In this document: one piece after another, positions 1 through 64,000 of the stretch
How the letters are laid out: every line of letters starts with the position of its first letter
How positions within the stretch are numbered: position 1 is the stretch's first letter
Assembly (NCBI GenBank): GCA_033239445.1
Contig: GCA_033239445.1_3953.1
Origin: a phage
DNA length: 64,000 bases
Direction: 5' to 3' (one strand)
Program-made: the position numbers and the translations under genes
Notes under the pieces: generated by a model
Database searches by the model: none
Told to the model about the DNA's origin: nothing
What the model saw: only the letters and a program-made list of their open reading frames with translations

Positions 1-47
1 TTACGGTCTTCAGTTGACTCAAGCGGTCTTTCACTTGACCTCAAAAT

Positions 48-123
48 TGGTGCTCCCACAAGGATTCGAACCCTGATAAGTTGCTTACAAGGCAACCGTA
101 ATAGCCAATTATACGATAAGAGC
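48..123 (-). tRNA. tRNA-Thr (anticodon TGT)
   Basis: Minus-strand cloverleaf read by eye: CCA encoded (tgg 48-50), acceptor gctccca pairs with taagagc (two G:U), T-loop TTCGAAT, anticodon stem gttgc/gcaac with loop CTTGTAA. Confidence 0.8.
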
Positions 124-129
124 ATTGTT

Positions 130-204
130 TGGAGCATCCAGAGGGAATCGAACCCTCAACCTCAGTTTGGAAGACTGTAATTTTCCCGTTTAAACTATGG
201 ATGC
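130..204 (-). tRNA. tRNA-Gly (anticodon TCC)
   Basis: Minus strand; encoded CCA, acceptor gcatcca/tggatgc, T-loop TTCGATT, anticodon loop CTTCCAA, discriminator U. Confidence 0.8.
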
Positions 205-210
205 ACTAAT

Positions 211-286
211 TGGTGGAGAAGCAGGGAATTGAACCCTGTACTTAAGTTTGCAAAACTTACGTTTTAACCATGTAAACTACATCCCC
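211..286 (-). tRNA. tRNA-Ala (anticodon TGC)
   Basis: Minus strand; encoded CCA, T-stem caggg/ccctg, anticodon stem taagt/actta with loop TTTGCAA; acceptor stem carries a G3:U70 pair, the classical Ala identity element. Confidence 0.8.
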
Positions 287-292
287 ATTGTT

Positions 293-368
293 TGGTACAG
301 GTGGAGGGAATTGAACCCATCGTCTTACTGATTAAGAGTCAGCCGCATAACCATTTTGCTACACCTGC
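293..368 (-). tRNA. tRNA-Lys (anticodon CTT)
   Basis: Minus strand; encoded CCA, acceptor acaggtg/cacctgc, anticodon loop CTCTTAA; close paralog of the tRNA at 1747-1822. Confidence 0.7.
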
Positions 369-375
369 ATTAATT

Positions 376-452
376 TGGTACACCTAGAGAGATTCGAACT
401 CACACTGAGCAGATTCTAAGTCTGCTGCCTCTTCCAATTGGGCTATAGGTGC
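376..452 (-). tRNA. tRNA with anticodon TAG (Leu-type anticodon, class I fold with 5-nt variable loop)
   Basis: Minus strand; encoded CCA, U8-A9, D-stem GCC/GGC, anticodon stem GCAGA/TCTGC with loop CTTAGAA, variable region only 5 nt, discriminator A. Confidence 0.6.
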
Positions 453-705
453 ATTAAATCTTTGTAGAGAACTGCTAAGACGCCAAAGCAACAATGGTAT
501 CAAATGCCTTAACAATTCTCTAAAAAGACCTATTGGCCTCTGCATAGTCTTGCTTAATCCGGTGACTAGAACCTTTGGAGAGCTTGATATTATCTCTTCT
601 CCGTGACACCTACTAGGTGCTTTACCAGTGCCGTGTACGCCAATACACGAAGAGGAAACCTGAAACACTTGCTCGAACAGCGAGTCTCAGCTTTAAATCT
701 TATTA

Positions 706-795
706 GGCGGTAGATAAAGGAGTCGAACCCTCACCGTATTTCTACAATGGCAATAGTTTTCAAGACTATTTGGCTTCCATTAGCCGCTACCTACC
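706..795 (-). tRNA. tRNA-Ser (anticodon TGA), class II with long variable arm
   Basis: Minus strand; anticodon stem atagt/actat with loop CTTGAAA, long variable arm, T-loop TTCGACT, acceptor GGTAGGT/ATCTACC with one G:U, CC encoded. Confidence 0.7.
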
Positions 796-808
796 CCTAA
801 TAAGACTT

Positions 809-891
809 TGGCATGGGACGGAGGATTCGAACCCCTTTGAGTAAGTTTTGGAGGCTTACGCACATGCCTTAGTGTCTTAACATCGTCCCAT
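809..891 (-). tRNA. atypical tRNA-like gene, best read as tRNA-Trp (anticodon CCA) with enlarged D region
   Basis: Minus strand; perfect 7-bp acceptor atgggac/gtcccat with encoded CCA, T-loop TTCGAAT, anticodon-like loop CTCCAAA on a 4-bp stem, 5-nt variable loop; D region about 6 nt too long and position 8 is G. Confidence 0.45.
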
Positions 892-1056
892 ACTATATTT
901 CGAAGCTTACCCTGTTATCTCAACACTGTCAAGCTTCTTCTCAGATTATTTACATGTTCTGGAAAACATGAGATACAGACCACCTCCTTATGAGATTGAC
1001 TCTTTCAAGTCAATGCGGAGACCCATAAAGGTCGTCGTAGTAATCTGCTAACTATT

Positions 1057-1177
1057 TGGCAGTCAAGGTAGGAGTCGAACCTACTTACTATCGAAGGGAG
1101 CTACCCTTCAGCAACTTTCCGACTTTCGTTTATCTCTTAACGCGTATCTAAGATAACTTACTCGTGTTGTCTTGACC
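1057..1177 (-). ncRNA. 121-nt tRNA-like RNA (acceptor stem, T-arm and encoded CCA but no anticodon arm)
   Basis: tgg at 1057-1059, acceptor agtcaag pairs with cttgacc at 1171-1177, perfect T-arm gtagg/agtcgaa/cctac; interior holds hairpin gaaggg-agcta-cccttc and palindromic ttatct/agataa but no 5-7-5 anticodon arm. Confidence 0.45.
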
Positions 1178-1185
1178 ATTAAAAT

Positions 1186-1262
1186 TGGCACACCCTACAG
1201 GATTCGAACCTGTAACTGACGGTTTAGAAGACCGTTGCTCTATCCGTTTGAACTAAGGGTGC
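1186..1262 (-). tRNA. tRNA-Arg (anticodon TCT)
   Basis: Minus strand; encoded CCA, acceptor acaccct/agggtgc, T-stem acagg/cctgt, anticodon stem acggt/accgt with loop CTTCTAA. Confidence 0.8.
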
Positions 1263-1510
1263 ATTATCTTTAAAGGCTCTCTTAGAAAACCCTTAAAGAT
1301 GCCCACTTTATTAATCATACCGTGGGCTAGTACGCCAAATTCTTTAACAGGGAGTTGGAATACCCTGCTGGTGTTTAGCCTATTAAGCTACTGCCAGAAA
1401 AACATTATCGTTTGCATTTATTTTTAAGTTTTTAAAATAGACGCTACGCTAACGAAAACTAAGGTTATCTTAAAGTGGTCACATCTGAATGTCAACAACT
1501 TTATGAAATT

Positions 1511-1586
1511 TGGTACTGGTAGGTGGAATCGAACCACCGATATTCCCTTATCAGGGGAGTGTTATAACCTTCTTAACTATACCAGC
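1511..1586 (-). tRNA. tRNA-Ile (anticodon GAT)
   Basis: Minus strand; encoded CCA, acceptor actggta/taccagc, T-stem ggtgg/ccacc, anticodon loop CTGATAA. Confidence 0.8.
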
Positions 1587-1588
1587 AT

Positions 1589-1665
1589 TGGAGGTTCAGG
1601 TGGGAATCGAACCCACATTCATAGGGCTTATGAAACCCTTGCATTACCTTATCTGCGACTGAACC
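1589..1665 (-). tRNA. tRNA with anticodon CAT (elongator Met or Ile2-type)
   Basis: Minus strand; encoded CCA, perfect acceptor ggttcag/ctgaacc, anticodon stem agggc/accct with loop TTCATAA; fully paired 1:72 argues against an initiator. Confidence 0.75.
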
Positions 1666-1746
1666 ATTATAAGTTGCCCCTTTGTAGAGAACTGATTGAG
1701 TGGGTGTTTCCAGCCGCGCATGTGTTCTTCAGTTAAGGGGCGAATT

Positions 1747-1822
1747 TGGTAGAAGTGGAGGGATTCGAACCCGTCGCCTGTCAGATTAAAAGTCTGCCGC
1801 ATCACCATTCTGCTACACTTCC
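1747..1822 (-). tRNA. tRNA-Lys (anticodon TTT)
   Basis: Minus strand; encoded CCA, acceptor agaagtg/cacttcc, anticodon stem tcaga/tctgc with loop CTTTTAA. Confidence 0.75.
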
Positions 1823-2024
1823 ATTAAATCATCTTTGCAGTAACCTACGCAAACCTTGCTAAAGGGTTTGTAGAGTCATCTCTTATAAGCTAATCTAGAA
1901 TCATGCTCAAGAGACTCTTCGGCACTCATGGGACGACTGGTTAGCTCCATAAGTCACTGCAAAGAGGATTACCAGACCGTATTTATCTTAAGTGCTTCCA
2001 TTACACCAACACGCCGTAACGTGT

Positions 2025-2041
2025 GAAGGAATCGAACCTTC
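2025..2041 (-). other. orphan T-arm-like hairpin (gaagg-aatcgaa-ccttc) with no complete tRNA around it
   Basis: Perfect 5-bp stem and TTCGATT-type loop on the minus strand, but no matching acceptor or anticodon arm within 90 nt; flanked by spacer motifs A and B. Confidence 0.3.
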
Positions 2042-2077
2042 GCCTTTTCTTTACCAGAGAAATAGATTGTTTATTGT

Positions 2078-2118
2078 TTGCTGTAAACGGTCTTCTGTAA
2101 AATTGTTGGAACCAGACC
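2078..2118 (-). repeat. tRNA-cluster spacer motif A (TTGCTGTAAACGGTCTTCTGTAAA) followed by motif B (ACCAGACC)
   Basis: Motif A recurs at 2166-2185, 2622-2645 and 2785-2804; motif B recurs at 1971-1978, 2575-2582 and 2735-2742. Confidence 0.6.
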
Positions 2119-2165
2119 AAGTTTTAAATTTTTCAAATTAAATTGGCTTGAAATATTAAAATTGC

Positions 2166-2185
2166 TTGCTGTATTTGGTCTTCTG
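2166..2185 (-). repeat. tRNA-cluster spacer motif A copy
   Basis: ttgctgtatttggtcttctg; same core as the other three copies. Confidence 0.6.
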
Positions 2186-2246
2186 CTCCTTTAAAGAATA
2201 CTCGTAAGAACTCTTTAAGGGAGGGGCTAAAAAGCCCTCTCAAATT

Positions 2247-2323
2247 TGGCGGTTACGAAGGGATTCGAACCCTCATCATCCTCCGTGACAGGGAGGTATT
2301 TTGACCAGTTAAACTACATAACC
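2247..2323 (-). tRNA. tRNA-Asp (anticodon GTC)
   Basis: Minus strand; encoded CCA, acceptor ggttacg/cataacc, anticodon stem cctcc/ggagg with loop CTGTCAC. Confidence 0.8.
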
Positions 2324-2329
2324 TTTATT

Positions 2330-2417
2330 TGGTGCGCCGTGAAGGAGTCGAACCTCCCGAGTCATAATGACAAGTGATTTACAGTCACCACCGCTTCCAT
2401 CTACGGGATAACGACGC
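2330..2417 (-). tRNA. tRNA-Tyr (anticodon GTA), class II
   Basis: Minus strand; 88 nt with long variable arm, encoded CCA, acceptor gcgccgt/acgacgc, anticodon loop CTGTAAA. Confidence 0.75.
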
Positions 2418-2486
2418 ATTTTATTCTATTCAGGCTAAGGACTTGCACCTTACAAATCGGTGAGCAATCGCTTCTCTCCCAAATCT

Positions 2487-2563
2487 TGGCGGTTAGTCAG
2501 GGATTCGAACCCTGTACCATTCGGTTAACAGCCGACCGCACATGCCTTATGTGCTTCCTAACC
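2487..2563 (-). tRNA. tRNA-Asn (anticodon GTT)
   Basis: Minus strand; encoded CCA, perfect T-stem caggg/ccctg, anticodon stem tcgg/ccga with loop CTGTTAA. Confidence 0.75.
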
Positions 2564-2574
2564 ATGTTAGTATT

Positions 2575-2645
2575 ACCAGACCGTATCTTTTCATTTTTTG
2601 CCTATAAAAAATTTTAAGTGTTTGCTGTAAACGGCCTTCTGTAAA
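2575..2645 (-). repeat. spacer motif B (2575-2582) plus motif A (2622-2645) between tRNA-Asn and the CAT-anticodon tRNA
   Basis: On the minus strand motif B reads TGgTAATAC, an extended -10-like element ending about 6 nt before the tRNA-Asn 5-prime end. Confidence 0.5.
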
Positions 2646-2647
2646 TT

Positions 2648-2724
2648 TGGAGGCGGGTGTAGGAGTCGAACCTACCGATAACATGCTAATGAGACATGTG
2701 AGACACCCTTTCTCTATACCCGCA
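2648..2724 (-). tRNA. second tRNA with anticodon CAT, atypical
   Basis: Minus strand; encoded CCA, perfect T-arm gtagg/cctac, D-stem GAGA/TCTC, anticodon loop CTCATTA (pyrimidine at 37), apparent U1:C72 mismatch. Confidence 0.5.
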
Positions 2725-2734
2725 ATTCTTAATG

Positions 2735-2804
2735 ACCAGACCAAATCTTTTTTGGATTTCTATGCGCGAAATTGAAAAGTTTGTTTGCTGTAATTGGTCT
2801 TCTG
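2735..2804 (-). repeat. spacer motif B (2735-2742) plus motif A (2785-2804) between the CAT tRNA and tRNA-Glu
   Basis: Same A and B cores as the other copies. Confidence 0.5.
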
Positions 2805-2811
2805 TCAAAAC

Positions 2812-2889
2812 TGGCATTCCCGAAGGGACTTGAACCCTCAAACCACACCTTGAAAGGGTGTTGACTTTACCTAATTTGTCTACGGGAAT
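2812..2889 (-). tRNA. tRNA-Glu (anticodon TTC)
   Basis: Minus strand; encoded CCA, perfect acceptor attcccg/cgggaat, anticodon stem acacc/ggtgt with loop CTTTCAA. Confidence 0.8.
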
Positions 2890-2895
2890 ATAATT

Positions 2896-2975
2896 TGGTC
2901 TCCGTTGAAGGATTTGAACCTTCGACCCCTTGCTCCCAAAGCAAGTGCTGCTAAACCAAACTGAGCTAAACGGAG
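2896..2975 (-). tRNA. tRNA-Pro (anticodon TGG)
   Basis: Minus strand; encoded CCA, perfect acceptor ctccgtt/aacggag, anticodon stem cttgc/gcaag with loop TTTGGGA. Confidence 0.75.
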
Positions 2976-3098
2976 ATAATCTTTTTAACAACCTATGTAA
3001 CAACTATAACACTATTTTTTAGTGTCTGTCAAGAGGTTTTTTAAAATAATTTGATTTATTTCAGAAAACTTCTTTTTCGTTTCTATGTAGAACATATT

Positions 3099-3130
3099 AA
3101 AGGGTATTAAACACTTTGTCAATACCCTTT
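3099..3130. terminator. hairpin just downstream of the Ro60-like gene, possible bidirectional terminator
   Basis: Perfect 9-bp inverted repeat aagggtatt / aataccctt with 12-nt loop, T-rich flank on the plus side. Confidence 0.35.
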
Positions 3131-3140
3131 TTAAAACTTT

Positions 3141-4556
3141 TTACCAATCGTAGCGTTCAACCATTACTGCTTTGAGCATTACGCTGATAGGGTCAAACTT
3201 CTCACCACCAAGCAAAGCTTTTAAAGTGGCTGGAGAGAAACCAGATACCATCGCTACACCGTTATCCTTTACAGACACTTCGCAAGTACCGTTACGGTTT
3301 GCTAAGTACCAGAATACCAGTTGTGGCATCTCATATCCAGCTTTCTTGTACTTTTCTTGAATTGCTTCAAAGTTAGTACGACCATCTGCTCCATCAACCT
3401 GATTAAACTGCATATCAGAGAAGATGATAAGCTTACTAGGCATCTCTTTCTGAGTCAAGTTGTTTTTAACACCAATCTCAAGGATTCTTGCAAAAGCAGC
3501 TTGTAGGTCAGTTGAACCATACTCTACATGACTCTTCACTTGACGTAAGCGAGTCTGTAAATCACCACTCAATGTGATGAAGTGAGGTCTGCTAGAGTAA
3601 ACCATCAATTCATCTTTAAAGCAACCTGTATTACGTTCTGAAACGTACAGGGCTAAAGATACACCAATGTCTAGCGCTGTAACAGAACCATGTCGCTCCC
3701 AAGTCATAGATGAAGATACATCTGCCATGCACAGAATGTTCTCACCCTCTTTCATCCAGTTTGGTAAAGCTTTCCACTGCTCATTTGCAACGGTTGCATT
3801 ACCATAACCGACTGACTTTGTAATGTCATAAGGGTAGACTGCACCAGCATTAATCTTAGTCTCACCTTTAGTCAGTGCTGCAATGTATGCTGCATAACGC
3901 TCACCATCTTTACGACTGAAGAGTTTTTGATAACGTGCAGCAGCCAGTGAAGGAAGCTTGCTGTAATCAATCTCTCCGAACTCATTTGCTGAAATCTTTT
4001 GTTCAACAGTATCAGATAGTGCTGACAGAAGAACTCGATACTGCTTCTCTGAAAGATTTGCAAACTTACAGAAACGACGAACAAAACGCATGTGTCGTGA
4101 TTTTACTCGTGGTAACCATTTTGCTGCCAGAGCCGATGTTGCAGGGTCTAATAGTGCCGATTCTAAATGCTTGAAAGCATCTGTTTCGTAACGTGTACCA
4201 ACAAAGATTTTGAAGTCATCATAACGACCTAAATCAGAAATCTTGTCCATGATACGTAATACTTGAAACTCATCAAGAATCCCATCAGAGATTGCTTTAG
4301 TAAGAGTATAACGGAATGCTTTACGCTCACCCATACCTTCTCGTGCATCTCGCATATGTAACAGGATTCGAACTGCTACATCAATATCTTCTCGCATTGC
4401 CTTGTAAAACAAGTTTGGAAGAACTTCTACGTTTGTTCTGCTTGAACCAGCAGCTTTGTAGAAATCTACCAGTGCAGACATTGAAGAGGTGTGGTTAACA
4501 GCACCGTTTTCAGTTAAACCTGCATGTAAATGCGAGTGCTTAAATAATTCGCTCAT
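3141..4556 (-). CDS. rsr: Ro60/TROVE-family RNA-binding protein (Rsr-like) with C-terminal vWA domain
   Basis: 471 aa; MIDAS motif LCMADVSSSM, plus GSTDLQ and KLIIFSDMQF blocks, and upstream EGMGERKAFRYTLTKAI and YPYDITKSVGY, all matching remembered Ro60 landmarks (DVSxSM, GGTD, FTDNETF, HPFHIL). Confidence 0.7.
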   Translation of the reverse strand: MSELFKHSHLHAGLTENGAVNHTSSMSALVDFYKAAGSSRTNVEVLPNLFYKAMREDIDVAVRILLHMRDAREGMGERKAFRYTLTKAISDGILDEFQVLRIMDKISDLGRYDDFKIFVGTRYETDAFKHLESALLDPATSALAAKWLPRVKSRHMRFVRRFCKFANLSEKQYRVLLSALSDTVEQKISANEFGEIDYSKLPSLAAARYQKLFSRKDGERYAAYIAALTKGETKINAGAVYPYDITKSVGYGNATVANEQWKALPNWMKEGENILCMADVSSSMTWERHGSVTALDIGVSLALYVSERNTGCFKDELMVYSSRPHFITLSGDLQTRLRQVKSHVEYGSTDLQAAFARILEIGVKNNLTQKEMPSKLIIFSDMQFNQVDGADGRTNFEAIQEKYKKAGYEMPQLVFWYLANRNGTCEVSVKDNGVAMVSGFSPATLKALLGGEKFDPISVMLKAVMVERYDW

Positions 4557-4632
4557 ATTAATTCTCTCTCGTTAGAATGTTTTGGTGAGACAGACTCTAA
4601 CGTTTGATTTAGAACCTGTCAACACCTTTTTA

Positions 4633-5001
4633 TTATTTTTTCAGAGTTGCTACAGCAGAGAACGTTGGTTTGTTCTCCTGTGCTCCCTGATTCCCATTAT
4701 CTGTAGTCTTTTTGTCTACAGCGATGGCTTTCATCTCACCTGCTGAGTGAGTCATGATAACTTTACCAGCTTCCATCATTGACTTGACTTGGATATCTTT
4801 TTGAGTCAAACCAAATTCAGCAAGCTTTACAGGGTCTCTTGTAACAATGGCCTCAAACAGCTTTGCAGCATACTCTGCTGAGTTATCAATAGTCAACTGT
4901 GCCTTGACCAGTGAACTCTTGTTACGTGAGCCTTTGGGTCTACCTGATGGGTTACCAGATTGACCTTTCTTGAATTGGCCTTTGTTTGTTCGTTTCGTCA
5001 T
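4633..5001 (-). CDS. hypothetical basic protein with GNPSGRPKGSRNK motif
   Basis: 122 aa ORF; motif resembles the GNPxGRPKG signature seen in a family of small phage proteins. Confidence 0.5.
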   Translation of the reverse strand: MTKRTNKGQFKKGQSGNPSGRPKGSRNKSSLVKAQLTIDNSAEYAAKLFEAIVTRDPVKLAEFGLTQKDIQVKSMMEAGKVIMTHSAGEMKAIAVDKKTTDNGNQGAQENKPTFSAVATLKK

Positions 5002-5391
5002 TCTTCACCTCTTTTAAGAACTCTTAAAAGGCTTTTAAGATAAGAGATAGATATCCAGAAAGATATCTGTTTAAATAGCCTTTTTAGAAGAGTCTTTTAA
5101 GTAATCTTCTAAGTATTTATTAGGCTACACGTTGTCAAGAGGAATGTCAAGTAAATTTTTTAGTTGCAATACTTCTTGACTTGTTGTATGGATTACTGTA
5201 CCATCTTACTAAAGCTGTAGGTCTGCCTTTATCTACAAAGGAGACTTAATGAGAAACAATTCAAAATTGAAGACAGGTAATAATACCAATCACTGTAAGG
5301 AATCAAAGCGGGTAGAATTACTCTATTACAAATCCTCTGAAATTGGTTTGTACCTATACTTTCAAAATTATAGACGACAAGAGGATTATTT

Positions 5392-5625
5392 ATGTGTAGC
5401 TCCCAACTAGAAATCACAGATATTATTGATTTATACCAAACTGCAAAGAGTCATGGGTATATCACTTCAATTGGAAAGAATAAGCACTATGATGCACTAA
5501 CTGGTATGTATTTCAGAGCAATAGCTCAATCTAGTGAACAGGTTCTAATGGTTTCTTCCAGTGAATTTGCTTCATTTCTCTATTGCAGCAAGATTATCAA
5601 TCGTAGGAGAACTGATAAATGTTAA
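5392..5625 (+). CDS. hypothetical protein
   Basis: 77 aa ORF with SD aagagg upstream; first gene of the plus-strand block. Confidence 0.4.
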   Translation: MCSSQLEITDIIDLYQTAKSHGYITSIGKNKHYDALTGMYFRAIAQSSEQVLMVSSSEFASFLYCSKIINRRRTDKC

Positions 5626-6209
5626 ACGTGAGTTTTAATTATAATGGTGACGGGTCTGTATCAATCACTTCACCATATTCTGATGACCTTCTTAAAGAGT
5701 TGGTTAATCAATGTGAAAGAGGTATGCACTACGTACCTAATTCATTTAAACAGAAAACAATTGCAAATAACTTGATGCGTGTTACTGTTCAGTCAATGAA
5801 CCCAGATTATAACATTGATGGTGAAAGTCCATACTCACTTATGGCTTTAGGTGCTAATAGTGAATTTAAACTGGTGTGTCATGATTCAGAAACATTCTTC
5901 AAAGTATTCTCAAATCTTATCCACAATGCTAAATACAGTTATGTAGCTGGTTCAACATCATTCTCTCCAGCAAACTACACATGTGTTGTGATTGATAACC
6001 TCAGAGAGTCTGAAGATACTTCCACAGAGATTTCTTTCGATGTGAACACCTCTCCAGAGTCCACTCCAAGTAATGACTTTGACATGAACTATGCGTTATC
6101 TCTGAGTAAGAAATCTGATTTCATTGAATACGTCAATGGATTTGGATTTAAGTTGGATGAGACAATGAATCTCAAAAAACTTAAAAACATGCTTAAGACT
6201 ATGGCTTAA
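5619..6209 (+). CDS. hypothetical protein
   Basis: 196 aa ORF, followed by hairpin ggggc-gaaa-gcccc plus T-run. Confidence 0.55.
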   Translation: MLNVSFNYNGDGSVSITSPYSDDLLKELVNQCERGMHYVPNSFKQKTIANNLMRVTVQSMNPDYNIDGESPYSLMALGANSEFKLVCHDSETFFKVFSNLIHNAKYSYVAGSTSFSPANYTCVVIDNLRESEDTSTEISFDVNTSPESTPSNDFDMNYALSLSKKSDFIEYVNGFGFKLDETMNLKKLKNMLKTMA

Positions 6210-6215
6210 GTTTTA

Positions 6216-6240
6216 TGGGGCGAAAGCCCCTTTTATTTGT
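6216..6240 (+). terminator. rho-independent terminator
   Basis: ggggcgaaagcccc hairpin followed by TTTTATTT. Confidence 0.6.
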
Positions 6241-6252
6241 TAAGGATAGATA

Positions 6253-6621
6253 ATGAAGGCAAAGAGTGGAAAAGACTTTTATTGCTTCCTACAATCTTAT
6301 GTCCAAAGTGTTCAAGAAGGTGACAGGTATAATCTTGATGATGTACTTCCGACACCCTTAACATGGCGTGATAGCAAATGGCCTGAGAAGGATATCAACC
6401 CTACCGAAACATATTCCGAATACACACCTAAAATTCCTCTACCAGATACTGAAGAACTTCTTTACCCAATGTTTCATATCGTTGGTCTTGGTACATTTTT
6501 GATGGATATTCAATATGTGATGGGTAAAGGCTATAAGATTGACGGAGTTGTTGTAGGTGATGTTTCACCGCAGCACAAAGGTTATTTTAGACTAAATGCA
6601 AGATTAGAGGCTAAGAAATGA
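6253..6621 (+). CDS. hypothetical protein, paralog of the N-terminal domain of the next gene
   Basis: 122 aa; shares W-P-E-x-D-I, Y-T-P, EELLY and MD(I/L)QY blocks with residues 1-120 of 6618-7502. Confidence 0.55.
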   Translation: MKAKSGKDFYCFLQSYVQSVQEGDRYNLDDVLPTPLTWRDSKWPEKDINPTETYSEYTPKIPLPDTEELLYPMFHIVGLGTFLMDIQYVMGKGYKIDGVVVGDVSPQHKGYFRLNARLEAKK

Positions 6622-7502
6622 TTAAAGCAAAGACATATCCAGATTTTAAAGAGTTCGTTAAAGACTTTGTAGCGAATGTTAAAGCTGGCAAAAGATACGA
6701 CTTCAGAAAGTATCAAGAGGCCGTTCTGCCTCTGACATATAGCTCACCGTGGCCTGAGTCTGATATTCCAGAAGTTACTGACTTCAATTACACACCAGAC
6801 TACACAGTTCCATTTAGTGAAGAACTTTTATATTCAGTTGGTGCTCAGATGAGGACTGCTGACTTCTTCATGGACTTGCAGTATGCAATCATCAATGGGA
6901 AGGATGTTGACACAGTTTATTGTGAATGGTTGGCAAGGGTTAAACCTTTCTCCATGCTTAATGCAAAGTTGAAGGATGCAATCACACCTCCAGTTATTAC
7001 ACAGCAGCCAACTGACCAAACTGTTAACGAGGGTGGAACACTTACACTTTCAGTTGTTGCTACTGGTGCAACTGGTTATCAGTGGAAGAAAGGTGCATCA
7101 AACATCTCTGGAGCAACCTCTGCAACATATACTAAGAATGGCGTAGTCCCTACTGATGCTGGCGCATACACCTGTGTAGTTTCTGGTGAAGGTGGCTCAA
7201 GTGTTAATTCCAACGCTGCCACAGTAACTGTGAATGCACTGCCTGTGATTACACAGCAACCTACTAACCAAGAGATTACAGAGGGAGATACACTCACCCT
7301 TAGCATCGTAGCCACTGGTGCAACTGGTTATCAGTGGAAGAAAGATGATGTAGATATCCCTTCAGCAACATCTGCAACATATGAAAAGACACCGACTTCT
7401 AAAGCTGATGATGAAGGTACTTACTCTTGTGTTGTAACTGGTGTAGGTGGCTCAATCACATCCCAATCTGCCAAGGTGGTTATTAACGCAGTAGGAGGTT
7501 GA
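6618..7502 (+). CDS. protein with two C-terminal Ig-like repeats
   Basis: 294 aa; two tandem ~85-aa repeats (P-V-I-T-Q-Q-P-T ... T-L-T-L-S-x-V-A-T-G-A-T-G-Y-Q-W-K-K ... Y-x-C-V-V) typical of Ig-like domains. Confidence 0.6.
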   Translation: MIKAKTYPDFKEFVKDFVANVKAGKRYDFRKYQEAVLPLTYSSPWPESDIPEVTDFNYTPDYTVPFSEELLYSVGAQMRTADFFMDLQYAIINGKDVDTVYCEWLARVKPFSMLNAKLKDAITPPVITQQPTDQTVNEGGTLTLSVVATGATGYQWKKGASNISGATSATYTKNGVVPTDAGAYTCVVSGEGGSSVNSNAATVTVNALPVITQQPTNQEITEGDTLTLSIVATGATGYQWKKDDVDIPSATSATYEKTPTSKADDEGTYSCVVTGVGGSITSQSAKVVINAVGG

Positions 7503-7969
7503 TAATGCAACTCTCAAGTAAAGGCTTAGAAGCCATTAAGTTCTTTGAAGGGCTTCGTTTAGAAGCCTATAAAGACTCTGCTGGAATCCCTACAATTGGT
7601 TATGGAACAATCCGTATCAACGGAAGACCTGTTACGATGGGGATGAAGATTACTGCTGAACAAGCTGTTCAATATCTCCTTGCAGATGTTGAAAACTATG
7701 TAGGTGCAGTAAACAAAGCAATCAAGGTTCCAACTACGCAGAACGAATTTGATGCACTTGTTGTAGAGACTTACAACATCGGTATCAGTGCTATGCAGGA
7801 TTCAACTTTTATCAAGCGTCACAATGCTGGTAACAAAGTTGGTTGTGCAGAAGCTATGCAGTGGTGGAACAAGATTACAGTGAATGGTCAAAAAGTAACT
7901 TCCAAGGGTCTACAAAATAGACGTAGTTTGGAAGCCAAGATTTACCTTGACGCTGTTTATCCAAAATAG
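7499..7969 (+). CDS. phage lysozyme (GH24-type muramidase, endolysin)
   Basis: 156 aa; N-terminal FEGLRLEAYKDSAGIPTIGYGT matches the GH24 catalytic motif E-x8-D-x5-T. Confidence 0.8.
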   Translation: MIMQLSSKGLEAIKFFEGLRLEAYKDSAGIPTIGYGTIRINGRPVTMGMKITAEQAVQYLLADVENYVGAVNKAIKVPTTQNEFDALVVETYNIGISAMQDSTFIKRHNAGNKVGCAEAMQWWNKITVNGQKVTSKGLQNRRSLEAKIYLDAVYPK

Positions 7970-7979
7970 TAGATTAAGA

Positions 7980-8002
7980 GGCTCCTTCGGGAGCCTTTTT
8001 TA
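7980..8002 (+). terminator. rho-independent terminator after lysozyme
   Basis: ggctcc-ttcg-ggagcc hairpin followed by TTTTTTATTT. Confidence 0.7.
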
Positions 8003-8007
8003 TTTCT

Positions 8008-8418
8008 ATGGAGAAAACTATGAAGCTTTGGGCAAATGATAATGGTACTTTCAAGTACACAAGAAGTGGTATGAAGGTTCGTATTGCAGGAACCAAGTTG
8101 ATTACGATGGGTGACAAGGTGTTCACAAAGTTTGTTGTTGAGGTCATTGAACGCTCACCTATCACAATGGCTAACAAGGGTTTCTTTGCTGGTGAACTGT
8201 ACAACGTTGATGACAATGGCATGTTCTCACCTTTAGGTGAAAGTTCTCTTGATATTATTTCAGAGCACCCCTTGACAAGAGAGCAGTTATCAGGTTACTA
8301 TAAACTTCTACTTGAGCAGAAGAAGAAGTTACACCAGAGTGAGGCGACATACCATAACAATGAGTGTATAAAACTTCTGGATAAAATTGAGAAAGCTGAG
8401 AGAGGTTATTATGAATAA
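8008..8418 (+). CDS. hypothetical protein
   Basis: 136 aa ORF. Confidence 0.5.
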   Translation: MEKTMKLWANDNGTFKYTRSGMKVRIAGTKLITMGDKVFTKFVVEVIERSPITMANKGFFAGELYNVDDNGMFSPLGESSLDIISEHPLTREQLSGYYKLLLEQKKKLHQSEATYHNNECIKLLDKIEKAERGYYE

Positions 8419-8791
8419 GATTGATGTATTGGTTGACACATCCGGTCACGATTTAGATGAGTCTGGTGATTTTGCAAAAGCAATTATTTTCCAAGACAAT
8501 GGAAGACTGAAATTGCAGTTTGAGTCAGGTAGCACCCTATCATACCGTGGTGATGATGCAGACGGTTGTCCAATTTTTGGATGGTTTGACCTGAACTTTC
8601 ACAAATATGCTTACCACTACCCAGATGGTCAGGAAGATTGGACTACACAAGCTATCTTTGATGAACTTAATGGTGTACCTCTAGAAGATGAGGTTTCAGC
8701 ACCAACTCTTCTAACTTTCACCTTCATCAAAGAAGAAAAAGTCGGTGATATCTCCGTAACAGAAGCGTTGCAAGTTACACAGGTAGTTTGA
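8387..8791 (+). CDS. hypothetical protein
   Basis: 134 aa ORF, short overlap with upstream gene. Confidence 0.5.
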   Translation: MRKLREVIMNKIDVLVDTSGHDLDESGDFAKAIIFQDNGRLKLQFESGSTLSYRGDDADGCPIFGWFDLNFHKYAYHYPDGQEDWTTQAIFDELNGVPLEDEVSAPTLLTFTFIKEEKVGDISVTEALQVTQVV

Positions 8792-8792
8792 C

Positions 8793-9086
8793 ATGAGTAA
8801 AGTACAGGTTATCTTTCCGATTAATGATTTCAGCTATGAAGCTGAGTTTGACCTGTACGAAGAACTCACTGATGATGTTATCTGGAGTGTGGTGACAAAG
8901 GCCATTAAGAGACTTTATGGTGGCCTTTTAAACCCTAATAACCCAAAAGTATCAACAAAGCAAGTTTCTGAGCCATACACCAGCTATGATGCTGAAAAGA
9001 GTAAGTTCGAGATTACTTGCTATGACCTTCTGGTATCTGATAACAAAATCAACTACTTCTTCGTCAGAGAATATACAGATGCTTAA
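8793..9086 (+). CDS. hypothetical protein
   Basis: 97 aa ORF. Confidence 0.45.
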   Translation: MSKVQVIFPINDFSYEAEFDLYEELTDDVIWSVVTKAIKRLYGGLLNPNNPKVSTKQVSEPYTSYDAEKSKFEITCYDLLVSDNKINYFFVREYTDA

Positions 9087-9423
9087 GCTCCACATCGTTG
9101 TTTATAAGAATTTTGCAGATATACAAGAAGCCCTGTCATCGAGGCTGGACAAATGTCAGCAAAGACTATTTCTGATGTTTGATATGCTTGACTATAAACA
9201 ACCTGATAAGCTTGTATATAAAGATGGTACAGTAATCTTTAAAAGTGAAGAGTCAGTGACCATCTTTGTTAAGCATGATATGCCAGCTAAAAATATAGGG
9301 ATGCTTGAGTTCTACATCTACCAATCCACAGGTATGCGTGGTGAGGGCATCAAAATAGATTCTATTGAGGTCTTTGAAAAACCAAAGACACCACTTAAAA
9401 AGTATTTAGTGAGGAAGTTATAG
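9079..9423 (+). CDS. hypothetical protein
   Basis: ORF-track frame 8986-9423 trimmed to in-frame ATG at 9079 to avoid long overlap. Confidence 0.45.
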   Translation: MLKLHIVVYKNFADIQEALSSRLDKCQQRLFLMFDMLDYKQPDKLVYKDGTVIFKSEESVTIFVKHDMPAKNIGMLEFYIYQSTGMRGEGIKIDSIEVFEKPKTPLKKYLVRKL

Positions 9424-9424
9424 T

Positions 9425-10018
9425 ATGAGTGTACACATTAAAGAAAAGGGTGGAGTTGATTCTCCACAAGTTGCATTAGTCCAACACTACGGTAATGTTC
9501 AGGGTGTGCTTGCTGCGTTCCAGCCAAACATTAACTCACCAGCAAAAGTTGTCAAATTGACTATGGATGTGAACAACATCTCTGCATGTATCATTGAAGA
9601 TGTACAGTACTTTAAGTTCTCATCTAAAGAAGTTGATGAAGCACTTCTGAAGTACCGTTTAGACCTTGAGAAAGACATTAACCACCAAGAGGTTGTGAAA
9701 CTGTTTGGTGACCTACATGATATGCTTGATAAAGTCCACAAGCGTACATATTACATGAATGGTGGTTCAGTTATCACTACGTACACTTCTCCATTCACTA
9801 AAGAGGTCATCTTAACCGATGATGAGCAGTTCTTTGTTATGACTGCTTCAAGCTCAGATTGGTGGATGAAGAACACAGGAATGAAGACGATTATTGAAGC
9901 TATTCGTCAGCATATCCCAAACTTCAGCCCTTGGAAGGGTGCTTCTGATGACTTCATAGCTATCCTTGAAGATGTTCGAAGCAGAAAAAGTAAATTACTG
10001 CCTAGAAAATATACTTGA
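9425..10018 (+). CDS. hypothetical protein
   Basis: 197 aa ORF. Confidence 0.55.
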   Translation: MSVHIKEKGGVDSPQVALVQHYGNVQGVLAAFQPNINSPAKVVKLTMDVNNISACIIEDVQYFKFSSKEVDEALLKYRLDLEKDINHQEVVKLFGDLHDMLDKVHKRTYYMNGGSVITTYTSPFTKEVILTDDEQFFVMTASSSDWWMKNTGMKTIIEAIRQHIPNFSPWKGASDDFIAILEDVRSRKSKLLPRKYT

Positions 10019-10088
10019 CAGTAATATCTAGAATTTTGTATGATGGGAGCTATCGAAAGGTGGTTCCCTTTTTTATTGGAGAGATAAA

Positions 10089-10829
10089 ATGGTTAAAGTT
10101 AAAGAGACAGACACAATTTACATTTATGTAAAGGCTTCACCATCCCAAAGAACTAAGGCATTTGTTACGTATGTGTCTGATAGCGGGGTTGTGTACTTCC
10201 GACCTATGAAGACATTACATTTCAAGATTTATCCAGCAACATCACTTGGTCCAGAAGCACACTTATGGGCTGGTAAAGTCTATTCGACCACTGATATTGA
10301 AAACTTAACCTTCACAGGAAGCTTCAGAAAGCTTCTGGGTATTTCTTTACAAGATACTGTGGTAGGGGATGAAGAAGAAACTGAAAAGGCAACTTTTGAG
10401 GCAACTCCGACTCTGAAGAAAGAGGCAACTCCAAAGGTTAGAACGATTGATGTTACTATAGAGGCTCCTACACACAGACTTGCAGATGTACCTGAGCAAG
10501 AGTCTCGATACCAAACTAAAGAAGATGGTCATCAAACTCTGGTTGTAGATAACGTCAGAGATTACTTCAAGTATTTCTGTGATGCAAATCCACATAGTCA
10601 TGCTTGGACTACACCACAAAAGAAATTTAACTCCATGTTGACCAGCGCTTGTGAAGATGCTAAAAAGAATGTGGAAGAGTTAAAAGAAGCAATCAGTGTC
10701 ACAGACCATGTGGTTAATAAGAATGACATTGAGTACACAGTAAGAATGATGTTAAAAGCTGGTTTCACACCTTATCAGATTGCTGAAGAGATTCAAAGGC
10801 AATTCTACAACGCAATGGTGAAAGAATGA
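10089..10829 (+). CDS. hypothetical protein
   Basis: 246 aa ORF. Confidence 0.55.
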   Translation: MVKVKETDTIYIYVKASPSQRTKAFVTYVSDSGVVYFRPMKTLHFKIYPATSLGPEAHLWAGKVYSTTDIENLTFTGSFRKLLGISLQDTVVGDEEETEKATFEATPTLKKEATPKVRTIDVTIEAPTHRLADVPEQESRYQTKEDGHQTLVVDNVRDYFKYFCDANPHSHAWTTPQKKFNSMLTSACEDAKKNVEELKEAISVTDHVVNKNDIEYTVRMMLKAGFTPYQIAEEIQRQFYNAMVKE

Positions 10830-11044
10830 AAAAGTTTACAACTTTAGGTGAATACTGGAAGCTCTCTGTTTCTGAGCAGTACAGACGAGCTAAGAAGACT
10901 AAACAGTGTTATGGCAAAATTGCCAGAGGTGATATCTTAGTATGTACTGAAGAATCACTTAAGAACGTTACTCCCAGAGGTAAGACATTCCAGAGAATGA
11001 TTGACAGAGAGTGGAATGCACGATTAAAGAGGATTGAACAATGA
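10826..11044 (+). CDS. hypothetical protein
   Basis: 72 aa ORF, start overlaps upstream stop. Confidence 0.4.
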   Translation: MKKFTTLGEYWKLSVSEQYRRAKKTKQCYGKIARGDILVCTEESLKNVTPRGKTFQRMIDREWNARLKRIEQ

Positions 11045-11547
11045 TTTACGAAGATTCAAGAGACCAGATTTCTTATGAGAAGTCAAGACACCATGTATCT
11101 TTCAAGATTGTGAAAGCAAACGGTGATAAAGGAACTATTTCACACTTCGGAGGTGAAAATTGGTTTGGTACAGGATGCTTTGAAGGTTACAGCAGAGAAT
11201 ACTTGAAAGCTTTCTACAGAGACTTCTCAGCAGACTACAACGAACTTATCAATCTGGAAAATAAGCGTAGAAATGCTGAGTATAACACCAGAGGATGGGC
11301 AGGGATAGCAATTATGTTATCTGTAGTTCTTGCTATGATTTGTATCATCTCTTTTGGAAGTGTGTACATGCAAGACTTAACGTTTAACCAAGCTGAGAAG
11401 AAAATTTCTGAGATTTGGTTCTTGTATGTGATTCCAATAGTTGGTATCATCCTATCATGTTTGAGAATGACGACTTACAAGAAGAAGATTGTAGAGTTTG
11501 AGAGTAAGTTTGAAGAGGTAAGTAAAGAATGCAACCTAAAATTTTAG
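11041..11547 (+). CDS. hypothetical membrane protein
   Basis: 168 aa; two hydrophobic helices (WAGIAIMLSVVLAMICIISFG, WFLYVIPIVGIILSCL). Confidence 0.5.
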   Translation: MIYEDSRDQISYEKSRHHVSFKIVKANGDKGTISHFGGENWFGTGCFEGYSREYLKAFYRDFSADYNELINLENKRRNAEYNTRGWAGIAIMLSVVLAMICIISFGSVYMQDLTFNQAEKKISEIWFLYVIPIVGIILSCLRMTTYKKKIVEFESKFEEVSKECNLKF

Positions 11548-11617
11548 TAATTTGTATCCGCTATGCTATTGCGGAAATGATTAACCAGAAAATCCTAAAA
11601 GATATCTCGGAGGGTAA

Positions 11618-11827
11618 ATGATTAGAACACCTGTCAAGCCTTTTGGCTTTAACACTCTGGAAGAGTTCAAAGAGTACCTTGAGAAAGGTTTCTACAACGA
11701 ACAGCCAGTAACAGTGATTAAATCTGACTTAGCACAGCTTGTTGACATTGCTATTGCATCAACTGAGACTAAGAAGAAAGATAAAAAGACTTTATCAAAG
11801 AAAGATAAAGAATCTGTTGAAGAGTAA
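11618..11827 (+). CDS. hypothetical protein
   Basis: 69 aa ORF. Confidence 0.4.
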   Translation: MIRTPVKPFGFNTLEEFKEYLEKGFYNEQPVTVIKSDLAQLVDIAIASTETKKKDKKTLSKKDKESVEE

Positions 11828-11870
11828 TCTGTCAAGGGGTGTAAAAGCCCCTGTTTAGAGGTAGCGAAAA

Positions 11871-12326
11871 ATGAGTTTAAAATTGAAAGAAGGTCAGAAA
11901 GTTGTCGTTGTTGATTATGCCACAAAGACCGTGATGGCAAAAGGTGAAGTCACTGAGATATACACTTCAGCAGCATACCCTATCGCTGTAAGGATTGACA
12001 ACTCCTTTGTAAAAACCTGCTGTGATGAGGATATGCCATTTCAATCTGGAGAACGCTTAACATTCAATAGTGAGTATCTGTTTCGTGGTAAACATCATAG
12101 CTCACATAATGATTTTGATTTAGAAGTTCTCTCTGAGGAATACTATAACAGAGTTTACCTTGAAAGAGTCTCAAGCACTTACAAGTATCTGATGGATTCC
12201 TTCTTAAAAGAAGCTGTAAAGGTTTCTGAAGATGTAGATAAAGCAATTGCTTTGTTGATTCCACACATCAAGTCTGGTAAATTATCTGTAGAGGCAGTTA
12301 AAGCACTTATTGAGGAAAATCTATGA
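11871..12326 (+). CDS. hypothetical protein
   Basis: 151 aa ORF. Confidence 0.5.
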   Translation: MSLKLKEGQKVVVVDYATKTVMAKGEVTEIYTSAAYPIAVRIDNSFVKTCCDEDMPFQSGERLTFNSEYLFRGKHHSSHNDFDLEVLSEEYYNRVYLERVSSTYKYLMDSFLKEAVKVSEDVDKAIALLIPHIKSGKLSVEAVKALIEENL

Positions 12327-12619
12327 CTCCACAATCCAGAGGCGTTAAAGGTATCCATCCTCCAAAGGGTGGTTGGAAAGATAACACTTTCTACATCGTT
12401 GAAGTTGCTTACAAGCCACTTAACATGATTCATAAAGCGATGTTCTACACAGGGTTCTGTGATGATAACGGTGTACCTGCTGGTTACAACTGGCTTATGA
12501 ATGGTGGTTATGAAGAACTTTGCAGTATTCAAGAAGCTTATTACTTGAAAGCTATTGCAGAGTTACCTGATGAGTTTCAAATTGAGAGAGATGAGGATTG
12601 GAGAGATGAAGAATGTTAA
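12323..12619 (+). CDS. hypothetical protein
   Basis: 98 aa ORF. Confidence 0.45.
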   Translation: MTPQSRGVKGIHPPKGGWKDNTFYIVEVAYKPLNMIHKAMFYTGFCDDNGVPAGYNWLMNGGYEELCSIQEAYYLKAIAELPDEFQIERDEDWRDEEC

Positions 12620-13040
12620 AGAGACAGTACGCAAAGCTATGCTTAACAACGGTACTAAAGATGATATGTACAAAGATATCGTTGCAGAACTTGGTTGCTC
12701 AAGACATGCTGCAAAGGTTCTTCTCCATAGCTTTATCTGGGAGTGTTCAGAAGCTTACATGCAATCTGTAATAACTGAAGGGCTTGATATGTCTCTACCT
12801 GAACGCTTCAAAGAAGAGACTAAGGCTAGTTCCATAAAGCTAAACACACTCTATATTGTAGAAACCGTTGATACAGGTGAACCAGTAGGCACAATACATA
12901 TTGAAAGTATGTGTGATGGTAAGTTCCTCGGTTATGGTGAAGCAAACGCATATAGTGCATTCTCAACCGCACACTGGATAGTTGAAAATGATGGGTATAT
13001 TCAGGTCAATGGTAAAAATACTTTCAAACTTAAGATGTGA
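12606..13040 (+). CDS. hypothetical protein
   Basis: ORF-track frame 12555-13040 trimmed to ATG at 12606. Confidence 0.45.
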   Translation: MKNVKETVRKAMLNNGTKDDMYKDIVAELGCSRHAAKVLLHSFIWECSEAYMQSVITEGLDMSLPERFKEETKASSIKLNTLYIVETVDTGEPVGTIHIESMCDGKFLGYGEANAYSAFSTAHWIVENDGYIQVNGKNTFKLKM

Positions 13041-13708
13041 TTATGGGACACCTACTGAAGAAGAGTTGGAAGAACTTAACAGATATGGTTCCCCATCTGA
13101 AGAGGAAGAGAAAGAACTCCGAAGAATGGGAAGCAATTACTAAGAAATGCTTTAAGGATTTGATAGAGATGAAAAAGTTTAAACTTGAAAGAAAGTATCT
13201 GGTACTTAGCCTAGATGATATCAACACACATCTTGATGAAAGTGAGAAGTGGTCTTTAGACTTACTTGTTAATCGACTTAAGATGGAACGAGAAGATTCA
13301 GGTAAAGAGCCACTTGAAGGTGTCTTTGTCAAGAAGTCTTATCCGTTCTTTGAAGATACTTTGAAGAAACTTGAGATGTATGTTAAGCAGCAGAACCGTA
13401 AAGAGTTCTCTATGATTTCTCTTGGTGGACAACAAATGCTGGTTATGGAAGATATAAACCCTAAGAGAACCAACAAAGGTGTTTGTATCAAGGTCACAGG
13501 TAAAGAAGAATTTGTTGAATATGACATACTCAGACACATTATAGATGGTTTGGGTGTTGTACTGAACATGAATGAATACCATATTAGTTCACACCCGATT
13601 AAGGGTGACCAGATAATGATTCAGGTAAGAGAACGGCATAATGGGTTCACACACTTCTTCCAGACTTCTAAAACTTCATTGCAAGCCATGCTTAGTGAAT
13701 TGATGTAA
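13037..13708 (+). CDS. hypothetical protein
   Basis: 223 aa ORF; last gene of the plus block. Confidence 0.55.
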   Translation: MIMGHLLKKSWKNLTDMVPHLKRKRKNSEEWEAITKKCFKDLIEMKKFKLERKYLVLSLDDINTHLDESEKWSLDLLVNRLKMEREDSGKEPLEGVFVKKSYPFFEDTLKKLEMYVKQQNRKEFSMISLGGQQMLVMEDINPKRTNKGVCIKVTGKEEFVEYDILRHIIDGLGVVLNMNEYHISSHPIKGDQIMIQVRERHNGFTHFFQTSKTSLQAMLSELM

Positions 13709-13716
13709 GACTATAC

Positions 13717-13740
13717 AGCCCCTTAATTGGGGCTTTTTAT
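13717..13740 (+). terminator. rho-independent terminator
   Basis: agcccc-ttaatt-ggggct hairpin followed by TTTTTATT. Confidence 0.6.
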
Positions 13741-15224
13741 TGAGTAAAATTTACGAAATTTATAATTTTTATAAAATTTGGGATTCACTCCGTTCATCTT
13801 GGGTCACCATGATATGTGATAAAATATCTATACCCTTCTAAACACCCTCTCTAAGCATCATCTCTATATAGTATTATATAGTATTATATAGTATCTATAT
13901 AGCCTCTTAGTCCCTAAATAGTGCTCTCTATATAGCCCTCTATAAAGCCTTCTAAGCCTACCATTAATCAACCCTATACAATCACCTTCCTAACCTCTTC
14001 CTAGCCCCTTAGAAGCCCCTATACTCATCTTAATCTCTAGGTAAACGATAGTACCCTATATAGCAGAATCACTAGGTATTACTAAGCCTCTATATAGACT
14101 GTTATATAGCACTAAACAGGTATTCCCTGTAAAGGCTTATCCTACAAGGTCTAACACGGTACTAACAAGGTCTCTTATAAGCCTGTTAATTCCTGTTTTA
14201 TATAAGATAGTGTATAGATAGTTATTCAGAATTATAAAATTTTTATAAAATAGACTAGGTAGGTTACTTTTTAGGGTCTTTGGAGAATCTGAAAAATATC
14301 TACAGAGGATGTATATCTGCTTGGTAGCCCTTAACAGCCCTGTAACATCCCCTTTGCAAAATCTTAAAATATCATTAACAATCTCTTAACAACTCTTCCA
14401 AGTCCTTAACATCTCTCCAGAGTTCTTAACAGTCTCTTAACAGAACTAACAAGAGCTTAACAAGTCTGTAACATTACTAACAAGAGTCTAACAAGTTGCT
14501 TATAAGTTGCTAAATAGTTAAATCTTAAGAGTTATTTTGTTAAGATAATTAACAAGTTCTAAACCTTTTTAACAAGCTATTAACATGGTCACTATCTCTT
14601 GGTCTATAGTTCCTTATCCTTTCTTAGTGATTCTCTATAAAGCCCTGTATAGCTCTGTATAGCCTCTTCTAAGATTCTCCCTAGTAACTACACCCCAACT
14701 ACCTGTATAGCTCTTTGTAGGGCTTTCTAGGGGCTTATACAGGGACTTCAAAGAGTCTAACAAGCTCTTAACATACCACTAACAAGGATTTAACAAGGGG
14801 CTAACAAGCATAACTATGTTGCATTTGTTAAGATTTTGTTAAGAGAATGTAAAGGGGGCTAACTTTTACGTTACTTTTAAGCTCTTTTTAGACTCCATAA
14901 CATACTTTGAAGTAACTATCAAGCCCCTGTTTAACCATTCACAAGATTCTATCCAGCTTATAAGCTTATACCCTTATAAGATTCTTTTAAGGCTCTAGAA
15001 AGCTCTATAAAGGGTTTTTAAGAAGTGGTTAATATGATTGCTTAAGATGAGATGATAAGCCCGTATAGAGCGTTATAGAGCGTTTTAGGGATTGCCCTTC
15101 CCTTTCGGGTTATGGGCTTATATTTAAGTTGATTTGATAAGAGGATATAGAGTAAGCTATAGAGTTATTATTCTAAATGTATGGGATAGATTCTAGGAAG
15201 GTTTCTTTATAGACGTAAAAAGCC
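13741..15224. repeat. 1.5-kb non-coding region rich in short direct repeats (tattatatag x3, CTGTATAGC copies, about 15 YTAACAAG copies, tatagagcgt x2)
   Basis: No ORF of 60 aa or more on either strand; lies between the 3-prime ends of convergent gene blocks. Confidence 0.6.
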
Positions 15225-15250
15225 CCATCTAAGGGGCTGTAAAGGTGTCT
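15225..15250 (-). terminator. rho-independent terminator (minus strand)
   Basis: On the minus strand agcccc-ttagat-ggggct followed by TTTTTA. Confidence 0.55.
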
Positions 15251-15279
15251 GGGGCTATTTGCCCCGTTGCGGCGACTTG

Positions 15280-15531
15280 TTAGTTATTGAAGCCGTCAAC
15301 TTCATAGTAAAGCGTGATAAGAGAATCACCCCAATAGTAAGAGGATTTACCATCCTTTAAGACTTCTTGTTTTACTTCTTTCCAGAACCACTCAGATTGA
15401 TTGTAGTCCTGAATAGTTGCTTTTAGACACATATCAACCATGCCAAAAACATCGCCAGTTCCAACCATATCAAATTTAACATCTAATACATGGAAGCCAA
15501 AATTGTTAACAGTTGCGTGGATAGTAGCCAT
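15280..15531 (-). CDS. small hypothetical protein (small-gene array)
   Basis: 83 aa; ATG preceded by conserved leader CCTAAACTGGAGAATCTGAAA with SD GGAGA. Confidence 0.55.
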   Translation of the reverse strand: MATIHATVNNFGFHVLDVKFDMVGTGDVFGMVDMCLKATIQDYNQSEWFWKEVKQEVLKDGKSSYYWGDSLITLYYEVDGFNN

Positions 15532-15596
15532 TTTCAGATTCTCCAGTTTAGGAATTTAGGTTAGTGGGGAAGTCTCCCTCCCCGTTGAAAGTAATA
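15532..15596 (-). promoter_or_regulatory. conserved leader cassette, type II (GC-rich hairpin plus shared SD leader)
   Basis: ggggaagtctccctcccc hairpin followed on the minus strand by AACCTAAATTCCTAAACTGGAGAATCTGAAA-ATG. Confidence 0.5.
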
Positions 15597-15860
15597 TTAA
15601 TTCATTGCTGCATAAGTTGCAAGTCTTTTTTCATTGTATTTTGTAAGAATCTCACAAGATAAAACGTCATACTTTGCAACGGCTTCAGATTTAGTTAAAC
15701 CGAAATGGCTTACAATTTCACCATTCATGAATCCGACTACTTCATAAGATTCTGCGATGATTTCACCGTTGAACCAATCACTTTCAATACGTTTGCAAAG
15801 TTGGATATCTTCTTTGTCAGTACCGATTTGTAACAGGATAGTGATTTCTTGATTATTCAT
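15597..15860 (-). CDS. small hypothetical protein (small-gene array)
   Basis: 87 aa; conserved leader upstream. Confidence 0.55.
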   Translation of the reverse strand: MNNQEITILLQIGTDKEDIQLCKRIESDWFNGEIIAESYEVVGFMNGEIVSHFGLTKSEAVAKYDVLSCEILTKYNEKRLATYAAMN

Positions 15861-15920
15861 TTTCTAGTCTCCAGTTTAGGATTGTTGGGGAAGGTCATTC
15901 CCTCCCCGTTGATAAGTACT
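15861..15920 (-). promoter_or_regulatory. conserved leader cassette, type II
   Basis: ggggaaggtcattccctcccc hairpin plus CCTAAACTGGAGA leader. Confidence 0.5.
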
Positions 15921-16448
15921 TTATAGATTTGTGATGATTTCGTCAAGGGAATTTTCTAAGTTTTTTAAAGATTGTTCGTAAAGCCTAATTCCCCTATTTA
16001 ATGCTTCCCCTAACGTAATTTTAAAATTAGTTGTTGGGTAGTCACTTGTAAAGATGTTTTCCACTTCATAGAGTGGGTATTGTTGGTTACCCGTTCCCAT
16101 AGCATACATGCCTGTATAGTGGATTGCAATAAAAAGATTATGGGACTTAATAGAGCGCTCATAAGCCATTTTAAAGCGGTTTAACTCGTTTTTAGTTGCC
16201 TTAATAGCCATTTCGTGAATTTCTGCGACTATAGCCATATAATCATTCAGAATAAGAGAAATAGCCCCCATAAAGTTGTTGGCTGTTACCGCTTTTACAT
16301 TTGGTCGGTGTACATAAAACTTCTTACCTTCCCCTTTTGTGATAACTGCAAAAACTTTGCTCTTTAAGGTAAATTCCCAAGTATCTTTACAAGGCTTGCT
16401 CATCACTTCACGGCTACGGATTGCATTAACAGTATTAAACTTATTCAT
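15921..16448 (-). CDS. hypothetical protein (small-gene array)
   Basis: 175 aa; conserved leader upstream. Confidence 0.6.
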   Translation of the reverse strand: MNKFNTVNAIRSREVMSKPCKDTWEFTLKSKVFAVITKGEGKKFYVHRPNVKAVTANNFMGAISLILNDYMAIVAEIHEMAIKATKNELNRFKMAYERSIKSHNLFIAIHYTGMYAMGTGNQQYPLYEVENIFTSDYPTTNFKITLGEALNRGIRLYEQSLKNLENSLDEIITNL

Positions 16449-16512
16449 TCTAGATTCTCCAGTTTAGGAATTTTGTTTAGTGGGGAAGTCTCCCTCCCCG
16501 TTGATGAATACT
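16449..16512 (-). promoter_or_regulatory. conserved leader cassette, type II
   Basis: ggggaagtctccctcccc hairpin plus CCTAAACTGGAGAATCTAGA leader. Confidence 0.5.
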
Positions 16513-16653
16513 TTACTTGTTTTGATTCTGCATTGCAAGTAGTTTTTTATCAAAAAGTTTATCTGAGATTTCACCAATGATGAGCATTGCTAATGGCAAC
16601 ACAACAGAAACAATCATACCGCAAAGGATAGGGTTTTTAATGATATCTAACAT
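16513..16653 (-). CDS. small hypothetical membrane protein (46 aa)
   Basis: Below ORF-track cutoff; ATG preceded by CCTAAACTGGAGAATCAC leader; C-terminus LAMQNQNK identical to that of 20006-20353. Confidence 0.4.
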   Translation of the reverse strand: MLDIIKNPILCGMIVSVVLPLAMLIIGEISDKLFDKKLLAMQNQNK

Positions 16654-16849
16654 TTAGTGATTCTCCAGTTTAGGAAGTTGCCTTTTGAAGATACTATATA
16701 GATATGATTAGACCTTTGCAAGTACTTTTTACGCTTATCTATAAAGAATCTATTAAGTTAATCCCTTTTAGATAAACCCCCTCGAACAAAGTTACACTTG
16801 TCAAGGGGCATTGTCAATAGTTTTTCAAAAGATTTTTATAAGTTGTTGA

Positions 16850-17191
16850 TTAGCTTATAAAGATTTTTTCTGGCTTAACATAGGTTAATGACTGTTTTTT
16901 AAGCAAATCAGACCAAATGAGCGCGGCAATGTGACTATATCCCTTTTCTCTTAACTCCTGCATAGCTGATTTGCGAGTTTCGAAACGTGTAGCATAGTAT
17001 TCAGTGTTAAGGGTAGTTTTATTCCCTTCATTGTCAACATGTACAATCTGCATCACTTGAAACGGGCTTACATCTTCTCCCCTGTTCCATTGCTCAAAGT
17101 ACTTGAGACACTGCATAGGTTTCATTTTGTCGTTAACTTGGGTAGACCATGACGAATTTTCTTTATCGGTGATAATTGTTACATAGGCCAT
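16850..17191 (-). CDS. hypothetical protein (small-gene array)
   Basis: 113 aa; conserved leader upstream. Confidence 0.55.
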   Translation of the reverse strand: MAYVTIITDKENSSWSTQVNDKMKPMQCLKYFEQWNRGEDVSPFQVMQIVHVDNEGNKTTLNTEYYATRFETRKSAMQELREKGYSHIAALIWSDLLKKQSLTYVKPEKIFIS

Positions 17192-17283
17192 TTTTAGATT
17201 CTCCAGTTTAGGATTGTTGGTAAAGCTCTTTCTCTGGGGCTTAAGATACTAGCTTTTAAACCCCATGTAAAGCACTTTATTAG
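17192..17283 (-). promoter_or_regulatory. conserved promoter/leader cassette, type I (sigma70-like TTTACA-N17-TATCTT inside GGGG/CCCC inverted repeat)
   Basis: Minus strand reads TTTACAtggggtttaaaagctagTATCTTaagcccc ... CCTAAACTGGAGAATCTAAAA-ATG. Confidence 0.55.
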
Positions 17284-17505
17284 TTATTTGTAGTAATAGT
17301 ATGTAAAATCATTTATCAGGCTTCCAGCCTCATCGTTATACTGCTTATGACTAGCCAGATAACCGCCATTAGCTAGAATTTCATCAATCAACTTTTTAGC
17401 GTCATCGTTGGGAATTCTAACAGGGTTATTAAACGGTTGTAAATAGGTACGACGAACATTTGAGAATTTAAAATCAATGGTTTTTACGTTAAGAACTTGC
17501 AACAT
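17284..17505 (-). CDS. small hypothetical protein (small-gene array)
   Basis: ORF-track frame 17284-17583 trimmed: its first 26 codons translate the conserved leader (NNPKLEIQK); true start taken as the ATG after the SD. Confidence 0.5.
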   Translation of the reverse strand: MLQVLNVKTIDFKFSNVRRTYLQPFNNPVRIPNDDAKKLIDEILANGGYLASHKQYNDEAGSLINDFTYYYYK

Positions 17506-17583
17506 TTTTTGAATCTCCAGTTTAGGATTGTTGGGATGTTTCCCGTTGATGAATACTTTACTTTCTTGCGTTTTCAGTGTCAA
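17506..17583 (-). promoter_or_regulatory. conserved leader cassette, type II variant
   Basis: gggatgtttccc hairpin plus CCTAAACTGGAGATTCAAAAA leader. Confidence 0.45.
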
Positions 17584-17814
17584 CTACTTTTCTATAAGAA
17601 TCTCATATTCACCATTCACACTATCAAAGTAAATACCTTCATCATCTTCTGACTTATAGTAACATTGGATATCATCCGATGTTGGGTAGTCTTGCCTTGC
17701 TATCTGACAGGCAACAATAGCATTATTTTCGCTACCTGTAAACTCTTCTAAACCTTTAAAGTCACATTGTGAACCATTGCAGATAGATAAGATAAGATAG
17801 ATTGTTGTAAGCAT
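17584..17814 (-). CDS. small hypothetical protein
   Basis: 76 aa; own RBS, no conserved cassette; hairpin agccccgcacaggggct in its 5-prime region. Confidence 0.5.
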   Translation of the reverse strand: MLTTIYLILSICNGSQCDFKGLEEFTGSENNAIVACQIARQDYPTSDDIQCYYKSEDDEGIYFDSVNGEYEILIEK

Positions 17815-17877
17815 CTTTTAAGCCTCTTGTAAGCCCCTGTGCGGGGCTTTTCTAGTGAACTGGCATGATTCTATGGT

Positions 17878-18435
17878 TTATGCTGTTAATTCGTTTATAG
17901 CCGTTTCTGCTACGTTACATTGCATTGTGTCAAAGATATCACAATATACATTGCTCATCTCATCACTACGTTGGACTATTGCCGCAATGTTGCGTAATTC
18001 ATCCGGTATATAACCCAAGTTCCTATTATTCAGGTTAGGGACAAAGAAAGGCGCATACATAGCATTAAATTCAGTTGTGTAAACCTTTTTAATCCATTCT
18101 TTATCGAAATATTCTGTAAAGCTTGCTACGTCGCTCATGTTCTCACAGCTCCAGTCATCTTGTAAATCATCTTCTGGAATATCCAGTTCCAAGATAACAA
18201 GCTTTTGTGACTTCATTTGATAGGCTGCTGTAATGCTTGCGCTATCAAGCGCGTTTCTAATACCTTCATCTGTGATTTGTTCGTCATCCAGATTCTCTAC
18301 ATCATAGAACTTGTTAACAGGGTAGACGTAAAAACATCCATCCATATCAGAGCAATTCCAGACTCCTGATGGTTTATCACCGCCATTGATAAGGTTTACG
18401 AAGTTTTCTTGTGTAGTACCGTGGAAGCATTTCAT
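17878..18435 (-). CDS. hypothetical protein (small-gene array)
   Basis: 185 aa; conserved leader upstream. Confidence 0.6.
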   Translation of the reverse strand: MKCFHGTTQENFVNLINGGDKPSGVWNCSDMDGCFYVYPVNKFYDVENLDDEQITDEGIRNALDSASITAAYQMKSQKLVILELDIPEDDLQDDWSCENMSDVASFTEYFDKEWIKKVYTTEFNAMYAPFFVPNLNNRNLGYIPDELRNIAAIVQRSDEMSNVYCDIFDTMQCNVAETAINELTA

Positions 18436-18519
18436 TTTAGATTCTCCAGTTTAGGATTGTTGGTAAAGCTCTTTATCTGGGGCTTATCTTATCTAACTAT
18501 AAACCCCATGTAAAGGACT
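18436..18519 (-). promoter_or_regulatory. conserved promoter/leader cassette, type I (TTTACA-N17-TAAGAT)
   Basis: -35 TTTACA is the complement of 18509-18514, -10 TAAGAT the complement of 18486-18491, 17-nt spacer; followed by CCTAAACTGGAGAATCTAAA-ATG. Confidence 0.6.
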
Positions 18520-18768
18520 TTATTTAGTTTTCTTTGTAAAGATTAGTTTAACGGCAACAGTTGGTAACTCTTCAATACTTGTGAACAAAGTCACTTTTTG
18601 AGTCTTAACATTATAGCCATACTTTGAACCATAAGCCGTAAAACGGTTTACAATGTAACTGTAAGTTTTTGCAGTGTTATCTGGCATATGATATAAAAAC
18701 GGCTTGCCAAGGTTATCAAATTGTGTTAAGAGTCGGCAAGTGTCAGGGATATTCAACATATTAAACAT
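18520..18768 (-). CDS. small hypothetical protein (small-gene array)
   Basis: 82 aa; conserved leader upstream. Confidence 0.55.
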   Translation of the reverse strand: MFNMLNIPDTCRLLTQFDNLGKPFLYHMPDNTAKTYSYIVNRFTAYGSKYGYNVKTQKVTLFTSIEELPTVAVKLIFTKKTK

Positions 18769-18855
18769 TTTCAGATTCTCCAGTTTAGGATTGATTTAGT
18801 AAAGCTCTTTATCTGGGGCTATCTTATCAACTTGATAACCCCATGTAAAGCACTT
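18769..18855 (-). promoter_or_regulatory. conserved promoter/leader cassette, type I
   Basis: Minus strand TTTACAtggggttatcaagttgaTAAGATagcccc plus shared leader. Confidence 0.6.
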
Positions 18856-19104
18856 TTAGATGTTTTTATAACCTGCCGATGTGCATAAACCTTTTACAAG
18901 TTCAAAAGTCCATAATAAATCTTTGTATTCTATTTGAATCTCAGTTACAAGGTCTGTTTTTCGTTCGTTAGTTTTGAAATTCACTGTATACGTGTACTCA
19001 AAATCGAAATTACTTTTTATTTCCCCATACCGTCTACATTCTTTGTATACATCATCGAGAAAACCATTTTTCATCATACTTTTGAGTTGTGTTTTTGTTT
19101 TCAT
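18856..19104 (-). CDS. small hypothetical protein (small-gene array)
   Basis: ORF-track frame 18856-19176 trimmed; upstream 24 codons translate the conserved leader. Confidence 0.5.
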   Translation of the reverse strand: MKTKTQLKSMMKNGFLDDVYKECRRYGEIKSNFDFEYTYTVNFKTNERKTDLVTEIQIEYKDLLWTFELVKGLCTSAGYKNI

Positions 19105-19176
19105 CTTTTGAATCTCCAGTTTAGGGTTGTTTCGTTGTCTGATGAGTACTTTACTACTATGCTTTTGCAGTGTCAA
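19105..19176 (-). promoter_or_regulatory. conserved leader cassette, degenerate type II
   Basis: CCCTAAACTGGAGATTCAAAAG leader present; upstream part diverged. Confidence 0.4.
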
Positions 19177-19584
19177 TCAAATTTCTGAATAAATTGCGTC
19201 ACAAATTTCACGGAAAATCTCTTTTGAAAGATTACGCTGTAACCATGTTGCAAAGAAATCAGCAATTGCAAAGTTTGCATCAAAATCAACACATAGCCAC
19301 ACTTTAACAGCAAATCTAAACATTTTCAAGTCAAGTTCTTTATTCATTACTTTTGACTTTGACAGCATTTCCTTCATCTCATATTGAGCACCGTCAATTA
19401 TAGCTCCTGCTGCTACATCTTGCAAGGATTCTTTAAGCTGTTTTGTGTCTACTACTGCGCCCTGAATTTTACCGATGATATTATGTAGTGTTTCGTCTGG
19501 TGCTGCTGATGTTACAATGTTGATGCGGTTAATGGTCAAACGTGCTTTCAAAATTGCAACTTCTTTGTGATTAACATTAGTCAT
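19177..19584 (-). CDS. hypothetical protein (small-gene array)
   Basis: 135 aa; conserved leader upstream. Confidence 0.6.
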   Translation of the reverse strand: MTNVNHKEVAILKARLTINRINIVTSAAPDETLHNIIGKIQGAVVDTKQLKESLQDVAAGAIIDGAQYEMKEMLSKSKVMNKELDLKMFRFAVKVWLCVDFDANFAIADFFATWLQRNLSKEIFREICDAIYSEI

Positions 19585-19673
19585 TTTCTAGTCTCCAGTT
19601 TAGGTTAGTTTTAGATAAATCTCTTTATCTGGGGCTATCTTAGCAACTTGATAACCCCATGTAAAGCAATTTA
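19585..19673 (-). promoter_or_regulatory. conserved promoter/leader cassette, type I
   Basis: Minus strand TTTACAtggggttatcaagttgcTAAGATagcccc plus leader. Confidence 0.6.
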
Positions 19674-19946
19674 TTAGACTAAATACAATTTTTTACCACT
19701 AACAATAATGTAACTTACGCCGCTATTACTGTAAACATCTTGATAAATTCTGCGTAACTTTCCAAGGTATCGAACTTTCCAAGATGTAGGAATTTTCTTT
19801 CCATATCCTGTGGCGGTTTTTTGTAAACCTGCTACTTGCCAATCTAATAGGTGCTGTTCTGCTCTTAACTCTTCAAAGTTTAATACACCGTCTATATAGT
19901 GTTTTAAAGTTACGTTCAAAGTTCGACCGTCATTAGTAGTATACAT
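19674..19946 (-). CDS. small hypothetical protein (small-gene array)
   Basis: 90 aa; conserved leader upstream. Confidence 0.55.
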   Translation of the reverse strand: MYTTNDGRTLNVTLKHYIDGVLNFEELRAEQHLLDWQVAGLQKTATGYGKKIPTSWKVRYLGKLRRIYQDVYSNSGVSYIIVSGKKLYLV

Positions 19947-20005
19947 TTTCAGATTCTCCAGTTTAGGATTGTTGGGGCTTCTATCTTGCCCCGTTGATGA
20001 ATACT
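19947..20005 (-). promoter_or_regulatory. conserved leader cassette, type II
   Basis: ggggcttctatcttgcccc hairpin plus CCTAAACTGGAGAATCTGAAA leader. Confidence 0.5.
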
Positions 20006-20353
20006 TTACTTGTTTTGATTCTGCATTGCAAGCTCTTTTTTATTAATTTCTTGCGCTATCACGATATAATAATCTTTCAGGTTTATATCTTGAATTGACT
20101 CAAGAAGTATGTCATAATCACTGATTAATTTAAAATCACCGTCTAGGATGTTATCAATCCGGTATGTTTCTGCTTTGAATCGAAAGCTCATCTCTAAGCG
20201 TTTCAATTGTTCTAAGCTTAAACGCTCTAGAAAGCCCCGTACAAGGTTTATTTTTAAATCCCTTGTAAGTGCCTTATTAGCTATACTGTGCGCTTGTAAG
20301 GCTTTATAGAGCGCCACAATAGAGATAAAAATTGCAACGTATGTGATTAACAT
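20006..20353 (-). CDS. hypothetical membrane protein
   Basis: 115 aa; N-terminal hydrophobic helix; second gene of a two-gene unit with 20347-20643. Confidence 0.5.
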   Translation of the reverse strand: MLITYVAIFISIVALYKALQAHSIANKALTRDLKINLVRGFLERLSLEQLKRLEMSFRFKAETYRIDNILDGDFKLISDYDILLESIQDINLKDYYIVIAQEINKKELAMQNQNK

Positions 20354-20643
20354 TTGTTTTTACCTTTGTGGAATAGTTTACCAGTGTGACTAATTTCATA
20401 TGAATCAACCATATCTCTAGTGGTCTTAATCGATGACTTATTAGTGTTATCATAGATATCAACCTGAAGCAATGGTTTTTTGTATTCTTTACAAAAGTTC
20501 CATACACAAATTATTACTTCCTTTTTGTTAATCTTTCCATGATACCACTCTACGGCTTCAGATGTACGGCGCATAGATTCAATGAATTGGATATTACTTA
20601 ATAGCTGGCTTAATTTAGTTCTAACGTTTGCGGCAATAAACAT
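20347..20643 (-). CDS. small hypothetical protein (small-gene array)
   Basis: 98 aa; conserved leader upstream. Confidence 0.55.
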   Translation of the reverse strand: MFIAANVRTKLSQLLSNIQFIESMRRTSEAVEWYHGKINKKEVIICVWNFCKEYKKPLLQVDIYDNTNKSSIKTTRDMVDSYEISHTGKLFHKGKNKC

Positions 20644-20727
20644 TTTAGATTCTCCAGTTTAGGATTGTTTGTAAAGCTCTTTATCTGGGGCTATCTTATC
20701 AACTTGATAACCCCATGTAAAGCACTT
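20644..20727 (-). promoter_or_regulatory. conserved promoter/leader cassette, type I
   Basis: Same TTTACA-N17-TAAGAT core inside GGGG/CCCC repeat plus leader. Confidence 0.6.
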
Positions 20728-21240
20728 TTAGATATTAAAGATATTCATAACAGAATCTTTCAAGGCTTCTAAACGTTCCATTACTTCAGATTCTCCATCG
20801 GAGTTCGACACTTCCTCTTCTAATCGTGAATCTAAATCTTCCCCGTCAAGATAGCACCAATCGAAGCCATAAGCAAGAGAAAAGCTATTTAATACTGTAT
20901 TACCTTCTTTATCTTCTACCTTTGCAAATAGCACGTAGCTGTTAGCCTCTAAATCTCTTTGTAATTCATCTTGTAAGCTCTTGTAAGCCTCTATAGATGG
21001 ATTTTCGCGGCCTTGTTTAGCATAATCACTCATCAATTGTGAAAGGCTGTAATGCTGTGGAATTGCATATTTGTACCCGTTACGCTCTGGATTTTTAAGT
21101 TTGATTGTAACCCCGCCTTTGTGCTCATCGGTAAACTTCCAATTCTCCACACAATGGGATGCTTCACAAATATTAACAGCTTCATAGATGATAGTGAATT
21201 TTTCTTTTTGGACTTCAAAGGTAGCTTCAACAAAATTCAT
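20728..21240 (-). CDS. hypothetical protein (small-gene array)
   Basis: 170 aa; conserved leader upstream. Confidence 0.6.
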   Translation of the reverse strand: MNFVEATFEVQKEKFTIIYEAVNICEASHCVENWKFTDEHKGGVTIKLKNPERNGYKYAIPQHYSLSQLMSDYAKQGRENPSIEAYKSLQDELQRDLEANSYVLFAKVEDKEGNTVLNSFSLAYGFDWCYLDGEDLDSRLEEEVSNSDGESEVMERLEALKDSVMNIFNI

Positions 21241-21331
21241 TTTAGATTCTCCAGTTTAGGACTATTGGTTAGTAAAGCTCTTTATCTGGGGCTTATATTA
21301 TCTAACTATAAACCCCATGTAAAGCACTTTA
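21241..21331 (-). promoter_or_regulatory. conserved promoter/leader cassette, type I (TTTACA-N17-TAATAT)
   Basis: Minus strand TTTACAtggggtttatagttagaTAATATaagcccc plus leader. Confidence 0.6.
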
Positions 21332-21589
21332 TCAGATTAAATTGTCAGTTAATGATAAGTGCATTTTATAACCTTTCTTCGTGTAGACGTTAGTTCTACC
21401 GATTGCTTTTACACCTTTGAAAAGGTCATAGGAACTACGTTTTAAAGTAATTTCCTTATCACATTTTACGCCCCATCTTACAGCAGATTCTTTTCCGTTG
21501 TCAACCACTTTACCATTTAGTTTTTTAGCAGTTGCGCGAGCGTCATCACGAGATTTTGCAGATACAATGATGTTTTTGATAGTAGCCAT
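21332..21589 (-). CDS. small hypothetical protein (small-gene array)
   Basis: 85 aa; conserved leader upstream. Confidence 0.55.
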   Translation of the reverse strand: MATIKNIIVSAKSRDDARATAKKLNGKVVDNGKESAVRWGVKCDKEITLKRSSYDLFKGVKAIGRTNVYTKKGYKMHLSLTDNLI

Positions 21590-21680
21590 TTTTGATACTC
21601 CAGTTTAGGTTATTGTTTGGTAAAGCTCTTTATCTGGGGCTTATCTTATCTAACTATAAACCCCATGTAAAGGACTTTAT
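21590..21680 (-). promoter_or_regulatory. conserved promoter/leader cassette, type I
   Basis: TTTACA-N17-TAAGAT core plus CCTAAACTGGAGTATCAAAA leader. Confidence 0.6.
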
Positions 21681-22061
21681 TTAGTTAATTTTGAAAACTG
21701 TAACGTAGCCGTCACTACCAATAGTTTGAGATACTCCAGCTTTCTCTACATCATACCCCATTTTATCAAGATGGTACATTGCATCTTCATACCCATATTT
21801 ACCGCCTTGATAGCGTCTTTTTTCACAGCGTATCACAGTTTTACCACGTCCTGCAATAGCATTTATTATAGCTTTTTCACCGGATAGTGTACCGTCAAGC
21901 ATAGTAGCTTTGTAGTGGTTAATACGGTTACCATTAACATCATACTTAAAATTGTAAGCGTGAACAACAATTATTTTTCCTTTGAAGTTTTCTTTCATAG
22001 TTTCCTCTAAGATACTACGAAAGTTTTCTTTGTTGATAAATTTAGGCGCACGATATTTCAT
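21681..22061 (-). CDS. hypothetical protein (small-gene array)
   Basis: 126 aa; conserved leader upstream. Confidence 0.6.
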   Translation of the reverse strand: MKYRAPKFINKENFRSILEETMKENFKGKIIVVHAYNFKYDVNGNRINHYKATMLDGTLSGEKAIINAIAGRGKTVIRCEKRRYQGGKYGYEDAMYHLDKMGYDVEKAGVSQTIGSDGYVTVFKIN

Positions 22062-22145
22062 TTTAGATTCTCCAGTTTAGGATTGTTGGTAAAGCTCTTT
22101 ATCTGGGGCTTAAGATACTAGCTTTTAAACCCCATGTAAAGCACT
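22062..22145 (-). promoter_or_regulatory. conserved promoter/leader cassette, type I
   Basis: TTTACA-N17-TATCTT core plus leader. Confidence 0.55.
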
Positions 22146-22352
22146 TTAAACGTTATAATAATAAATTGCTGTATGCCTTGTAAACTGTCTTGTATGAGTT
22201 GTCAAATAACAATCAGACCTGATTGACGTATCAACATATTCATCAAAATCCTTTTCTGAGATACGTTGCCAAACATCACAAATTAGCATATAGAAACGAC
22301 GTTTATTTGTTTTGTTGTTGTCAACAATCATTAACTCACGTTGATATAACAT
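22146..22352 (-). CDS. small hypothetical protein (first gene of the array)
   Basis: 68 aa; conserved leader upstream. Confidence 0.5.
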   Translation of the reverse strand: MLYQRELMIVDNNKTNKRRFYMLICDVWQRISEKDFDEYVDTSIRSDCYLTTHTRQFTRHTAIYYYNV

Positions 22353-22410
22353 TTTTAGATTCTCCAGTTTAGGATTGTTGGGATGTTTCCCGTTGATGCA
22401 AATACTATAA
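22353..22410 (-). promoter_or_regulatory. conserved leader cassette, type II variant
   Basis: gggatgtttccc hairpin plus CCTAAACTGGAGAATCTAAAA leader. Confidence 0.45.
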
Positions 22411-22603
22411 GACTGGATTTATGAAGTCAACAAAATTTTTAAAAATATTTTCGATGCTTCGTGAATAGAACGCACGTATGCGAATACACTAAAACAGAAA
22501 TCTAGTCAAGAATTATTTTTCAGTTCTCTACAAATTTTTAGCTTGACTTTTAGGAGGAAGGGGAGTAAGAGGGGATGGTGGGTCTGGCTTCCTACAGCTA
22601 CCT

Positions 22604-22815
22604 GCCTGCACAATTTGAAAATGAATTTTCCCTTTGGAGTCCAACTGCATCTGCACAAATTGAAAATGAAAAAGCTCTTTGGAGTCTAGACCTGCACGTT
22701 TTGAAAATGAATTTTCCCTTTGGAGTCCAGCTAAAGAAATCTGTCCAGAGTTCTACAAAATAATACCTGCACAAATTTGAAATGAAAAAGCCCCCCTTAC
22801 CTGAGATTTAAAACT
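22604..22815. repeat. four imperfect tandem direct repeats of about 45 bp
   Basis: Units at about 22604, 22644, 22690 and 22774 share CTGCACAA(A)TTTGAAAATGAA ... CTTTGGAGTC; non-coding region between the small-gene array and the macro-domain gene. Confidence 0.6.
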
Positions 22816-22856
22816 CAAACTTTGGAGGGCTTGTCTATATTTATCTAGGTGACTTA

Positions 22857-23651
22857 TTAGTTACGTGCTTCAACATAGTTTACGTCTTCATGTGTGATAT
22901 AATATTCTGCAAACTCTTCTGTAGTCGCATTGATATACACACTTGCATCATCACCAAACGTTACCGCTCTGTGGTAGTGGCCCTGTAACGGGTGGGTAAC
23001 TTGAGCGTTACTTTGATTGTACTTCTCAACCGGAGGGTAACTGGTGTGTACCTTGCCATTACGCTTCACCTTGAGGGTAACTTTATCCTTGCCTACCACA
23101 GCAACACCATCAAAGTATTGAGGCTCACTGAAGTTCTCCCAACCAGTAACAGGACTAGTCAACTGACTGTACATCTTATCTTCATAGACATACATATATA
23201 CGTCAACATCTTTCATGGTCTGATTAATAATGGACAGCACAGCCATACTATCAAGACCACCAATCCCTGCACCAATCATAGGGAGTCCAACCTTCTTAAG
23301 CTGGTTTACTTTACAGTAGTTGTTAAGACGCTGTAAAGCTGCTTCTAAGGCATTGTATCGTGCATTTTTTCCAGTGATAACCTGAGTATAAAGGTTAGCA
23401 ATTCGACCCTGCTTCAAACGTGCTACAGAGATGTTACCAAGCATTAGATGCTTAGGGTTATGGTTTTCACCACCTACTGTAGCATAAACTTCAGCGTCAG
23501 TTTCATAAGCTTTTGGGTAGCGTTTAGCAATTGTTGCTGCGATACCTGCACCCATCAAGTTCATGCAGTTACAACCGTGACCAATGATATCAAACTTCTT
23601 ACCATCAAAGTCTTTAAAGATATCACCTTTAATAATTTTTACGATACCCAT
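22857..23651 (-). CDS. macro-domain protein (putative ADP-ribose binding or hydrolase) with C-terminal extension
   Basis: N-terminal KGDIF ... DIIGHGCNCMNLMGAGIAATIAKRYP resembles the macro-domain core; start trimmed to ATG at 23651, which overlaps the upstream stop. Confidence 0.5.
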   Translation of the reverse strand: MGIVKIIKGDIFKDFDGKKFDIIGHGCNCMNLMGAGIAATIAKRYPKAYETDAEVYATVGGENHNPKHLMLGNISVARLKQGRIANLYTQVITGKNARYNALEAALQRLNNYCKVNQLKKVGLPMIGAGIGGLDSMAVLSIINQTMKDVDVYMYVYEDKMYSQLTSPVTGWENFSEPQYFDGVAVVGKDKVTLKVKRNGKVHTSYPPVEKYNQSNAQVTHPLQGHYHRAVTFGDDASVYINATTEEFAEYYITHEDVNYVEARN

Positions 23652-23652
23652 A

Positions 23653-23853
23653 TTAGTAATGCTCCCAACGTTCGTTATCTTCAGATGGTTTAACTCGGTT
23701 ACCTTCATGGTCTACCCATAGAGCACCGCAACCTTCACAGATTACTGGCATTGCTGAACCAGCTTCAAATTCTGCCTTTGTAAAGAGACCTTTTAAGTCT
23801 CCTGTATCTTTTCCAAACATCTCAACAGAACACTTAGTGCAGAAATCAGCCAT
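23653..23853 (-). CDS. small zinc-ribbon-like protein
   Basis: 66 aa with CxxC ... CxxC (CTKCS, CEGCG). Confidence 0.45.
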   Translation of the reverse strand: MADFCTKCSVEMFGKDTGDLKGLFTKAEFEAGSAMPVICEGCGALWVDHEGNRVKPSEDNERWEHY

Positions 23854-24082
23854 TTGATATTACCTCTTGGAAGTATGTATCACCTTCATAAGAGTAATTA
23901 CACTTAAACTCTTCTAAGCTTAATCTTGTAAGCAGAGGATTCAGGTAGTGTTTAAAATCCCCTATCTTGAAGTTGTAGTGAATCAAGGGGTTCATGAATG
24001 TTATTACCTCATCCCGTCCAACAAATATAGCCCCTACTAACACTTGACGTGTAACTTTACTTCTTACCAGAATTGCTTTCAT
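23846..24082 (-). CDS. hypothetical protein
   Basis: 78 aa ORF. Confidence 0.4.
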   Translation of the reverse strand: MKAILVRSKVTRQVLVGAIFVGRDEVITFMNPLIHYNFKIGDFKHYLNPLLTRLSLEEFKCNYSYEGDTYFQEVISNG

Positions 24083-24386
24083 ACATCACCTTTTCAGTTA
24101 GCTCAAACAGGTCAACATGTTCGATGCTTTCAATATGGATACCAACTTTTGCATAGCGTTCTTTAACATTCTCTGCATTAAGCCATATCAGACACCAATG
24201 ATTCTCTATGGATTCTTCAAGCTTGTCAACACAATCTTTAAAAGATTTCATATCTCCACGAGTACCAATGAATGCAACAACCCCATAGAGAAACTCTTTA
24301 CCACTGTGACAGACTTGTGCTGTACCAATTTCTTTCTCACCGTCTGAAAAGACGGCTACATAATTCTTACCATCTAGTTGCATCAC
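24057..24386 (-). CDS. hypothetical protein
   Basis: 109 aa ORF. Confidence 0.45.
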   Translation of the reverse strand: MMQLDGKNYVAVFSDGEKEIGTAQVCHSGKEFLYGVVAFIGTRGDMKSFKDCVDKLEESIENHWCLIWLNAENVKERYAKVGIHIESIEHVDLFELTEKVMYESNSGKK

Positions 24387-24392
24387 TAACCC

Positions 24393-24662
24393 TCACTTCC
24401 TCGTTTTAAGGACTGCATAGATTTCTTTAGAATCTTCCCCGAACCATGTGTAGTGATTCTCGTTGATTTCAGGATGGTTGTCAACACGTATTTTGCAATC
24501 TCTTCCAACTTGTTTAAGTTGTGCAGAAACACCCTGCATAAAGATGTGACAAGTTACATCATCCATAACCGTTGGCATGATGTCAAATCTCATGTAAGTG
24601 TTACTTGGTCTTGGTAACAGAAGATAACCTTCCACAAAAAATGTTTCATTCTTCTCTGTCAT
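24393..24662 (-). CDS. hypothetical protein
   Basis: 89 aa ORF. Confidence 0.45.
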   Translation of the reverse strand: MTEKNETFFVEGYLLLPRPSNTYMRFDIMPTVMDDVTCHIFMQGVSAQLKQVGRDCKIRVDNHPEINENHYTWFGEDSKEIYAVLKTRK

Positions 24663-24928
24663 TGCTGCTTATTCCCTAACAAAATCATATCAATCAAATT
24701 GTTTGCCTTGATAGTACATTCATAGTAACCATCACGATAAAACTCAAGAGCACTTGCAAGGTCTGCACCTTTAGTACCTTTAACCTCATACCGTGCTTCT
24801 TCTTGAGTGTACTTGTCACTCTCACTTACTTGGGAGTTTTTGAAGGTACTGTTCACTTTGTTCGTTGAACACCCTGACATAAGGCTCAGTAGCACAATCA
24901 TTAATAAAGACTGTCTTAGTTTTTTCAT
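24659..24928 (-). CDS. lipoprotein, possible outer-membrane spanin (Rz1-like)
   Basis: 89 aa; signal peptide ending in lipobox LMSGC; overlaps the C-terminus of the next gene in another frame. Confidence 0.45.
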   Translation of the reverse strand: MKKLRQSLLMIVLLSLMSGCSTNKVNSTFKNSQVSESDKYTQEEARYEVKGTKGADLASALEFYRDGYYECTIKANNLIDMILLGNKQQ

Positions 24929-25169
24929 AGTTCAATACCTCTTTGGTGTGTTTGTTTTTAGCAAGCACATCTTTCAAATCATTTTTGTAATTGGAGCTAA
25001 GATTTGATAAACCTTCTTGATAAGCATCTTTAGCAACACTCACAAGTCTCTGGTTAGTTAACTCCTTTTCATTAACTTGGCTGGTCTTGTAAGTGTAACC
25101 TCCCCAAGCACCAACACCTGTTAAGAAAATGATTACAAAAGCTGCTTGACAAAATTCTTTAAACGTCAT
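24822..25169 (-). CDS. membrane-anchored protein, possible inner-membrane spanin (Rz-like)
   Basis: 115 aa; N-terminal TM helix then charged helical region; embedded-overlap arrangement with the lipoprotein gene. Confidence 0.4.
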   Translation of the reverse strand: MTFKEFCQAAFVIIFLTGVGAWGGYTYKTSQVNEKELTNQRLVSVAKDAYQEGLSNLSSNYKNDLKDVLAKNKHTKEVLNYEKTKTVFINDCATEPYVRVFNEQSEQYLQKLPSK

Positions 25170-25182
25170 TTAACTTCTCCTA

Positions 25183-25210
25183 GAAATGAAAAAGGCTCCC
25201 GAAGGAGCCT
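25183..25210 (-). terminator. rho-independent terminator (minus strand)
   Basis: On the minus strand ggctcc-ttcg-ggagcc followed by TTTTTCATTTCT. Confidence 0.65.
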
Positions 25211-25221
25211 CTATAATAACT

Positions 25222-25686
25222 TTAACCAAGAACTTTCACAAGGACATTTGCTGCCATTGTTGAGGCTTTTGAAGCAGCAGCTACGCCAGCCTTAATGGTA
25301 TTGTCCTTAATCGCAGAAACCGTTGCAGTATCTGTGAAGAGGTAAGTGGTAGTTTGAGAACCACTTGTAAAGGAAAGCATAAGAGCAGTTTCCAGATTGA
25401 AAGAACGGTAAGGAGCACCGGATTGTACAATCCCTTTTGCACCTAACTCTGAAGCCATACCCATATCATAGATAGTCATCAGATTTTCTTTATGAGCAGT
25501 AGTTGAACCAACACCCTTAACGTGTTTTGTGACATTCAACATTGCACGATACTCACGAATGTTACCATCAGCTTTCACGTTTACTGCACGGAAGATTTTA
25601 CCATCGAAATTACTTTTGATAATCTCACGAACTACCTGTGATTTGTTACCGGAAGCATCGATAGCTACTGTAATAATGTTTTGCAT
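25222..25686 (-). CDS. hypothetical protein
   Basis: 154 aa ORF. Confidence 0.55.
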   Translation of the reverse strand: MQNIITVAIDASGNKSQVVREIIKSNFDGKIFRAVNVKADGNIREYRAMLNVTKHVKGVGSTTAHKENLMTIYDMGMASELGAKGIVQSGAPYRSFNLETALMLSFTSGSQTTTYLFTDTATVSAIKDNTIKAGVAAASKASTMAANVLVKVLG

Positions 25687-25697
25687 GGTTTACTCTC

Positions 25698-26393
25698 TCA
25701 GTTTTTAACAAGCATTGTTTTGATGTGTGGTAAGATTCTTTCAACCTTCTCCACGTTCTTCACTGTATCTTCTATAAAGCATACTACATCATAGTAAGGT
25801 AGAATGCAAGACTGAAGCATACGAACTTTCAAACTTTCTGCACTAATCTCATTGTCACCAAATCCACGCATAAACAGTAGGAAATCACTGTCTACATTCT
25901 CATTCAGGAAAAGATGTGTGACAACTCTTTGTGATTCACCACGAGCAGTTAAGAATCCTATATCAGCATTTCTTGATATACCACACAGAATGTTAAAAAC
26001 ATATGTTGGTTTAGCTCTGCGAGAGTCTACCAAGTTAGTATACTGTGAGTAAGTACCATCATCTAACAAAGTTGCATTAAGTTTCTTGTCAAAGCTTGTA
26101 AGAACACCATCAATGTCTGCTAAGACCATTTTACGTTTTTCTTCCAAGTTCTTTGCAACCAAGATAAGGCTGTTACGACCAACATATACAGCTTTACCTG
26201 TTAGCAAATCCTGACAAGGAATCTGTGTCTTTGTTGAGTGGAAGTCTTCAAAGCTACACACAACATTTCTTGCTGTATCTGCAAAGTCAGCTTTAGCAAT
26301 ATCTGACCAACTTGCAGAACTGATATCTAAATCAAGTGGCTTGATATCATAAGCATGACACAGAACCATGTCAAATTGTTTTGATTCGCTCAT
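25698..26393 (-). CDS. HAD-superfamily phosphatase-like protein (possible nucleotidase)
   Basis: 231 aa; motif I-like LADIDGVL (DxDG). Confidence 0.4.
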   Translation of the reverse strand: MSESKQFDMVLCHAYDIKPLDLDISSASWSDIAKADFADTARNVVCSFEDFHSTKTQIPCQDLLTGKAVYVGRNSLILVAKNLEEKRKMVLADIDGVLTSFDKKLNATLLDDGTYSQYTNLVDSRRAKPTYVFNILCGISRNADIGFLTARGESQRVVTHLFLNENVDSDFLLFMRGFGDNEISAESLKVRMLQSCILPYYDVVCFIEDTVKNVEKVERILPHIKTMLVKN

Positions 26394-26943
26394 ATTTTAC
26401 CTTTTTAATGTTTGTTGCAAACTCACATTGAGCCAGCAGTTTCATGTTATTGTACACATCTTGAGAGTATTGTCTAGCCTTTGGAATCTTGTATTTGTAA
26501 CCAGCATTATAAGAAGCTAGGACACGCTTCATAGAGTACTTTCCATCTGGGTTACCATGAACCTTAGTCCAGAATAATAGCTCTTTATGAGCCTCTTTCG
26601 CTGAGTAATGGAAGTCACTTACTAACTTCTTCTTAGCAACCTTTGGAGATACCTTGTTACGCTTTACAACAGTCTTCAAGTGATTCTGGAAAACACCATA
26701 ATCATGAGTCTTTTTATTTTCTAACATGACACCTAATTGTGACTCTTGTAAGGCTATAGCTGCTAAAGGGATTCCCCAACCTTTCCCCATCTGCCCTTCG
26801 CCATAGTTATATGCTTTTAACATATTAACTTTCTGGCTGATTGTAAGCTCTGGACAGTCAGATGCTGTAGCTAAATGTGCTGTAAAGAATAAGCACAAAC
26901 CTAAAACAAATTTCTTCATTTGCACTCCTATTTTGTTAAACAT
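26371..26943 (-). CDS. secreted lytic-transglycosylase-like (SLT domain) protein
   Basis: 190 aa; N-terminal signal peptide; ALQESQLG ... DYGVFQNH resembles the SLT catalytic E-S and D-x-G-x-x-Q signature. Confidence 0.45.
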   Translation of the reverse strand: MFNKIGVQMKKFVLGLCLFFTAHLATASDCPELTISQKVNMLKAYNYGEGQMGKGWGIPLAAIALQESQLGVMLENKKTHDYGVFQNHLKTVVKRNKVSPKVAKKKLVSDFHYSAKEAHKELLFWTKVHGNPDGKYSMKRVLASYNAGYKYKIPKARQYSQDVYNNMKLLAQCEFATNIKKVKYERIKTI

Positions 26944-26984
26944 GCAGACAATTATACACTAACCTGCACATTTTTCAAATAAAA

Positions 26985-27005
26985 AAGGCTGCCGAAGCAG
27001 CCCCT
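26985..27005 (-). terminator. rho-independent terminator (minus strand)
   Basis: On the minus strand ggctgc-ttcg-gcagcc followed by TTTTTTATTT. Confidence 0.65.
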
Positions 27006-27020
27006 TTAGGAATTTACTTA

Positions 27021-28142
27021 TTAAACTTCACGTTTACGCTGAGAAATCAGTTCACCAGCAGTACCTACAACTACGTGGAGTGCTTCTGAACCATCCCACT
27101 CTTTGATGACTTCACGGCGACTATTTACAATCGCTGCAACTTCATAGCGGGAAGCTCGCATTTTCATGTCGTTGTAGTCAGTTGGTACTGAAACAACATC
27201 ACGAGGATGAACACGAACTTTCAGGATAGTGTCACCAGAGAAGCTAGTTACATAATCCCAAGCACCAACGTGCAGACCCTGAGAGCAGGTTACATGACGG
27301 TTATTATCAACCATCCAACGTGGCATCTCTACAATGTTACCCAAATCATTTGGAACTTTGCAGGTACGAGAGTCAAACAGTTTACCACCACGAGTTGTGA
27401 CTTTCTTCCAGCCGATGATATAACCTTCTTCATCAATTTCAACATCAAGGTGTGATACAAAGCCCCAAAGTTGTTCTACAGAATCTTTTGATGGGTTTTC
27501 CATCAGTTTTTCGAAGAATGCAATCAGTCGAACAAAACCATTATCACCTTTCTTCATCATATCCAGAATACGGTCTACCAGAGTTGAGCGCATCTGAACA
27601 GCACCGTAATACAGGTTGTCACCTTTGATGGTTACAGCACCTTGAGTGAAGTTCTCAATAGACTTGCGAATGTTCATCAGTTCAAAAGCTTTCTTGTACT
27701 CACCTGAAACAACAGCCATTACAATATCAGTGTAGTTAGGATGAGTTGACTCAACAATCTCAGACTCTGCACCGAAAGTCATGATAACAGAATCACCAGT
27801 AATCATGTACTCAATCTGGCTGTTATTCTGCATTGCTTCATGCAGAGCATTTACAGGTTCTGCTTTGACTGCTTCTTTAACAGCTTTTGCAACAGGTTTC
27901 TGCTTAGATACCTTCTTAGCCGCTTTAGCTTTCTTAGCACTCTTTGCAATATCTTTCAGAGTCTTTGCAGGTTTTGCTTTGGTTTTCCCTGACAGCAGTG
28001 TTGCTTCATGACGCTCTACAGCACGACCTACCGAACGGGTTGAAGTGTTATACTTCAGAGCGATTGCAGTTTTGGTCAGTTTACCTTCTTTAACCAGTGC
28101 ATAGATTTCTGCGTCGATTTGTGCTTTAGTCTTAGTAGTCAT
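27021..28142 (-). CDS. rIIB-like protein (tentative)
   Basis: 373 aa gene immediately downstream of, and co-oriented with, the GHKL-ATPase rIIA-like gene; assignment by synteny only. Confidence 0.4.
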   Translation of the reverse strand: MTTKTKAQIDAEIYALVKEGKLTKTAIALKYNTSTRSVGRAVERHEATLLSGKTKAKPAKTLKDIAKSAKKAKAAKKVSKQKPVAKAVKEAVKAEPVNALHEAMQNNSQIEYMITGDSVIMTFGAESEIVESTHPNYTDIVMAVVSGEYKKAFELMNIRKSIENFTQGAVTIKGDNLYYGAVQMRSTLVDRILDMMKKGDNGFVRLIAFFEKLMENPSKDSVEQLWGFVSHLDVEIDEEGYIIGWKKVTTRGGKLFDSRTCKVPNDLGNIVEMPRWMVDNNRHVTCSQGLHVGAWDYVTSFSGDTILKVRVHPRDVVSVPTDYNDMKMRASRYEVAAIVNSRREVIKEWDGSEALHVVVGTAGELISQRKREV

Positions 28143-28221
28143 TTCAATATCTCTCTTTGTTGTTTAAAATTACTTAGTGGTTCGTATTCTAAGGGGCTTT
28201 TCAGCCCCTGTCAAACTATTT

Positions 28222-30594
28222 TTAATCCCAGCATACAGTATCTTCTGGAATGCTCTTAGTGTCAAAACCTAAAAACTTACCAACTTCGACTGGTGATACT
28301 TTATTCCAATCCAGATTAGAAAGCAAGAAGTTTTCTTTACGGCGTTTCTCAAAGTAATCTTTGAACTTGCTTTCAAGACGCTTCTTAGCATTATCCAGAA
28401 CCTTTCTTGGCTTACAAGAACCTCTCATATTCCTACGAATGGTATCAAGAGTGCTGGTAATATCTTTGTAAGCAACTGGTGCAGCAGTATATGCCAAGCG
28501 TCCAAACATTGCTTCTATAGCCTCTTCATTCCCCTCTAAGAAAATAGTCTTCTTAAAGTCTTTACTGTAAATGTGGCCTCTGGACTTACGCTTATCAGCA
28601 AACATAAAGTTTCGAGAAATCACATTACAATCAGTGATATCATGATTATTAGTCATATATTGGTGAGTCAAGTAACGGTGATACTCAATCCAATGAGTAT
28701 TATCAATAAAATCTTTCATCACTTGTTCATTGACTTCTGTCCAGTCTTCAGGAATCTTTTTCCAGTTGGCTTTACGGAAGACATAAACTGACTGTCCAGT
28801 TAACTCTGTCATCAACGTTGCAGCACGTTCTGGTGAACATGAGAAGATTCCACCAATCACTTCATCACTCTGTGCTTTGATATACAGTTGTGGTTCTTCA
28901 ATCTCATCAAAGTTCTCTTTAACCTCTGTATAGCGAATCATGTCAGTATTTGGACATATAAATGCTTTATACAGTTTTACAACACCACGTACAATAGTAC
29001 GTTTCTCATAGTGGTGCTCTTTAGATGACATTGTATGCACACTTAACAGACTCTTGTCAAGCATATGCAAATCTACAAACTCATCAAATTGCTGCTGACT
29101 GCTGAACAAGAAAGCAATACCATTGTAGCGACGGAAGTTAGAGTCTTCCTGTTCACGGTCACGGCAAGCCCCACGGATAATCTGGTTTTTACCAGTTGTC
29201 TTTTCAGACCCGTTCTTGTTTCGACGGTCATTGATAAGGAACAAATAGTTGCTCAACTTATCTTTACTCATTGCACCAAAGATACTAAACATTGCTGCAT
29301 CTTGTGAATAAGTTGCTGAAGTTGCTCGAATACGGTTCTCCAGACTGCTGTACTTGTAGTATGCTACAGGTTCATACAGATTACCAATATTAGGAACTGG
29401 ATTACCATCTTTGTCAAGCCTCAAGTTACCTGCATCATCTTTCAAGAATGATGGAGAACCATCTGCTTCAGTTAACTGACCACGACGGATACCTAACAGT
29501 TTTTGTTCAAGCTTTTTCAAGTTCTGGCCTTGCCATTCCAGAGAATCTTGGACGTGAATAAAGATTTCACGAGCCTCCTTCCTTATGGTATCATAGGCTT
29601 GAGCAGCATCAATCAGAGTTGGCTTGTTAGCAATCTCTTTTACCACATCTTCTACGATTGTCTTAGTGATTTTCTTCACAGCTTCAACAATCTTGGTCTT
29701 AGTGGTCTCATTCATCTGCAATGCTTCACGAGATGCAGCAATAGCCACTGAACCAATTGGCATGTAGATGTTAACAAGGTCTACAGCACTACGGAAGAAC
29801 TGAGGCAGAATGCTTGTAAACTCTGAACCAAGCAACTCACCCATTTCAACAGGATAAGCAATATTACCCATGATTACATTGAAATGGACACTGTTACTAT
29901 TTGAACGCCAGTTCTCTTTGTACTTCATTGCATCATAGACACCATCTTCACGAGAAATGGAAGTCATTGCTTCAAGAATGTCATAGTACTCAACATTACA
30001 CTCTGGCTTAACTTTAAAGTACGAGTATACATTGCTCGCTTCTTCATGAAACTTGTTGATACGGTTATCGGATACCGCTACTCGAACAGCTAAACCATTT
30101 GGCTCTGTAGTTGGGTTAGTAGTCAACTTAGTTACTTGAGGGATACCATTCTCAAGGTAAACTGAGTATTTGTTAACTACACCATCAACATAGCTTGATA
30201 CAGTGAATGACTGAGCAATTGCAAAAGGTGACTTTGAACCGATACCCATAGCACCAATGTAGTCGTTTGAATCGTTCTTTGTAGATTCTCCATAGGTCAT
30301 GTAAAGTTTCATAACTTTATCATGAGTCAGCCCTGTACCAAAGTCACGAACTTCAAAGAATGGCTCGAAACGAGTTGGTAAGTGAACCAAGAAAGGTTTA
30401 TCAACGTTACCAGAATCAATGTGAGCATCTACTGCGTTACATGACAATTCACGAATTACAGCACGTTCTTTATATGTGTAAACACCTGAGCTTAGAAGAC
30501 TGAACATTTCAGGTGTCATCTTAATCTGAGCCTGAGAGGTTTCCAGTGTACTTGAGCTTTTAATTACCGTTGCGTGGTCATTTACCATGCGCAT
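28222..30594 (-). CDS. rIIA-like protein with N-terminal GHKL (Bergerat-fold) ATPase domain
   Basis: 790 aa; N-box RELSCNAVDA, G1 box VRDFGTGL, G2 box GAMGIGSKSPF. Confidence 0.55.
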   Translation of the reverse strand: MRMVNDHATVIKSSSTLETSQAQIKMTPEMFSLLSSGVYTYKERAVIRELSCNAVDAHIDSGNVDKPFLVHLPTRFEPFFEVRDFGTGLTHDKVMKLYMTYGESTKNDSNDYIGAMGIGSKSPFAIAQSFTVSSYVDGVVNKYSVYLENGIPQVTKLTTNPTTEPNGLAVRVAVSDNRINKFHEEASNVYSYFKVKPECNVEYYDILEAMTSISREDGVYDAMKYKENWRSNSNSVHFNVIMGNIAYPVEMGELLGSEFTSILPQFFRSAVDLVNIYMPIGSVAIAASREALQMNETTKTKIVEAVKKITKTIVEDVVKEIANKPTLIDAAQAYDTIRKEAREIFIHVQDSLEWQGQNLKKLEQKLLGIRRGQLTEADGSPSFLKDDAGNLRLDKDGNPVPNIGNLYEPVAYYKYSSLENRIRATSATYSQDAAMFSIFGAMSKDKLSNYLFLINDRRNKNGSEKTTGKNQIIRGACRDREQEDSNFRRYNGIAFLFSSQQQFDEFVDLHMLDKSLLSVHTMSSKEHHYEKRTIVRGVVKLYKAFICPNTDMIRYTEVKENFDEIEEPQLYIKAQSDEVIGGIFSCSPERAATLMTELTGQSVYVFRKANWKKIPEDWTEVNEQVMKDFIDNTHWIEYHRYLTHQYMTNNHDITDCNVISRNFMFADKRKSRGHIYSKDFKKTIFLEGNEEAIEAMFGRLAYTAAPVAYKDITSTLDTIRRNMRGSCKPRKVLDNAKKRLESKFKDYFEKRRKENFLLSNLDWNKVSPVEVGKFLGFDTKSIPEDTVCWD

Positions 30595-30656
30595 AAGAGT
30601 ATCTCCTTAGTTGTCGATGTGGCAAACTATATAATTTTATAGATGCCACTGTCAAG

Positions 30657-30837
30657 TTACTTTTTAAATTTCTTTCCAGTTCCATTACAGTAAGGGCAAC
30701 AATGCCCTATACCAACTACCCCAGAACCTTCACACTCATCACAAGGTTCAGTCTCTGAGAAGTACTTGCATAGTAACACTGCAATAGCAACTATACAACC
30801 GAGTGAAAGAACAATTTCTAACCAATAACCTTGCATA
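30657..30837 (-). CDS. small membrane zinc-ribbon protein (59 aa)
   Basis: Below ORF-track cutoff; hydrophobic helix then CDEC ... CPYC. Confidence 0.3.
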
Positions 30838-31165
30838 CCTTATCTCCTATAGTTCTGAATAGGACAAAACTTCTGTCATGAACAATACTCGAAGATACTG
30901 CAAAACTATTCTCAAGTATCTTTTTGTTTGGATTGTAAAATTCTTCTTGAAACAAATCAAGAGCTTCTTGATGGTTCTGTGGAAGACCTTTGATATAAAC
31001 CTTCAAAGTAACCGTTGTATAAATCTCAGAAGCTAACTCTGATTGTGCTGCTTGAAACAGTTCATTGATAAACTTATGACCATCTTCATGGCGCTTGATG
31101 TTTTCCCAACGTTCTTCAATGATTAAATTAACATTCATCTGTTTAATTTTCATAGTAATCTCCAC
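30818..31165 (-). CDS. hypothetical protein
   Basis: 115 aa ORF. Confidence 0.5.
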   Translation of the reverse strand: MEITMKIKQMNVNLIIEERWENIKRHEDGHKFINELFQAAQSELASEIYTTVTLKVYIKGLPQNHQEALDLFQEEFYNPNKKILENSFAVSSSIVHDRSFVLFRTIGDKVCKVIG

Positions 31166-31177
31166 AAATTAAAAAGG

Positions 31178-31197
31178 CTCCCGTAGGAGCCTCTTAT
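31178..31197 (-). terminator. rho-independent terminator (minus strand)
   Basis: On the minus strand ggctcc-tacg-ggagcc followed by TTTTTAATTT. Confidence 0.65.
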
Positions 31198-31206
31198 CAT
31201 ACTGTT

Positions 31207-33024
31207 TTAAAGTTGCTTGTCAATAGTATTTCGAACATCACGCAGGTTAATGTAACCGTAAGGTTGCGAGTTGCTAAATACCAGTTTCAAAGCACTATGA
31301 CAGTTGTCAATTGCACCTTCAAACTCTGCAAAGCCAAAACCATCTACAGCTACCAGCTTGTCACCATCCCACATAGGGACAACTCCACCAAAAGCAGACT
31401 TCTTAAGACCACTGTCAGTTTTAGGGTCTTTAGCCAGCATAATTTCTTGACCATCCATCTGTGCAAGAGTTGCTTTAACAGCAAATGCAAAGGTGTCACG
31501 AGTCAGGTACTGATAGGTGTATGAGCCTACACCAAACACTACGTTAGAACTTGCAAAACCTTTATCAGCAAGACGTGACAGAATCTCATTAGCCCTTTCC
31601 AGAGTGATAGAATCACCGTAGATTAATCCAATGTGCTCATCCAGTACTTTGTACCCTTTGGAGTTAACAGTGCCACCAAAGATGTTATATAGCGTGTGGA
31701 TAGCTCCGTCAATTTCTGCTGTCAGCATACGCTTCACAGTAAACTGTCCAGTCTTCTGAGCAGTAATAAGGTTGATTGTATCAGCAGATTCAAAATCTTC
31801 TTTATCAACAACCATCTCATAACCTTCAGAGATTAGCCAAGCAGAGAACCCAAAGCCAATATCAGACATTTCACAATTCAAGATTGTGTCATGCAGATGT
31901 GTATTGTTCGGTGCAAGCTCTTTCATGTGCTTATAGAACATTGACTTAGCAGTTTCCCATTCAATGGCTTTGTAACCTGTGACAATGTGAACAGGGTCTC
32001 CAGAGTCTGGACGGATTACCAACTTACCATCACGATTCAGGATTACATTACGTAGCTCTGGCAGAATCTGTGTAACAGTACGCCAGAAGTTGTAAGTATC
32101 TGATACAACACTTGCAATACCAATTGGATAAACATCTACCAGAAGATGTTCAAAAGTTTTAACCTCACCACGCCAACGCATTGCATCAAGCAAGTTGTCA
32201 GATTGTGAAAGATGCCAATCACTTACCTCTTTGTTAAGACTGTTCCATGAGATATTTGCACACATCACAGAGTGCTCGGTGGCTGGGACAGAGTTGCCAA
32301 TCTCACCCACAGTCATATATTGACCATATGCACGTTTAGCTGTATACACAGCAGGGAAGCTGTCAGTACCTTTAAAACTTGTCAGGTGACCTACTGCGTT
32401 AAACGCATCATCTGTGAAGCCAGACATACCACGCATTGCAAAGTCATGACACTGCCAAGGTAAATGGAAGTCGTTGTCACAGGTCTTGTCAGCCCATTGC
32501 TTACAAATACGTTTGTAATGCAGTGCAATAGTTGCAATCGTACAAGCCTTCCAGATTTCAGCAGAGAAAGCATCTTCAAGGTAACCAGCTACCCAATGGA
32601 ATCCTTCTACAGTGTTTTTGAAGACAATCATCGGGACACGCATAGGGACAATTGTACCTTCCTCTACAGAGTAGACTTCAACAGGCAGGTAACCCAAGTC
32701 ATGAAGTTCTTCCCAATGTTGACGACCAATAGCATCTGCACCGAGAACACCATTCATGATTTCCAAGATTTCGTCAATGGCTTCTTTCTTATCACGTTCA
32801 AAGAACGTTGCATTCCAGTGGTCTACCAGATAGTCTTTTACAAAACGCTGAATACCAAAGGCTACAACACCATCAATCTCTAACGGAGAGTTAAACCATT
32901 TGTCTCCACGAGGGGTTAAGTTAAGCATAAGATACTGTGTAGCATCTGGATACTGGTAGATATGCCCCGCTTTATAAGCATCTGCATTAAGACCTGCTGG
33001 TACTGCATAGATTGATTTAGTCAT
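31207..33024 (-). CDS. nadV: nicotinamide phosphoribosyltransferase family protein (NAMPT/NadV-like; could equally be a Namat-type enzyme)
   Basis: 605 aa; AYKAGHIYQYPD, HDFAMRGMSG ... FKGTDS, VPATEHSVM, VVSDTYNFW and IRPDSGDP match remembered NAMPT blocks (SYKVTHYKQYPP, HDFGYRG ... FKGTDT, VPAAEHS, VVSDSYD, IRPDSGNP). Confidence 0.85.
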   Translation of the reverse strand: MTKSIYAVPAGLNADAYKAGHIYQYPDATQYLMLNLTPRGDKWFNSPLEIDGVVAFGIQRFVKDYLVDHWNATFFERDKKEAIDEILEIMNGVLGADAIGRQHWEELHDLGYLPVEVYSVEEGTIVPMRVPMIVFKNTVEGFHWVAGYLEDAFSAEIWKACTIATIALHYKRICKQWADKTCDNDFHLPWQCHDFAMRGMSGFTDDAFNAVGHLTSFKGTDSFPAVYTAKRAYGQYMTVGEIGNSVPATEHSVMCANISWNSLNKEVSDWHLSQSDNLLDAMRWRGEVKTFEHLLVDVYPIGIASVVSDTYNFWRTVTQILPELRNVILNRDGKLVIRPDSGDPVHIVTGYKAIEWETAKSMFYKHMKELAPNNTHLHDTILNCEMSDIGFGFSAWLISEGYEMVVDKEDFESADTINLITAQKTGQFTVKRMLTAEIDGAIHTLYNIFGGTVNSKGYKVLDEHIGLIYGDSITLERANEILSRLADKGFASSNVVFGVGSYTYQYLTRDTFAFAVKATLAQMDGQEIMLAKDPKTDSGLKKSAFGGVVPMWDGDKLVAVDGFGFAEFEGAIDNCHSALKLVFSNSQPYGYINLRDVRNTIDKQL

Positions 33025-33068
33025 CTTTTTATCTCTCTCAAAGTGGGGCTTTTCAGCCCCTAAAGTTG

Positions 33069-33968
33069 TTATTCAATATTTGCTACGGTCACTTGTGAGA
33101 AGTGGGAAAGACCACGGTCTTTTTCATCCCCTAGTGAGTTTGTAGTGTAGATATGGTCGATACCATTGTCAAGGAGATTTTCAACACCTTTAGAGAAAAT
33201 CCCATGAGTAACATAAAGCTCTACACGTTCTGCTCCAGCTTCACGAAGATACTTTGCAGCCTCGATAAAGGTTCGACCACCATCACAGATATCATCCAGA
33301 ATCATAACAGTCTTACCTGTTAAGTCTACATCATCAAGGATGCGCATACCAGTGATTTCACCAGTTTTCAGGTTTCGTACCTTCGCCATTGTAATATAAG
33401 GTTTCTCAACCTCTTTAGCAGCCTCTTCAGTCTTCTTAGCTGCACCTGCATCTGGAGCCACTAAGTAATCAATACGTGGGTCACTTGCAAAGTGGACTGC
33501 TGCCTCTTTTTGAGGGAGGTTGTAGAAGCTCTTAAACAAATTCTCTGCAACATTACTGTGAGTATCCAGAGCACATACTGCATCGAACTCCATAGCATTT
33601 ACAAGATTTGCAAAGACTTTAAGTGCTGCTGAATCACCTTTAAACATGTGACGGTCATAGCGAGCATTTGGTAAGAATCCAAAAAGAACAGTTTTCATGG
33701 TTGCTTTCTGAGGAATCAAGCGGTCAATAGCCTCTTTAGCCATAGCCAATGCAAAGAGTGTGTCTTTGTCATAACCTTGTACAGTGAAGATAACATTTTC
33801 AATCTTACCAGCAGCATGTTCAACAAAGCCTACTAAGTCTTCTGAGAAGTTACCACCAATCTCCCCAGAAGGGAACTGGATAATGTTGAAGGTCTCTTGA
33901 TGAGAACCTTTGGAATTTGAATTAAGTAGAACTCGAATAGTAGTTTTCATAATATATCTCTCAGTCAA
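33069..33968 (-). CDS. prs: ribose-phosphate pyrophosphokinase family protein (PRPP synthetase-like; could be an ADP-ribose pyrophosphokinase of the Adps type)
   Basis: 299 aa; FPSGE near N-terminus, VAPDAGAAKK, and PRPP-binding loop VMILDDICDGGRTF. Confidence 0.75.
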   Translation of the reverse strand: MTERYIMKTTIRVLLNSNSKGSHQETFNIIQFPSGEIGGNFSEDLVGFVEHAAGKIENVIFTVQGYDKDTLFALAMAKEAIDRLIPQKATMKTVLFGFLPNARYDRHMFKGDSAALKVFANLVNAMEFDAVCALDTHSNVAENLFKSFYNLPQKEAAVHFASDPRIDYLVAPDAGAAKKTEEAAKEVEKPYITMAKVRNLKTGEITGMRILDDVDLTGKTVMILDDICDGGRTFIEAAKYLREAGAERVELYVTHGIFSKGVENLLDNGIDHIYTTNSLGDEKDRGLSHFSQVTVANIE

Positions 33969-34266
33969 AAGTTACAAATGTTACAGCCATAGCTGATTTA
34001 CATTTCTTTGGGTCTACAATGTGGTAGATAACTGAACAGTTTCCTGTTCCGTCTGGTACTGGTTTTGTCCAAGTACGTTCAATATTTGGCTCTCCAAACT
34101 CTTTATAGAATCCGTTGGAGTAGTGGTCTATCATCTCAATAGCAAGTGCATCTGGGACGTGACCACGTATCATATACATCTCACTACCATTTCCAGCTTC
34201 ACTAATAAGCTCTTTGATATCCCATTGTTCTCTAGCCATGATAAGTTGCCTCATAAACTGTCTCAA
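33961..34266 (-). CDS. hypothetical protein
   Basis: 101 aa ORF. Confidence 0.45.
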   Translation of the reverse strand: MRQFMRQLIMAREQWDIKELISEAGNGSEMYMIRGHVPDALAIEMIDHYSNGFYKEFGEPNIERTWTKPVPDGTGNCSVIYHIVDPKKCKSAMAVTFVTFD

Positions 34267-34747
34267 GCTTCAACAAGAGTGATATTGCCAGAACTGCATA
34301 TTCCCTGTCAAGCATTGGTGGCATATTATTTTTGAGATATGCTTTCTGTTCCTCCCAAGTCATCTTAGGGGCTTCTGGAAGCTTCTCTCCCTGCTTCTGG
34401 TTATCTTCTTGAGTCTGGATAAACCAGTTCGAGCAATGGTGCTCTCCACCTTTTGTCACGGGCTTATGGTGGCCTAATGTGAAAGCTTTCTTTCCAGAAT
34501 ATCTACAAAGCTTATTAAGGGTTGCAATAGTGTTCTTGACAACGCAGTATTCATAGAGGTTGTCAATAGTGTAATGAGGGTAGTACTGAAACAAGGCACT
34601 ATCACGGAACTTACCACGATTCCAAAGCACCATGTGATTAGAATTTGAAGGGTCATACTGATGTGACTCGATGAACTCTTGACGCTCATCAAAATCAAGA
34701 CGAAGAACAGACATTGCAGCAGCACGTTTCAGATTTGAATGGTACAT
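34232..34747 (-). CDS. possible HNH-family nuclease
   Basis: 171 aa; LGHHKPVTKGGEHHCSNW resembles an HNH core (HH ... P ... KGG ... N). Confidence 0.35.
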   Translation of the reverse strand: MYHSNLKRAAAMSVLRLDFDERQEFIESHQYDPSNSNHMVLWNRGKFRDSALFQYYPHYTIDNLYEYCVVKNTIATLNKLCRYSGKKAFTLGHHKPVTKGGEHHCSNWFIQTQEDNQKQGEKLPEAPKMTWEEQKAYLKNNMPPMLDREYAVLAISLLLKLETVYEATYHG

Positions 34748-34761
34748 GATTTCTCCAAAAT

Positions 34762-34785
34762 AAAAAGGGAACCTTTTACAGTTCC
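34762..34785 (-). terminator. rho-independent terminator (minus strand)
   Basis: On the minus strand gggaac-tgtaaaagg-ttccc followed by TTTTTTATTTT. Confidence 0.6.
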
Positions 34786-34799
34786 CTAATCATATACGC

Positions 34800-35111
34800 T
34801 TACTGAGCTATTTTCAAGACTTTTAAGAAACCTTCCTCGCCAATTGCATCATAAACGTTTTCAGTTGGCTTGATAAGGTTGTTCAAGCATACAATTTTCT
34901 TACGCTTCTTGTCATAAGTAAGCTTCAGTTGTTTCAACTCTTTGTCATCTTCAGGGTGCTCATTGTACATCTTCACAGCTTCTTTGAAGCTAATGTAGCC
35001 ACCACCTAAAGTAAGGAAACCTGTACCACAATAGTGGGAGTTGTGTTTATCAGCCATAAACTGGCACAGGATAGAAATCTGAATTTTACGAGTGTTATAA
35101 ATCTTTTCCAT
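34800..35111 (-). CDS. hypothetical protein
   Basis: 103 aa ORF. Confidence 0.5.
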   Translation of the reverse strand: MEKIYNTRKIQISILCQFMADKHNSHYCGTGFLTLGGGYISFKEAVKMYNEHPEDDKELKQLKLTYDKKRKKIVCLNNLIKPTENVYDAIGEEGFLKVLKIAQ

Positions 35112-35122
35112 TTTAATAATCC

Positions 35123-35380
35123 TTACTTGCTACGTTTACGGTTGCGAGCTTTTTTAGCTGCACGTTTAATTGCTGCTGCACCAGTTTGGCGATGAGCTTG
35201 CTTCTTACCACCTTTACCACGTCCAACATGGATGTAAGGTTGCTGTTCAATCTGGCTTGCAAGAACCTGTGCAACTGCTGAAGCGTCTACTCCAACCTGC
35301 TTACCAGTCATTGAAACGATAGCTGCTGCTTTTGCCAGAGCTGCTAAGAAACCTGCTTTCATGTTTGAAAAAATTCCCAT
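35123..35380 (-). CDS. small basic hypothetical protein
   Basis: 85 aa; lysine/arginine-rich C-terminus. Confidence 0.45.
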   Translation of the reverse strand: MGIFSNMKAGFLAALAKAAAIVSMTGKQVGVDASAVAQVLASQIEQQPYIHVGRGKGGKKQAHRQTGAAAIKRAAKKARNRKRSK

Positions 35381-35395
35381 TTTAATATCTCTCTT

Positions 35396-35653
35396 TTAAA
35401 GTTTAATACAGAACTGTTTTAGTTCTTCTTCTGTTACGGAAATTACTTTGTCATCTTCAACAATATTTGTTGCGTAGAAGTTTGACATGTGTGACTTATA
35501 TTTTACTCTGAAAACTTCAACTTCTGCAAGCTTTTTTAAAGCGTCTAGTCCGGTTGTATCAAAAAGACTCTTTGTGTACTTCTGCCAATCTTCAAGAGTG
35601 TTAGGGTTAACCTTATACTCTCCAAACAGTGAGCTATTGCAATAGATGGTCAT
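35396..35653 (-). CDS. hypothetical protein
   Basis: ORF-track frame 35396-35794 trimmed to internal ATG at 35653 (SD ggtgag) to remove overlap with nrdG. Confidence 0.4.
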   Translation of the reverse strand: MTIYCNSSLFGEYKVNPNTLEDWQKYTKSLFDTTGLDALKKLAEVEVFRVKYKSHMSNFYATNIVEDDKVISVTEEELKQFCIKL

Positions 35654-35678
35654 AATCTCACCTCTTTGAAAACCCGCT

Positions 35679-36170
35679 CTATTCTGCTCTCCATTGACAG
35701 TCGCCTTGCCAGCCATATTCTTTTCTCCAAAGTATTTGATTGTCAGACCCACGATACGGTTTGTGTGTCGGTTTAGAAGCATCATACTTACCATCTATTA
35801 CCACGTCAACATATTTCATCACTTCTAAGTTAATTTTTTCATGTAGTTGGTAACCTGTCCATAACCAGATAGACTTGTCTGGGTATACGGTTTTAATCCG
35901 CTTACAGATATTTGTTACTGTCTGAACATTCCTATCATCAAGTGGTTCTCCACCAAGGATAGATAGACCACTGATTCCATCATCATTCATTATCTGCATA
36001 ATGCCATAAAGGTTTGCATAAGTAAACTCTTTACCAGCATTAAACTTCCAAGATTCCTTGTTAAAGCAACCTTCACAGTGATGTTTGCAGCCAGCTACAA
36101 AAAGACTGACACGAGCACCTTCACCGTTCGCTGTATCGAATTTTCGTATTTCCATGTAGTTCATTAGCAC
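35679..36170 (-). CDS. nrdG: anaerobic ribonucleotide reductase activating protein (radical SAM)
   Basis: 163 aa; CKHHCEGC cluster in the N-terminal region; directly downstream of nrdD. Confidence 0.85.
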   Translation of the reverse strand: MLMNYMEIRKFDTANGEGARVSLFVAGCKHHCEGCFNKESWKFNAGKEFTYANLYGIMQIMNDDGISGLSILGGEPLDDRNVQTVTNICKRIKTVYPDKSIWLWTGYQLHEKINLEVMKYVDVVIDGKYDASKPTHKPYRGSDNQILWRKEYGWQGDCQWRAE

Positions 36171-36556
36171 ACCTCAACTTCAAAACTTACATGTTTTGTG
36201 ACGTACTCTTCACAATGCTCTTTAATAAATTCCTGAAGCAGTTCATCTTCCTGAGCACGAGTCATCAAAGCAACATACTTTGGATTCATTGTTTGCTGAA
36301 TACTGTAGAAAGACATGTCACCAATTTCTGTACCATATGAATCTGACCATGTTCCAGTTACTACTAAGACTTTATCACTCAACTCCGTAGGGAGTTCAAT
36401 GTCATCATCCTTTGCGTCATCAATAACAGAGTCAGTTATTAAAAGAGTACATGCTATGTAAAACTCTGAGTATTTTCTGTGGGTTTTCTCACAAGAGCCA
36501 CACTCTAAAGCATAGTCTTTAAGCCAGTTCATTTGATTTTTATTTAATTTAGTCAT
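36164..36556 (-). CDS. hypothetical protein
   Basis: 130 aa ORF. Confidence 0.5.
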   Translation of the reverse strand: MTKLNKNQMNWLKDYALECGSCEKTHRKYSEFYIACTLLITDSVIDDAKDDDIELPTELSDKVLVVTGTWSDSYGTEIGDMSFYSIQQTMNPKYVALMTRAQEDELLQEFIKEHCEEYVTKHVSFEVEVC

Positions 36557-36652
36557 TTCTCTTTCCTTTCAATGTGTTGTATAAAAGCCCTAACAAGAAA
36601 CCTAGTAAGACAGAGCCTACTAAGGTGACTAACAAGAATGTCTTAATCATCA

Positions 36653-36910
36653 TCAATACCACCATATTGTTTGGTTGTTATCACAAACATACAGGTACTC
36701 TGTCCCGATTTGTGGGACGATGATTGTAGTGTTGCCTGATATGACTGTCATATAGTATAGGTAATTTCTACTCTGTGACGTTTGCTGACAATGGTTTGCA
36801 GTCATCCAAAGCTTAGTGTGGTAACTGTCATACACAGCAAAACCTATCAGAATTACTAATGCAATCCCAAGAAACCATAACCAAAATTTAGGCCAAAAAT
36901 CATAGCTCAT
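36653..36910 (-). CDS. small hypothetical membrane protein
   Basis: 85 aa; hydrophobic segment WLWFLGIALVILIGFAVY. Confidence 0.45.
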   Translation of the reverse strand: MSYDFWPKFWLWFLGIALVILIGFAVYDSYHTKLWMTANHCQQTSQSRNYLYYMTVISGNTTIIVPQIGTEYLYVCDNNQTIWWY

Positions 36911-36979
36911 ACGTTAATTCCATACTCAATAAAAAAGGTGATGTAAGCCTATCAAGACCTACACCACCTTGTCAACTAC

Positions 36980-39124
36980 TTACATAGATTTTCTATCCTG
37001 AATTTCAGCAATTTTTGCATCGTTCATTCTGGAAGTACCTTTAATCTTAGTCCAGCCAAGATAACCACAAACACGGTTAATCACAGAGATATCGTGTGAG
37101 TTGCACTTAGGACACAATTCAACATCTGCACTTGGACGGTGACCACAATTCTCACAGATTGCCAAGTCAAAGTTAACACCTTGATAGAAACCTTTACCCA
37201 TACCTCTTGTCACACAAGCCCTAATAGCTTTATGATTCTCTGGATTAGCAATACGAACGTACTGGATATGACCACCATTACAAGCATGGAAGAAAGGTTC
37301 TTCTAAGTCTTGCTTTTCAAATGGTGTAATATCTGCACCAACATTCATGTGGAAGCTGTTTGTAAAGTATTCTTTATCAGATACACCTTTAACAACTCCA
37401 AACATGTTTCTAAACTGCTTCAATTGCGTACCACAAAGGCTCTCAGCAGGTGTACCATAGAGGGCATACAAGAAACCATCTTCCTGTTTAAACTGCTCCA
37501 GTTTGCCATTCAGGTAGTTTAAAACCTTACTTGCAATATCACCGTCTGACTCATGTAATCTCTTACCTTGTGCAAGGACTGTCAACTCATCCAATGCAGT
37601 GACACCGAAAGAGGCTGTAAAAGACTTCACAGTATCCCAACCAATCTTGTCAGTTGGCTTCTTATGACCTTTATACAAACCACCTTGTGTGAATGCCAGA
37701 GGGTTAGAACTTGCTGGCATATTAGCAATCATCTCATAACGCTTTTTATGGAAGCTTCTAATCATCTCAAGATACTTGTCAAGTTCTGTCCAGAAGTCTA
37801 AACCATTCTCTTCAGAATACTTGTAAATCATTGGCAGATTAAGAGATACTGCACCGATATTTGCTCGCCCTGTGTAGAACTCTTTACCATCTTCATCATG
37901 ATATGGAGATAAGAAAGCTCTGCAACCCATTGGAGAGATGACTGCACCTGAACGCTCAAAAGCTTCTGCAACAGAACCATGACCAGAAACACTTAAGAAG
38001 TCTGGGTACATAGCTTTAGAACAGCACTCAATAGCTTTGTCATAAAGAGTTCCCTGCCAAGGGTCTAACATGTGTCTTGTTTCATCATAGATGTAAACCA
38101 GTTTAGGGAATACAACAGGCTTCTTAGATTTACCTTGACCATTCATTCTCACATCAAGAATAGTCTTCGCAATCATAAATTGCAAGCGGTTATCTTCACT
38201 AGCCATATCTGGTTCGAGTAAACCAAATGTTAAGGTTGTGAATGCAAAGTCACCACGGCTGCAAGGAACTGTATTCAGTTTCATTTCCAGAGATTGGAAG
38301 CCTTGGGTTAGCTCAATCTGAAGTTGTTCTTTAGCATAGTGGTATGCACCACCTCTCCCTGTGATATTATACTGCTTTGCTTTTTCCAGATGATACTCAA
38401 AAGACTTCTTAGCATATGGCACAAGAACCTTGTCAATCTCTGGGATAGTGAACCCACCAAACTGCTGTGCAGTTGCTGAGAGTACAACGTCACCAATAAC
38501 CTGTAAAGCTGAAAGTACAGACTTTGGTTCACAGTATTCAATGCCGGACATTTCAAAACCACCTTTCAAGACACTTCCAATGTCAAACAGGCAACAGTTA
38601 ATACCACCGAAGATTAAATCTCTTAAGTCATGGATATAAATGAACCCATCTTCAATAGCACTTGCTTCTTCTGGTGTCAAGTGATACTGCTTAAAGATTT
38701 CTTTTGTCAAATATCCACGGATGATTGAACCTTTTGTAGAGATTAAGCTACTATCAAAGTTAGCATTCTCACGGTCACCTAAGAAGAGTGTGTCTTTAGT
38801 TTTCTGGTAAAGTTCATCCCAATTCTGTGCAACCTCTTTACGATAGTTTCTGTAGGTTGAATATGACTCATAGATTTCATGGTTTATCTCTGCCAGAGTT
38901 CCTTCCACAATACTGTGAACATCATCTACAGAGATGAGCATAGCATTCTGATTAGTTGCTCTGACAAGCAGTCTCATAAAGGCTGATTCAAGAGCATGGA
39001 TAACTTCTAGTGGTAACTCTTTGTAGCCAACTCTATTAGCTGACTTGGTAACTGCTTCGACGATTTTATTTACATTTGGTTTTTCCAGTGAACCGTCTTT
39101 CTTAATAATTTGTACTTTAACCAT
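36980..39124 (-). CDS. nrdD: anaerobic ribonucleoside-triphosphate reductase
   Basis: ATP-cone N-terminus, C-terminal zinc ribbon CENCGH ... CPKC and glycyl-radical motif RVCGYLG; start trimmed to ATG at 39124 with SD aggag. Confidence 0.9.
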   Translation of the reverse strand: MVKVQIIKKDGSLEKPNVNKIVEAVTKSANRVGYKELPLEVIHALESAFMRLLVRATNQNAMLISVDDVHSIVEGTLAEINHEIYESYSTYRNYRKEVAQNWDELYQKTKDTLFLGDRENANFDSSLISTKGSIIRGYLTKEIFKQYHLTPEEASAIEDGFIYIHDLRDLIFGGINCCLFDIGSVLKGGFEMSGIEYCEPKSVLSALQVIGDVVLSATAQQFGGFTIPEIDKVLVPYAKKSFEYHLEKAKQYNITGRGGAYHYAKEQLQIELTQGFQSLEMKLNTVPCSRGDFAFTTLTFGLLEPDMASEDNRLQFMIAKTILDVRMNGQGKSKKPVVFPKLVYIYDETRHMLDPWQGTLYDKAIECCSKAMYPDFLSVSGHGSVAEAFERSGAVISPMGCRAFLSPYHDEDGKEFYTGRANIGAVSLNLPMIYKYSEENGLDFWTELDKYLEMIRSFHKKRYEMIANMPASSNPLAFTQGGLYKGHKKPTDKIGWDTVKSFTASFGVTALDELTVLAQGKRLHESDGDIASKVLNYLNGKLEQFKQEDGFLYALYGTPAESLCGTQLKQFRNMFGVVKGVSDKEYFTNSFHMNVGADITPFEKQDLEEPFFHACNGGHIQYVRIANPENHKAIRACVTRGMGKGFYQGVNFDLAICENCGHRPSADVELCPKCNSHDISVINRVCGYLGWTKIKGTSRMNDAKIAEIQDRKSM

Positions 39125-39139
39125 TCTGACTCCTAATGC

Positions 39140-39163
39140 GAAAAAGGTCTCCGAAGAGACCCT
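39140..39163 (-). terminator. rho-independent terminator (minus strand)
   Basis: On the minus strand gggtctc-ttcg-gagacc followed by TTTTT. Confidence 0.65.
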
Positions 39164-39173
39164 TATATTAATT

Positions 39174-39374
39174 CTACTTATAAAACTTTTCAATAAGCTT
39201 TTTAAGCTTTCCGCTCAAATCATGTTTGATATCTAATATCTCAAAGATAACCCATACTAGCATAGCTCCAAAGAGAGCACCTTGTTTTAAATCAGTAAAC
39301 AGACTAGTAACCATGAATGCCAGAGCAATCATCGGAGCATCTTCAACAAAACCATCCCATAAACGTTTAAGCAT
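39174..39374 (-). CDS. small hypothetical membrane protein
   Basis: 66 aa; two hydrophobic segments. Confidence 0.45.
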   Translation of the reverse strand: MLKRLWDGFVEDAPMIALAFMVTSLFTDLKQGALFGAMLVWVIFEILDIKHDLSGKLKKLIEKFYK

Positions 39375-39609
39375 TATTCACCTCTGCCATAAAGTTCTGT
39401 AGTGTTCCAACAGGTTTCATTTCATTGTCTTCAACCTTCATAATAAAAGGCATCTGACGAACAGGTATCTTTGCAATATCCATCAGGTCACTTAGCTCAT
39501 AATCTTTCCCAAGCATTCTTACAACATGGTCTAATCCACGAGCCTGAGCAAAGTTCTTAGCAGTCACACACTGTGGGCAGCCATCTTTTGAGTAAATTAC
39601 ATAAGTCAT
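39367..39609 (-). CDS. nrdH: glutaredoxin/NrdH-like redoxin
   Basis: 80 aa; CPQC active site near the N-terminus; adjacent to nrdB. Confidence 0.8.
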   Translation of the reverse strand: MTYVIYSKDGCPQCVTAKNFAQARGLDHVVRMLGKDYELSDLMDIAKIPVRQMPFIMKVEDNEMKPVGTLQNFMAEVNNA

Positions 39610-40682
39610 TAAGGAACCTCTAAAAATCCTGAATTTAAATCATCAACAACAGTATTCAAAAGATACGCACCATTTTGTTGTTCTTGGTTAGCGTTTTGCT
39701 CTTTATCAATTTCCATCTTCTTAATCATATATTTCAAAGGTGGTTCTTTAGGAGCTACAAAGTCTCTTGGAATACCAAACATATCATACAATGGAGCAGC
39801 GTTGTAGTAAACCCATTCGTGAAGAAGTTTTGTATTCAAACCTACAACAGCACGTCCTTCAGAGAAGATATAATAAGACCATTTCTCTTCACTTTCAACT
39901 ACTTCATCCAGAATTACTTTAATTTCTGGGAGTACTTGACGGAAAGCTTCTTGCCACTCTTCATCTTTCAAAGTTTCTTTTAATGCTTCGATATCAATCT
40001 TTGTGTGAATGATTTCGTCAAGCATAATTTTCTGTACTGCTTGTGCAATCCCTTGGAATTTATCTTGTGCATCAAGTGCAAAGGTACATGCAAAGGATGC
40101 CATGAAGGAAATACCCTCAAGTGCTGTTACTGCAAAGAGACCTTTTAAGATTACTTTGTGGAAGTGTAAAGGGTCTTTCTCCATTAACTCTTGACGAACA
40201 TAGCTTAAACGATAGTTAATACCTTCGTCAAGTAATTCTGCCAGTGCTCTGTTCACAGTCTTCAATCTGTCCTGAACAGCAGCATTCTGGTTAATCTCAT
40301 CAAGGATTGTTTCAGGGTTCTTGATACACTGACGGACAATCTCTGAATAAGTTAGTGCATGAAGGTTCTCAATTTCTGATTGCTTCATGATAGCAGTTGC
40401 ATAGATATCATCAGAGATGAACGGTGCAAATGCAAAAGCTAAACTCTTAGCAACCTGTGTATCTGCTTCCCATTGCCATTTCAGAATCTCAAGCATTACA
40501 CCAGACATTGATTGAGGGACACTCTCAAAGTCTAAACGTGACTGTTCAAATGGGAACTCCTCTTCAGACCAGTCTTGTGCTTTCTGCTGCTTATACAGTT
40601 CAAAGATTTTTGGATAGTGTTTATTCAGTGAATCGAAAGTTTTTCGTTCACCGCCTAAGAAAATTGGATGTGGATTAATCAT
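39609..40682 (-). CDS. nrdB: ribonucleotide reductase class Ia small subunit
   Basis: 357 aa; ferritin-like diiron motifs (LEGISFMASFA, LDEIIHT); immediately downstream of nrdA. Confidence 0.85.
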   Translation of the reverse strand: MINPHPIFLGGERKTFDSLNKHYPKIFELYKQQKAQDWSEEEFPFEQSRLDFESVPQSMSGVMLEILKWQWEADTQVAKSLAFAFAPFISDDIYATAIMKQSEIENLHALTYSEIVRQCIKNPETILDEINQNAAVQDRLKTVNRALAELLDEGINYRLSYVRQELMEKDPLHFHKVILKGLFAVTALEGISFMASFACTFALDAQDKFQGIAQAVQKIMLDEIIHTKIDIEALKETLKDEEWQEAFRQVLPEIKVILDEVVESEEKWSYYIFSEGRAVVGLNTKLLHEWVYYNAAPLYDMFGIPRDFVAPKEPPLKYMIKKMEIDKEQNANQEQQNGAYLLNTVVDDLNSGFLEVP

Positions 40683-41062
40683 TCTGGTAAGATTCCTGTA
40701 TCTAGAAAGTTTCTGGCTTCAGTTGTTGTCATAACAACCCATCTGTCCTTGTTGAACATATCAAGTGGCCTTGCATATGTTTGCTTTGGATTAAAACAAT
40801 CAACATATCGTATATGTTCTTTCCAAGAACCATCTGGCATCTTAACTTTTAAGTCTAAGTCTGCAATATAATACAAAGACCGTCTTGGAATATAAAATAA
40901 ATATAGTGAGTTATCTTTACTACGTATTCTCGCATTGCGAATTAAATCTAGCATACCTTTCTCCAAGTTAATTTTAGAGGGTCTTTTACGACCCTCATAG
41001 TTATTCAAACTAAACGCCGCAACCCTCACAGTAGGCATCTTGTAGTGCTGATTTACCAACAC
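40679..41062 (-). CDS. hypothetical protein between nrdA and nrdB
   Basis: 127 aa ORF overlapping the nrdA 3-prime end; no recognisable nuclease motif. Confidence 0.35.
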   Translation of the reverse strand: MLVNQHYKMPTVRVAAFSLNNYEGRKRPSKINLEKGMLDLIRNARIRSKDNSLYLFYIPRRSLYYIADLDLKVKMPDGSWKEHIRYVDCFNPKQTYARPLDMFNKDRWVVMTTTEARNFLDTGILPE

Positions 41063-43244
41063 CGATACGGCTGTTCAGGTAGTACATAGTTTTCAAACCA
41101 ACAAGGTTTGCATAAATCATGTACTTCAAAGCTTGCTCTAATGATACCTTCTTAGACCTCGAGTAGTCAACATAGAAATCTGAAGAGATAGCTTGACCAG
41201 TGAATTTTTGAACAATTGCATAGCAATCAATCATATCAAATGTGTCAATATCCCAAGCAATTTCATATACATACTTCAACTCTTCATAATCAGGTACAAT
41301 AAACAGAACGTTACCAGTTGCAGACTTCTTAGTTAAGATGAAGTCACGAATAGGGTATAGGCCGTTTGTCGTGTTAGTTGCCAGAGAAGAACTCTCATTA
41401 GGCATGTAAGCCTCTAACACAGAGTTACGGATACCTCCATTTTCCTTGATTCGCTGTGACAGGTCATCCCAATCATAACGAAGTTTTGCATCGTGCTTTT
41501 CATCAATTTTCTTGTTAGCAGTCTTTGGTGGAACCCAACCGTCAGGGTACTTAGTAAACTGCATGTACTCTGGTACACCACGCTCTTTTGCGAGTCTTAA
41601 AGATGCTTCATGCAAGAAGTAAGAGTGCATCTCAGCCAACTCATGAAGTTTAGTTTTACCAGCCCTTGATGAGTAGTTCACATAGTTCTTCGCAAGGTAA
41701 TGGGCCACATTAGTAAGACCAATACCAACAGAACGACGTTTCTGAACATGGTTACGCATTGACGGATACGGATAATCCATAAGGTCAATAACGGAGTCAA
41801 CCATTGCAAGAGCATAATAAGCAACGTCAGCGTATTCATCTTCTGTGATTCTCCCTGCAACCAAACTAGCTAGGAAGCAAAGAGCAACTTCACCGTCTTC
41901 TTTCTTGGCTGTGTAGCTATACAGGTCTCTTTCATCCTCAAAACCATGAACTGGTAAGACAATCTCCATACACAGGTTTGACATTTTCAAAGGCTCTTTG
42001 AAAGGTGTATGATAGTTTGCGTTGTTAGTAAAGAACGGGTAAACACGTCCTGTAGCATAACGTTGTTGAATAAACAACTTGGCAACTTCACGAGCCTTCA
42101 CACGTTTATGTTTAACACCTGTATGAACTGCGTGACCTACTGCCATAGCAAATTCATCAGCACTTGCTGTGTAGAACATGTCATACAGTCTTGGTGCATC
42201 TTTGTAAGAGAATAGCAACCAATCTGTATCGTACTGTACACATTGCCAGAAGTAATCATTTGCACCAAATGAGTAATCCATTTCATTAATACGTTTTGCA
42301 GTAACCGTTGTAGGGTGCTTCAAGCGTAGCAAATCCTCAATCTGTGGGTCTAATGCAGTGAAGAAGTTATTAGCTGAACCACCACGACTCTTCTGCTTAT
42401 TAGCCTCTACAGCAGCACGTACAAGCTTATAATAAGGGAGTTTTCCCATATGCTCAATAGTGTTTTGTCGGATTCCATCACCAATTGTTCTGGTCTCCAT
42501 CAGCATACCAATACCTGCTTGCTTAGTGGTCATGTCATAAGCTACTTTTGTAGCAATGCCAAGAGATTCAGCAGTATCATTTGCTTTAATTAGGCAGCAT
42601 GAAGCATAGCCAGATTTTGTAGCTCTCAGACCATTCAGATACGGTGTAGGAGCATTAATCTTCAGGTCAGATAGATATGTGTAGAGTTTAATAACATCAT
42701 CTAAACGACGCTGTTTAGGCTGTCTTTCAAAGGCTTTCATAGCCATACCCATGAACATAAACTGTGGAGACTCAAATAGCTTACCACTTTTAATGTCACG
42801 GATTCCATACTTATCACGGAACTGCTTCAGTACTGCATACCCATAAGAGATATCTTTTGAATGTACGATGTGACCTTGTAAGTAGTCAATCTCTTCAGGT
42901 GTGTAATCCATATGTTCCCAAAGCCCCATCTGCTCCATCTTCATCACAAATGGAAGTAACTGAGGAACCTTTGTAAATCCACCAAAAGCTTCTTTGTAGA
43001 TAATGCCAAGAAGTAGTCTCCCAGCCATATCAGAGTACTCTTGAGTTTGCTTATCAATACAAACGTCAATCATAGCTTGGTGCATTTCTTTTGTTGTACA
43101 ACCTTCATAAACACGCTTCATAGCTTCCATTACAACTTCTGACCAGATAATTCCTCTCTTGTCAGCCCATGAAGCCCATTTATTTAAACGTTCTGGTTCG
43201 AATGGTACGATTGTACCGTCTGATTTGCGAATAGTAGTAATCAT
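41010..43244 (-). CDS. nrdA: ribonucleotide reductase class Ia large subunit
   Basis: 744 aa; N-terminal ATP-cone (ITTIRKSDGTIVPFEPERL), C-terminal cysteine pair CEGCG. Confidence 0.9.
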   Translation of the reverse strand: MITTIRKSDGTIVPFEPERLNKWASWADKRGIIWSEVVMEAMKRVYEGCTTKEMHQAMIDVCIDKQTQEYSDMAGRLLLGIIYKEAFGGFTKVPQLLPFVMKMEQMGLWEHMDYTPEEIDYLQGHIVHSKDISYGYAVLKQFRDKYGIRDIKSGKLFESPQFMFMGMAMKAFERQPKQRRLDDVIKLYTYLSDLKINAPTPYLNGLRATKSGYASCCLIKANDTAESLGIATKVAYDMTTKQAGIGMLMETRTIGDGIRQNTIEHMGKLPYYKLVRAAVEANKQKSRGGSANNFFTALDPQIEDLLRLKHPTTVTAKRINEMDYSFGANDYFWQCVQYDTDWLLFSYKDAPRLYDMFYTASADEFAMAVGHAVHTGVKHKRVKAREVAKLFIQQRYATGRVYPFFTNNANYHTPFKEPLKMSNLCMEIVLPVHGFEDERDLYSYTAKKEDGEVALCFLASLVAGRITEDEYADVAYYALAMVDSVIDLMDYPYPSMRNHVQKRRSVGIGLTNVAHYLAKNYVNYSSRAGKTKLHELAEMHSYFLHEASLRLAKERGVPEYMQFTKYPDGWVPPKTANKKIDEKHDAKLRYDWDDLSQRIKENGGIRNSVLEAYMPNESSSLATNTTNGLYPIRDFILTKKSATGNVLFIVPDYEELKYVYEIAWDIDTFDMIDCYAIVQKFTGQAISSDFYVDYSRSKKVSLEQALKYMIYANLVGLKTMYYLNSRIGVGKSALQDAYCEGCGV

Positions 43245-43267
43245 TATATTAAATCCTACAGGTGAAA

Positions 43268-43290
43268 AAGGGTCTCCGAAGAGACCCCTT
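43268..43290 (-). terminator. rho-independent terminator (minus strand)
   Basis: On the minus strand ggggtctc-ttcg-gagaccc followed by TTTTTCAC. Confidence 0.65.
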
Positions 43291-43295
43291 AGAGA

Positions 43296-43631
43296 TTAAA
43301 TGCTAAAAATCTTTTTACTTTCCCAGAGTTCAATGAACTTCTGTGACACTTTTGTTAGTGAACCTTTAGACATTGTATTCATGTACCAGTAACGTTTACC
43401 TTCATCGAATGCCATGTCAAGTTTCTCACTAATATCTTCTTCAAGTCTTGCAATTGAAAAGTTACCACGTACTTTGCAGACAACTCGTCCAAATTTGATA
43501 TCGCTGCGACCTTTGCAATCTTCAGTGTACATTACAAAGTCACCATGATGTAATGTCTCACCAAACTTATCATTGCCTAGTTCTTCACCAGCTTTGATTT
43601 CTTCTTTAGTTAACTTTTTAATTTTAGACAT
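43296..43631 (-). CDS. hypothetical protein
   Basis: 111 aa ORF. Confidence 0.5.
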   Translation of the reverse strand: MSKIKKLTKEEIKAGEELGNDKFGETLHHGDFVMYTEDCKGRSDIKFGRVVCKVRGNFSIARLEEDISEKLDMAFDEGKRYWYMNTMSKGSLTKVSQKFIELWESKKIFSI

Positions 43632-43950
43632 GATATCTATCCAAGTTTCGTTTCAAGTAAATCCACTGGTCATCTGTGCGCTCTACACCCATGAACAGGG
43701 GGGCTACAACAACTTTACCAAAAGTATTTCTGTGCTGGCAAATCTCGTAAGAGTACGGTTTATCAATATTTAAGCCATACTTATACAACACTGCTGCTAA
43801 TACTTGTTCATTATCCAGAATCGTTTCTGGCTTCTCTCCGTACTTGTCTAACAGTGAATCATTCATAAACACTGTCATAGAGAGATTGTAGTTGGAGAAG
43901 TGGCTTTTTGCCACCACTTCTTCACATTTATTAATGTTCTGTGAATCCAT
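43624..43950 (-). CDS. hypothetical protein
   Basis: 108 aa ORF. Confidence 0.5.
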   Translation of the reverse strand: MDSQNINKCEEVVAKSHFSNYNLSMTVFMNDSLLDKYGEKPETILDNEQVLAAVLYKYGLNIDKPYSYEICQHRNTFGKVVVAPLFMGVERTDDQWIYLKRNLDRYHV

Positions 43951-44686
43951 TATAACCGACTCCTTTCAACCACTGCTTGAGGTTGATTGCATCATAATTC
44001 AATTTCGGATATGAGGTTACATGGAACTTCTCACCATCATAGTACACAATATCCGCAAGCCATAATCCATTCTCACGGCAGAAGTCTTTATCTGCTTTTG
44101 AAGAGATTGGTTCAACTTTAGAAAAGTTTTTAATGCCAAGACTACCAAGACTTCCAATCAGCCCTTGGCAGATAACGCATGTGTCAGATGTTACCACAAA
44201 TAATTCTTTTGCGTCAACTTCTGCAATAAAACTTTCAAGTTGAACTTTTGGAAGATTAGACTGCTTCATAATCTTACCATCAGACTTGCGAATAATCGCA
44301 AACCACTCTTTACCTTCAATAATTGATTGACGCAGGTAACATTCATCACCAGTACGTTTCTCAATATCAAACATTCGCTGTAAAGCTTCTTGATAGTCGT
44401 CTGTGTATTTGAGGTTGTTGTTTTCACAAACAACCTTGATAGCACCATCATGGTCATGTTGTGTCAGGAAAATTAAACCATCAAGTACATACTGCAAATC
44501 AGCTTGAGCATCAAGGGTCTCAACAGGGTCTTTGGCTTCTACTGCTGCAACTAGCTCTCTAGCTTCTTCAAGCATACACAGAGACTGACTTTTCAGTGAT
44601 TCCCAATACTCTGTGCTGTATGGTTCTTTTGGATTATTGCCACAACGTAGATTCCAATTTCTTACGGATTCTCTGGAATTAAACAT
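43931..44686 (-). CDS. hypothetical protein (weak resemblance to MazG-like NTP pyrophosphohydrolase N-terminally)
   Basis: 251 aa; helical N-terminal half with acidic E/D pattern; function guess is weak. Confidence 0.5.
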   Translation of the reverse strand: MFNSRESVRNWNLRCGNNPKEPYSTEYWESLKSQSLCMLEEARELVAAVEAKDPVETLDAQADLQYVLDGLIFLTQHDHDGAIKVVCENNNLKYTDDYQEALQRMFDIEKRTGDECYLRQSIIEGKEWFAIIRKSDGKIMKQSNLPKVQLESFIAEVDAKELFVVTSDTCVICQGLIGSLGSLGIKNFSKVEPISSKADKDFCRENGLWLADIVYYDGEKFHVTSYPKLNYDAINLKQWLKGVGYNGFTEH

Positions 44687-44916
44687 TAAGCCTCCTTATC
44701 TTCAAACAACTTTTGTTGAGACTCAATATAGTCCATTCGTTCTTTGAGTTCAACACGTTTGCTTAACAGATGTTGAATTTGTGATTCCAGAGCATCCATC
44801 TCAGCTTCTGTAGCTGACTTAGCTTTACTGATAGTTTCCTTCAGTGCTGCTACACCACTCTGGATTTTAGAAACATGGTCATTTTTGATTTTATTAAACA
44901 TTTTAAACTCTCTCAT
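44686..44916 (-). CDS. small hypothetical protein
   Basis: 76 aa; coiled-coil-like. Confidence 0.4.
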   Translation of the reverse strand: MREFKMFNKIKNDHVSKIQSGVAALKETISKAKSATEAEMDALESQIQHLLSKRVELKERMDYIESQQKLFEDKEA

Positions 44917-45403
44917 TAAGTTTCATGATTTTAGTGATTCTCTTCTCAGCTTCATCATAAGTCTCTTTTGTAAGAAACTTGATTGCTGCAATGTTCGCAT
45001 TGTAGAAGAGTCGAAGCTTAGAGTCAATCCTTTTTGTCATGACGTCAAACTTATGTTGTAGGTTAGCTTCGCCATAAACTAAGCCACCTCGCGTATAGTA
45101 AGTCTGGATGATGTAGAAGTCAAACTCTTTTTCACCAAAAGATTCAATATCCTTCTTAATGTACTCAGAAGATGTTTGGTAAGTCATCCAATCACTTTCT
45201 TTTGTCACGACTTTACGTCTGGTCTTTCCAGCAACCTTTTTCTTAGTGACGTTATTAAATTGTTTCTTTCCAATATAATATTGTCCAGTTTTCTTACAGT
45301 ATACTAAATAGACAAAACCAAAATAGTTAGCGGGGTTAATTTCCCCGCACAGTGAAACCCAATGTCCATAAACAGGGCAATTTCCAAATCCTTTAATCTT
45401 CAT
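44903..45403 (-). CDS. possible GIY-YIG domain nuclease
   Basis: 166 aa; VYLVYCKKTGQYYIGKK resembles the GIY ... YIG motif pair. Confidence 0.4.
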   Translation of the reverse strand: MKIKGFGNCPVYGHWVSLCGEINPANYFGFVYLVYCKKTGQYYIGKKQFNNVTKKKVAGKTRRKVVTKESDWMTYQTSSEYIKKDIESFGEKEFDFYIIQTYYTRGGLVYGEANLQHKFDVMTKRIDSKLRLFYNANIAAIKFLTKETYDEAEKRITKIMKLNERV

Positions 45404-46460
45404 TCATAACTGGCTCCCAATTGTATTTTTTAAACGTAAAATCATCTTTAGGATTTCGTTCTTGATAAGCAATCCAGAAGTGTTGCTCCATTAATTCTAG
45501 TGGAGTTCTTGTCACAATCTGACCATCCCACGATTCATAAGTGTATGACTCTTTCTTAGCATAAAGCTCATAGATTGCGTCTAAGCACTCTTTGTAGGTA
45601 GTTTTACCTTCCAGTGCATTCATCACCGCAACCTTACCAGCACCTTTTAAACCGAAGTAGTTGTCTGCATTATCACCTGCTACAGCTTGATAGCAGAGGA
45701 ATTTAAAACCTACTCCGACTGTCTTCTTAGCTTTCGGTTTAGATTTGATAGGGCAATCCCAAATCTCACCAACGTTATTATCTGCAATGAAAATTAATGG
45801 AGCTTTCTCATAAGTCATATCAATACAGTAAGTTCCTTCAGCTTGACGAAGGTCTTTATCAATACTCATCAGAGCAGCTTTTTTACCCATCTTCTCAGCT
45901 TTTGCAATAACGATAGAGTCTGCTTCGAAGCCCCCTTTTAGGAGCTTAAACTCTGGTCGTGACAGAAGATACTCACGACAAGCAACTAGGTGTGTAGGTG
46001 TTACAGCTTCTTTTCTGTTACCTTGGTATTGGTGTTCAAGACCTTTGATATCCTTGTGTTTATGAACACCTTTCTCAGTAAGGTAACCCATCCATTTGCG
46101 TTCTTTACCAACGACTTTCAACCACTCCTGAAGAACTTGCTGTGTAGCCATAATTGCTTCAGCTTCACTCTTAGCCTCCTTCCAAGTCTGTCTTTCCCAT
46201 TCATCTTCATCAAAGTCAAGTCCTAACTCTTCAGTTAAAACTCTTTGGTCAGACAGCCATTGTGCTGCCAGTTTTGCACTATCAAAAGCGTCGGATTCTT
46301 CAGCAGTGATTTTATTCACATACTTGTACTTTGCTTTTTCAACTACACAAGCACCTTTGTAAGCAATGCTATCAGAGTCAATAAAGACGTGTGTAACGCT
46401 CTCTGGGAGCTTTGTTAAGGTGTATTGTTCCATTGTACTCTCCATACGAAAAAGCCCCAT
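45393..46460 (-). CDS. 5-prime to 3-prime exonuclease / flap endonuclease (RNase H-like)
   Basis: 355 aa; helix-3-turn-helix block AVAGDNADNYFGLKGAGKVAV typical of FEN-family 5-prime nucleases. Confidence 0.75.
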   Translation of the reverse strand: MGLFRMESTMEQYTLTKLPESVTHVFIDSDSIAYKGACVVEKAKYKYVNKITAEESDAFDSAKLAAQWLSDQRVLTEELGLDFDEDEWERQTWKEAKSEAEAIMATQQVLQEWLKVVGKERKWMGYLTEKGVHKHKDIKGLEHQYQGNRKEAVTPTHLVACREYLLSRPEFKLLKGGFEADSIVIAKAEKMGKKAALMSIDKDLRQAEGTYCIDMTYEKAPLIFIADNNVGEIWDCPIKSKPKAKKTVGVGFKFLCYQAVAGDNADNYFGLKGAGKVAVMNALEGKTTYKECLDAIYELYAKKESYTYESWDGQIVTRTPLELMEQHFWIAYQERNPKDDFTFKKYNWEPVMNED

Positions 46461-46463
46461 ACG

Positions 46464-46490
46464 TCTGTACAGGGCTTTGTAGTAGTTACT
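46464..46490 (-). terminator. possible rho-independent terminator (minus strand)
   Basis: On the minus strand agccc-tgtacagacgtatg-gggct followed by TTTTTC. Confidence 0.4.
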
Positions 46491-46495
46491 GACTA

Positions 46496-47356
46496 TTACT
46501 CGTCGTCAGTTTCGAAATCATCTTCGTCGTCATCATCTGGGTTTGGCAGGTCGTCGTCATCGTCATCACCACCTTTACCTTCATCACCAGAATCTTTTGC
46601 ATCTTCTTCAGTGATTTCACCGTTGTCTTCAACACCTGCAAGACCAAGCATTGCCAGTTCATCTTCATCCAGTTCAGTCTCAGTAGCACCACCAGTACCA
46701 CCAGTGTAAGGAACCAGAGTATCAATGATAAATTGTTCCTGAATTGGCTTGGTCAGAACGTTACCTTCAAATGTGTAGAAGTGAGTCGCCAGAATCACAC
46801 TACCAAATGAGCCGTTACCAACTGCAATATCTGGATGAATTACATCGTAAGTCTTATCATCATCGTGCTTATCAGATTTTGCTGCCTTGATTTTCTTCAT
46901 AGGCTGCTTAACTGCAACACGCTTACCGTTGATTTCTTCAACCAGCATTACAGGGAAACTCTGTTTTGCTGACCACACAGCACCGTCTTTATATGCTGCT
47001 GAACGGCTAACCTTCAGGATGTGATAGGTGTCAGCTTCAAACGGAGGCTCACAACCAAACTTCTCTTCGAAGTCATCTGCATCAACAGCCTCTGTAGTAA
47101 CTTTATCCCAACCTTCAGGACTCTTTTTAGACTTGGTGAACTCTTTAAAGAGCTTGTTACCATCTTTTGCCAGAATTGAAACGCTGTAGTTACAATCTTT
47201 GCCCGGAAAATGCTTATCCACAGATTTACCCTTTTGAGGGCGTGGAATAGTGTTCAGGTAATAGAACCAAACATCTTTCAGCAGGTAACGCAGAGTCTCA
47301 CGTTCTTGACCATTGTACTTCTCTACCGGAGCTTTCATTTTAACAACTTTAGACAT
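46496..47356 (-). CDS. possible single-stranded DNA-binding protein with acidic C-terminal tail
   Basis: 286 aa; C-terminus GGDDDDDDLPNPDDDDEDDFETDDE, reminiscent of T7 gp2.5-type tails. Confidence 0.45.
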   Translation of the reverse strand: MSKVVKMKAPVEKYNGQERETLRYLLKDVWFYYLNTIPRPQKGKSVDKHFPGKDCNYSVSILAKDGNKLFKEFTKSKKSPEGWDKVTTEAVDADDFEEKFGCEPPFEADTYHILKVSRSAAYKDGAVWSAKQSFPVMLVEEINGKRVAVKQPMKKIKAAKSDKHDDDKTYDVIHPDIAVGNGSFGSVILATHFYTFEGNVLTKPIQEQFIIDTLVPYTGGTGGATETELDEDELAMLGLAGVEDNGEITEEDAKDSGDEGKGGDDDDDDLPNPDDDDEDDFETDDE

Positions 47357-47441
47357 TTTAATACCTCTTTCTCAAATTAACTTTCAACTCAACTATCAAG
47401 GAGTACAATCTTACAGACTTCGTACTCCCTTGTCAAACACT

Positions 47442-47579
47442 TTAAGCAGATTTCTTAGCTGCTTTACGAGCCGTCTTACCTGTACGAACTCGCTTCTGTA
47501 CATAGTGTTCAGCAGATTTACCAGCAGTTGCTTTCATGGAATCGCCAAATACTTTCTCGAATGCTTTAGAATGTTTCAT
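47442..47579 (-). CDS. small basic protein (45 aa)
   Basis: Below ORF-track cutoff; start overlaps upstream stop (ATGA). Confidence 0.3.
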   Translation of the reverse strand: MKHSKAFEKVFGDSMKATAGKSAEHYVQKRVRTGKTARKAAKKSA

Positions 47580-47857
47580 GAATCTCTCCGATATATTTCA
47601 TATTCAAAATGTTTATTAGTCAAGGTAAAGATGTAAACTGTAGATAACCCATCAATCGCTAATGCAAATTGCTCAACATTATCTTTTGATAAGTGTTCAA
47701 ACTTTACTTCATGTCCCTTGTTGATGAGTACTTTACCGAACTGCTCTATCTTAGTCAAGCACTCTTTTACAAATTTTTCTCTGCTTTTTTCTGAATAGAA
47801 GGGTTCAAAACCCTCCTTCAGATAACTATCAATCAGTTTCGAACGGACAGTCATCAT
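47576..47857 (-). CDS. hypothetical protein
   Basis: 93 aa ORF. Confidence 0.5.
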   Translation of the reverse strand: MMTVRSKLIDSYLKEGFEPFYSEKSREKFVKECLTKIEQFGKVLINKGHEVKFEHLSKDNVEQFALAIDGLSTVYIFTLTNKHFEYEIYRRDS

Positions 47858-49814
47858 TATCCTCGTTAATCACAGGTGGAATGGTGGAGCTTTCACGTTG
47901 CTCTTGTGTGTAAATCTCTCCAGATTCACGGTCAAAATCAACATCTTCATAGTGTGGCATAGAGTCATCATAATGGTCTTCAGCCTCACCAATACCAAAC
48001 TGCTGACGAATATTCTCTGCTGCACCATCAATATCAACACCACATCCAGCAGCCTTTACAAGACGGCCTGTATCTGGATTGTACCAAGTGTGACCAGCAA
48101 TACCAGTTGATTTACCATGACGACGACATTTCGTTAACTTGATTTTTGTCAAGTTCTTTTTAACAGGGTCTGGGTCAACCTTGTTACGCATAAGTAAAAT
48201 GTTGTTCATGGAAATCTGGAAGTATGCACCAGAACCCTTGATATCTTCTTCAGAAATATCACCACCTTCAGAGTTAGCCTTTTGACCACCTGCACTCTTA
48301 CGAACGTGACACACGTTTACCTGAGCATACTGATAACGCTTACAGCGACGAAGTAACTCAGACAGAACTTCTTCTTCATCTGTATCAGAGCGTGACAGCG
48401 CCAATGTAATAGGGTCAAGGATGATAATCTTACAATCAAGACTGTTAACAAGGTAGTCAACAAACTCTAGCAAGTTATCTTGGTCAATAGCCCCTTGGTG
48501 GTCAACGATATGAATACGACGACCTTTCGACAATTCTGCGTGAGCAGTCTTAATCTCATCCCAATTACGCTCATCATAAGGAATCTCTGAAATCTGCTTA
48601 CTCAGGTGGATTGCACAGAGCATCTCCATGAGTTCTTCGTAAGTGTCTTCCACTGGAATTACACCAATATTATATTCAGTGTCTTTCCAAGCTGTGTAAA
48701 TCATCTCACGAGTATATGCAGACTTACCTACAGATGATGGTGCAGCTAACGTAGTAATCTCACCTAATCCATAACCACCATAAGTCAGTTTGTTCAAATC
48801 CCCAAAAGATTCTGGGAATGGAATCAAAGGAATCTGACCACGATTCTTCATTGCTTCAAAGCCATCTGCAAAGTTCTTAATACCAGCAGGGCAATAACGA
48901 GGCGCATTGTAGATTCTTTGCTTAAATCCTTCTAAGACTGTTTCTTTATCTTTGAAGAATTTAGTCCACCACTCACTTAAGTCTTTAATACCTTCAGGGT
49001 ACTGGAACAGACGAACCTTTTCAATTGGCAGTATACCAGCAGCTTCCTTAGTTACTTTCGCACCCGCTTCATCATTATCAAAGCAAAGGTAAATCTCATC
49101 AAAAGATGTGATGTACTGATAATTCTCTTTGATTGATTTAACGTTTGCACCAGATGGGACAGATACATGGCAGTAATTTTTTCTGCGTGACTTATCCTTA
49201 ATTGCTAAAGAAGTCATGTAGACTGCTGTAGCGCACTCCATCTCACCTTCCCAGATGAATAGGCGATTACCACCTTCAGGGGCAATCCATGAACCAAACA
49301 TTGCAAGTTCACCTTTAATATCACCTACACCACCTGAGAAATCTTTTAACTTGCCACGAAGTTGCTCTTTTGGATGGTCATCAGGGTATTTGTGACGTAC
49401 ACGATAGCCAACATGCTTAAGCTTACCATCTTCATCTTTCTTATATGTTGGGTAAAAGTGAGCATCAATATCTCCATTTTCATCAACATCAACCTTGATT
49501 CCAAGACGCTCAAGAACCTTCGCAGGAATCTTTCTGTCTTTTAAGTCCAGTGCTTCCAGATTGTCTTTAACGTCATCTAAATCCATACCACGAAACTTAC
49601 GATTCTTATTATCCGAACCTGTAGACATAGTGCTCACAATTTGACCCTTATCAAAATCCCACTCTGGAAAACCTTTATTGCAACTGAAGCAAGTCATTGA
49701 ATATGAATCATCATCATGGTGATAGATTGAACCTGCATCAGACGAACCACACTTTGGACAAGCACAATGACCTACAAACTGACCAGCCTCTTTTAATTTT
49801 CTAGTTTTAGCCAT
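47829..49814 (-). CDS. bifunctional DNA primase/helicase (T7 gp4-like)
   Basis: 661 aa; N-terminal zinc finger CACPKCGS ... CFSCNKG, central TOPRIM-like acidic region, C-terminal DnaB-type Walker A LAAPSSVGKSAY. Confidence 0.85.
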   Translation of the reverse strand: MAKTRKLKEAGQFVGHCACPKCGSSDAGSIYHHDDDSYSMTCFSCNKGFPEWDFDKGQIVSTMSTGSDNKNRKFRGMDLDDVKDNLEALDLKDRKIPAKVLERLGIKVDVDENGDIDAHFYPTYKKDEDGKLKHVGYRVRHKYPDDHPKEQLRGKLKDFSGGVGDIKGELAMFGSWIAPEGGNRLFIWEGEMECATAVYMTSLAIKDKSRRKNYCHVSVPSGANVKSIKENYQYITSFDEIYLCFDNDEAGAKVTKEAAGILPIEKVRLFQYPEGIKDLSEWWTKFFKDKETVLEGFKQRIYNAPRYCPAGIKNFADGFEAMKNRGQIPLIPFPESFGDLNKLTYGGYGLGEITTLAAPSSVGKSAYTREMIYTAWKDTEYNIGVIPVEDTYEELMEMLCAIHLSKQISEIPYDERNWDEIKTAHAELSKGRRIHIVDHQGAIDQDNLLEFVDYLVNSLDCKIIILDPITLALSRSDTDEEEVLSELLRRCKRYQYAQVNVCHVRKSAGGQKANSEGGDISEEDIKGSGAYFQISMNNILLMRNKVDPDPVKKNLTKIKLTKCRRHGKSTGIAGHTWYNPDTGRLVKAAGCGVDIDGAAENIRQQFGIGEAEDHYDDSMPHYEDVDFDRESGEIYTQEQRESSTIPPVINEDNDDCPFETD

Positions 49815-50022
49815 TCACACCTCTCCGACGCAATTCTGATTTAAGACCATTTTCAATCTTATCTAATTCGTGAATTTCTTCTGCAATCTCTTTCCGACGA
49901 GAAGCGACCCTCTCAAGTCGCTCCATCATAACTTCTTTAGAAAGAGATGAGAGTTCTACACTACGGTGGTCAATAACTTTCAGATTATTATCTCTCATCT
50001 TAATTCTCTTTTCAAAGGCCAA
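49807..50022 (-). CDS. small hypothetical protein
   Basis: 71 aa ORF. Confidence 0.4.
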   Translation of the reverse strand: MAFEKRIKMRDNNLKVIDHRSVELSSLSKEVMMERLERVASRRKEIAEEIHELDKIENGLKSELRRRGVNG

Positions 50023-50752
50023 TAATGGCTGTTAGTTTACCTTTAAGCTCATCCAGAGTCCCGTTATTTTGAATGATATCACGACCAAAGTTTGTTGAGA
50101 TGCCCTTCTCAGAAGAATGAGATGCAACCTGTGTAGCATTACTTCTCTTCACCTCAATGATTTGACTGTCATAACTTTGAAGGAACTCAGCCTCAATGTC
50201 AAATCGTAAGTCACAAATCAACATAACTGGTGTGTGACCTGCCTTATCACACTCTCCGTAGAACTTCTCCATTCTCTCTGCTAAATCAACAATCCAGAAT
50301 CGCTCACCCAGAGTTTTTCTCACAACCTCACTGCCCCAAACCTGCTGAATTTGACGTGAAGAGATATAGTAGTCATTTCTCAAACCAAGTCGAGTCTTGA
50401 TAGTTGGCTTCCCAACTTTCTTTAACTCTTTGATAAGCTTGTCAGCGATTTCACCACAAAGTTTAGAGTCTTCGTGAATCTTTTTGCCTTTCATGTGCCT
50501 CTGGAAAGCCCAAGTGACGCGAGACTCAATATTATCAAAGTCGAGATTGAACTTCTGAGGCATCTCTTTGGTTTCCCCATAAAGGTCTTGCCAGTTAAGG
50601 TCGAAGATTGTTCCAGCAGTGGCTTTCAGATTGTCTGCGAATGCAAAGACTTTAACAGCGTAACCTTCATCAATCAAGATGTTTTTTACAATAGTACATG
50701 AAGTGTCTTTACCAGAACGTGCCTTACCAGTGAATGCAATAATATCTTTCAT
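50012..50752 (-). CDS. P-loop kinase, probable deoxynucleoside monophosphate kinase
   Basis: 246 aa; Walker A FTGKARSGKDT at the N-terminus. Confidence 0.55.
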   Translation of the reverse strand: MKDIIAFTGKARSGKDTSCTIVKNILIDEGYAVKVFAFADNLKATAGTIFDLNWQDLYGETKEMPQKFNLDFDNIESRVTWAFQRHMKGKKIHEDSKLCGEIADKLIKELKKVGKPTIKTRLGLRNDYYISSRQIQQVWGSEVVRKTLGERFWIVDLAERMEKFYGECDKAGHTPVMLICDLRFDIEAEFLQSYDSQIIEVKRSNATQVASHSSEKGISTNFGRDIIQNNGTLDELKGKLTAIIGL

Positions 50753-50808
50753 AATAACCTCTCAATAATAAAAAGCCCCCAATTAAGGAGGCTTGGGAAA
50801 ACTAATGA

Positions 50809-51612
50809 TTACTGCTCAGTAGCTTGTGAGTTTTCACGTTCAGCCATTGCATCAAGCTGTTCACAGAACTCTTCACCAAAAGTAATTGCAATCTTTTCAC
50901 GTACAATTGCTGCACCTGTCTGGGTAAACACTTCATAAAGCGCACCTACACTTGCCCCTCCAGACATTTCTTCTACAAAGCTTGGTTCAGCATCGAGAAT
51001 TTTTGATACCTCTAAAAGAGCATGGATACCCATCACACTAATCACAGCAGACAGGATTGACGTCAGTTTAATCTGACTAGCATCAATACCTGCTACAGAC
51101 TCTGACGCTGCAACTTGCTCAAGTTTCTGCACTGAAGACTTAGCATACTCTTTAGCAACATCAGAGATGGCATCATACCCCCAATCCAGCTTTTGATAGC
51201 GAGGTGAATGGTCATTCATTCGTTTCTCAAGAGAGGCCATCACAGCAGCAACTGGTGCTACAGTGGCATTTACCAGTTCTTCTTCGCTCATCTTGTCAAG
51301 CTCTTTTAAACCAGCCTCTGTGATTGCATTGTAACCACCTGCATACATCTCATTAAAGATATACTCAGCAAAAGTGTCAAGGCCAATTACAATGGACTGT
51401 AAAGCGGCTTTACGATTGTCAAGCAAGAACTTAACCTCGTTTCGGAATTTCTCATCAGAGTCTACACCAGCCCCATCTGGACGGAGTGAGTCTGGGATTA
51501 CTTTTCCAGACAGTGAATTACTACGCATAACTACAGCAAGTGTCTCCACTGTGTTAAGCAGGAAGTTCTCATTGATACCTTTTTCAAGCAACACTTCATT
51601 TACAGTTTTCAT
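50809..51612 (-). CDS. hypothetical protein
   Basis: 267 aa ORF. Confidence 0.55.
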   Translation of the reverse strand: MKTVNEVLLEKGINENFLLNTVETLAVVMRSNSLSGKVIPDSLRPDGAGVDSDEKFRNEVKFLLDNRKAALQSIVIGLDTFAEYIFNEMYAGGYNAITEAGLKELDKMSEEELVNATVAPVAAVMASLEKRMNDHSPRYQKLDWGYDAISDVAKEYAKSSVQKLEQVAASESVAGIDASQIKLTSILSAVISVMGIHALLEVSKILDAEPSFVEEMSGGASVGALYEVFTQTGAAIVREKIAITFGEEFCEQLDAMAERENSQATEQ

Positions 51613-52036
51613 TTTTAATCTCTCTCATTTTGTTAATAGTAAGTCGTGATAATCTTAAACCTTCCTGTGAAGAGAAGTCAAGTCCTTTTTCAGACCTTGG
51701 GAAGTAATGCCTATCCCAAGTGCTCTCTGCATCTTGAAGAAGTGTTGCTAGACTAACTAAGTCTGTTCCGTTTTGCAACTTCTTTTTTAAGGTGTCTATC
51801 AAAAATGTTGTATCTTTTGCTTTACGCCTCTCAGAAGAAATCTCCTTCATATGCTCAAAGACTGAGCACTTCATTTCTTCGTCATATCCTTCAGACAACT
51901 CTATCTCGTGCTGAACATCAACCATACGACGATGTTGATAAGCGTACTCCTTCTGTGATTCTAAGTCAAGCTTTTCGATTTTCTCTAGAGCCTCAATGAA
52001 ATTCAAGATATCTGGGTGAACGTACATCCTCTGCAT
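51596..52036 (-). CDS. hypothetical protein
   Basis: 146 aa ORF; first gene of the minus block. Confidence 0.5.
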   Translation of the reverse strand: MQRMYVHPDILNFIEALEKIEKLDLESQKEYAYQHRRMVDVQHEIELSEGYDEEMKCSVFEHMKEISSERRKAKDTTFLIDTLKKKLQNGTDLVSLATLLQDAESTWDRHYFPRSEKGLDFSSQEGLRLSRLTINKMREIKNENCK

Positions 52037-52214
52037 GATTGCCTCTGTTAAGTTTCTATAAAGAGTTTAATCTCTTATCTTTACGTATTCTATACGTATA
52101 CTTTAAAGCTTTTAAAAGGCTATTAAAAGTCTTTTAAGGGTTTTAAAGAATCTGTATAGTAAGTCTGTAAAGGGAGTCTATTAAGATAAAACCCACTTCG
52201 CAAAGATTAACACC

Positions 52215-52258
52215 TTGTCAAGTGCTTTGTCAACTTGCTTTTTCAAAAAAAGTAGAGT
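52215..52258 (+). promoter_or_regulatory. possible promoter upstream of the DNA polymerase gene
   Basis: Two TTGTCA -35-like hexamers (52215-52220, 52228-52233) and TAGAGT -10-like hexamer in a divergent intergenic region. Confidence 0.3.
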
Positions 52259-52294
52259 AGTGTATTACCCAGACTGATTTGAGAGGGAGTTAAA

Positions 52295-54994
52295 ATGGAA
52301 AATGTAGATTTTGAAAACTTGCATTTAGTTGGTGATACAGAAACTGATGGGTTGTTGCTTGAGTTCACAAAAGCTCACGTTATGGCCTTTGCAGATTACA
52401 AAGATGACAGTGACGAACCTCCTGTTTGGGTATTCACTGATGAACCTATCCTTGGTCACAAGTATACCAAATACATTAAAGGTGGCTTACGAGAAGGGGT
52501 TGAGTTTGCTTTAAAGGCAAAAAGACTTTGCATCCACAATGGTCTGGGTTATGACTGGTGGGTGTTTAACCACATTGCACCTGATTTATGGAACTTTGAT
52601 AATCCAAAGTGTAAACCTTGGGGTGATTTCTTCCAAGACTCACTTATTCAGTCTCGCGTTCAGTGGATGGATAGGCCAACACCAAAAGGCTACAAAGGTG
52701 CTCACGGATTGGCTGCGTGGGGTGCTCGTGTTGGTGTTCGTAAACCTGAGATTGAAGAGTGGGGTGTATGGAATGCAGAAATCCTTAACCGTGTTGTTGA
52801 AGATATCCGCATTAACGCCAAAGCAAAAAGGGCTATGGATAATGAGTATCTAAAACTGAAGAAGTGTGGTGTTGATACTTATGAAACATACATGAGAGCC
52901 AAGGAAACATCTTTTTGGATGAGTCAGCAAGCAATCAATGGTTGGAAAGCTGATATCAACAAAATGAAAAGTTGTATCAAAGAGTTGGATAAGATGACTT
53001 CTGACTTAGCTTCTGAGGTAGAACCATTCTTACCACCAACTATCAAAACAAAAGGTAAAGTTACTGGTGAAGAATTTGCCAAGTCATGGAATGAGTACGT
53101 AGAGACATTTGGTGGTGCAGATGGTTTGAAGAGAATCACAAAGTACCCTAAGACAAAATATCGTCAGCAGGTTCGTAATGGTGAGATGCAAAGTTATCCT
53201 ATCAAGCCATATGGAAAACCAACTACAAAGATTTTCAGCATTGAAAAAAGAAATTGCTACACTCCAACTAACACCGTTACTGGAGAAGAGTACAAAGAAG
53301 GTTTTGTAGCGATGAAAGATGCTCGTGCAGTTTGCAATGAGTTAAATGCTAAAGTGGATAAGAAGTGCAAAGATTGGAAGCCAGTTAAGACAGTGAAGAT
53401 TGTGAAGTACTACAACAACCATGTAGTTAATCACTTTGGTCTTGAATCAAGTCGATACACAGGGTTGATTGATGCACCGTATACACCTATTGAGTTTGAA
53501 GTGTCACGAATGACTCAGGTGGCTGTTGTTAAGGATTACTTGAAGACTTTAGGTTGGATTCCTGATGATTGGAATTACAAGAAGGATTCAGATGGTCGTC
53601 CTGTGAAAGTTTGTCGATTCAAAGATAACAAGAAAATGATTCGCAAGCACCCAAAATGGGATGAAATGGTTGAGCGTTGTGGATTGAACTATGTTGAGCA
53701 CGAAGGTATTCAGTACATTGAGCATAACTGGTCTGTCAAAAAGTACACAGACTTGCTTGAGCCTTGCTTGATTCGTACTTCACCAAAACTGACTGAATCA
53801 TCTTATGACACCATTGAAGGTGAACTTGGACAGAAGATTGCGAAGTACTATACTTTGATGCACCGACGTAGAACTATTGAGAACTCAAAAGATGATGAAA
53901 AGGGCTGGTTGAACCAGATTCGTCCAGATGGTCGTTTGAGTGCTGGTGCAATGGTGTTTGGTACATCTACTGGACGTATGACGCAGTATGGTATTGTAAA
54001 CGTACCTTCTGGTGCTGCCGTTTATGGGGAACCAATGAGGGCAGTTTGGATTTGTGAAGAAGGGACAAACGTAGTCTCTGTAGATATGAACTCTGCACAG
54101 CTTGTTCTTCTTTGTAACTTTATGGGTGATAAGGATTTCACAAAGGCTGTAACTGAAGGTAAAGAAGAGATTGAGTTTGTTCGTCAAGAAGATGGTCGTT
54201 ACTATTGCAAACACTTTGATGAATACTTGAACCCTGAAGTTGACAAGTATCTTCGTTATGACCATGAAAATGACCTGTATGTAGTTTACTCAGGTACTGA
54301 TGCTCATACACTGAACAGTATCTACTTTAGTTTGAATGATGAGCAGGATATCTTGACTTGTCGTATGACTCAGGATGAAAATCTTCTTCACGAAATTAGT
54401 AAGGGTCGTAAGAAAGCTAAGAATGGTATCTATGCACTGTTGTTCGGTGCAGGTGATGAAAAGTTTGCTAAGACCATTAAAGCAGCTACCACTCAGGAAG
54501 GTGCATTAACTAAACAGACTTACTTTGTGCGTTTGCCGAAGATTAAGAAACTGTTAGACAACTTAGAAGCCGACTTTAAAGCTACTAAGAAAGCACTGGA
54601 AGAGGTGTTTGGTAAAACTGCTGCTATCGCTAAAGGTGGTTTTGTTAAGGTTGCTGGTGCTTGGTTGTGGTGTAAATCTCCACATAAACTTTTGAACTAT
54701 CTGTTGATGGGTTCAGAAGCACAAGTACAGAATGAAGCAATCAACCTTGCTTGTCGTCGTATGATTGATGAAGGGTTAATGAAACTGAATGGTCGTAAAC
54801 CAGCTATTGGTGCTCGCCTACTCTGTGCTTACCACGATGAAACAAGCTGGGAATGTCCAGAGAGCATGACAGCAGAAGTCAAAGCAGTAACTGACTGGTA
54901 CTACGGGCAAGCTTCTAAGAACTTAGGTCTTAAAAAAGATACCCTTGTAACTGGTGCTGGTAAGGTTGGTAAAAGCTGGCTGGAAGTTCACTAA
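52295..54994 (+). CDS. family A DNA polymerase with 3-prime to 5-prime exonuclease domain
   Basis: 899 aa; exo I DTETDGL, motif A-like VVSVDMNSAQL, motif B-like KNGIYALLFGAG, motif C-like LLCAYHDETSWEC. Confidence 0.85.
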   Translation: MENVDFENLHLVGDTETDGLLLEFTKAHVMAFADYKDDSDEPPVWVFTDEPILGHKYTKYIKGGLREGVEFALKAKRLCIHNGLGYDWWVFNHIAPDLWNFDNPKCKPWGDFFQDSLIQSRVQWMDRPTPKGYKGAHGLAAWGARVGVRKPEIEEWGVWNAEILNRVVEDIRINAKAKRAMDNEYLKLKKCGVDTYETYMRAKETSFWMSQQAINGWKADINKMKSCIKELDKMTSDLASEVEPFLPPTIKTKGKVTGEEFAKSWNEYVETFGGADGLKRITKYPKTKYRQQVRNGEMQSYPIKPYGKPTTKIFSIEKRNCYTPTNTVTGEEYKEGFVAMKDARAVCNELNAKVDKKCKDWKPVKTVKIVKYYNNHVVNHFGLESSRYTGLIDAPYTPIEFEVSRMTQVAVVKDYLKTLGWIPDDWNYKKDSDGRPVKVCRFKDNKKMIRKHPKWDEMVERCGLNYVEHEGIQYIEHNWSVKKYTDLLEPCLIRTSPKLTESSYDTIEGELGQKIAKYYTLMHRRRTIENSKDDEKGWLNQIRPDGRLSAGAMVFGTSTGRMTQYGIVNVPSGAAVYGEPMRAVWICEEGTNVVSVDMNSAQLVLLCNFMGDKDFTKAVTEGKEEIEFVRQEDGRYYCKHFDEYLNPEVDKYLRYDHENDLYVVYSGTDAHTLNSIYFSLNDEQDILTCRMTQDENLLHEISKGRKKAKNGIYALLFGAGDEKFAKTIKAATTQEGALTKQTYFVRLPKIKKLLDNLEADFKATKKALEEVFGKTAAIAKGGFVKVAGAWLWCKSPHKLLNYLLMGSEAQVQNEAINLACRRMIDEGLMKLNGRKPAIGARLLCAYHDETSWECPESMTAEVKAVTDWYYGQASKNLGLKKDTLVTGAGKVGKSWLEVH

Positions 54995-55054
54995 TAGTGT
55001 TGACAAGGTGCTCATGGAAGAGTACCTTATACTATATCTTGTATAGGAGGTCAT

Positions 55055-55273
55055 ATGACACTTTCAGAGATTGAAGTACAATTGCAGTGTGCAGGTTATT
55101 CTCAAAAAGAGATTGAAGGTATGTTTATTGCTCTTTGCAGTGGTTCTAGAAATTTGAAGGTAAACCCTGAAGTTCTGCGTAAAGTAGATATCTTTATTGC
55201 TGGTGGGAAAATTGCAAAAGATAAGACAGGCTACTTAAAAGGTGAGCACGTAGATATTGAGAGTTTACTATGA
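55055..55273 (+). CDS. small hypothetical protein
   Basis: 72 aa ORF with SD aggagg. Confidence 0.45.
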   Translation: MTLSEIEVQLQCAGYSQKEIEGMFIALCSGSRNLKVNPEVLRKVDIFIAGGKIAKDKTGYLKGEHVDIESLL

Positions 55274-55479
55274 GCCACCGTGGAAGAACACATCTGGCAA
55301 TGATGAAAGATGCTTCAAAGGAGACTATTAAGAACCGTAAGCAGAAGTTGTTTGAGAGAATGAACAGACTCATTGATAACACTTCTCTTTCTGGTAGTGA
55401 GAAGGTTTTCTTGAAAGGGAATCTGAAAAGTATTGCACAGGAACTTATTGACATTGAATTTTGGAGACACCAAAAATGA
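55270..55479 (+). CDS. small hypothetical protein
   Basis: 69 aa ORF. Confidence 0.4.
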   Translation: MSHRGRTHLAMMKDASKETIKNRKQKLFERMNRLIDNTSLSGSEKVFLKGNLKSIAQELIDIEFWRHQK

Positions 55480-55727
55480 GCAGTAGAGAAGAAGAAGCTT
55501 TAGCAATCTTCAAGAATGAAGACAAATCAATAGCTTTTGTCTCAGAGGCTTGGTGCAGAGGTTTGGGATATGATTGGTATCTTTTCTTATGCGCTAAGAA
55601 AGATGTTAAACCAGTTGATGAAACCCGATTCAAAGAACTGTATAATATCTGCCAAGAGGGTTATGAAGAACATTACGAAGGTTCTTTGAATCCTGTAAAT
55701 TCAAAAGCTTCAGACTTATTTTATTGA
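55476..55727 (+). CDS. small hypothetical protein
   Basis: ORF-track frame 55461-55727 trimmed to ATG at 55476. Confidence 0.4.
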   Translation: MSSREEEALAIFKNEDKSIAFVSEAWCRGLGYDWYLFLCAKKDVKPVDETRFKELYNICQEGYEEHYEGSLNPVNSKASDLFY

Positions 55728-55737
55728 GAGGTTTAAA

Positions 55738-55983
55738 ATGTTAAAATTATTGATACCAGCTTTAGTAGTCTTACTGGTGGGGTGCAACCCTTCTTATGAG
55801 AATAAGGATGCCTCTTACAGACTTCCTCCAGAAATGCAAGACTGCAAGATTTATAAGCTTAATGGTGATGCCATTAGCAGGGATGTTATTGTAGTTCGCT
55901 GCCCAAATTCTCAGACTACAACTTCTTACAAGTATGGGAAGAATAGTCAGTCACACACCACAGTTTTTGATGGAGAATATTGA
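55738..55983 (+). CDS. small lipoprotein
   Basis: 81 aa; signal peptide with lipobox LVGC. Confidence 0.45.
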   Translation: MLKLLIPALVVLLVGCNPSYENKDASYRLPPEMQDCKIYKLNGDAISRDVIVVRCPNSQTTTSYKYGKNSQSHTTVFDGEY

Positions 55984-55984
55984 T

Positions 55985-56191
55985 ATGCAGGTTCTGGTAA
56001 ATTTTATCTATAAGTATGACGTTGTTCACTCAACTACAACTGTAGCACAACGTAACCCAATAGTGCCACGAGAAGGTGAATGGGTAAGGATTGATGGTTG
56101 GACTTACACTGTAGAGAATATCATTCATAAGTTTGATGTTTGTGGAGACACACAAGTTATTGATGTAGAAATTGGTGGGAAACGTAAATGA
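55985..56191 (+). CDS. small hypothetical protein
   Basis: ORF-track frame 55934-56191 trimmed to ATG at 55985 with SD ggaga. Confidence 0.35.
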   Translation: MQVLVNFIYKYDVVHSTTTVAQRNPIVPREGEWVRIDGWTYTVENIIHKFDVCGDTQVIDVEIGGKRK

Positions 56192-57288
56192 CAATTCTGT
56201 ACAAACAAAATAAAGATGGTTCTTTCAACGTCTGGTCATGTGTTGCTGTAGGTGATAAAGTAGTCACGACTTATGGTAAAGAAAATGGCAAGATGATGTT
56301 CGAAGAGTACACAGCAGAACCTAAGAACATCGGTAAAAAGAATGAGCGTAATGCTGAACAGCAAGCTCTCTTTGAAGTTGCTGCTAAGTACAAGAAGCAG
56401 GTTGACCGTAAAGGGTATGCTTACACAAAATCTGAAGCAGAGAATGTTGAAAAGGTTGGTGTACAGCTTGCTCAGGATGCTTCCAAGATAAGTCACAAGA
56501 AGTATCTGGTATTCCCTGCCGATGCTCAACCTAAACTTGACGGGGTTCGTTGCAGGATTTCAAGAGATGCTGACTCAGAAAGTTTTACGGCATATTCTCG
56601 TGAGAACACGGTATACAACATTCCTGTAGAGTTGATTCCTGATGTTCTTCTTATGCTGAAGCTTCATAAAGATGTTGAAGATTTCGACGGTGAGATTTAT
56701 GCTCATGGTTGGGACTTGGAAGATATTGTGTCTATGATTAAGAATGCTGACAATCCAGACCGTCACCTTCTTAAATTCTACTGGTATGATATCTGTGACA
56801 AGACTAAATCTTGGCCTGAGCGTCGTGAAGTTATTGATAATTCACCAATCGTTGAACTCGGTGATGCTTGCAGGGTTGTACCTGTTCAGACAATCCGTGT
56901 TAACTCTTGGGAAGAATTTGATAATGCTCATGACAATTGGGTTAAACTCAAGTTTGAAGGGGCAATGTATCGGTCAATCTCACCAGATTCGTTCTATGAG
57001 TGTGGTCACCGTTCGTACTTCTTGATTAAACACAAGAAGATGCACACGCAGGAGTTCATAGTAACTGGTGTAAAGACTGATAAACGTGGTCATGGTAAGT
57101 TCGTTGTAGAGACTCTTCCTAACGTCTTTGTAGATGTTTCATGGAAAACTACACACGAGAAGAAAAAGTATCTTGCTGAACATCCTGAAGAGTTTATCGG
57201 GAAGCCTTTAACGGTTCAGTTCCAGAAGATGACTCGTAAGGGTTCTTTACAGTTCCCTGTTGGGCTTGTTATACGAGATTATGAATAG
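56188..57288 (+). CDS. ATP-dependent DNA ligase
   Basis: 366 aa; adenylation motif I KLDGVRC; size typical of phage ATP-dependent ligases. Confidence 0.75.
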   Translation: MTILYKQNKDGSFNVWSCVAVGDKVVTTYGKENGKMMFEEYTAEPKNIGKKNERNAEQQALFEVAAKYKKQVDRKGYAYTKSEAENVEKVGVQLAQDASKISHKKYLVFPADAQPKLDGVRCRISRDADSESFTAYSRENTVYNIPVELIPDVLLMLKLHKDVEDFDGEIYAHGWDLEDIVSMIKNADNPDRHLLKFYWYDICDKTKSWPERREVIDNSPIVELGDACRVVPVQTIRVNSWEEFDNAHDNWVKLKFEGAMYRSISPDSFYECGHRSYFLIKHKKMHTQEFIVTGVKTDKRGHGKFVVETLPNVFVDVSWKTTHEKKKYLAEHPEEFIGKPLTVQFQKMTRKGSLQFPVGLVIRDYE

Positions 57289-57297
57289 AGGTTAGCA

Positions 57298-57447
57298 TGT
57301 TTAGCGCAATTATCCTGTTTGTTTTTGTTGTTTTATCATTATCTTACTTCATAAGTAAACTTTTAAGTATAACATACAAAGCAGCCTTAGCCCTTACTCT
57401 GTTATCATTTGTAGTAAATGCAGTAGTCAGAGAATTTTTAATATAAA
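57298..57447 (+). CDS. small hydrophobic protein (49 aa)
   Basis: Below ORF-track cutoff; two hydrophobic segments. Confidence 0.3.
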
Positions 57448-57451
57448 GTTG

Positions 57452-57479
57452 TTGACATAGAAAATTTGGTGAGTATACT
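57452..57479 (+). promoter_or_regulatory. sigma70-like promoter (TTGACA-N16-TATACT)
   Basis: -35 TTGACA at 57452-57457, -10 TATACT at 57474-57479; predicted start near 57487. Confidence 0.55.
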
Positions 57480-57550
57480 GAGCAGCATAAACCAACGGGT
57501 ACTCACCAACATCACTTAAGAGTCTTTGAAAAGGGTTTTTAAGTGATGCT

Positions 57551-57627
57551 CGGTAAGGTTCGGTTCGGTTGGGTGTGGTATGGTCTGGTATGGCTGGGTT
57601 GGGTCTGGTCCGGTTTGGTGAGGGTAG
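57551..57627 (+). repeat. GGTNN pentanucleotide-periodic array A (about 15 units)
   Basis: cggta aggtt cggtt cggtt gggtg tggta tggtc tggta tggct gggtt gggtc tggtc cggtt tggtg agggt; GGT recurs every 5 nt. Confidence 0.75.
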
Positions 57628-57630
57628 TTA

Positions 57631-57664
57631 GTCTCAGCTACATTAAAATGAGACTCACCTTTTT
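57631..57664 (+). terminator. rho-independent terminator
   Basis: gtctc-agctacattaaaat-gagac hairpin extended by ggtgag/ctcacc, followed by TTTTT. Confidence 0.55.
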
Positions 57665-57699
57665 AAAAGGTCTTTAAAGAGGGTCTTTTAATGAGGTTT

Positions 57700-57772
57700 C
57701 GCTAGGTAGGGTAGTGTCCGGTTGGGTCTGGTAAGGTCAGGTTAGGTAAAGTGAGGTAAGGGTGGATGGTAG
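57700..57772 (+). repeat. GGTNN pentanucleotide-periodic array B
   Basis: Follows conserved module aaaaggtctttaaagagggtcttttaatgagg; ends ggatggtagtagcc like array D. Confidence 0.7.
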
Positions 57773-57851
57773 TAGCCACGTTAAAAATCTACCAAGTTTC
57801 TAAAGAGTCTTCTGTTGAGGGTTCTTTACAAACAACTTAACAATCAACTAA

Positions 57852-58457
<606 letters not shown>

Positions 58458-58459
58458 TT

Positions 58460-58900
58460 ATGAATACAAAAGCATTAGCAGCAAAGTTCAGTTACGGTGA
58501 TACTGTATCACACTCTGAGATGGACACCTTCTTAGGTATTGTGAAGCCGACTTATCAAGGTGACATTGTTAAGTACGAAGATGAAATGAAAGCTTACGCA
58601 CTTACACGCCTAAATCGACTTGAGAAGTTTATTGAGAAGCTTCTTAAAGAAGAGAAGATTTATCTGGTCACTTCAATGGGTGTTGGTTATCGTGTGGTGG
58701 AACCTAAACATCAAGCAACTATTGCAAAACGTAAAATGTCTAGTAAGATTGGTCGTGCTTTAAAGCAAGCCACTCAAGCGATTGAGAATGTGAACACTAT
58801 GGCACTTAGTCATCAAGAACGTTCACGACTGATTGAACAGCAAAACCATTTAGCTGCCATGAAAGCTAACATTAACAAACAACGTAGAAAACCTTTCTAA
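58460..58900 (+). CDS. hypothetical protein
   Basis: 146 aa ORF. Confidence 0.55.
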   Translation: MNTKALAAKFSYGDTVSHSEMDTFLGIVKPTYQGDIVKYEDEMKAYALTRLNRLEKFIEKLLKEEKIYLVTSMGVGYRVVEPKHQATIAKRKMSSKIGRALKQATQAIENVNTMALSHQERSRLIEQQNHLAAMKANINKQRRKPF

Positions 58901-58908
58901 GTTAGATA

Positions 58909-58935
58909 GGTAGCCTCTTCGGAGGCTCCTTTTTA
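58909..58935 (+). terminator. rho-independent terminator
   Basis: agcctc-ttcg-gaggct hairpin followed by CCTTTTT. Confidence 0.65.
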
Positions 58936-58965
58936 AAAGGTCTTTAAAAGGGTCTTTTAATGAGG

Positions 58966-59013
58966 CTGGGTTTGGTCTGGTTCGGTGTGGCAAGGTGGGG
59001 TTAGGTATGGGTA
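58966..59013 (+). repeat. GGTNN pentanucleotide-periodic array C
   Basis: Follows second copy of module aaaaggtctttaaaagggtcttttaatgagg; tail gggtagttaatcggagctacat parallels array A. Confidence 0.7.
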
Positions 59014-59043
59014 GTTAATCGGAGCTACATAAAAATTCGATTA

Positions 59044-59148
59044 CATCACTTAAGAGTCTTTGAAAAGGGTTTTTAAGTGATGTTTGGTCGGGTGTGGTTC
59101 AGTCAGGTAAGGTTGGGCGAGGTCAGGTCGGGTGCGGAAGGATGGCAG
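59044..59148 (+). repeat. second copy of the 10-bp-stem hairpin (59044-59082) followed by GGTNN array D (59083-59148)
   Basis: Hairpin catcacttaa ... ttaagtgatg identical to 57510-57548; array ends ggatggcagtagcc. Confidence 0.7.
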
Positions 59149-59170
59149 TAGCCTTATAAAAAATCTGCCA

Positions 59171-59217
59171 AATAAGCTATAAAATCTGTTGACAAGTCAG
59201 GTGTTATAGCTTATTTT
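59171..59217 (+). promoter_or_regulatory. possible promoter with -35 TTGACA (59189-59194) inside a perfect 8-bp inverted repeat (agctataa / ttatagct)
   Basis: Spacer 17 nt to TATTTT; the palindrome flanking the -35 is operator-like. Confidence 0.4.
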
Positions 59218-59257
59218 TATACTCAAATGTATACAAAATTTTATATAGGAGGTAGTT

Positions 59258-59638
59258 ATGAAAAAGTTACTTGTTGGTGTTGTTGCTCTTGGTATGAGTT
59301 TTAGTGCAGCAGCTATGAAGATGCCTGAAGCAAACTTTAATGGTGTTGCTTTAGAATCTTGTAAGATTGTACAGAAAATCGCTTCAAATGCTGGAGAGTT
59401 GACTAAACCGTTGTCTGCTCAGACTGTTCAAGAAATGACTGATAAGATGGTTGACTACAACTACCATTTTATGGGAGATTACTATGACAGATTGGCAGAT
59501 GAGATGGTTACTCAGAACGTTGACCTTCTTGATAGCAAAGGTATTGAGACTGTAGAAGATGTGAAAGACAACTTTATGCGTGAGTCTTTCAAAGGTGTTC
59601 AATACTTTATTGAAAATCGTCACTGCATGGGTTTATAA
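59258..59638 (+). CDS. secreted hypothetical protein
   Basis: 126 aa; N-terminal signal peptide; strong SD aggagg. Confidence 0.55.
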   Translation: MKKLLVGVVALGMSFSAAAMKMPEANFNGVALESCKIVQKIASNAGELTKPLSAQTVQEMTDKMVDYNYHFMGDYYDRLADEMVTQNVDLLDSKGIETVEDVKDNFMRESFKGVQYFIENRHCMGL

Positions 59639-59640
59639 TC

Positions 59641-59844
59641 ATGAAGAAGAACATCTGTAGAACAGACTATGGTGAAGTGGTCGATGATGACGGAGTAGTT
59701 ATTTACAGAGTTTGGGCTAATGATTTTGCAACCGTTGTAGAGTCTTTAGATAACTACATCAATGGGACTCGTGAAAACGTCAGAGCAACTAATCTTGATT
59801 CGTTAATAGACACTTCTCGAAAACGGAGAAAGAAAGATGAATGA
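59641..59844 (+). CDS. small hypothetical protein
   Basis: 67 aa ORF. Confidence 0.4.
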   Translation: MKKNICRTDYGEVVDDDGVVIYRVWANDFATVVESLDNYINGTRENVRATNLDSLIDTSRKRRKKDE

Positions 59845-60136
59845 AGTCTTTGACCCATATGCACCTCAAGATTCTTGGGAGGCTGATAGAGAGGTTGAAA
59901 TGGAGAGTTATATCTGTCCAATGGATATAGAAGAGATGAAAGATTTTGTATCTTTCAGATTCTCTAAAGAGATTGAGAAGCTAAAACTTTCTCAGGCTCA
60001 AGTAGCAACTGTTTGTGAAATCTCACAGAGTCGTGTGTCAAATATCATTAACGACCCTCAAAAGATTTCTTTAGAGTACATGCTTAATGCTTGTACAAAA
60101 CTTGGTGTAAATTTTAACTTAAGGCTGGCAGATTAA
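59837..60136 (+). CDS. small protein with helix-turn-helix-like segment
   Basis: 99 aa; LSQAQVATVCEISQSRVSNII resembles an XRE-type HTH. Confidence 0.4.
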   Translation: MNEVFDPYAPQDSWEADREVEMESYICPMDIEEMKDFVSFRFSKEIEKLKLSQAQVATVCEISQSRVSNIINDPQKISLEYMLNACTKLGVNFNLRLAD

Positions 60137-60137
60137 T

Positions 60138-60497
60138 ATGAAACGTGAAAATGCAATCTTTAACGATAACTTTGCAATTGGCTTCTATGGTAAACCAACT
60201 CCAGCAGAGAAACTTTATGGTAATGCAATTCTGGAGACCTTGAAAGAGGTTTACACAACTGGTGGTATGAAGCATACTGAAGCAAACCGTGTAAGAGGTT
60301 ATATGGCAATTGGCTCTGCAATCTCTAACATCAAACTTGAAACTACAAGTGCTAAAAAGGTACGAGACCACTTCATCAAAGAGTTGTCAGAGAACCTAGA
60401 TGGTGTTGATGTTAAGGCTGTCTGGTTAGATGTTGATGGTCACAACTACACAACTTTTGTGTTTAAAAATGAGGATATCAAATGTCTCTTCCCTTAA
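60138..60497 (+). CDS. hypothetical protein
   Basis: 119 aa ORF. Confidence 0.5.
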   Translation: MKRENAIFNDNFAIGFYGKPTPAEKLYGNAILETLKEVYTTGGMKHTEANRVRGYMAIGSAISNIKLETTSAKKVRDHFIKELSENLDGVDVKAVWLDVDGHNYTTFVFKNEDIKCLFP

Positions 60498-60985
60498 AAC
60501 TTGATTTATACTTTGGGTACAGTGTATTGCAAGGCAGCATACTGTCACTACCAAAGTCAGATTATCGTTGTGATTTAGGTTCTGTGAAACGTGCATCACA
60601 CTTTAACAACAACATCTTAGGCTTGCAGACACTTCACAGGTGGCTTGAGGAAGATGGACGGTTGAATGAATATCTTCACCAACTAGAACTAGCCAAAGAA
60701 GAAGGGCATATGGGTTGGAATTTACTACCCCATCTGTACAAACCTGCAAGTCCTATGGAGATACGCTATAACGAACAAGCAATTGATAGCTATAACAAAT
60801 ATAATATAACTATTGGCTCAAGAGCTTGGAAGGAATATGAAAAACTCCGTGAAATCATTATACAGACCATTGGAAAGCGTGTAGCAAAAGGTCTTGCTTA
60901 TGATGAAAAGGTTGACTGGAAGACACAGAAGTGTATAAAATTCTTCAAGTACGATAATGACAAAGATACTTTTGTAGAGGTTTAA
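60482..60985 (+). CDS. hypothetical protein
   Basis: 167 aa ORF. Confidence 0.5.
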   Translation: MSLPLKLDLYFGYSVLQGSILSLPKSDYRCDLGSVKRASHFNNNILGLQTLHRWLEEDGRLNEYLHQLELAKEEGHMGWNLLPHLYKPASPMEIRYNEQAIDSYNKYNITIGSRAWKEYEKLREIIIQTIGKRVAKGLAYDEKVDWKTQKCIKFFKYDNDKDTFVEV

Positions 60986-60986
60986 C

Positions 60987-61502
60987 ATGAAAATTGGAAT
61001 TACCCTTTGCCAGCCTGAAGCAGAGTTCTTGAAATCAATGTTGTCTGAGCATATGAAGTCTACAAATCATACTGAGAAGACATTCTTGATTGACACTAAC
61101 TATGATGCAGGAACTATTGAGTTCATTGATGAAGACACTGCTGACTCTCTGTGTGTTCTTCCTGCTCACTTATTTACTCCAGAGCTACGTGACAGCCGTT
61201 CTATTGAAGTTAATCTGGAGCCAAGTATTGAACTGTACTCAGACACACAGTATCCAAGAAGTTTTAAAGCATTGCTAAACATCTTCATAGCTGATATTGT
61301 AGAGATTGTTAAGCAGACTGAAGGTAGTCATGTAGTAACTGCTGAATATGAACAAGGGACAATTAAGCTGACAGGTGACTTTGGTTCTATGGGTTTCCTA
61401 GACTTTGTTCCAAAACACTTTGAAGATTTCCTGTCAAGTGAAGTTGATGACCTTGATTTCATACTAAAATTTGAACGCACTTTTAAGGTAAACAAAAAAT
61501 GA
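60987..61502 (+). CDS. hypothetical protein
   Basis: 171 aa ORF. Confidence 0.5.
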   Translation: MKIGITLCQPEAEFLKSMLSEHMKSTNHTEKTFLIDTNYDAGTIEFIDEDTADSLCVLPAHLFTPELRDSRSIEVNLEPSIELYSDTQYPRSFKALLNIFIADIVEIVKQTEGSHVVTAEYEQGTIKLTGDFGSMGFLDFVPKHFEDFLSSEVDDLDFILKFERTFKVNKK

Positions 61503-61771
61503 AAATCTTAAGCGGAGTATCACAGTGTTACATGAATAATGGTGAGCCAGTTAAATGCTGCCATTGTGGAGGTGAGAACTTCCAAGGTGAAGTTTCAGAG
61601 ATTGTCTCTGGCAATATCGCTGAAGAGTACACCCGTTGCTGTGGATGTGGAAAGATTTTATCTTTTTGGGCTTATGGAAGTTATGAACCACAACCTCACC
61701 TTATTTACCATCCAAACAGGATTGTGAAGCGTGTTCTGAACTGGTTCATTATCAAAGGATTTACAAAATGA
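61499..61771 (+). CDS. small cysteine-rich (zinc-binding-like) protein
   Basis: 90 aa; CCHCGG ... CCGCGK. Confidence 0.45.
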   Translation: MKILSGVSQCYMNNGEPVKCCHCGGENFQGEVSEIVSGNIAEEYTRCCGCGKILSFWAYGSYEPQPHLIYHPNRIVKRVLNWFIIKGFTK

Positions 61772-62313
61772 TTAAGTTAATTTTTGCAAGTGGTATTAAC
61801 GGGGAGTTTGGCACAGCTACTGGAATGCCTTGGCCTCGTAATAAACAAGATATGGCAGAGTTTAAGAAGCAGACTGTTAACCAGTTAGTCTTGATGGGTA
61901 GCGAAACTTGGAAGACTCTTGGGAGCAAGCCTTTGCCAAACCGTGAGAACCTTGTCTTGACAAACTCTCTTGACTTTTATGGTCTGGATTTTAAAGATGA
62001 CTCTTATTGTAAAGCAAGAGTTAAGCCTGAAGCTTTTGGGGCTTTCCTGAAGTATATTGATAGCTCTATTGATGAAGATGTTTTAGTAATCGGTGGAGCC
62101 AATATCTTAATCTCAGCTTTGCCGTATGCTGACGTAGTTTTCCACAGTGTTATTAAGGAAGTTACTGAAGAGGCTACTGTCAAGCTACCTTATGAGGGTT
62201 TCTTCCAGTACTTGTATGACACAGAATTATTTGCTAAAGTACAGTCCAAACCCTCAGAAGATAAGTCTGTGGTTTTTGATACCTATGTTCCACAAGTAAG
62301 AGGACGTTTCTAA
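61768..62313 (+). CDS. folA: dihydrofolate reductase
   Basis: 181 aa; N-terminal IFASGINGEFG ... GMPW ... LVLMGSETWKTLG ... PLPNRENLVLTNS pattern; immediately upstream of thymidylate synthase. Confidence 0.85.
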   Translation: MIKLIFASGINGEFGTATGMPWPRNKQDMAEFKKQTVNQLVLMGSETWKTLGSKPLPNRENLVLTNSLDFYGLDFKDDSYCKARVKPEAFGAFLKYIDSSIDEDVLVIGGANILISALPYADVVFHSVIKEVTEEATVKLPYEGFFQYLYDTELFAKVQSKPSEDKSVVFDTYVPQVRGRF

Positions 62314-62314
62314 T

Positions 62315-63214
62315 ATGTCACAAGCAGATGTAAGCTACAAAGCTATTTTAAACCATGTTTTATCAGTTGGTGAGTTGCGTAAAACCAGAACTGGCTCAGT
62401 GATTTCGACCTTTGCTCCACCTGAGTTCCGTTTTGATATGCGTAGTGGATTTCCATTAATCACCTCAAAACAAACATTTATGCGTCAAGTCCTCGGTGAA
62501 GCATTATGGTTTATGAACGGTGAAAACCAACTAGGCCATTTGCGTTACAGAACTTGGGGAGAGAACGACGGAGAGCGTTGGACTATCTGGACAGATGATT
62601 TTAAACGTTGGTTGAAAACAACCTATGCTACAGAGAATGATTGGCTGGAGGACGCTGGAGGAAGAATCTATGGAGTCCAATGGAGAGCCTACGAAGGTCA
62701 TGGTGGAGTTGTTGTAGACCAGTTGAGTAATCTTGTAGAGAAGATGAGAAAGTCTCCTACAGACCGTTACATGCTCGTTAACGCATGGAATGCAGCAGAT
62801 ATATCAAGTAACTCTATGGCATTAGCACCTTGCCATGTACTTTTTCAGATTTACATCTCGAACACTAATGAGGTGGATTTGAAATGGTATCAGCGCTCTT
62901 GTGATACGTTCTTAGGGTTACCATTTAACATTGCTTCCTATGCCTTTATCTTGGAGGTGTTGTGTAAACTAACGGGATATACACCGCGATATCTGGTAGG
63001 GACTTATGGTGATACTCAAATCTATCAGAACCATATGTCGCAGGTTTTTCAGCTTCTTGGCAATGAAGAGTTTCCAGCACCTAAGTTTGAAATTCATCAA
63101 GATTTAAAGTCTCTTGAAGATTTGAGACATATGACAGCAGATGACTTCCTAGGTGGGTTGAAAGGGTATAAACATGCTGGTAAGATTGAAGCACCTTTAT
63201 CAGTAGGTAAGTAG
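62315..63214 (+). CDS. thyA: thymidylate synthase
   Basis: 299 aa; active-site region LAPCH with catalytic Cys, plus ThyA-like blocks (RTGSV, DRYMLVNAWN). Confidence 0.9.
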   Translation: MSQADVSYKAILNHVLSVGELRKTRTGSVISTFAPPEFRFDMRSGFPLITSKQTFMRQVLGEALWFMNGENQLGHLRYRTWGENDGERWTIWTDDFKRWLKTTYATENDWLEDAGGRIYGVQWRAYEGHGGVVVDQLSNLVEKMRKSPTDRYMLVNAWNAADISSNSMALAPCHVLFQIYISNTNEVDLKWYQRSCDTFLGLPFNIASYAFILEVLCKLTGYTPRYLVGTYGDTQIYQNHMSQVFQLLGNEEFPAPKFEIHQDLKSLEDLRHMTADDFLGGLKGYKHAGKIEAPLSVGK

Positions 63215-63215
63215 A

Positions 63216-63245
63216 AACAAAAAAGGCTCCCGTAAAAAGGAGCCT
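63216..63245. terminator. bidirectional rho-independent terminator
   Basis: ggctcc-cgtaaaaa-ggagcc hairpin with A-run upstream and T-rich tract downstream; between convergent genes. Confidence 0.6.
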
Positions 63246-63250
63246 TAGAA

Positions 63251-63625
63251 TTATTTCTTTTTAGTGCTTTGGGTATTTTGTTCTGTAATTGCTTGCAAAG
63301 CTGATACAGATTGTGCTAAGTTGTTAACACTGTCAGAGAACTTATCAAGGGTCTTAGTCAACTTAGCGTTTTCTCCCTTAACATTCTCTAGCTGAACTTT
63401 CTGGTTCTCCATCCCTAATTGTAGGAGCTTCATATCAGATTGTAAGTCACGAATAGCTGAATAGTTACCTTTTGAGTAACCATCCAACTGTTGTAACTTA
63501 TTTGTGATAGACACTTCCTGTTTACCATCAGAGACCTGCATTGTAGTGTACATACCAATTACACTGAAAATACCTACAACGATTGCACCAATATTATTCT
63601 TAAAAGCATCTTCAAGCCACTTCAT
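63251..63625 (-). CDS. membrane-anchored coiled-coil protein
   Basis: 124 aa; N-terminal TM helix then heptad-like helical region. Confidence 0.5.
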   Translation of the reverse strand: MKWLEDAFKNNIGAIVVGIFSVIGMYTTMQVSDGKQEVSITNKLQQLDGYSKGNYSAIRDLQSDMKLLQLGMENQKVQLENVKGENAKLTKTLDKFSDSVNNLAQSVSALQAITEQNTQSTKKK

Positions 63626-63819
63626 TATTTCTCACCTTTAAAAGCCTTTTCCAAGGTATCTACAAATTCATCATCAATAGGTGTATCTGTTTTACTCGCA
63701 AGGTATCTTGCAAGCTTAAAGAACACTTTTTCAATCATGTATTCACTGAGAAGAGAAAAAAGAAGCTTCCAAAAGAATGCCCCAAGGTTTTTCATGAGGA
63801 TTGCTAGAATGGTTGGCAT
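63625..63819 (-). CDS. small hypothetical protein
   Basis: 64 aa ORF with hydrophobic N-terminus. Confidence 0.4.
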   Translation of the reverse strand: MPTILAILMKNLGAFFWKLLFSLLSEYMIEKVFFKLARYLASKTDTPIDDEFVDTLEKAFKGEK

Positions 63820-64000
63820 TTAATCACCTTACTTCTTGAGCCAAGATGGTGAGAATACCTACTAAGAAATATTAACACCATCTTGACAGTTAGTCAACAA
63901 GGTAATTATGCAGTTCTTACCCAAGCCATTAATTTAATGTAAGTGTTAAGAACACTGAATGCTGCACCAGAACCAGTTGCACCAGTGTTACCACTGAATG

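Follow-up and report, generated by a model that had tools for sequence, protein, structure and literature searches.

A predicted Ro60-fold DUF2828 protein of a phage and a linked family of covarying small RNAs embedded in its tRNA cluster

A phage gene for a protein with a vWA domain, located beside a cluster of tRNA genes, raises the question of whether this protein belongs to the Ro60-like ring proteins and, if so, which RNAs accompany it. In the window, i.e. the whole stretch of 64,000 nucleotides analysed here (contig GCA_033239445.1_3953.1), the minus-strand ORF 3141-4556 starts with ATG and encodes 471 amino acids. Directly downstream on the same strand lies a tRNA cluster (ARAGORN, Rfam and Sf19 annotation) with 16 ARAGORN tRNA genes at 48-2975, which runs past the start of the window. 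A sequence-only reading had already noted the MIDAS motif of the protein and the position of its gene beside the tRNAs, and both observations hold. It had also proposed a protein of the Ro60/TROVE family and, as candidate partner RNAs, three tRNA-like elements of the cluster (809-891, 1057-1177 and 2025-2041).

The likely counterpart of this gene at the same locus, judging from its published description, is gene 130 of the Felixounavirus Bas63, which Bas63 requires against the Ppl defence system (PhageMaP preprint, 2024, PMC11482910). The predicted structure of Bas63 gp130 is Ro60-like, its gene is directly upstream of tRNA genes, and the authors speculated that some of these “tRNA genes” are Y RNAs (PMC11482910).

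The Pfam scan of the 471-aa protein returned DUF7788 (PF25043; 150.4 bits, curated cut-off 27.1), DUF2828 (PF11443; 95.2 bits, curated cut-off 29) and a weak Tachylectin match, TROVE (PF05731) being absent at E ≤ 1, and PHROG 850, annotated as “RNA-binding protein”, was matched over the full length (E 3e-178). The DUF2828/DUF7788 family is large, with 8,914 cluster representatives at 50% identity (E ≤ 0.001), and all of the best 120-150 matches listed in the protein searches are phage-like. The NCBIfam search gave no relevant match. Among PDB sequences, the single-sequence search returned nothing relevant and a profile of 56 homologues reached Ro60 at insignificant values only (E 0.4-1.4), four of the five weak profile matches being Ro60/TROVE chains aligned at the MIDAS region. 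The blocks resembling Ro60 that had been pointed out in the protein are thus insignificant at the sequence level.

The predicted structure displays the Ro60 fold, in which a vWA domain at the C-terminus closes a ring of helical repeats, and its top 8 Foldseek matches are all full-length Ro60/TROVE. Conservation covers the entire ring fold, beyond the vWA domain alone. The translation contains CMADVSSSMTWE, and the DxSxS motif of the vWA domain (D279-V-S281-S-S283, encoded at 3708-3722 on the minus strand) aligns to the Ro60 MIDAS region; the residues forming the DxSxS...T...D signature (D279, S281, S283, T349 and D381) are invariant among 56 aligned homologues. On the basis of this structural model, the protein is a divergent Ro60-type ring protein (helical-repeat ring plus vWA/MIDAS) of the DUF2828/DUF7788 family. 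The earlier reading had named the lack of a TROVE hit in profile searches as a ground for refutation; formally this is the case, yet the Ro60-like idea survives the missing match owing to structural and comparative evidence.

Canonical partner RNAs were searched with the Rfam models of Y_RNA and YrlA, which gave no match in 1-5400 at E ≤ 10 (nor YrlA in 1950-2200) and none over the window at the gathering threshold; the presence of the YrlA model in the Rfam library was confirmed by a positive control. The cluster contains four non-tRNA elements, A to D, located between tRNAs and all on the gene (minus) strand. They share a module composed of AAG, a terminal helix of 6-7 bp opening with an invariant G:C pair, a single-stranded UUACAGCAA and a 3' CUG. 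Their 5' strand reads ACAGAAGACC followed by UUACAGCAA, the window copies of the motif being (G/A)(U/A)UUACAGCAA or AAAUACAGCAA, and a motif search of the window found four copies, all on the gene strand, against 0.14 expected by chance.

Elements A (2729-2809, core 2737-2799), B (2569-2646, core 2577-2636) and C (2105-2190, core 2113-2180), all missed in the earlier reading, are short RNAs resembling the Class I RNAs of dictyostelids. The three were recovered by motif search, by a rule-based scan and by R2, one of two covariance models (R1 and R2) built from the phage elements, and A and B also by folding and Rfam. A fills the tRNA-Glu/tRNA-Met spacer and has a bulged terminal helix in its minimum-free-energy fold (R2 42.3 bits, E 5e-5; Rfam Class I 21.3 bits), B fills the tRNA-Met/tRNA-Asn spacer (R2 46.3 bits, E 7e-6; Rfam Class I 22.2 bits), and C, matched by R2 at 32.1 bits (E 0.006), has an interior that folds no better than shuffled sequence (z +0.19).

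Element D (1965-2102; R2 122.6 bits), delineated from minimum-free-energy and consensus folds, is a long form with a permuted tRNA-like domain. In its terminal module G 2092 pairs with C 1975 and CAGCAA is found at 2078-2083; its further parts are an anticodon-like hairpin (2046-2062), a T arm (2025-2041), a closed acceptor-like hairpin (2009-2024) and a D-arm-like hairpin (1991-2007). The acceptor-like hairpin shows compensatory changes in the Ounavirinae (ACACG/CGUGU, ACUCG/CGAGU and, in locus L006, CCCUUC/GAAGGG). The Rfam tRNA model scores D at 28.8 bits (gathering score 29) and marks non-standard pairs in the acceptor stem. An ordinary degenerate tRNA was considered and rejected for D, since the acceptor stem is unpaired and the closed hairpin covaries instead.

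The expectation of partner RNAs in the adjacent cluster is therefore borne out by candidates A-D, with a YrlA-type permuted domain in D, but not by two of the three tRNA-like elements initially put forward. The stretch 2025-2041 is exactly the T arm of D, whereas 809-891, a conserved tRNA-like RNA uncalled by ARAGORN, and 1057-1177, a tRNA-like insertion in which tRNA-Ala(agc) is called at 1057-1135 at relaxed threshold only, are without the module common to A-D, are unmatched by R1 and R2 and stand outside the partner family.

A 7-bp terminal helix is present in four of four predicted folds, and an outer 3-bp helix, giving the bulged form, in A, B and D. Taken singly, the window elements have unremarkable minimum-free-energy z-scores (-1.6 to +0.2), and support for the structure of A-D comes from covariation, not from folding energy. 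All Ounavirinae loci that reach into the tRNA cluster carry elements (four in most, three in three loci by the strict pattern), and their copies of A-D have invariant ends and divergent interiors. In the alignments, the share of paired cells is 90.5%, falling to 39-47% when the partners are slid, and 34 of the 36 modelled pairs show compensatory change. Of 28 sequences, 26 close the terminal stem with G:C, the remaining pairs of this stem covary freely (93.9% of cells paired), and the T-arm and acceptor helices are paired in 96% of cells over 31 sequences. CAGCAA is near-invariant across phages, and the 3' tail consists of CUG followed by G, U or A. Judged from these comparisons, A-D are conserved, covarying RNA elements, and they appear to be undescribed so far.

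In many unrelated phages, this element family is tightly and strand-specifically linked to genes for DUF2828 proteins. Full-length R1/R2 matches were obtained beside DUF2828 genes of Klebsiella, Aeromonas, Mycobacterium, Enterococcus, Bacillus and Listeria phages and of many uncultured viral contigs, so that the module occurs beside these genes in phages of Proteobacteria, Actinobacteria and Firmicutes; the 49 covariance-model matches counted at E < 0.1 are all on the gene strand. With a model-free rule, the gene strand gave 131 matches, the opposite strand 1 and shuffled sequences 0-1, and exactly A-D were recovered from the 64-kb window. Over 69 loci outside the Ounavirinae, 47 of 62 matches lie less than 700 nt from the gene (15.5% expected), 31 loci having such copies, and the present models and the rule together find the element in about 39. 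The KVP40-like Vibrio loci L021 and L023 gave no element by models or rule, and Rfam at gathering threshold returned only tRNAs in 13 other loci. Adjacency to tRNAs was also considered as the defining context of the family and rejected, a tRNA or tmRNA being present within 5 kb in 19 of 56 non-Ounavirinae loci and the adjacency of the RNA element being much tighter.

We consider it probable, at roughly two chances in three, that the Ro60-type ring protein and RNAs A-D, whose genes lie within the tRNA cluster 330-1,170 nt downstream of its own, form a ribonucleoprotein, the interaction of RNA and protein being suggested by their linkage. A sigma-70-like promoter (TTGACA-17-TAGAGT, 10/12 matches in a consensus scan, a pattern match only) precedes the gene at 4594-4622, and two others are located between its stop codon and the first tRNA (3003-3122), at 3122-3094 (10/12) and 3032-3003 (11/12), all on the minus strand. 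The sequences of these two are kept in UAB_Phi87, and they probably drive the tRNA and small-RNA cluster. Transcription from the promoters at 3122 and 3032 would yield RNAs A-D together with the tRNAs, and the 5' and 3' processing of the tRNAs would release A-D, as suggested by A and B filling whole inter-tRNA spacers. The protein would recognise the AAG, the 6-7 bp helix opening with G:C, the single-stranded UUACAGCAA and the 3' CUG, and the variable part of the RNA may gate the ring or tether it to further factors, a role that Y RNAs have for Ro60; the variable part of element D may mimic a tRNA whose acceptor stem is closed, like that of YrlA. Given that gene 130 is needed against Ppl (PMC11482910), the ribonucleoprotein would most likely be an RNA-based counter-defence or RNA-surveillance device.

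Other accounts of the locus have to be weighed against this ribonucleoprotein. The protein might act alone by way of its vWA/MIDAS domain, perhaps inhibiting Ppl directly. The elements would then have nothing to do with it and belong to the tRNA operon, for instance as processing signals, spacers or relics of duplicated tRNAs. In favour of this account, protein-protein contacts are the usual role of MIDAS domains, the elements occupy the inter-tRNA spacers exactly, and complementation of the Bas63 phenotype was achieved with the gene alone, the effect being ascribed to the protein alone (PMC11482910). We nevertheless regard this account as unlikely: the elements flank the gene even where no tRNA is found within 5 kb, as in locus L022 with its five elements, they cluster less than 700 nt from it in 31 of 69 diverse loci, the covarying helices and the invariant motif point to a selected RNA structure, and it is the whole ring fold, beyond the vWA domain, which is conserved. 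A still less probable account takes the elements not for stable RNAs acting in trans but for cis-acting parts of an mRNA or precursor, either operators to which the protein binds to regulate itself or structures of leaders and terminators. Upstream copies in many loci fit with it, as does the last copy abutting the ribosome-binding site of the gene in several phages, such as the element at 4897-4966 of the Aeromonas phage locus L005, which ends in CUGAAAGGAG, 6 nt before the ATG. Copies are however found upstream or downstream of the gene depending on the locus, up to eight in tandem and many with a complete tRNA-like domain, and in the Ounavirinae promoters and tRNAs stand between them and the gene; such an arrangement is characteristic of stable processed RNAs, Y RNAs among them.

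We give the least credence to a canonical Ro60/TROVE orthologue with canonical Y RNA or YrlA partners, including 809-891 and 1057-1177, after the pattern of Salmonella rsr-yrlBA or Thermus phage phiLo. The predicted Ro60 fold argues for it, and so does element D, in which T arm, closed acceptor stem and D arm follow each other within the 5'/3' stem in the order of the Rfam YrlA consensus. The homologous mycobacteriophage RNAs, downstream of a “Ro-like” DUF2828 gene, are also weakly matched by Rfam YrlA (E 3e-5 and 8e-5, 36-38 bits; gathering score 69). Against it stand the missing TROVE match in Pfam, the absence of Y_RNA and YrlA matches in the window at E ≤ 10, the lack of the common module and of R1/R2 matches in 809-891 and 1057-1177, and the conserved 5' motif, which is CAGCAA and not GNCGAAN0-1G or CGAA. 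To the YrlA motif GNCGAAN0-1G there is only a loose resemblance (AGAAG versus CGAAG), and when compared with the CGAA/GGUCCGA signature of Ro60-bound Y RNAs the linked RNAs have the bulged terminal helix but CAGCAA, with no conserved CGAA. As they are without the CGAA contacted by Ro60, the binding mode of Ro60 is not simply transferable to them.

The proposed ribonucleoprotein nevertheless shares several traits with Rsr and its YrlA/Y RNAs (Chen et al. 2014, PMC4201824; RF02553): a MIDAS-bearing ring protein that folds like Ro60, RNA genes adjoining the protein gene on the same strand and often in multiple copies, one RNA with permuted T arm, closed acceptor stem and D arm, and the coexistence of long and short forms, as in the YrlA and YrlB pair. 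It differs from Rsr-YrlA by a DUF2828/DUF7788 protein without TROVE profile match and by its putative binding module, a G:C-closed helix of 6-7 bp followed by UUACAGCAA in place of GNCGAAN0-1G in a bulged stem. Unlike YrlA, element D retains an extra anticodon-like hairpin, and the phage elements are embedded in a tRNA array. A canonical phage Ro60, that of Thermus phage phiLo, binds the adjacent Y-like RNAs Yrl1 and Yrl2 (PMC12135203; PDB 9l5y, 9kop). It is a TROVE-domain protein, unlike the DUF2828 protein described here, and its RNAs carry a CGAA motif, without tRNA-like domain or CAGCAA, whereas the present ones carry CAGCAA; binding and the complex with PNPase are experimental for phiLo (PMC12135203), whereas the RNA-protein pairing proposed here is suggested by genetic linkage. 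With the DUF2828 system, the principle known from Ro60 and Y RNAs would reach a second lineage of proteins, which uses another RNA code.

This pairing is large and apparently undescribed, with about 8,900 protein clusters (50% identity) and phages of at least three bacterial phyla, and the covarying small RNA linked to the DUF2828 family has no family in Rfam release 15. It also suggests phage tRNA clusters as production sites for non-tRNA regulatory RNAs that would ride on tRNA processing. The RNAs were not identified in the Bas63 study (PMC11482910), and the candidates proposed here are spacer elements with their own conserved module rather than annotated tRNAs. The published speculation is thus replaced by four RNA candidates with exact coordinates and a defined recognition module, which makes an RNA contribution to anti-Ppl activity directly testable.

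On the phage elements, dictyostelid Class I is the top non-tRNA family of Rfam, with full-length alignments of 17.6-29.6 bits. Scores of 17.6-22.2 bits in the window and of up to 29.6 bits in the Aeromonas phage (E 0.0044 for a preselected region of 1.6 kb) do not reach the gathering score, which is 41.5. Like the Class I RNAs (RF01414; Kjellin et al. 2021, PMC7919456), the phage elements are about 60 nt long, start with AAG and have a terminal stem of 6 bp whose sequence is free but changes in a compensatory manner and whose invariant 5' G pairs with the C of the 3' CUG(U), matching the published definition of a variable short stem with 5' G paired to the C of CUGU. Directly 3' of the 5' stem strand both carry the motif CCUUACAGCAA, in which U3, C6, C9, A10 and A11 are nearly invariant, the remainder being variable, and one Aeromonas phage copy (L005, 4843-4897) has the exact 11-mer. 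The gene contexts differ: Class I genes are dispersed, multi-copy, driven by a DUSE promoter and so far known only from Dictyostelia, whereas the phage elements are bacterial-type genes in tRNA operons or beside a DUF2828 gene, with sigma-70-like promoters and, for some, a tRNA-like insert.

We tentatively suggest, with the odds somewhat against it, that the phage RNAs and the Class I RNAs constitute one family of small RNAs, cognate to the Ro60-like proteins of the DUF2828 branch. To our knowledge, Class I RNAs have been considered unique to Dictyostelia. Avesson et al. (2011) reportedly listed four proteins interacting with them, recovered by pull-down with DdR-21. The sole proven direct binder in Dictyostelium is the RRM protein Rnp1A and not a Ro-like protein (PMC7919456). 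If this were so, Class I RNAs would play the part of “Y RNAs” in a second lineage of Ro-like proteins, common to viruses and eukaryotes, and the phage system with its anti-Ppl phenotype a tractable model for Class I function, which has been open since 2004 and for which it is the first lead outside Dictyostelia. The DUF2828 branch itself is reportedly also listed for eukaryotes in Pfam; DUF2828 is mentioned in papers on plants, and its homologues were called “mimiviral-like” in one paper.

The open reading frame proposed by the sequence-only reading at 3141-4556 (-) is genuine, with an ATG start, a length of 471 aa and DVSSSM in its translation. Residues D279, S281, S283, T349 and D381 constitute a complete MIDAS set, invariant in an alignment of 56 homologues of 41-95% identity. 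Shigella phage Sf19 (Mooglevirus, Ounavirinae) encodes the identical protein (gp23, 100%), and the Felixounavirus counterpart shares 84-86% identity with it. The membership of the TROVE family suggested for it was not recovered, as Pfam gave no TROVE match and assigned DUF7788 (E 6e-44, residues 275-455) and DUF2828 (E 5e-27) instead. A full-length match was obtained in PHROGs to phrog_850, annotated 'RNA-binding protein', and nothing relevant in NCBIfam. Sequence and profile comparison with the sequences of solved structures gave no significant match; among the five weak profile matches, four were to Ro60/TROVE chains, at the MIDAS strand. The alignment yielded a confident AlphaFold2 model (pLDDT 89.5, pTM 0.89), whose first eight Foldseek matches in the PDB were full-length Ro60/TROVE proteins (Xenopus and human Ro60, Deinococcus Rsr and Thermus phage phiLo Ro60; E 1e-7 to 3e-6, query-normalised TM 0.41-0.66, 514-573 aligned columns), generic vWA domains ranking after them (E>=1e-3, TM ~0.22). 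Together with the DUF assignment without TROVE, these matches indicate that the protein, as modelled, has the whole Ro60 architecture and yet falls in a distinct sequence family of very large size. This family comprises 8,914 cluster representatives at E<=0.001 and has members in 710 GenBank phage records, those of mycobacteriophages being already annotated as 'Ro-like RNA binding protein'.

In over 250 bacteria and phages, mycobacteriophages among them, Ro60 genes have been reported with YrlA-type RNAs alongside (Chen et al. 2014, PMC4201824). A 2025 study described the structure of a TROVE-type phage Ro60, that of phiLo, bound to adjacent CGAA-type Y-like RNAs, and a complex of this protein with the host PNPase that slows RNA decay (PMC12135203). 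In the PhageMaP preprint of 2024 (PMC11482910), gene 130 of Felixounavirus Bas63, to which we equate the gene studied here on the paper's description only, was found to have high structural similarity to Ro60, to lie directly upstream of tRNA genes and to counter the Ppl defence system, the small-plaque phenotype being complemented; its authors suggested that some of the 'tRNA genes' may be Y RNAs. The idea of a Ro60-like gene with partner RNAs in the tRNA cluster was therefore already in print as speculation, and the protein already had a phenotype. The partner RNAs are not identified in that preprint, and the candidates described here are not annotated tRNAs.

Sixteen tRNA genes (48-2975, gene strand) lie immediately downstream of the Ro60-like gene. 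Reading of the minus strand revealed a repeated element in their spacers, and the pattern AGAMSRCCNNWTACAGCAARCA has four copies, all on the gene strand, for 0.14 expected by chance. Element A (2729-2809, -) fills the tRNA-Glu/tRNA-Met spacer, B (2569-2646, -) fills the tRNA-Met/tRNA-Asn spacer, C (2105-2190, -) lies between tRNA-Asp and tRNA-Lys, and D (1965-2102, -) directly follows C. All four predicted folds show a 7-bp terminal helix (AGACCNN with NNGGUCU), the 5' strand of which is followed by a single-stranded UUACAGCAA; a bulged form, with a further 3-bp helix outside and an AGA/G internal loop, is predicted for A, B and D. The predicted interior is a small AU-rich hairpin in A-C. In D it consists of four hairpins. 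The first resembles an anticodon arm (5 bp, 7-nt loop) and the second is a T arm (GAAGG-UUCGAUU-CCUUC); a loop-closed acceptor-like helix and a D-arm-like hairpin with a GG dinucleotide come after them. Their order is that of a circularly permuted tRNA mimic, as described for YrlA and as in the Rfam YrlA consensus. The T arm of D (2025-2041) is exactly the third tRNA-like element noticed in the sequence-only reading, whose expectation of Y RNA or YrlA-like RNAs was not borne out by Rfam, both families giving no match over 1-5400 even at E<=10. The folding energies of the single window elements are unremarkable.

The elements are present in every Ounavirinae locus reaching into the tRNA cluster, mostly in four copies (the strict pattern gives three in three loci); when three complete tRNA clusters were searched with a covariance model, exactly four per genome were retrieved, A-D. 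Their CAGAAGRCC and GGTCTGG ends are invariant and their interiors strongly diverged. The acceptor-like hairpin of D occurs among Ounavirinae as ACACG/CGUGU, ACUCG/CGAGU and CCCUUC/GAAGGG, giving three compensatory pairs.

The search was extended to 80 IMG/VR and 13 GenBank loci, each encoding a family member. The covariance model R1, built on Ounavirinae copies of D only, found matches over its full length in unrelated loci. Klebsiella phage KP2025, for example, has a tandem pair at 266 and 405 nt downstream of the gene; in locus L022, which contains no tRNA, several copies precede the gene, and in loci L052, L075 and L044 and in mycobacteriophages copies directly flank it. In an alignment of 32 matches, which is model-fitted and thereby biased towards structure, 90.5% of the cells were paired versus 39-47% with slid partners from the same alignment, with compensatory change in 34 of 36 pairs and a covariation score of 0.455 versus at most 0.081 in the controls. 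A second model, R2, gave 49 matches at E<0.1, without exception on the gene strand. It further matched non-coding gaps preceding the gene, strongly in Enterococcus phage iF6 (E 3.5e-12 and 1.3e-10) and in Bacillus phage PJN02 and more weakly in Listeria and Staphylococcus phages, and gave no match in the Campylobacter phage searched. A model-free rule (G plus a 5-nt stem, a linker of 1-4 nt, CAGCAA, 12-150 nt, the complementary 6-mer ending in C, TG) matched 131 times on the gene strand of 87 loci, once on the opposite strand and 0-1 times in shuffles; 53 of these loci were positive, and over the 64-kb window the rule returned A-D exactly and nothing more. Among the 69 non-Ounavirinae loci, 47 of 62 rule matches fell within 700 nt of the gene (15.5% expected), distributed over 31 loci, and about 39 were positive by our own tally of rule and covariance-model matches combined; a large minority of family loci gave no element with the present models. 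Any tRNA or tmRNA was found within 5 kb in only 19 of 56 non-Ounavirinae loci. Set against the adjacency of the elements, this designates the RNA element, and not the tRNA cluster, as the conserved neighbour of the gene.

The signature read from the aligned matches opens with an A-rich lead (AAG) and a terminal helix of 6-7 bp, which starts with a G:C pair in 26 of 28 sequences and otherwise changes freely in sequence without losing complementarity. After a linker of 1-4 nt comes a near-invariant CAGCAA, then a variable body, short in some copies and a tRNA mimic in others, and finally the 3' strand of the helix with CUG or UUG behind it. Whereas Ro60-bound Y RNAs carry a GNCGAAN0-1G/CGAA motif, the phage elements have CAGCAA. 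In mycobacteriophages, the element lies 130 nt downstream of the 'Ro-like' gene, and its tRNA-like part is matched by Rfam YrlA at 36-38 bits (E 3e-5 and 8e-5), below the gathering score of 69. The only other Rfam family repeatedly touching the phage elements is Dicty_Class_I_RNA: A, B and D score 17.6-22.2 bits, and in Aeromonas phage LAh_8, where eight short elements stand in tandem upstream of the gene, five of them reach 21-29.6 bits; locus L045 is matched as well. The alignments are full-length, with E down to 0.0044 in a 1.6-kb region chosen beforehand, and all score below the gathering score of 41.5. Class I RNAs, not found outside Dictyostelia by Kjellin et al. (2021, PMC7919456), are about 60 nt long and start with AAG; they have a 6-bp variable terminal stem with compensatory changes, an invariant 5' G pairing with the C of a 3' CUGU, and CCUUACAGCAA adjoining the 5' stem strand with U3, C6, C9, A10 and A11 nearly invariant, the rest of the molecule being variable (PMC7919456). 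The short phage elements agree with every item of this definition, and the exact 11-mer occurs in one copy from the Aeromonas phage. No paper linking Class I RNAs with Ro60, Y RNA, TROVE or DUF2828 was found in the literature searched.

A Ro60-like ribonucleoprotein is the best-supported reading of this locus, with a probability of roughly two in three. Beyond the linkage, fold and covariation observed here, we infer a binding, a processing and a target: the ring protein would bind the helix-plus-CAGCAA module common to A-D, which would be transcribed as part of the tRNA operon and released when the tRNAs are processed, and through their variable bodies, that of D being a tRNA mimic whose acceptor stem is closed, these RNAs could gate the ring or tether it towards RNA enzymes of the host or a defence nuclease. 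Such a particle would account for the anti-Ppl role. The comparative data are less consistent with a canonical TROVE/YrlA system, whose permuted tRNA mimic D resembles, with a protein-only MIDAS inhibitor to which the spacer repeats would be unrelated, or with the elements serving as cis-regulatory leaders.

The cluster contains other RNA-like pieces. At 809-891 (-), a conserved tRNA-like RNA, not called by ARAGORN even at relaxed thresholds, combines an acceptor stem of 7 bp with a T arm, an encoded CCA-like end and an anticodon-like arm with an anti-Shine-Dalgarno-like 9-nt loop, CCUCCAAAA, on a 5-bp stem covarying in Ounavirinae (GUAAG/CUUAC, AACGG/CCGUU, GACGG/CCGUU); previously put forward as a partner RNA, it is without the CAGCAA module and matches neither R1 nor R2. 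A 121-nt tRNA-like insertion after tRNA-Arg (1057-1177, -; GGUCAAG...CUUGACUGCCA) is present in this Mooglevirus and absent at the same spot in Felixounavirus UAB_Phi87; relaxed ARAGORN reports a weak tRNA-Ala(agc) at 1057-1135. Directly after D and before tRNA-Lys, a structured RNA of about 150 nt (1823-1972, -) has a long closing helix with six compensatory pairs among six Ounavirinae sequences and a conserved UUCUAGAUU centre. Between tRNA-Ser and tRNA-Leu, about 250 nt are non-coding (453-705, -), a 94-aa ORF there being probably spurious, and the UAB_Phi87 counterpart is recognisable by eye; neither this region nor 1823-1972 matched an Rfam family. Weak Rfam matches in the spacer 1263-1510 (-), to alpha_tmRNA (1329-1466, E 0.004) and tmRNA_permuted (1383-1569, E 0.003), suggest another degenerate tRNA-like piece.

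A consensus scan, which reports pattern matches only, placed sigma-70-like promoters before the Ro60-like gene (4622-4594), between it and tRNA-Pro (3122-3094 and 3032-3003) and inside the spacer 1263-1510 (-) (1495-1467). Just upstream of the gene, a 122-aa ORF (4633-5001, -) encodes a DUF5681 protein (E 2e-12), and a CDS of the same size occupies this position in Sf19, Si3 and UAB_Phi87. The window differs from Sf19 by indels, one of which is a 'predicted endonuclease' gene of 405 nt that separates tRNA-Arg from tRNA-Ser in the Sf19 locus (L001 9762-10166) and is missing from the counterpart region at ~795-1186. In the LAh_8 locus, a 'putative endonuclease' CDS (L005 3533-4132) lies within the array of short elements. 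From these two cases, the RNA clusters seem to be targets of homing endonucleases.

Two phages have an RNA ligase gene near the DUF2828 gene. In Listeria phage cka15 it is an RtcB-type 'tRNA splicing ligase' (L089 5804-7015) located 1.3 kb downstream, and in LAh_8 it is RNA ligase 2 (Rnl2), a few kb downstream (L005 10072-10995); this anecdotal arrangement is reminiscent of the bacterial rsr-yrlBA-rtcBA repair operon. Two uncultured viral contigs carry tmRNA genes at most 5 kb from the DUF2828 gene (L073 1968-2372; L076 8710-9199, the latter scoring 87 bits with the Rfam tmRNA model). Loci L059 and L085 belong to one 380-kb IMG/VR contig with two DUF2828 paralogues about 230 kb apart, and in L059 a long-form element (6462-6594) lies directly downstream of the DUF2828 gene.

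What the first reader, a model, noticed from the sequence alone, without database searches (positions are those of the whole stretch)
13709..15279. 1.6-kb gene-free region with several families of short iterated motifs
Between the convergent 3-prime ends of two gene blocks there is no ORF of 60 aa or more. The region holds tattatatag x3 (13861-13900), several CTGTATAGC copies (about 14640-14725), about 15 copies of YTAACAAG (14340-14810) and tatagagcgt x2 (15060-15080). Iteron-like density in a convergent zone suggests a replication origin, a packaging or partition site, or a cluster of protein-binding sites rather than plain terminators.
Basis: seen in the sequence. Interest (0 to 1): 0.6.

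Follow-up and report, generated by a model that had tools for sequence, protein, structure and literature searches.

The report
Phage genome ends: terminal repeat region
The gene-free stretch is where the two physical ends of this Felix O1-like (Mooglevirus) phage chromosome meet in the assembly: a ~537-bp direct terminal repeat and its flanks, all built from short motifs spaced one DNA turn apart. This feature is already known in relatives, so it is real and functional but largely ordinary.

Summary
Window 13709-15279 has no ORF of 60 aa or more. It lies between convergent genes with mirrored terminators. It is packed with short motifs far beyond chance (3-mer autocorrelation z=16-17 at lag 11).

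The window is a Mooglevirus (Ounavirinae) phage, 92-94% identical to Shigella phages Sf13-Sf18. In relatives whose records carry exact duplicates at both ends, the duplicate maps to window 14323-14859. These are HP1 (570 bp), D4 (581), ZX4221 (591), ECP2307 (592) and the distant Erwinia phage M7 (444). The boundary sequences are nearly invariant. The terminal repeat of UAB_Phi87, determined experimentally, aligns end to end with window 14321-14850.

So the region is a collapsed concatemer junction: a short exact direct terminal repeat (DTR) plus flanks. The YTAACAAG array sits inside the repeat. The CTATATAG-type arrays sit in the flanks. Repeat lengths and indels change in steps of about 11 bp. 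The non-coding DNA is better conserved than the neighbouring genes.

T7 shows the same kind of anatomy (160-bp repeat, CCTAAAG arrays).

The arrays are most likely phased protein-binding sites for end recognition and packaging, but this is inferred. An origin role is not excluded. Verdict: new member of a known kind, modest interest.

The parts
13711..13739 (+). Intrinsic terminator closing the upstream (+) gene block. It is an inverted copy of the terminator at 15216-15244.
   Evidence: Hairpin AGCCCCTTAATTGGGGCT followed by TTTTATT. 29-nt inverted repeat, 90% (I1).
13756..13779 (+). AT box 1: a 24-nt pure A/T tract containing AATTTTTATAAAAT. Function unknown (promoter-like -10, unwinding element or bend).
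   Evidence: One of only three A/T-only runs of 18 nt or more in 64 kb. The 14-mer occurs only here and at 14238. It overlaps a weak sigma-70-like match at 13750-13777. Fully conserved in HP1 and D4. Predicted curved.
13860..14210 (.). Left-flank array, next to the right end of the unique genome. About 30 degenerate 10-11-bp units with quasi-palindromic cores CTATATAG / CTNTANAG / CTTATAAG.
   Evidence: Motif positions. Autocorrelation z=7.0 at lag 10 and 5.1 at lag 11. 73-98% identical to relatives.
14230..14252 (+). AT box 2: a 23-nt pure A/T tract, second copy of AATTTTTATAAAAT, 71 bp before the repeat boundary.
   Evidence: (D12). Conserved in all aligned relatives.
14294..14322 (+). Conserved sequence just outside the left repeat boundary (ATATCTAC...GATGTATATCTGCTT).
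   Evidence: GATGTATATCTGCTT is nearly invariant in 14 phages of three genera (HP1 and SUSP2 have GGTG). TGTATATCTAC is kept in Erwinia phage M7.
14323..14859 (+). Predicted direct terminal repeat (DTR), 537 bp, present once here because the assembly collapsed the two end copies. Boundary uncertainty: left 14321-14324, right 14851-14862.
   Evidence: Exact terminal duplicates of HP1 (570 bp), D4 (581), ZX4221 (591) and ECP2307 (592) map to 14323..14859. The UAB_69 annotated DTR maps to 14321..14861. The query 14323-14859 matches the terminal segments of E9, I14.1, H12 and KMM2. The experimental UAB_Phi87 DTR aligns to 14321-14850.
14332..14493 (+). TAACA(A/G) array A inside the DTR: 12 same-strand units, mostly 9-11 bp apart with some 20- and 33-bp gaps.
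   Evidence: Positions. Lag-11 z=16.2. TAACA cores are 97% conserved against 80% for other DTR positions.
14515..14590 (.). Highly conserved central block of the DTR, with TTAAC motifs in both orientations (CTTAAGAGTTATTTTGTTAAGATAATTAACAAG...TTAACAAGCTATTAACATGGTCAC).
   Evidence: 90-98% column conservation across 13 relatives. Alignment.
14633..14745 (.). CTGTATAGC / CTNTANAG block inside the DTR.
   Evidence: Copies at 14635, 14645, 14655 and 14703. Family D1.
14758..14808 (+). TAACA(A/T) array B: five units at exactly 11-bp spacing (14758, 14769, 14780, 14791, 14802).
14823..14859 (-). Right end of the DTR: two reversed units (TTGTTAAG x2), then AATGTAAAGGGGGC up to the boundary.
   Evidence: TGTTA at 14826 and 14837. 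TTGTTAAGARAATGTWAAGGGGGC is nearly invariant in 14 phages.
14860..15215 (.). Right flank, next to the left end of the unique genome: TTTACGTTAC just outside the boundary, CTTATAAG x2, TATAGAGCGT x2 (15064, 15074) and other 10-11-bp phased units.
   Evidence: Lag 10/11 z=5.1/3.6. 76-94% identical to relatives.
15088..15165 (.). The most conserved block of the right flank (GGGATTGCCCTTCCCTTTCGGGTTATGGGCTTATATTTAAGTTGATTTGATAAGAGGATATAGAG). Function unknown.
   Evidence: 93-97% column conservation. The predicted hairpin is not significant (z -0.95 and -1.9).
15216..15244 (-). Intrinsic terminator closing the downstream (-) gene block.
   Evidence: 15238-15221, then TTTTACG. I1.

Best explanation
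The region is the collapsed concatemer junction of a linear, non-permuted Ounavirinae (Mooglevirus) genome. Window ~14323-14859 is the short exact direct terminal repeat (DTR) that is present at both ends of virion DNA. 13740-14322 is the non-coding right end of the unique sequence. 14860-15215 is its non-coding left end.

During packaging, terminase cuts replicated concatemers at the two conserved boundary sequences (...GTATATCTGCTT|GGTAGCCC... and ...AAGGGGGC|TAAC...). The repeat is duplicated so that each virion carries a copy at each end, as in T7-type phages.

The whole ~1.4 kb is a degenerate array of 10-11-bp units: TAACA(A/G) inside the repeat and CTATAKAG-type units in the flanks. I infer that these place many weak sites for one or more phage DNA-binding proteins on one face of the helix. 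Such a protein could be the end-recognition component of the packaging machinery.

What is shown: homology of the region to relatives' terminal repeats, conserved boundaries, motif enrichment, 11-bp phasing, unit-wise evolution, and purifying selection. What is inferred: that this particular phage has the same ends, the cutting and duplication mechanism, and the protein-binding role of the arrays.
For: Identity of the phage: 92-94% identical over the whole region to Shigella phages Sf13-Sf18, with 256 related records.

Ends in relatives:
- Many records start or stop inside this region.
- Exact terminal duplicates exist in ECP2307 (592 bp), ZX4221 (591 bp), HP1 (570 bp, annotated repeat_region at both ends), D4 (581 bp) and Erwinia phage M7 (444 bp).
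- The duplicates of the first four map to window 14323..14859 and the UAB_69 annotated DTR to 14321..14861. M7's boundaries are homologous, within 2-3 nt.
- The predicted repeat alone matches the terminal segments of E9, D4, I14.1, H12 and HP1 end to end.

Experiment: the UAB_Phi87 DTR was found by Bal31 digestion and run-off sequencing. Its printed sequence aligns to window 14321-14850 at 84% identity.

Published predictions and reports in the subfamily: PhageTerm DTRs of 581 bp (Pr103Blw), an unsized DTR call for the Philippine coliphage set that includes D4 and E9, 613 bp (Ro111lw) and short DTRs in Kolesnikvirus. HP1 is described as having 'direct repeats at both termini'.

Boundary sequences are nearly invariant in 14 phages.

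Selection: the non-coding DNA is 73-84% identical to Felixounavirus, against 64-66% for both flanking genes. TAACA cores are 97% conserved against 80% for other repeat positions.

Phasing and unit evolution: lag-11 z=16. Repeat lengths are 537, 569/570, 581, 591/592 and 614. 67 of 86 indels of 4 nt or more lie within 1 nt of a multiple of 11.

The architecture is conserved in the distant genus Kolesnikvirus, with different flank motifs. The T7 concatemer junction, analysed the same way, shows a 160-bp repeat with 13 CCTAAAG copies and a 13-bp period at z=22.
Against: - No read-level or virion-DNA evidence exists for this phage itself. The window holds a single copy, so the ends are assigned by homology.
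- The predicted repeat is 33 bp shorter than in the nearest relatives. This could be real unit loss or assembly collapse.
- No binding protein is identified. Felix O1 is reported to lack a recognisable small terminase. The terminase gene was not among the ORFs screened in the window, and the genes flanking the region have unknown function.
- Wedge-model curvature of the arrays is at background level, so the arrays have no predicted architectural role of their own.
- The similarity between the two repeat ends in inverted orientation exceeds shuffles only in Mooglevirus-like phages.
- Motif conservation is partly inflated, because aligners match repeats to repeats.
Confidence: 0.8

Rival explanations
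1. The arrays plus the two pure A/T tracts form, or overlap, a replication origin: iteron-like repeats bind an initiator and the A/T tracts melt. The terminal repeat would then be both end and origin.
For: Dense same-strand repeats lie next to two of the window's three A/T-only runs of 18 nt or more (13756-13779 and 14230-14252). The region is strongly conserved. Cumulative GC skew has a local maximum here.
Against: The skew change simply tracks the switch of coding strand at the convergent genes. The units are 10-11 bp with 5-8-nt cores, not typical 17-22-bp iterons. There are no DnaA, IHF or Fis consensus sites. The flanking genes match only families of unknown function, none annotated as initiators. 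Every boundary of the best-conserved segment coincides with a physical genome end, which packaging already explains.
Confidence: 0.15
2. The arrays bind a phage or host protein for a purpose other than packaging. Examples are protecting the ends, controlling DNA ejection (like the repeat-rich injection-stop region of T5), or promoting end-to-end recombination into concatemers.
For: The motifs lie at and inside both physical ends. 11-bp phasing puts the sites on one helix face. Flank motifs differ between genera while the architecture persists, as expected for co-evolution with a phage protein.
Against: No protein is identified and no host-factor consensus is present. Nothing here separates this reading from terminase recognition.
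Confidence: 0.15
3. The arrays are functionless filler: slippage-prone simple sequence between two terminators. Only the two cut sites matter.
For: Indels are whole 11-bp units, as replication slippage would give. Unit number varies between phages (repeat length 444-614 bp).
Against: The non-coding DNA is more conserved than both flanking genes. TAACA cores are 97% conserved. The strand bias (20 + against 3 -) and the architecture are kept across four genera.
Confidence: 0.08
4. The region is transcribed and acts through non-coding RNA or as a promoter cluster.
For: There is a weak sigma-70-like match at 13750-13777 overlapping AT box 1. T7 has promoters in its end regions.
Against: No Rfam match at E up to 1. 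Promoter-like sites are not enriched (5 found, 6.5 expected). Local folds are not significant or not conserved. Terminators on both sides block entry from the flanking operons.
Confidence: 0.05

Closest known systems
Short exact direct terminal repeats of Felix O1-like phages (Ounavirinae): UAB_Phi87 608 bp, Pr103Blw 581 bp, Ro111lw 613 bp, vB_CbrM_HP1 570 bp, Erwinia phage M7 444 bp
   Same: The sequence is homologous (77-95% identity over the repeat). The position is the same, between the same convergent genes. The boundary sequences are the same.
   Different: The predicted repeat here is 537 bp, the shortest of the Escherichia/Shigella/Salmonella/Citrobacter group and 33 bp (three units) shorter than the nearest relatives. 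The ends of this phage and of its closest relatives Sf13-Sf18 are not annotated. The 11-bp array structure did not come up in the passages I searched in these papers.
Bacteriophage T7 concatemer junction: a 160-bp terminal repeat flanked by arrays of short repeats (called SRL and SRR in the T7 literature; the names are from my own knowledge)
   Same: A short exact terminal repeat sits in a non-coding stretch that holds arrays of a short same-strand motif. Here T7 shows 13 CCTAAAG copies within about 450 bp, with strong periodicity next to the repeat (z=22).
   Different: There is no sequence similarity. The T7 unit is 13 bp rather than 10-11 bp. T7's densest CCTAAAG array lies just outside the repeat (10 of 13 copies flank it), whereas here the main array is inside. 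The region here is about three times longer. T7 has promoters in its end regions, and none is evident here. T7 is a podovirus with a known small terminase (own knowledge). Felix O1 is reported to have none.
Iteron-type origins and plasmid centromeres with phased 10-11-bp repeats (for example R1 parC; own knowledge)
   Same: Many direct repeats lie about one helical turn apart next to A/T-rich DNA.
   Different: No initiator or partition gene is annotated next to the region. There are no DnaA or IHF sites. The phage is lytic, and the conserved segment is bounded by genome ends.

Membership tests
Short exact direct terminal repeat (T7-type, non-permuted) genome end | The same sequence is present at both ends of the virion DNA. 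| not testable with these tools
   This needs reads or virion DNA of this phage. The window has one copy. In relatives the feature is met: exact duplicates at both record ends in HP1, D4, ECP2307, ZX4221 and M7.
Short exact direct terminal repeat (T7-type, non-permuted) genome end | The segment is homologous to a terminal repeat defined experimentally in a relative. | tested here: met
   The UAB_Phi87 DTR (Bal31 plus run-off sequencing) aligns end to end with window 14321-14850 at 84% identity.
Short exact direct terminal repeat (T7-type, non-permuted) genome end | Fixed, sequence-specific boundaries are conserved among relatives. | tested here: met
   Independent records agree on boundaries to within 2-3 nt. 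The boundary sequences are nearly invariant in 14 phages and recognisable in Kolesnikvirus.
Short exact direct terminal repeat (T7-type, non-permuted) genome end | The large terminase belongs to a short-DTR clade. | not tested
   The terminase gene was not among the ORFs screened in the window. The literature places the UAB_Phi87 and Felix O1 large terminases in a DTR group of their own.
T7-like arrays of short repeats at the concatemer junction | Arrays of a short same-strand motif lie in the non-coding DNA at or next to the terminal repeat. | tested here: met
   Window. T7 analysed the same way. This is an analogy only, since there is no sequence homology.
Iteron-type replication origin | Direct repeats of about 17-22 bp lie beside an initiator gene. 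| tested here: not met
   Units are 10-11 bp. Flanking genes match only PHROGs of unknown function.
Iteron-type replication origin | An A/T-rich unwinding element lies next to the repeats. | tested here: met
   Two pure A/T tracts of 23-24 nt at 13756-13779 and 14230-14252.
Iteron-type replication origin | Host-factor sites (DnaA boxes, IHF) are present, or autonomous replication is shown. | tested here: not met
   No strict DnaA, IHF or Fis consensus in the region. Replication itself cannot be tested here.
Partition centromere (parC/parS type) | Adjacent partition ATPase and adaptor genes in a plasmid or prophage lifestyle. | tested here: not met
   Neighbouring ORFs match only families of unknown function, none annotated as partition proteins. 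Relatives are virulent phages.
Headful (pac) packaging site | Circularly permuted ends with imprecise cuts. | tested here: not met
   Relatives have exact repeats with fixed boundaries. Bal31 degraded two discrete fragments in UAB_Phi87.
Known non-coding RNA family | A match to an Rfam covariance model. | tested here: not met
   No match at E up to 1 on either strand of 13500-15500.

The most novel reading that the evidence does not exclude
The phased 11-bp arrays form a dedicated nucleoprotein platform. TAACA units fill the terminal repeat and genus-specific units fill both flanks. An unidentified phage protein coats or wraps about 1.4 kb of end DNA and marks it for a terminase that has no recognisable small subunit. 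This would be a new mode of end recognition, and it might also act as the replication origin.
Probability: 0.2. Interest if true: 0.55.

Novelty: new member of a known kind. Interest (0 to 1): 0.3.

Why it matters
Practical value. The result gives the true chromosome ends for this phage and for its close relatives Sf13-Sf18, whose records show no annotated feature in this region. That allows correct genome orientation. It flags as doubtful the small 'hypothetical proteins' that some records call inside the region. It also helps anyone engineering these phages, which are studied for therapy and biocontrol.

Biological value. The region shows that a non-coding end module of about 1.4 kb is conserved across four Ounavirinae genera. 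The module evolves by gain and loss of 11-bp units and is under stronger constraint than the neighbouring genes. The lineage has no identified small terminase. The arrays are therefore a concrete, testable lead to how these phages recognise their ends.

Tried and rejected
- Non-coding RNA: the Rfam scan of 13500-15500 found nothing at E up to 1.
- Promoters: sigma-70-like sites are not enriched (5 found, 6.5 expected).
- Host-factor sites: no strict IHF, DnaA or Fis consensus in the region.
- Intrinsic curvature: two wedge models give background values for the arrays (repeat mean 9.0 against window median 8.8). Only the two A/T boxes are predicted curved. The parameters were recalled from memory, so this is a soft negative.
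- Hairpin across the right repeat boundary: it appears in this window (z=-2.2), but the consensus fold over eight relatives does not keep that hairpin. Rejected.
- Terminal inverted repeat (first 50 nt against the reverse complement of the last 50 nt of the repeat): above shuffles only in most Mooglevirus-like phages and phiSUSP1, not in Felixounavirus. I did not rely on it.
- Second copy of the repeat in the window: none.
- UAB_Phi87 GenBank record ends: the record is opened elsewhere. I used the sequence printed in the paper's supplement instead.
- Flanking gene functions: all match PHROG families of unknown function. The large ORFs I scanned are nucleotide-metabolism and replication genes, not terminase.
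- GC skew as an origin marker: it follows coding strand, so it is uninformative.
Full report
**1. The observation**

Window 13709-15279 contains no ORF of 60 aa or more. The longest are 33-42 aa with TTG starts. The gene at 13037-13708 (+) and the gene at 15280-15531 (-) converge on the region. Each is followed by an intrinsic terminator (13717-13734 on +, 15238-15221 on -). The two terminators are inverted copies of one another (29 nt, 90%).

- TATTATATAG occurs twice exactly, with related CTATATAG copies beside it.
- CTGTATAGC occurs three times.
- TATAGAGCGT occurs twice.
- YTAACAAG occurs ten times exactly in 14340-14810. The TAACA core occurs 20 times on the + strand, against three on the - strand within the repeat.

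Eleven of the window's 17 + strand YTAACAAG copies lie in this 2.5% of the sequence.

The 3-mer autocorrelation against dinucleotide shuffles peaks at lags 10-11. It gives z=16.2 in 14323-14859, z=7.0 and 5.1 in the left part, and z=5.1 and 3.6 in the right part. Thirty control segments elsewhere in the window reach at most 3.6.

**2. What the sequence is**

The region is 92-94% identical to Shigella phages Sf13-Sf18 (Mooglevirus, subfamily Ounavirinae). It has recognisable homologues in 256 phage records from Escherichia, Salmonella, Shigella and Citrobacter.

The decisive clue came from where relatives' records begin and end. Many start or stop inside this region, and Salmonella phage UAB_69 annotates a 618-bp 'DTR' there. 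Fetching both ends of such records showed exact terminal duplicates:
- 592 bp in ECP2307 and 591 bp in ZX4221
- 570 bp in the Mooglevirus vB_CbrM_HP1, annotated as repeat_region at both ends
- 581 bp in vB_EcoM_D4

In multiple alignments the duplicates of these four map to window 14323 on the left and 14859 on the right, and the UAB_69 DTR annotation maps to 14321 and 14861. The left boundary reads ...GTATATCTGCTT|GGTAGCCCTTAACA.... The right boundary reads ...AATGTAAAGGGGGC|TAAC.... Used alone as a query, 14323-14859 matches the terminal 570-581 bp of HP1, E9, D4, I14.1 and H12 from first to last base.

**3. Link to experiment**

Bardina et al. 2016 showed by Bal31 digestion and run-off sequencing that UAB_Phi87, a Felixounavirus, has non-permuted ends with a 608-bp direct terminal repeat. 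They print the repeat sequence in their supplement. Its reverse complement aligns end to end with window 14321-14850 at 84% identity.

Other reports in the subfamily agree:
- PhageTerm predicted a 581-bp repeat in Pr103Blw.
- PhageTerm predicted direct terminal repeats, size not given, for the Philippine coliphage set that includes D4, E9, I14.1 and H12.
- PhageTerm predicted a 613-bp repeat in Ro111lw.
- PhageTerm suggested short repeats in Kolesnikvirus phages.
- Direct repeats at both termini are reported for HP1.
- The Felix O1 paper already suspected short terminal repeats.

The gene-free region is therefore the place where the two physical ends of the linear chromosome are joined in a collapsed assembly. 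It consists of right-end non-coding DNA (13740-14322), one copy of the terminal repeat (about 14323-14859, 537 bp), and left-end non-coding DNA (14860-15215).

**4. Anatomy and evolution**

Inside the repeat there are five parts:
- a same-strand TAACA(A/G) array (14332-14493)
- a very conserved central block with TTAAC motifs in both orientations (14515-14590)
- a CTGTATAGC block (14633-14745)
- five TAACA(A/T) units at exactly 11-bp spacing (14758-14808)
- two reversed units just before the right boundary (14823-14859)

The flanks use other quasi-palindromic cores (CTATATAG, CTNTANAG, CTTATAAG, TATAGAGCGT) at the same 10-11-bp spacing.

Two pure A/T tracts of 23-24 nt share the 14-mer AATTTTTATAAAAT and lie at 13756-13779 and 14230-14252. 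The 14-mer occurs nowhere else in the window. These are two of only three A/T-only runs of 18 nt or more in 64 kb.

Across 13 relatives from three genera:
- The boundary sequences are nearly invariant.
- TAACA cores are 97% conserved against 80% for other repeat positions. Aligners favour matching repeats to repeats, so this figure is somewhat inflated.
- The non-coding DNA is 73-84% identical to Felixounavirus, while both flanking genes are only 64-66% identical.
- Repeat lengths fall into a series: 537, 569/570, 581, 591/592 and 614 bp.
- 67 of 86 indels of 4 nt or more lie within 1 nt of a multiple of 11, and only 22 are multiples of 3.

The DNA is therefore non-coding, evolves by gain and loss of whole units, and is under purifying selection.

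The much more distant Erwinia phage M7 (Kolesnikvirus) has an exact 444-bp terminal duplicate. Its boundaries are homologous, and its repeat has the same 11-bp TAACA phasing (z=15.5). Its flank motifs differ (CTTAGAAG and CTGAGAAG). The architecture is thus a feature of the subfamily, with genus-specific flank motifs.

**5. How it most likely works**

By homology, and by the known biology of short-DTR phages, replication yields concatemers in which genome units are joined through a single copy of the repeat. Terminase cuts at the two conserved boundaries. The repeat is duplicated during packaging so that each virion has a copy at both ends. The cutting and duplication steps are inferred from the T7-type model, which I cite from my own knowledge and from Casjens and Gilcrease as quoted. 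They are not shown for this phage.

For the arrays, I infer phased binding sites for one or more phage proteins that recognise or organise the ends. One unit per helical turn puts all sites on one face. The cores are conserved while the spacers drift. The flank motifs change between genera, as expected for co-evolution with a protein.

Intrinsic bending does not explain the arrays. Two wedge models give background curvature for them, and only the A/T boxes stand out (parameters recalled from memory).

No partner protein can be named. Felix O1 is reported to lack a recognisable small terminase. The genes flanking the region have unknown function, and no terminase gene was among the ORFs screened in the window.

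**6. Rival explanations**

- A replication origin is not excluded, because repeats lie next to A/T tracts. However, the units are too short for typical iterons, no DnaA, IHF or Fis sites are present, the flanking genes match no annotated initiator family, and the GC-skew change only mirrors the coding strand.
- Roles in end protection, ejection control or recombination cannot be separated from packaging recognition with these data.
- The 'functionless slippage filler' reading conflicts with the conservation figures.
- The 'non-coding RNA or promoter cluster' reading has no support.

**7. Comparison with known systems**

The region is a member of the short-DTR end regions of Felix O1-like phages. 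Homology, position and boundaries were all tested and met. The one defining feature that cannot be tested here is the presence of the repeat at both ends of this phage's own virion DNA.

It works like the T7 concatemer junction. Analysed with the same scripts, T7 has a 160-bp exact repeat and 13 CCTAAAG copies around it, with a 13-bp period at z=22. There is no sequence relationship. The unit length, the array position relative to the repeat, and the overall size all differ.

It is not an iteron origin, a partition centromere or a headful pac site by the features tested.

**8. Novelty and verdict**

The existence and location of the terminal repeat are already known for relatives. For this phage and its closest relatives (Sf13-Sf18) the records show no annotated feature in this region. 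The 11-bp quantised array structure did not come up in the passages I searched in the papers I read. I rate it a new member of a known kind, with modest interest (0.3).

The most novel reading still open is that the arrays are a platform for an unidentified end-recognition protein in a lineage without a known small terminase, possibly combined with an origin. I give this about 0.2 probability.

In passing, I noticed that GATC is completely absent from the 64-kb window, against about 243 copies expected.

Noticed in passing
window 1-64000: GATC does not occur at all in the 64-kb window, against about 243 copies expected from a second-order Markov model. Several 6-bp palindromes are also missing or rare: CTGCAG 0 against 19, ATGCAT 0 against 15.5, GAATTC 1 against 13. 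This looks like genome-wide avoidance of restriction or Dam/MutH/SeqA sites.
   Followed up: partly
window 14323-14859, with the gap against Sf16 near 14625: The predicted terminal repeat is 537 bp, 33 bp (three 11-bp units) shorter than in the nearest relatives (570 bp in Sf16, Michonne, Moogle and HP1). Against Sf16 the difference is one 32-nt gap near 14625. This could be real unit loss or a short-read assembly collapse in the repeats.
   Followed up: partly
window 13711-13739 and 15216-15244: The two intrinsic terminators that bracket the region are inverted copies of each other (29 nt, 90% complementary). The whole end module is thus framed by a matched terminator pair.
   Followed up: partly
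window 13756-13779 and 14230-14252: Two pure A/T tracts share AATTTTTATAAAAT, which is found nowhere else in the window. Both are on the same strand, both lie in the left flank, and both are conserved in relatives and predicted curved. Their role is unexplained (promoter, unwinding element or protein site).
   Followed up: partly
window 15088-15165: This is the most conserved block of the right flank (93-97% across 13 relatives). It includes a small GC hairpin (GCCCTTCCCTTTCGGGTTATGGGC) that is not statistically significant as an RNA fold. Function unknown.
   Followed up: partly
L001 1896-2191 (UAB_69 gp027/028); L017 815-1015 (Michonne gp111); L021 636-845 (M7 gp001/002); ESh19-22 records: Several relatives' records annotate small 'hypothetical proteins' inside the homologous non-coding region, including inside the terminal repeat. 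Indels here are multiples of about 11 nt rather than 3, so these calls are probably spurious.
   Followed up: partly
L021/L022 (Erwinia phage M7, NC_041978), junction flanks: In Kolesnikvirus the flanks of the terminal repeat use other phased motifs (CTTAGAAG on one side, CTGAGAAG and CTTAACA on the other) while the repeat keeps TAACA units. This suggests at least two separate recognition specificities within the end module.
   Followed up: no
and one search hit lists: One record whose organism name begins with 'Staphylococcus' matches this enterobacterial-phage region. It is probably a mislabelled or mixed record. I did not inspect it.
   Followed up: no

Follow-up and report, generated by a model that had tools for sequence, protein, structure and literature searches.

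The cassettes described here resemble the PeSL cassettes of T4-like phages, whose published definition (PMC2839356) comprises a sigma70 promoter, a G-run/C-run stem-loop whose position with respect to the promoter varies, G-U pairs, a stop codon upstream, an SD and ATG downstream, and location in a cluster of ORFans. The window analysed here, a stretch of 64,000 nucleotides, is from an Ounavirinae (Felix O1-like) myophage, and although this subfamily is unrelated to the T4-like phages, its cassettes match PeSL point for point, so the resemblance proposed in an earlier, sequence-only reading held feature by feature. Pieces of the repeat were noted in the genome papers of Felix O1 and Mordin without being read as cassettes, and the Mordin announcement compared it with SAS.

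We consider the block, with a probability of about 0.72, to be a hyperplastic early-gene array in which each small ORF is a self-contained promoter/stem-loop/leader expression unit, working in a manner similar to the PeSL cassettes. Each unit would combine a host sigma70-type promoter, a G/C-clamped stem-loop and a fixed 5' leader supplying the ribosome-binding site. As DNA, the cassette would start transcription of its own gene; as read-through RNA, its stem-loop would fold and attenuate, process or 3'-stabilise the upstream message. The read-through hairpin of type I cassettes, 21 bp and interrupted, would begin at the stop codon upstream and reach about +16, while in type II transcripts 2-3 nt would separate the hairpin from the predicted 5' end; a 5'-end stem-loop protects mRNA against 5'-end-dependent decay.

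Layout of the array

The array contains 18 small ORFs of unknown function (46-185 aa) on the minus strand at 15280-22352, in line with the approximately 18 genes first noticed, and each of them matches its own PHROG family over the full length. On the same strand it follows the rIIA/rIIB–spanin–macro-domain genes, and it lies between two terminators (22785-22831 and 15216-15238), the first of which would shield it from transcription upstream. With the first promoter included, the array extends to about 22430 (15280-22430) rather than to 22410 as initially placed. The leader was said to precede nearly every gene, and it is carried by 16 of the 18 ORFs; W7 (20006-20353) is translationally coupled to W6, and W13 (17584-17814) has its own hairpin and an AAGAGG ribosome-binding site. 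W12 is, with moderate confidence, a candidate for an ADP-ribosyltransferase-like fold; host-takeover or anti-defence functions, which the earlier reading expected here, may be present among the 18. The C-terminal codons of W7 (…LAMQNQNK*) hold the -35 of the W8 cassette, which is the promoter that follows, together with its spacer, and the tail …LLAMQNQNK* is common to W7 and W16, a hydrophobic peptide. The features are as follows, with -35 and -10 positions as predicted.

22785-22831, minus: intrinsic terminator after the macro-domain gene, AGCCCTCC…GGGGGGCT then TTTTT; corresponds to Felix O1 t13
22353-22430, minus: W2 type II cassette, the array's first promoter; -35 TTGACT 22425-22430; -10 TAGTAT 22402-22407; hairpin GGGAAACATCCC 22380-22391; leader core 22362-22373
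22146-22352, minus: W2, 68 aa; phrog_5293, E 2e-39
22062-22147, minus: W3 type I cassette; long hairpin 22091-22147; -35 TTTACA 22135-22140; -10 TATCTT 22112-22117; leader core 22070-22081
21681-22061, minus: W3, 126 aa; phrog_4495
21590-21678, minus: W4 type I cassette; hairpin 21622-21678; -35 21666-21671; -10 TAAGAT 21643-21648; leader core 21598-21609
21332-21589, minus: W4, 85 aa; phrog_5089
21241-21330, minus: W5 type I cassette; hairpin 21274-21330; -35 21318-21323; -10 TAATAT 21295-21300; leader core 21249-21260
20728-21240, minus: W5, 170 aa, Felix O1 ORF16 family; phrog_4190; Felix O1 ortholog
20644-20728, minus: W6 type I cassette; hairpin 20673-20728; -35 20716-20721; -10 TAAGAT 20693-20698; leader core 20652-20663
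20347-20643, minus: W6, 98 aa; phrog_4401
20006-20353, minus: W7, 115 aa, 7-nt overlap with W6, no cassette; phrog_4375
19947-20031, minus: W8 type II cassette; -35 TTGCAA 20026-20031; -10 TAAAGT 20003-20008; hairpin 19974-19992; leader core 19956-19967
19674-19946, minus: W8, 90 aa; phrog_3436
19585-19672, minus: W9 type I cassette; hairpin 19617-19672; -35 19660-19665; -10 TAAGAT 19637-19642; leader core 19593-19604
19177-19584, minus: W9, 135 aa; phrog_4327
19105-19176, minus: W10 type II cassette, no hairpin; -35 TTGACA 19171-19176; -10 TAAAGT 19148-19153; leader core 19114-19125
18856-19104, minus: W10, 82 aa; phrog_23636
18769-18856, minus: W11 type I cassette; hairpin 18801-18856; -35 18844-18849; -10 18821-18826; leader core 18778-18789
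18520-18768, minus: W11, 82 aa; phrog_9030
18436-18521, minus: W12 type I cassette; hairpin 18465-18521; -35 18509-18514; -10 18486-18491; leader core 18444-18455
17878-18435, minus: W12, 185 aa, candidate ADP-ribosyltransferase fold
17584-17814, minus: W13, 76 aa, no leader; phrog_4640; hairpin GCCCCGCACAGGGGC and ribosome-binding site AAGAGG in front
17506-17583, minus: W14 type II cassette; -35 TTGACA 17578-17583; -10 TAAAGT 17555-17560; hairpin 17533-17544; leader core 17515-17526
17284-17505, minus: W14, 73 aa; phrog_10118
17192-17278, minus: W15 type I cassette; hairpin 17222-17278; -35 17266-17271; -10 TATCTT 17243-17248; leader core 17201-17212
16850-17191, minus: W15, 113 aa, Felix O1 ORF21 family; phrog_4318
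16654-16721, minus: W16 type II cassette, no hairpin; -35 TTGCAA 16716-16721; -10 TATAGT 16693-16698; leader core 16663-16674
16513-16653, minus: W16, 46 aa; phrog_7482
16449-16538, minus: W17 type II cassette; -35 TTGCAA 16533-16538; -10 TAAAGT 16510-16515; hairpin 16482-16499; leader core 16457-16468
15921-16448, minus: W17, 175 aa, Felix O1 ORF22 family; phrog_4725
15861-15946, minus: W18 type II cassette; -35 TTGACG 15941-15946; -10 TAAAGT 15918-15923; hairpin 15887-15907; leader core 15869-15880
15597-15860, minus: W18, 87 aa; phrog_7022
15532-15622, minus: W19 type II cassette; -35 TTGCAA 15617-15622; -10 TAATAT 15594-15599; hairpin 15566-15583; leader core 15541-15552
15280-15531, minus: W19, 83 aa, Felix O1 ORF23 family; phrog_4559
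15216-15279, minus: array end, decayed cassette (CAACGGGGCAAATAGCCCCAGACACCTTTACA) then intrinsic terminator AGCCCCTTAGATGGGGCTTTTT

The shared leader

The leader, (t)CCTAAACTGGAGAnTCnAAA-ATG, is fixed 5' of the start codon, and its 12-mer core, CCTAAACTGGAG, has 16 exact copies in the window, all on the minus strand between 15541 and 22373, whereas shuffles have 0.35 on average and never more than 3. The cassette array is real, with 16 cassettes rather than the 15 claimed. In the 17 genomes of the window and 16 relatives, the core was exact at 168 of 186 sites, with sharp conservation edges.

It is conceivable, if rather doubtful, that the leader is itself the essential element, a sequence resembling a start-associated sequence (SAS) and recognised, much as by T4 RegA or RegB, by an RNA-binding factor or nuclease that either the phage or the host encodes, so that translation of the whole gene set would be switched on or off together and promoter and hairpin would be secondary. 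Besides the exactness of the core and the likeness to SAS drawn for Mordin, this reading gains from the finding that the anti-SD can pair with GGAG only, no other above-chance complementarity to 16S rRNA being found in the 5' UTR, and from the different, lineage-wide core of the Erwinia phages. However, GGAG ribosome-binding sites also occur in 30% of the window's other genes, the reading names no candidate factor, and the conservation is equally explicable by gene conversion together with selection for recombination homology; a leader factor would supplement the expression units rather than replace them.

Promoters and hairpins of the cassettes

The eight type I cassettes, a count given correctly before, carry TTTACA-N17-TAnnnT inside a GGGG…CCCC hairpin, and TTTACATGGGG occurs 8 times in the window, all within the array. 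The -35 and spacing had been read correctly, while the -10 is TAAGAT in five copies, TAATAT in one and, beyond the two forms listed earlier, TATCTT in two. Type I variants, of which 33 distinct ones from 12 phages were compared, differ freely in the loop except at T24, A25 and T29, which are positions 1, 2 and 6 of the -10, the best-conserved positions of this promoter element. In the same variants the spacer is always 17-18 nt and TTTACA is invariant, which is not independent evidence of a -35 because TTTACA also lies in the middle stem.

Type II cassettes number eight instead of seven; those before W10 and W16 lack a hairpin, and the other six have one that is G/C-clamped. The hairpin had been thought to stand in place of a promoter, but all eight have a sigma70-like promoter with N17 spacing, upstream of the hairpin where present (-35 TTGACA, TTGCAA, TTGACG or TTGACT; -10 TAAAGT, TATAGT, TAATAT or TAGTAT). 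The -35 of the W8, W17, W18 and W19 cassettes sits within the 3' end of the preceding ORF; the type II -35 and -10 are kept while the coding spacer changes synonymously, and in the GenBank record of one relative type II sites bear promoter annotations. With the spacing set to N17, an unbiased sigma70 scan detected all eight type I and five type II sites; the region as a whole, with 42 sites vs 30 ± 5 in shuffles, is barely enriched, and the promoter argument is based on position and conservation rather than on the scan. The sole experimental support for the predicted independent early transcription of the units is a crude RT-PCR of Felix O1, in which ORFs 16, 20, 21 and 22 of the array peak 5 min after infection and ORFs 17, 19 and 23 at 25 min; promoter use, start sites, timing and hairpin function in the window phage are what we infer.

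The type I inverted repeat turned out to be far longer than first described, since in sense RNA it forms a 21-bp interrupted hairpin that includes a 2x2 internal loop and makes about two helical turns, with a folding energy of -25.5 to -27.4 kcal/mol (z -3.6 to -5.1). In a spliced alignment (A2) of 46 distinct type I sequences, with AAAA in place of the apical loops so that the stems stay aligned, paired cells amounted to 96.3% vs 89.5% in shuffles (0/500 reached the observed value) and dropped to 32-57% with partners slid. Two-sided changes occur at four pairs, including G-C to U-A in 8 sequences, but such counts overstate independent events because the copies are related by descent and conversion. 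The mean stem was 9.24 bp in comparison to 7.87 bp with arms permuted (0/2000) and 5.09 bp on the opposite strand, indicating that the element is sense-strand RNA. Compensatory variants were also found in Erwinia phage copies (GGUG/CACC) and in the outer stem of the W9 cassette (AAAUU/GAUUU), and the 21-bp interrupted fold of type I in sense RNA, backed by such changes, is new here. Type II hairpins and those of type III, seen in relatives, are short (4-7 bp); type I overlaps spacer and -10, type II starts 10 nt after the -10, and type III lies entirely in the spacer. No U-tract follows the cassette hairpins, which are thus not canonical intrinsic terminators.

These hairpins could also suggest that the array is one operon from the first promoter (~22402-22430), its polycistronic early transcript being cut, like that of the early region of T7, into monocistronic mRNAs, with cassettes serving only as RNase III-type processing sites and stability hairpins and the promoter-like hexamers incidental. 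The type I hairpin, with its internal loop, is in the size class of RNase III substrates, which in the T7 R-sites span about two helical turns; conserved U·G pairs indicate RNA-level selection, TTTACA is partly paired in the stem, and the hairpin can form in read-through RNA only, as the predicted start lies within its 3' half. We nevertheless judge this improbable, for the only fixed positions in the loop correspond precisely to T1, A2 and T6 of a -10, the 17-18 nt spacing does not drift, type II and III place the hexamers differently relative to hairpins too short for RNase III, and two cassettes have a promoter and no hairpin. PeSLs with this layout have proved to be strong promoters (PMC2839356). 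Processing and promoter roles are compatible, and processing may be an extra role since the hairpin that type I forms in read-through RNA has the size of an RNase III substrate.

It is very unlikely that the two 12-mers TAAAGnGCTTTA around the type I promoter are operators of a dimeric phage repressor ending early transcription. Each is near-palindromic, centred at about -37.5 and +9.5 over the -35 and the transcript start, but variants lose this self-symmetry and retain complementarity between the two: AAATTG is accompanied by GAGATTT in 13 of the 14 cassettes bearing it (8 of the 46 distinct sequences in A2) and AAAATG by GAATTTT, and the conserved U·G pairs are meaningful in RNA only.

Gain and loss of units among relatives

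A total of 288 phage records, almost all Felix O1-like by organism name, contain the type I cassette, at 1,497 places altogether. That the repeats are selfish, MITE-like miniature elements with no expression role is hardly credible, since, despite their many copies and lineage-specific consensus, they have one orientation, lie always exactly between stop and start codon, terminate with a ribosome-binding site whose spacing is fixed, are conserved across the subfamily, and lack transposon-type terminal inverted repeats, target duplications and copies elsewhere in the 64 kb.

Comparison shows that every gene of the array is flanked by 30-90 bp of near-identical sequence, a substrate for homologous recombination, by which single units of gene and cassette are deleted, inserted and sometimes re-inserted elsewhere, with crossovers mostly in the leader, and that cassette copies within one genome convert one another. 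The gene set had been called shuffled, which is too strong: units are gained and lost at cassettes between the window and its 16 relatives and 2-3 families differ in position, but order is collinear in all 17 genomes, with single units present or absent, so that mobility is rare in this sample. Homology breakpoints fall within 15 nt of a leader in 54 of 81 cases in comparison to 11.3 ± 3.1 (maximum 24) at random, and of 30 unique breakpoint clusters 19 coincide with a leader, most others being 35-69 nt off and several at the cassette's stop-codon edge. Where a unit is missing, the downstream gene takes the upstream cassette type (II:W11 I:W12 becomes II:W12, II:W14 I:W15 becomes II:W15, and II:W2 I:W3 becomes II:W3). 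Of the 17 genomes compared, only the window and wV8 have the W10 unit, which in wV8 comes after W13; W10 and x22, which share 65-66% aa identity, are located in different slots from phage to phage, keeping their downstream type I cassette and adopting the resident upstream one. The W8/W17 promoter copies share 99.2% identity within a genome and 87% between genomes, and a 40-nt stretch is identical between the W8 and W17 type II cassettes. The concerted evolution of paralogous cassettes, the landing of breakpoints between relatives on cassettes, and the two to three units at different positions in different phages are new here. The cassettes mark sites of single-gene gain, loss or move among related phages.

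Layout and gene content of the small-gene array

Judged from its sequence, the array of small genes is a set of promoter/stem-loop/leader cassettes similar to the PeSL cassettes of T4-like phages, and it had not been recognised as such before in this phage subfamily, the Ounavirinae. The array consists of 18 ORFs of 46-185 aa on the minus strand (15280-22352), here called W2 to W19 along the direction of transcription. The 12-mer CCTAAACTGGAG, the core of the leader, occurs in 16 exact copies in the 64-kb window, all on the minus strand, all in the array and all with an ATG 8-10 nt downstream, in comparison to a mean of 0.35 copies in dinucleotide-preserving shuffles. This bears out, with some corrections, the claim of the sequence-only reading that repeated cassettes precede the small genes. 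The sequence TTTACATGGGG is found in 8 copies in the window, again in the array only, and all cassette copies lie within 15.5-22.4 kb of the 64-kb window, with none elsewhere in it. The leader is absent from two genes, W7, which overlaps W6 by 7 nt, and W13, which has its own hairpin and an AAGAGG site. The array is bounded by the following two terminators.

22785-22831: intrinsic terminator after the upstream macro-domain gene, array boundary (read directly)
15216-15238, minus strand: intrinsic terminator, array end (terminator scan)

The array is the counterpart of Felix O1 ORFs 15-23, with rIIA/rIIB, the spanins and the macro-domain 'phosphatase' upstream of it. Matches to the region were found in 251 phage records, nearly all of them Felix O1-like myophages by organism name (Ounavirinae: Mooglevirus, Suspvirus, Felixounavirus). 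None of these 251 records matches it end to end and the best cover 44-81% of it at 80-97% identity, so that the region is a mosaic. With a single type I cassette as query, 1,497 places were found in 288 phage records, which by organism name are nearly all Felix O1-like, including the Erwinia Kolesnikvirus, while four carry other names.

The array proteins fall into 18 different PHROG families of unknown function, one per ORF, and a Pfam search with all 18 proteins gave nothing above threshold. Homologues of W12 (17878..18435, minus strand, 185 aa) were found in Felix O1-like phages only. An ADP-ribosyltransferase-like fold was obtained for this protein at moderate confidence, with pertussis toxin, DarT and PARPs among the fold matches. 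Foldseek likewise put this fold in first place, which was not significant, and a PDB sequence search with W12 returned no match. The invariant residues H5-G-T, Y36 and E83 would fit an H-Y-E-type site, a lead and not a demonstration, and this candidate fold, likewise a lead, is the sole support for 'host-takeover' content of the array. A protein identical to W12 is on record as 'hypothetical protein [Escherichia coli]'.

Repeats are also found on either side of the array. At 13708-15280, 1.5 kb without an ORF lies between convergent terminators (13711-13739 and 15216-15244) and carries densely packed repeats, namely TAACAAG/CTTGTTA in 11-bp phase and CTATATAG/CTGTATAG; this gap, which Felix O1 also has (12305-13928), might serve as an origin, as a packaging site or as an array for protein binding. 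At 22605-22791, between the terminator of the macro-domain gene and the first promoter of the array, there are four units of ~42 nt (CTGCACAAATTGAAAATGAA…TTTGGAGTCC, plus strand) with spacings of 45, 41 and 75 nt. Relatives annotate a small plus-strand ORF at the equivalent position, and a coding repeat is argued against by the 41-nt spacing, which is not a multiple of three. Farther off, 16 tRNA genes are clustered at 48-2975 on the minus strand, which is typical of Felix O1-like phages.

Promoter, hairpin and leader core of the cassettes

Eight cassettes are of type I, the number given by the sequence-only reading, with the layout stop codon-AAAGTGCTTTACA-T-GGGGTTTAT…(loop)…ATAAGCCCC-AGATAAAGAGCTTTAC-(5-15 nt)-CCTAAACTGGAGAATCTAAA-ATG and the promoter part TTTACA-N17-TAAGAT/TAATAT/TATCTT. 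Type II had been described as 7 copies with a hairpin instead of a promoter, which was wrong: there are 8 copies, and every one has a sigma70-like promoter upstream of the hairpin, consisting of TTGACA, TTGCAA, TTGACG or TTGACT, N17, and then TAAAGT, TATAGT, TAATAT or TAGTAT. Downstream of the type II -10 come a conserved 10 nt, AyTyATCAAC, then a GGG(G)…(C)CCC hairpin in 6 of the 8 copies, and then the common leader; over both types the stem-loop is missing from 2 of the 16 cassettes. A third layout (type III) was seen upstream of W19 in three relatives, with the hairpin wholly within the spacer (TTGACA-AGGGGCTTCAAAGCCCC-TACTAT), in comparison to a hairpin over the spacer and -10 in type I and 10 nt past -10 in type II. 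The cassettes are intergenic, with the upstream stop codon at one end and the Shine-Dalgarno (SD) sequence and downstream start codon at the other.

In four cassettes the -35 element falls within the last codons of the preceding ORF. W16 (16513-16653, 46 aa) and W7 (20006-20353, 115 aa), two unrelated proteins, end in the identical peptide LLAMQNQNK* because the last codons of both embed the same type II promoter, and this tail varies in concert in other phages (e.g., LAIKNQNK, LAKANQNK). The coding type II spacer shows synonymous changes between phages, with both hexamers kept.

A -35, a 16-18 nt spacer and a -10 of the sigma70 type are present in all 16 cassettes. Promoter conservation was described from an alignment that covers 12 phages and 33 distinct hairpin regions of type I. 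TTTACA was invariant across the 33 variants, with a spacer of 17 nt, or 18 in three of them, and the loop was variable save for three invariant positions, T24, A25 and T29; in the -10 these correspond to positions 1, 2 and 6, which in promoters generally are the most conserved of that hexamer. Across these variants the conservation pattern is shown to be that of a promoter, and two array sites are annotated as promoters in the AYO145A GenBank record. We infer that transcription would start from every cassette and with early timing; in Felix O1, RT-PCR found the array ORFs 16, 20, 21 and 22 to peak at 5 min and ORFs 17, 19 and 23 at 25 min.

Two further promoter-like sites were noted. The spacer between W15 and W16 is unusually long (196 nt) and has a second promoter-like site, TTGACA-N17-TAACTT, at 16789-16817, which overlaps an imperfect hairpin CCCCTTGACAAG…CGAGGGGG followed by TTTAT; this hairpin could be a weak internal terminator. 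At 47722-47764 on the minus strand, inside a coding region, there is a type II-like promoter core, TTGACT-N17-TAAAGT-ACTCATCAAC, with the type II -10 and 10-nt downstream motif and without hairpin or leader, which may be an internal promoter of the type II class. Type I has a TAAAGT at its 5' edge, which was considered as the -10 of a further upstream promoter and rejected, as no -35 was seen by eye at 16-18 nt upstream in two copies; it is the outer hairpin arm instead.

Type I as a whole, with the upstream stop codon at one end and about position +16 of its predicted transcript at the other, folds into a single interrupted hairpin of 21 bp, made up of the outer stem AAAGU/GCUUU, the middle stem CUUUA/UAAAG, a 2x2 loop CA/GA and the upper stem UGGGGUUUAU/AUAAGCCCCA, at a folding energy of -25.5 to -27.4 kcal/mol (z -3.6 to -5.1). 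Pairs were counted in 46 distinct type I cassettes from 12 phages. The counts were made in a spliced, gap-free alignment with the apical loops swapped for a fixed linker, because the MAFFT alignment of whole hairpins put the TTATC…GATAG class out of register, and the stems were also checked separately in Python. In the spliced alignment, 96.3% of the cells were paired in comparison to 89.5% in shuffles (0 of 500 reached the observed value), and paired cells fell to 32-57% when the 3' partners were slid. Two-sided changes were observed at four pairs (e.g., G-C to U-A in 8 sequences), two U·G wobble positions are conserved, and the Erwinia phage copies have GGUG/CACC in place of GGGG/CCCC. The mean upper stem was 9.24 bp on the sense strand, in comparison to 5.09 bp on the opposite strand and 7.87 bp when arms were permuted among copies (0 of 2000 reached the observed value). 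The arm permutation, strand asymmetry, U·G wobbles and covariation, which are comparative evidence, show the structure under selection to be sense-strand RNA, with the type I inverted repeat a hairpin that has undergone compensatory changes. A palindromic-operator reading of TAAAGnGCTTTA was rejected, since its variants preserve pairing between the elements and not self-symmetry.

The type I hairpin would be confined to read-through transcripts from upstream because the predicted start, the A after CCCC, lies within its 3' half, and the 5' UTR of the type I gene's own transcript is unstructured (z +0.7). The type II hairpin starts 10 nt past the -10, at a distance of 2-3 nt from the predicted 5' end, and a 5'-terminal stem-loop so placed protects E. 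coli mRNAs from decay. As to what the cassette hairpins do, we infer such protection for type II, where the hairpin may shield the mRNA in the same way. Canonical intrinsic termination was ruled out for the cassette hairpins because no U-tract follows them, with AGAUAAAG or AACAAUCC at that place instead; in a scan for minus-strand terminators the array-end terminator alone was listed, at 15221-15238. A search of the array against Rfam gave no family at the gathering threshold or at E ≤ 1, with two weak chance matches to miRNAs, and over the whole window only tRNAs were found.

The exact 12-nt core was present at 168 of 186 leader sites in 17 genomes, and conservation at its edges jumps from 85% to 93-100%. 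Only its GGAG can pair with the anti-Shine-Dalgarno sequence, and GGAG sites are found at 30% of the other genes of the window. Extended pairing of the leader with 16S rRNA was considered and rejected, as duplexes of the 5' UTR with E. coli 16S reach 7 nt at most, which equals the median of shuffled leaders. In the Erwinia phages, which belong to this subfamily too, all copies have another core, CCCTTAyAAAGGAATC. The sequence CCTAAACT could be kept as recombination homology, as the site of a trans-acting factor, or as both.

Cassette-bounded exchange between relatives

The sequence-only reading had suggested a shuffled gene set, and this holds only in part: units are gained and lost and a few families change slot, but the order W2 to W19 is collinear in 17 genomes, in which units are present or absent. 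The number of array genes is 9 in Felix O1, 18 in the window and 19 in 3HA14. The nucleotide homology of the window with 11 relatives has 81 interior ends, which we took as breakpoints. The results showed that 54 of the 81 are at most 15 nt from a leader, in comparison to 11.3 ± 3.1 at random (maximum 24 in 5000 trials). Among distinct breakpoint clusters 19 of 30 are at a leader, and most others are 35-69 nt off, several of them at that end of a cassette where the stop codon lies; two, the most distant from a leader at 89 and 258 nt, lie inside genes.

When a unit is missing, the next gene has the cassette type of the lost gene, as in II:W11 I:W12 to II:W12, II:W14 I:W15 to II:W15 and II:W2 I:W3 to II:W3, which is a prediction of crossover in the shared leader. 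Two relocations are clear in slot: W10 lies between W9 and W11 in the window and after W13 in wV8, and x22, a gene family of relatives' arrays, lies between W14 and W15 in 3HA14 and between W16 and W17 in ESh22. Both retained their own downstream type I cassette and took the resident upstream cassette. A third slot change, of the family x9, is more distant (41% identity). A second, shorter W8 paralogue, which is a duplication within the array, follows W9 in the Felixounavirus arrays of wV8, AYO145A, DaR-2019a, radambza and Alf5.

The promoter copies of W8 and W17 are separated by 3.5 kb; their identity is 99.2% within a genome in comparison to 87% between genomes, which shows gene conversion to be ongoing. 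In the average of all type I copies the concerted signal is weak, with an identity of 0.863 within one genome and, between genomes, of 0.883 for orthologous copies and 0.846 for non-orthologous ones, and the W8/W17 promoter pair is, in this comparison of copies, the clear case. In general, the comparison of genomes shows cassette-bounded insertions, deletions and replacements, few relocations, and gene conversion.

Relation to known cassettes and significance

The resemblance to PeSLs proposed by the sequence-only reading was confirmed for the promoter, the stem-loop, the intergenic placement, the clustering at ORFans and the cassette-bounded indels. The definition and the tests of PeSL cassettes come from work on T4-like phages (Arbiol et al. 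2010, PMC2839356; Comeau et al. 2014, PMC4122927). Like the present cassettes, PeSLs are repeated intergenic motifs of ~60-100 bp that run from the stop codon of the upstream gene to an SD plus ATG, and they carry a sigma70-like early promoter and a G-run/C-run stem-loop with G-U pairs, placed between -35 and -10, over -10 or after -10. The stem-loops here likewise pair a G-run with a C-run, include G-U pairs and take several positions relative to the promoter. The cassettes of both kinds are concentrated upstream of ORFans in hyperplastic regions, where indels between relatives are bounded by cassettes. The differences are that all copies here are in one 7-kb array within 64 kb, while PeSLs occupy several hyperplastic regions; that a near-invariant 12-nt leader core is present, with none described for PeSLs; and that complementary 12-mers on either side lengthen the type I stem to 21 bp. 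For PeSLs, activity as promoter and as terminator or attenuator was demonstrated, as were mini-circles that arise when neighbouring cassettes recombine, whereas promoter use by the cassettes here is predicted. PeSLs are described from T4-like myoviruses and are related in sequence within each phage pair; the present cassettes have no sequence in common with published PeSLs. As the window and all its relatives are Ounavirinae, the claim is 'works like a PeSL', and not membership by descent.

The SAS/ESAS elements of cluster K mycobacteriophages (Pope et al. 2011, PMC3203893) are also short asymmetric repeats holding an SD core, which lie in one orientation just 5' of the ATG in non-structural genes that belong to different families, with conservation beyond 16S pairing and an upstream inverted repeat at about half of the copies. 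The leader likewise is conserved beyond the 16S 3'-end pairing of its GGAG. However, the SAS is a 13-bp repeat, GGGATAGGAGCCC, 3-7 bp from the start codon, in comparison to 8-10 nt from ATG for the core here, so that position, orientation and SD content are analogous only. For the ESAS arms, no RNA covariation was found and protein-binding DNA was proposed (PMC3203893), whereas the arms here covary with U·G pairs. A sigma70 promoter is moreover part of every cassette here.

The RNase III signals of the T7 early region are intergenic internal-loop hairpins of ~20 bp between small early genes. The type I hairpin (21 bp, 2x2 loop) has this geometry, and with it the upstream mRNA would likewise keep a hairpin at its 3' end; the hairpins of type II do not reach this length, and to our knowledge the T7 sites contain no internal promoter. 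The host-takeover module of the Bacillus phage SPO1 is, like the array, a dense cluster of small genes of unknown function, early ones in SPO1, where many are equipped with a strong host-type promoter and a strong ribosome-binding site of their own; we know of no description of repeated near-identical cassettes or cassette-bounded indels for it. A MITE or IS-type element was rejected by the single orientation and the fixed position relative to start codons.

Parts of these cassettes have been on record. The Felix O1 paper listed direct repeats of 57 bp and 39 bp without interpretation and stated the temporal control to be unknown; the former is the type I cassette and the latter the type II promoter. 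In the array of wV8, nine 'DR' repeats are annotated in the sequence record and are left without discussion in the paper, and the Mordin announcement (PMC4611695) likened a 26-bp leader upstream of 8 genes to the mycobacteriophage SAS. Our literature search found no paper linking PeSLs with Felix O1-like phages and no RNA-seq or transcriptome of a Felix O1-like phage.

It is tempting to read the 60 nt of type I as dual-coding, with a strong early promoter in the DNA and a 21-bp hairpin for RNase III-type processing or attenuation in the read-through RNA, and with the invariant CCUAAACU upstream of GGAG recognised by a trans-acting factor (an sRNA, or one like RegA/RegB) that would control the whole early gene set post-transcriptionally, the consensus co-evolving by lineage. 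We consider this reading as a whole unlikely. If it were true, each gene would be both insulated and released from its upstream neighbour, and the lineage-by-lineage co-evolution would explain the different core of the Erwinia phages.

The repeats listed uninterpreted in three genome papers or records are now explained, and the question of promoters embedded in RNA hairpins becomes testable. The cassette also offers a compact natural promoter and 5' UTR module for engineering Felix O1-like phages, a large and therapeutically used subfamily. For these phages, the results extend past the T4-like phages the PeSL principle that regulatory cassettes double as recombination sites and that small accessory genes are swapped as ready-to-express units, and they map in concrete terms the places at which these genomes gain and lose accessory early genes, which bears on host range, takeover and counter-defence.
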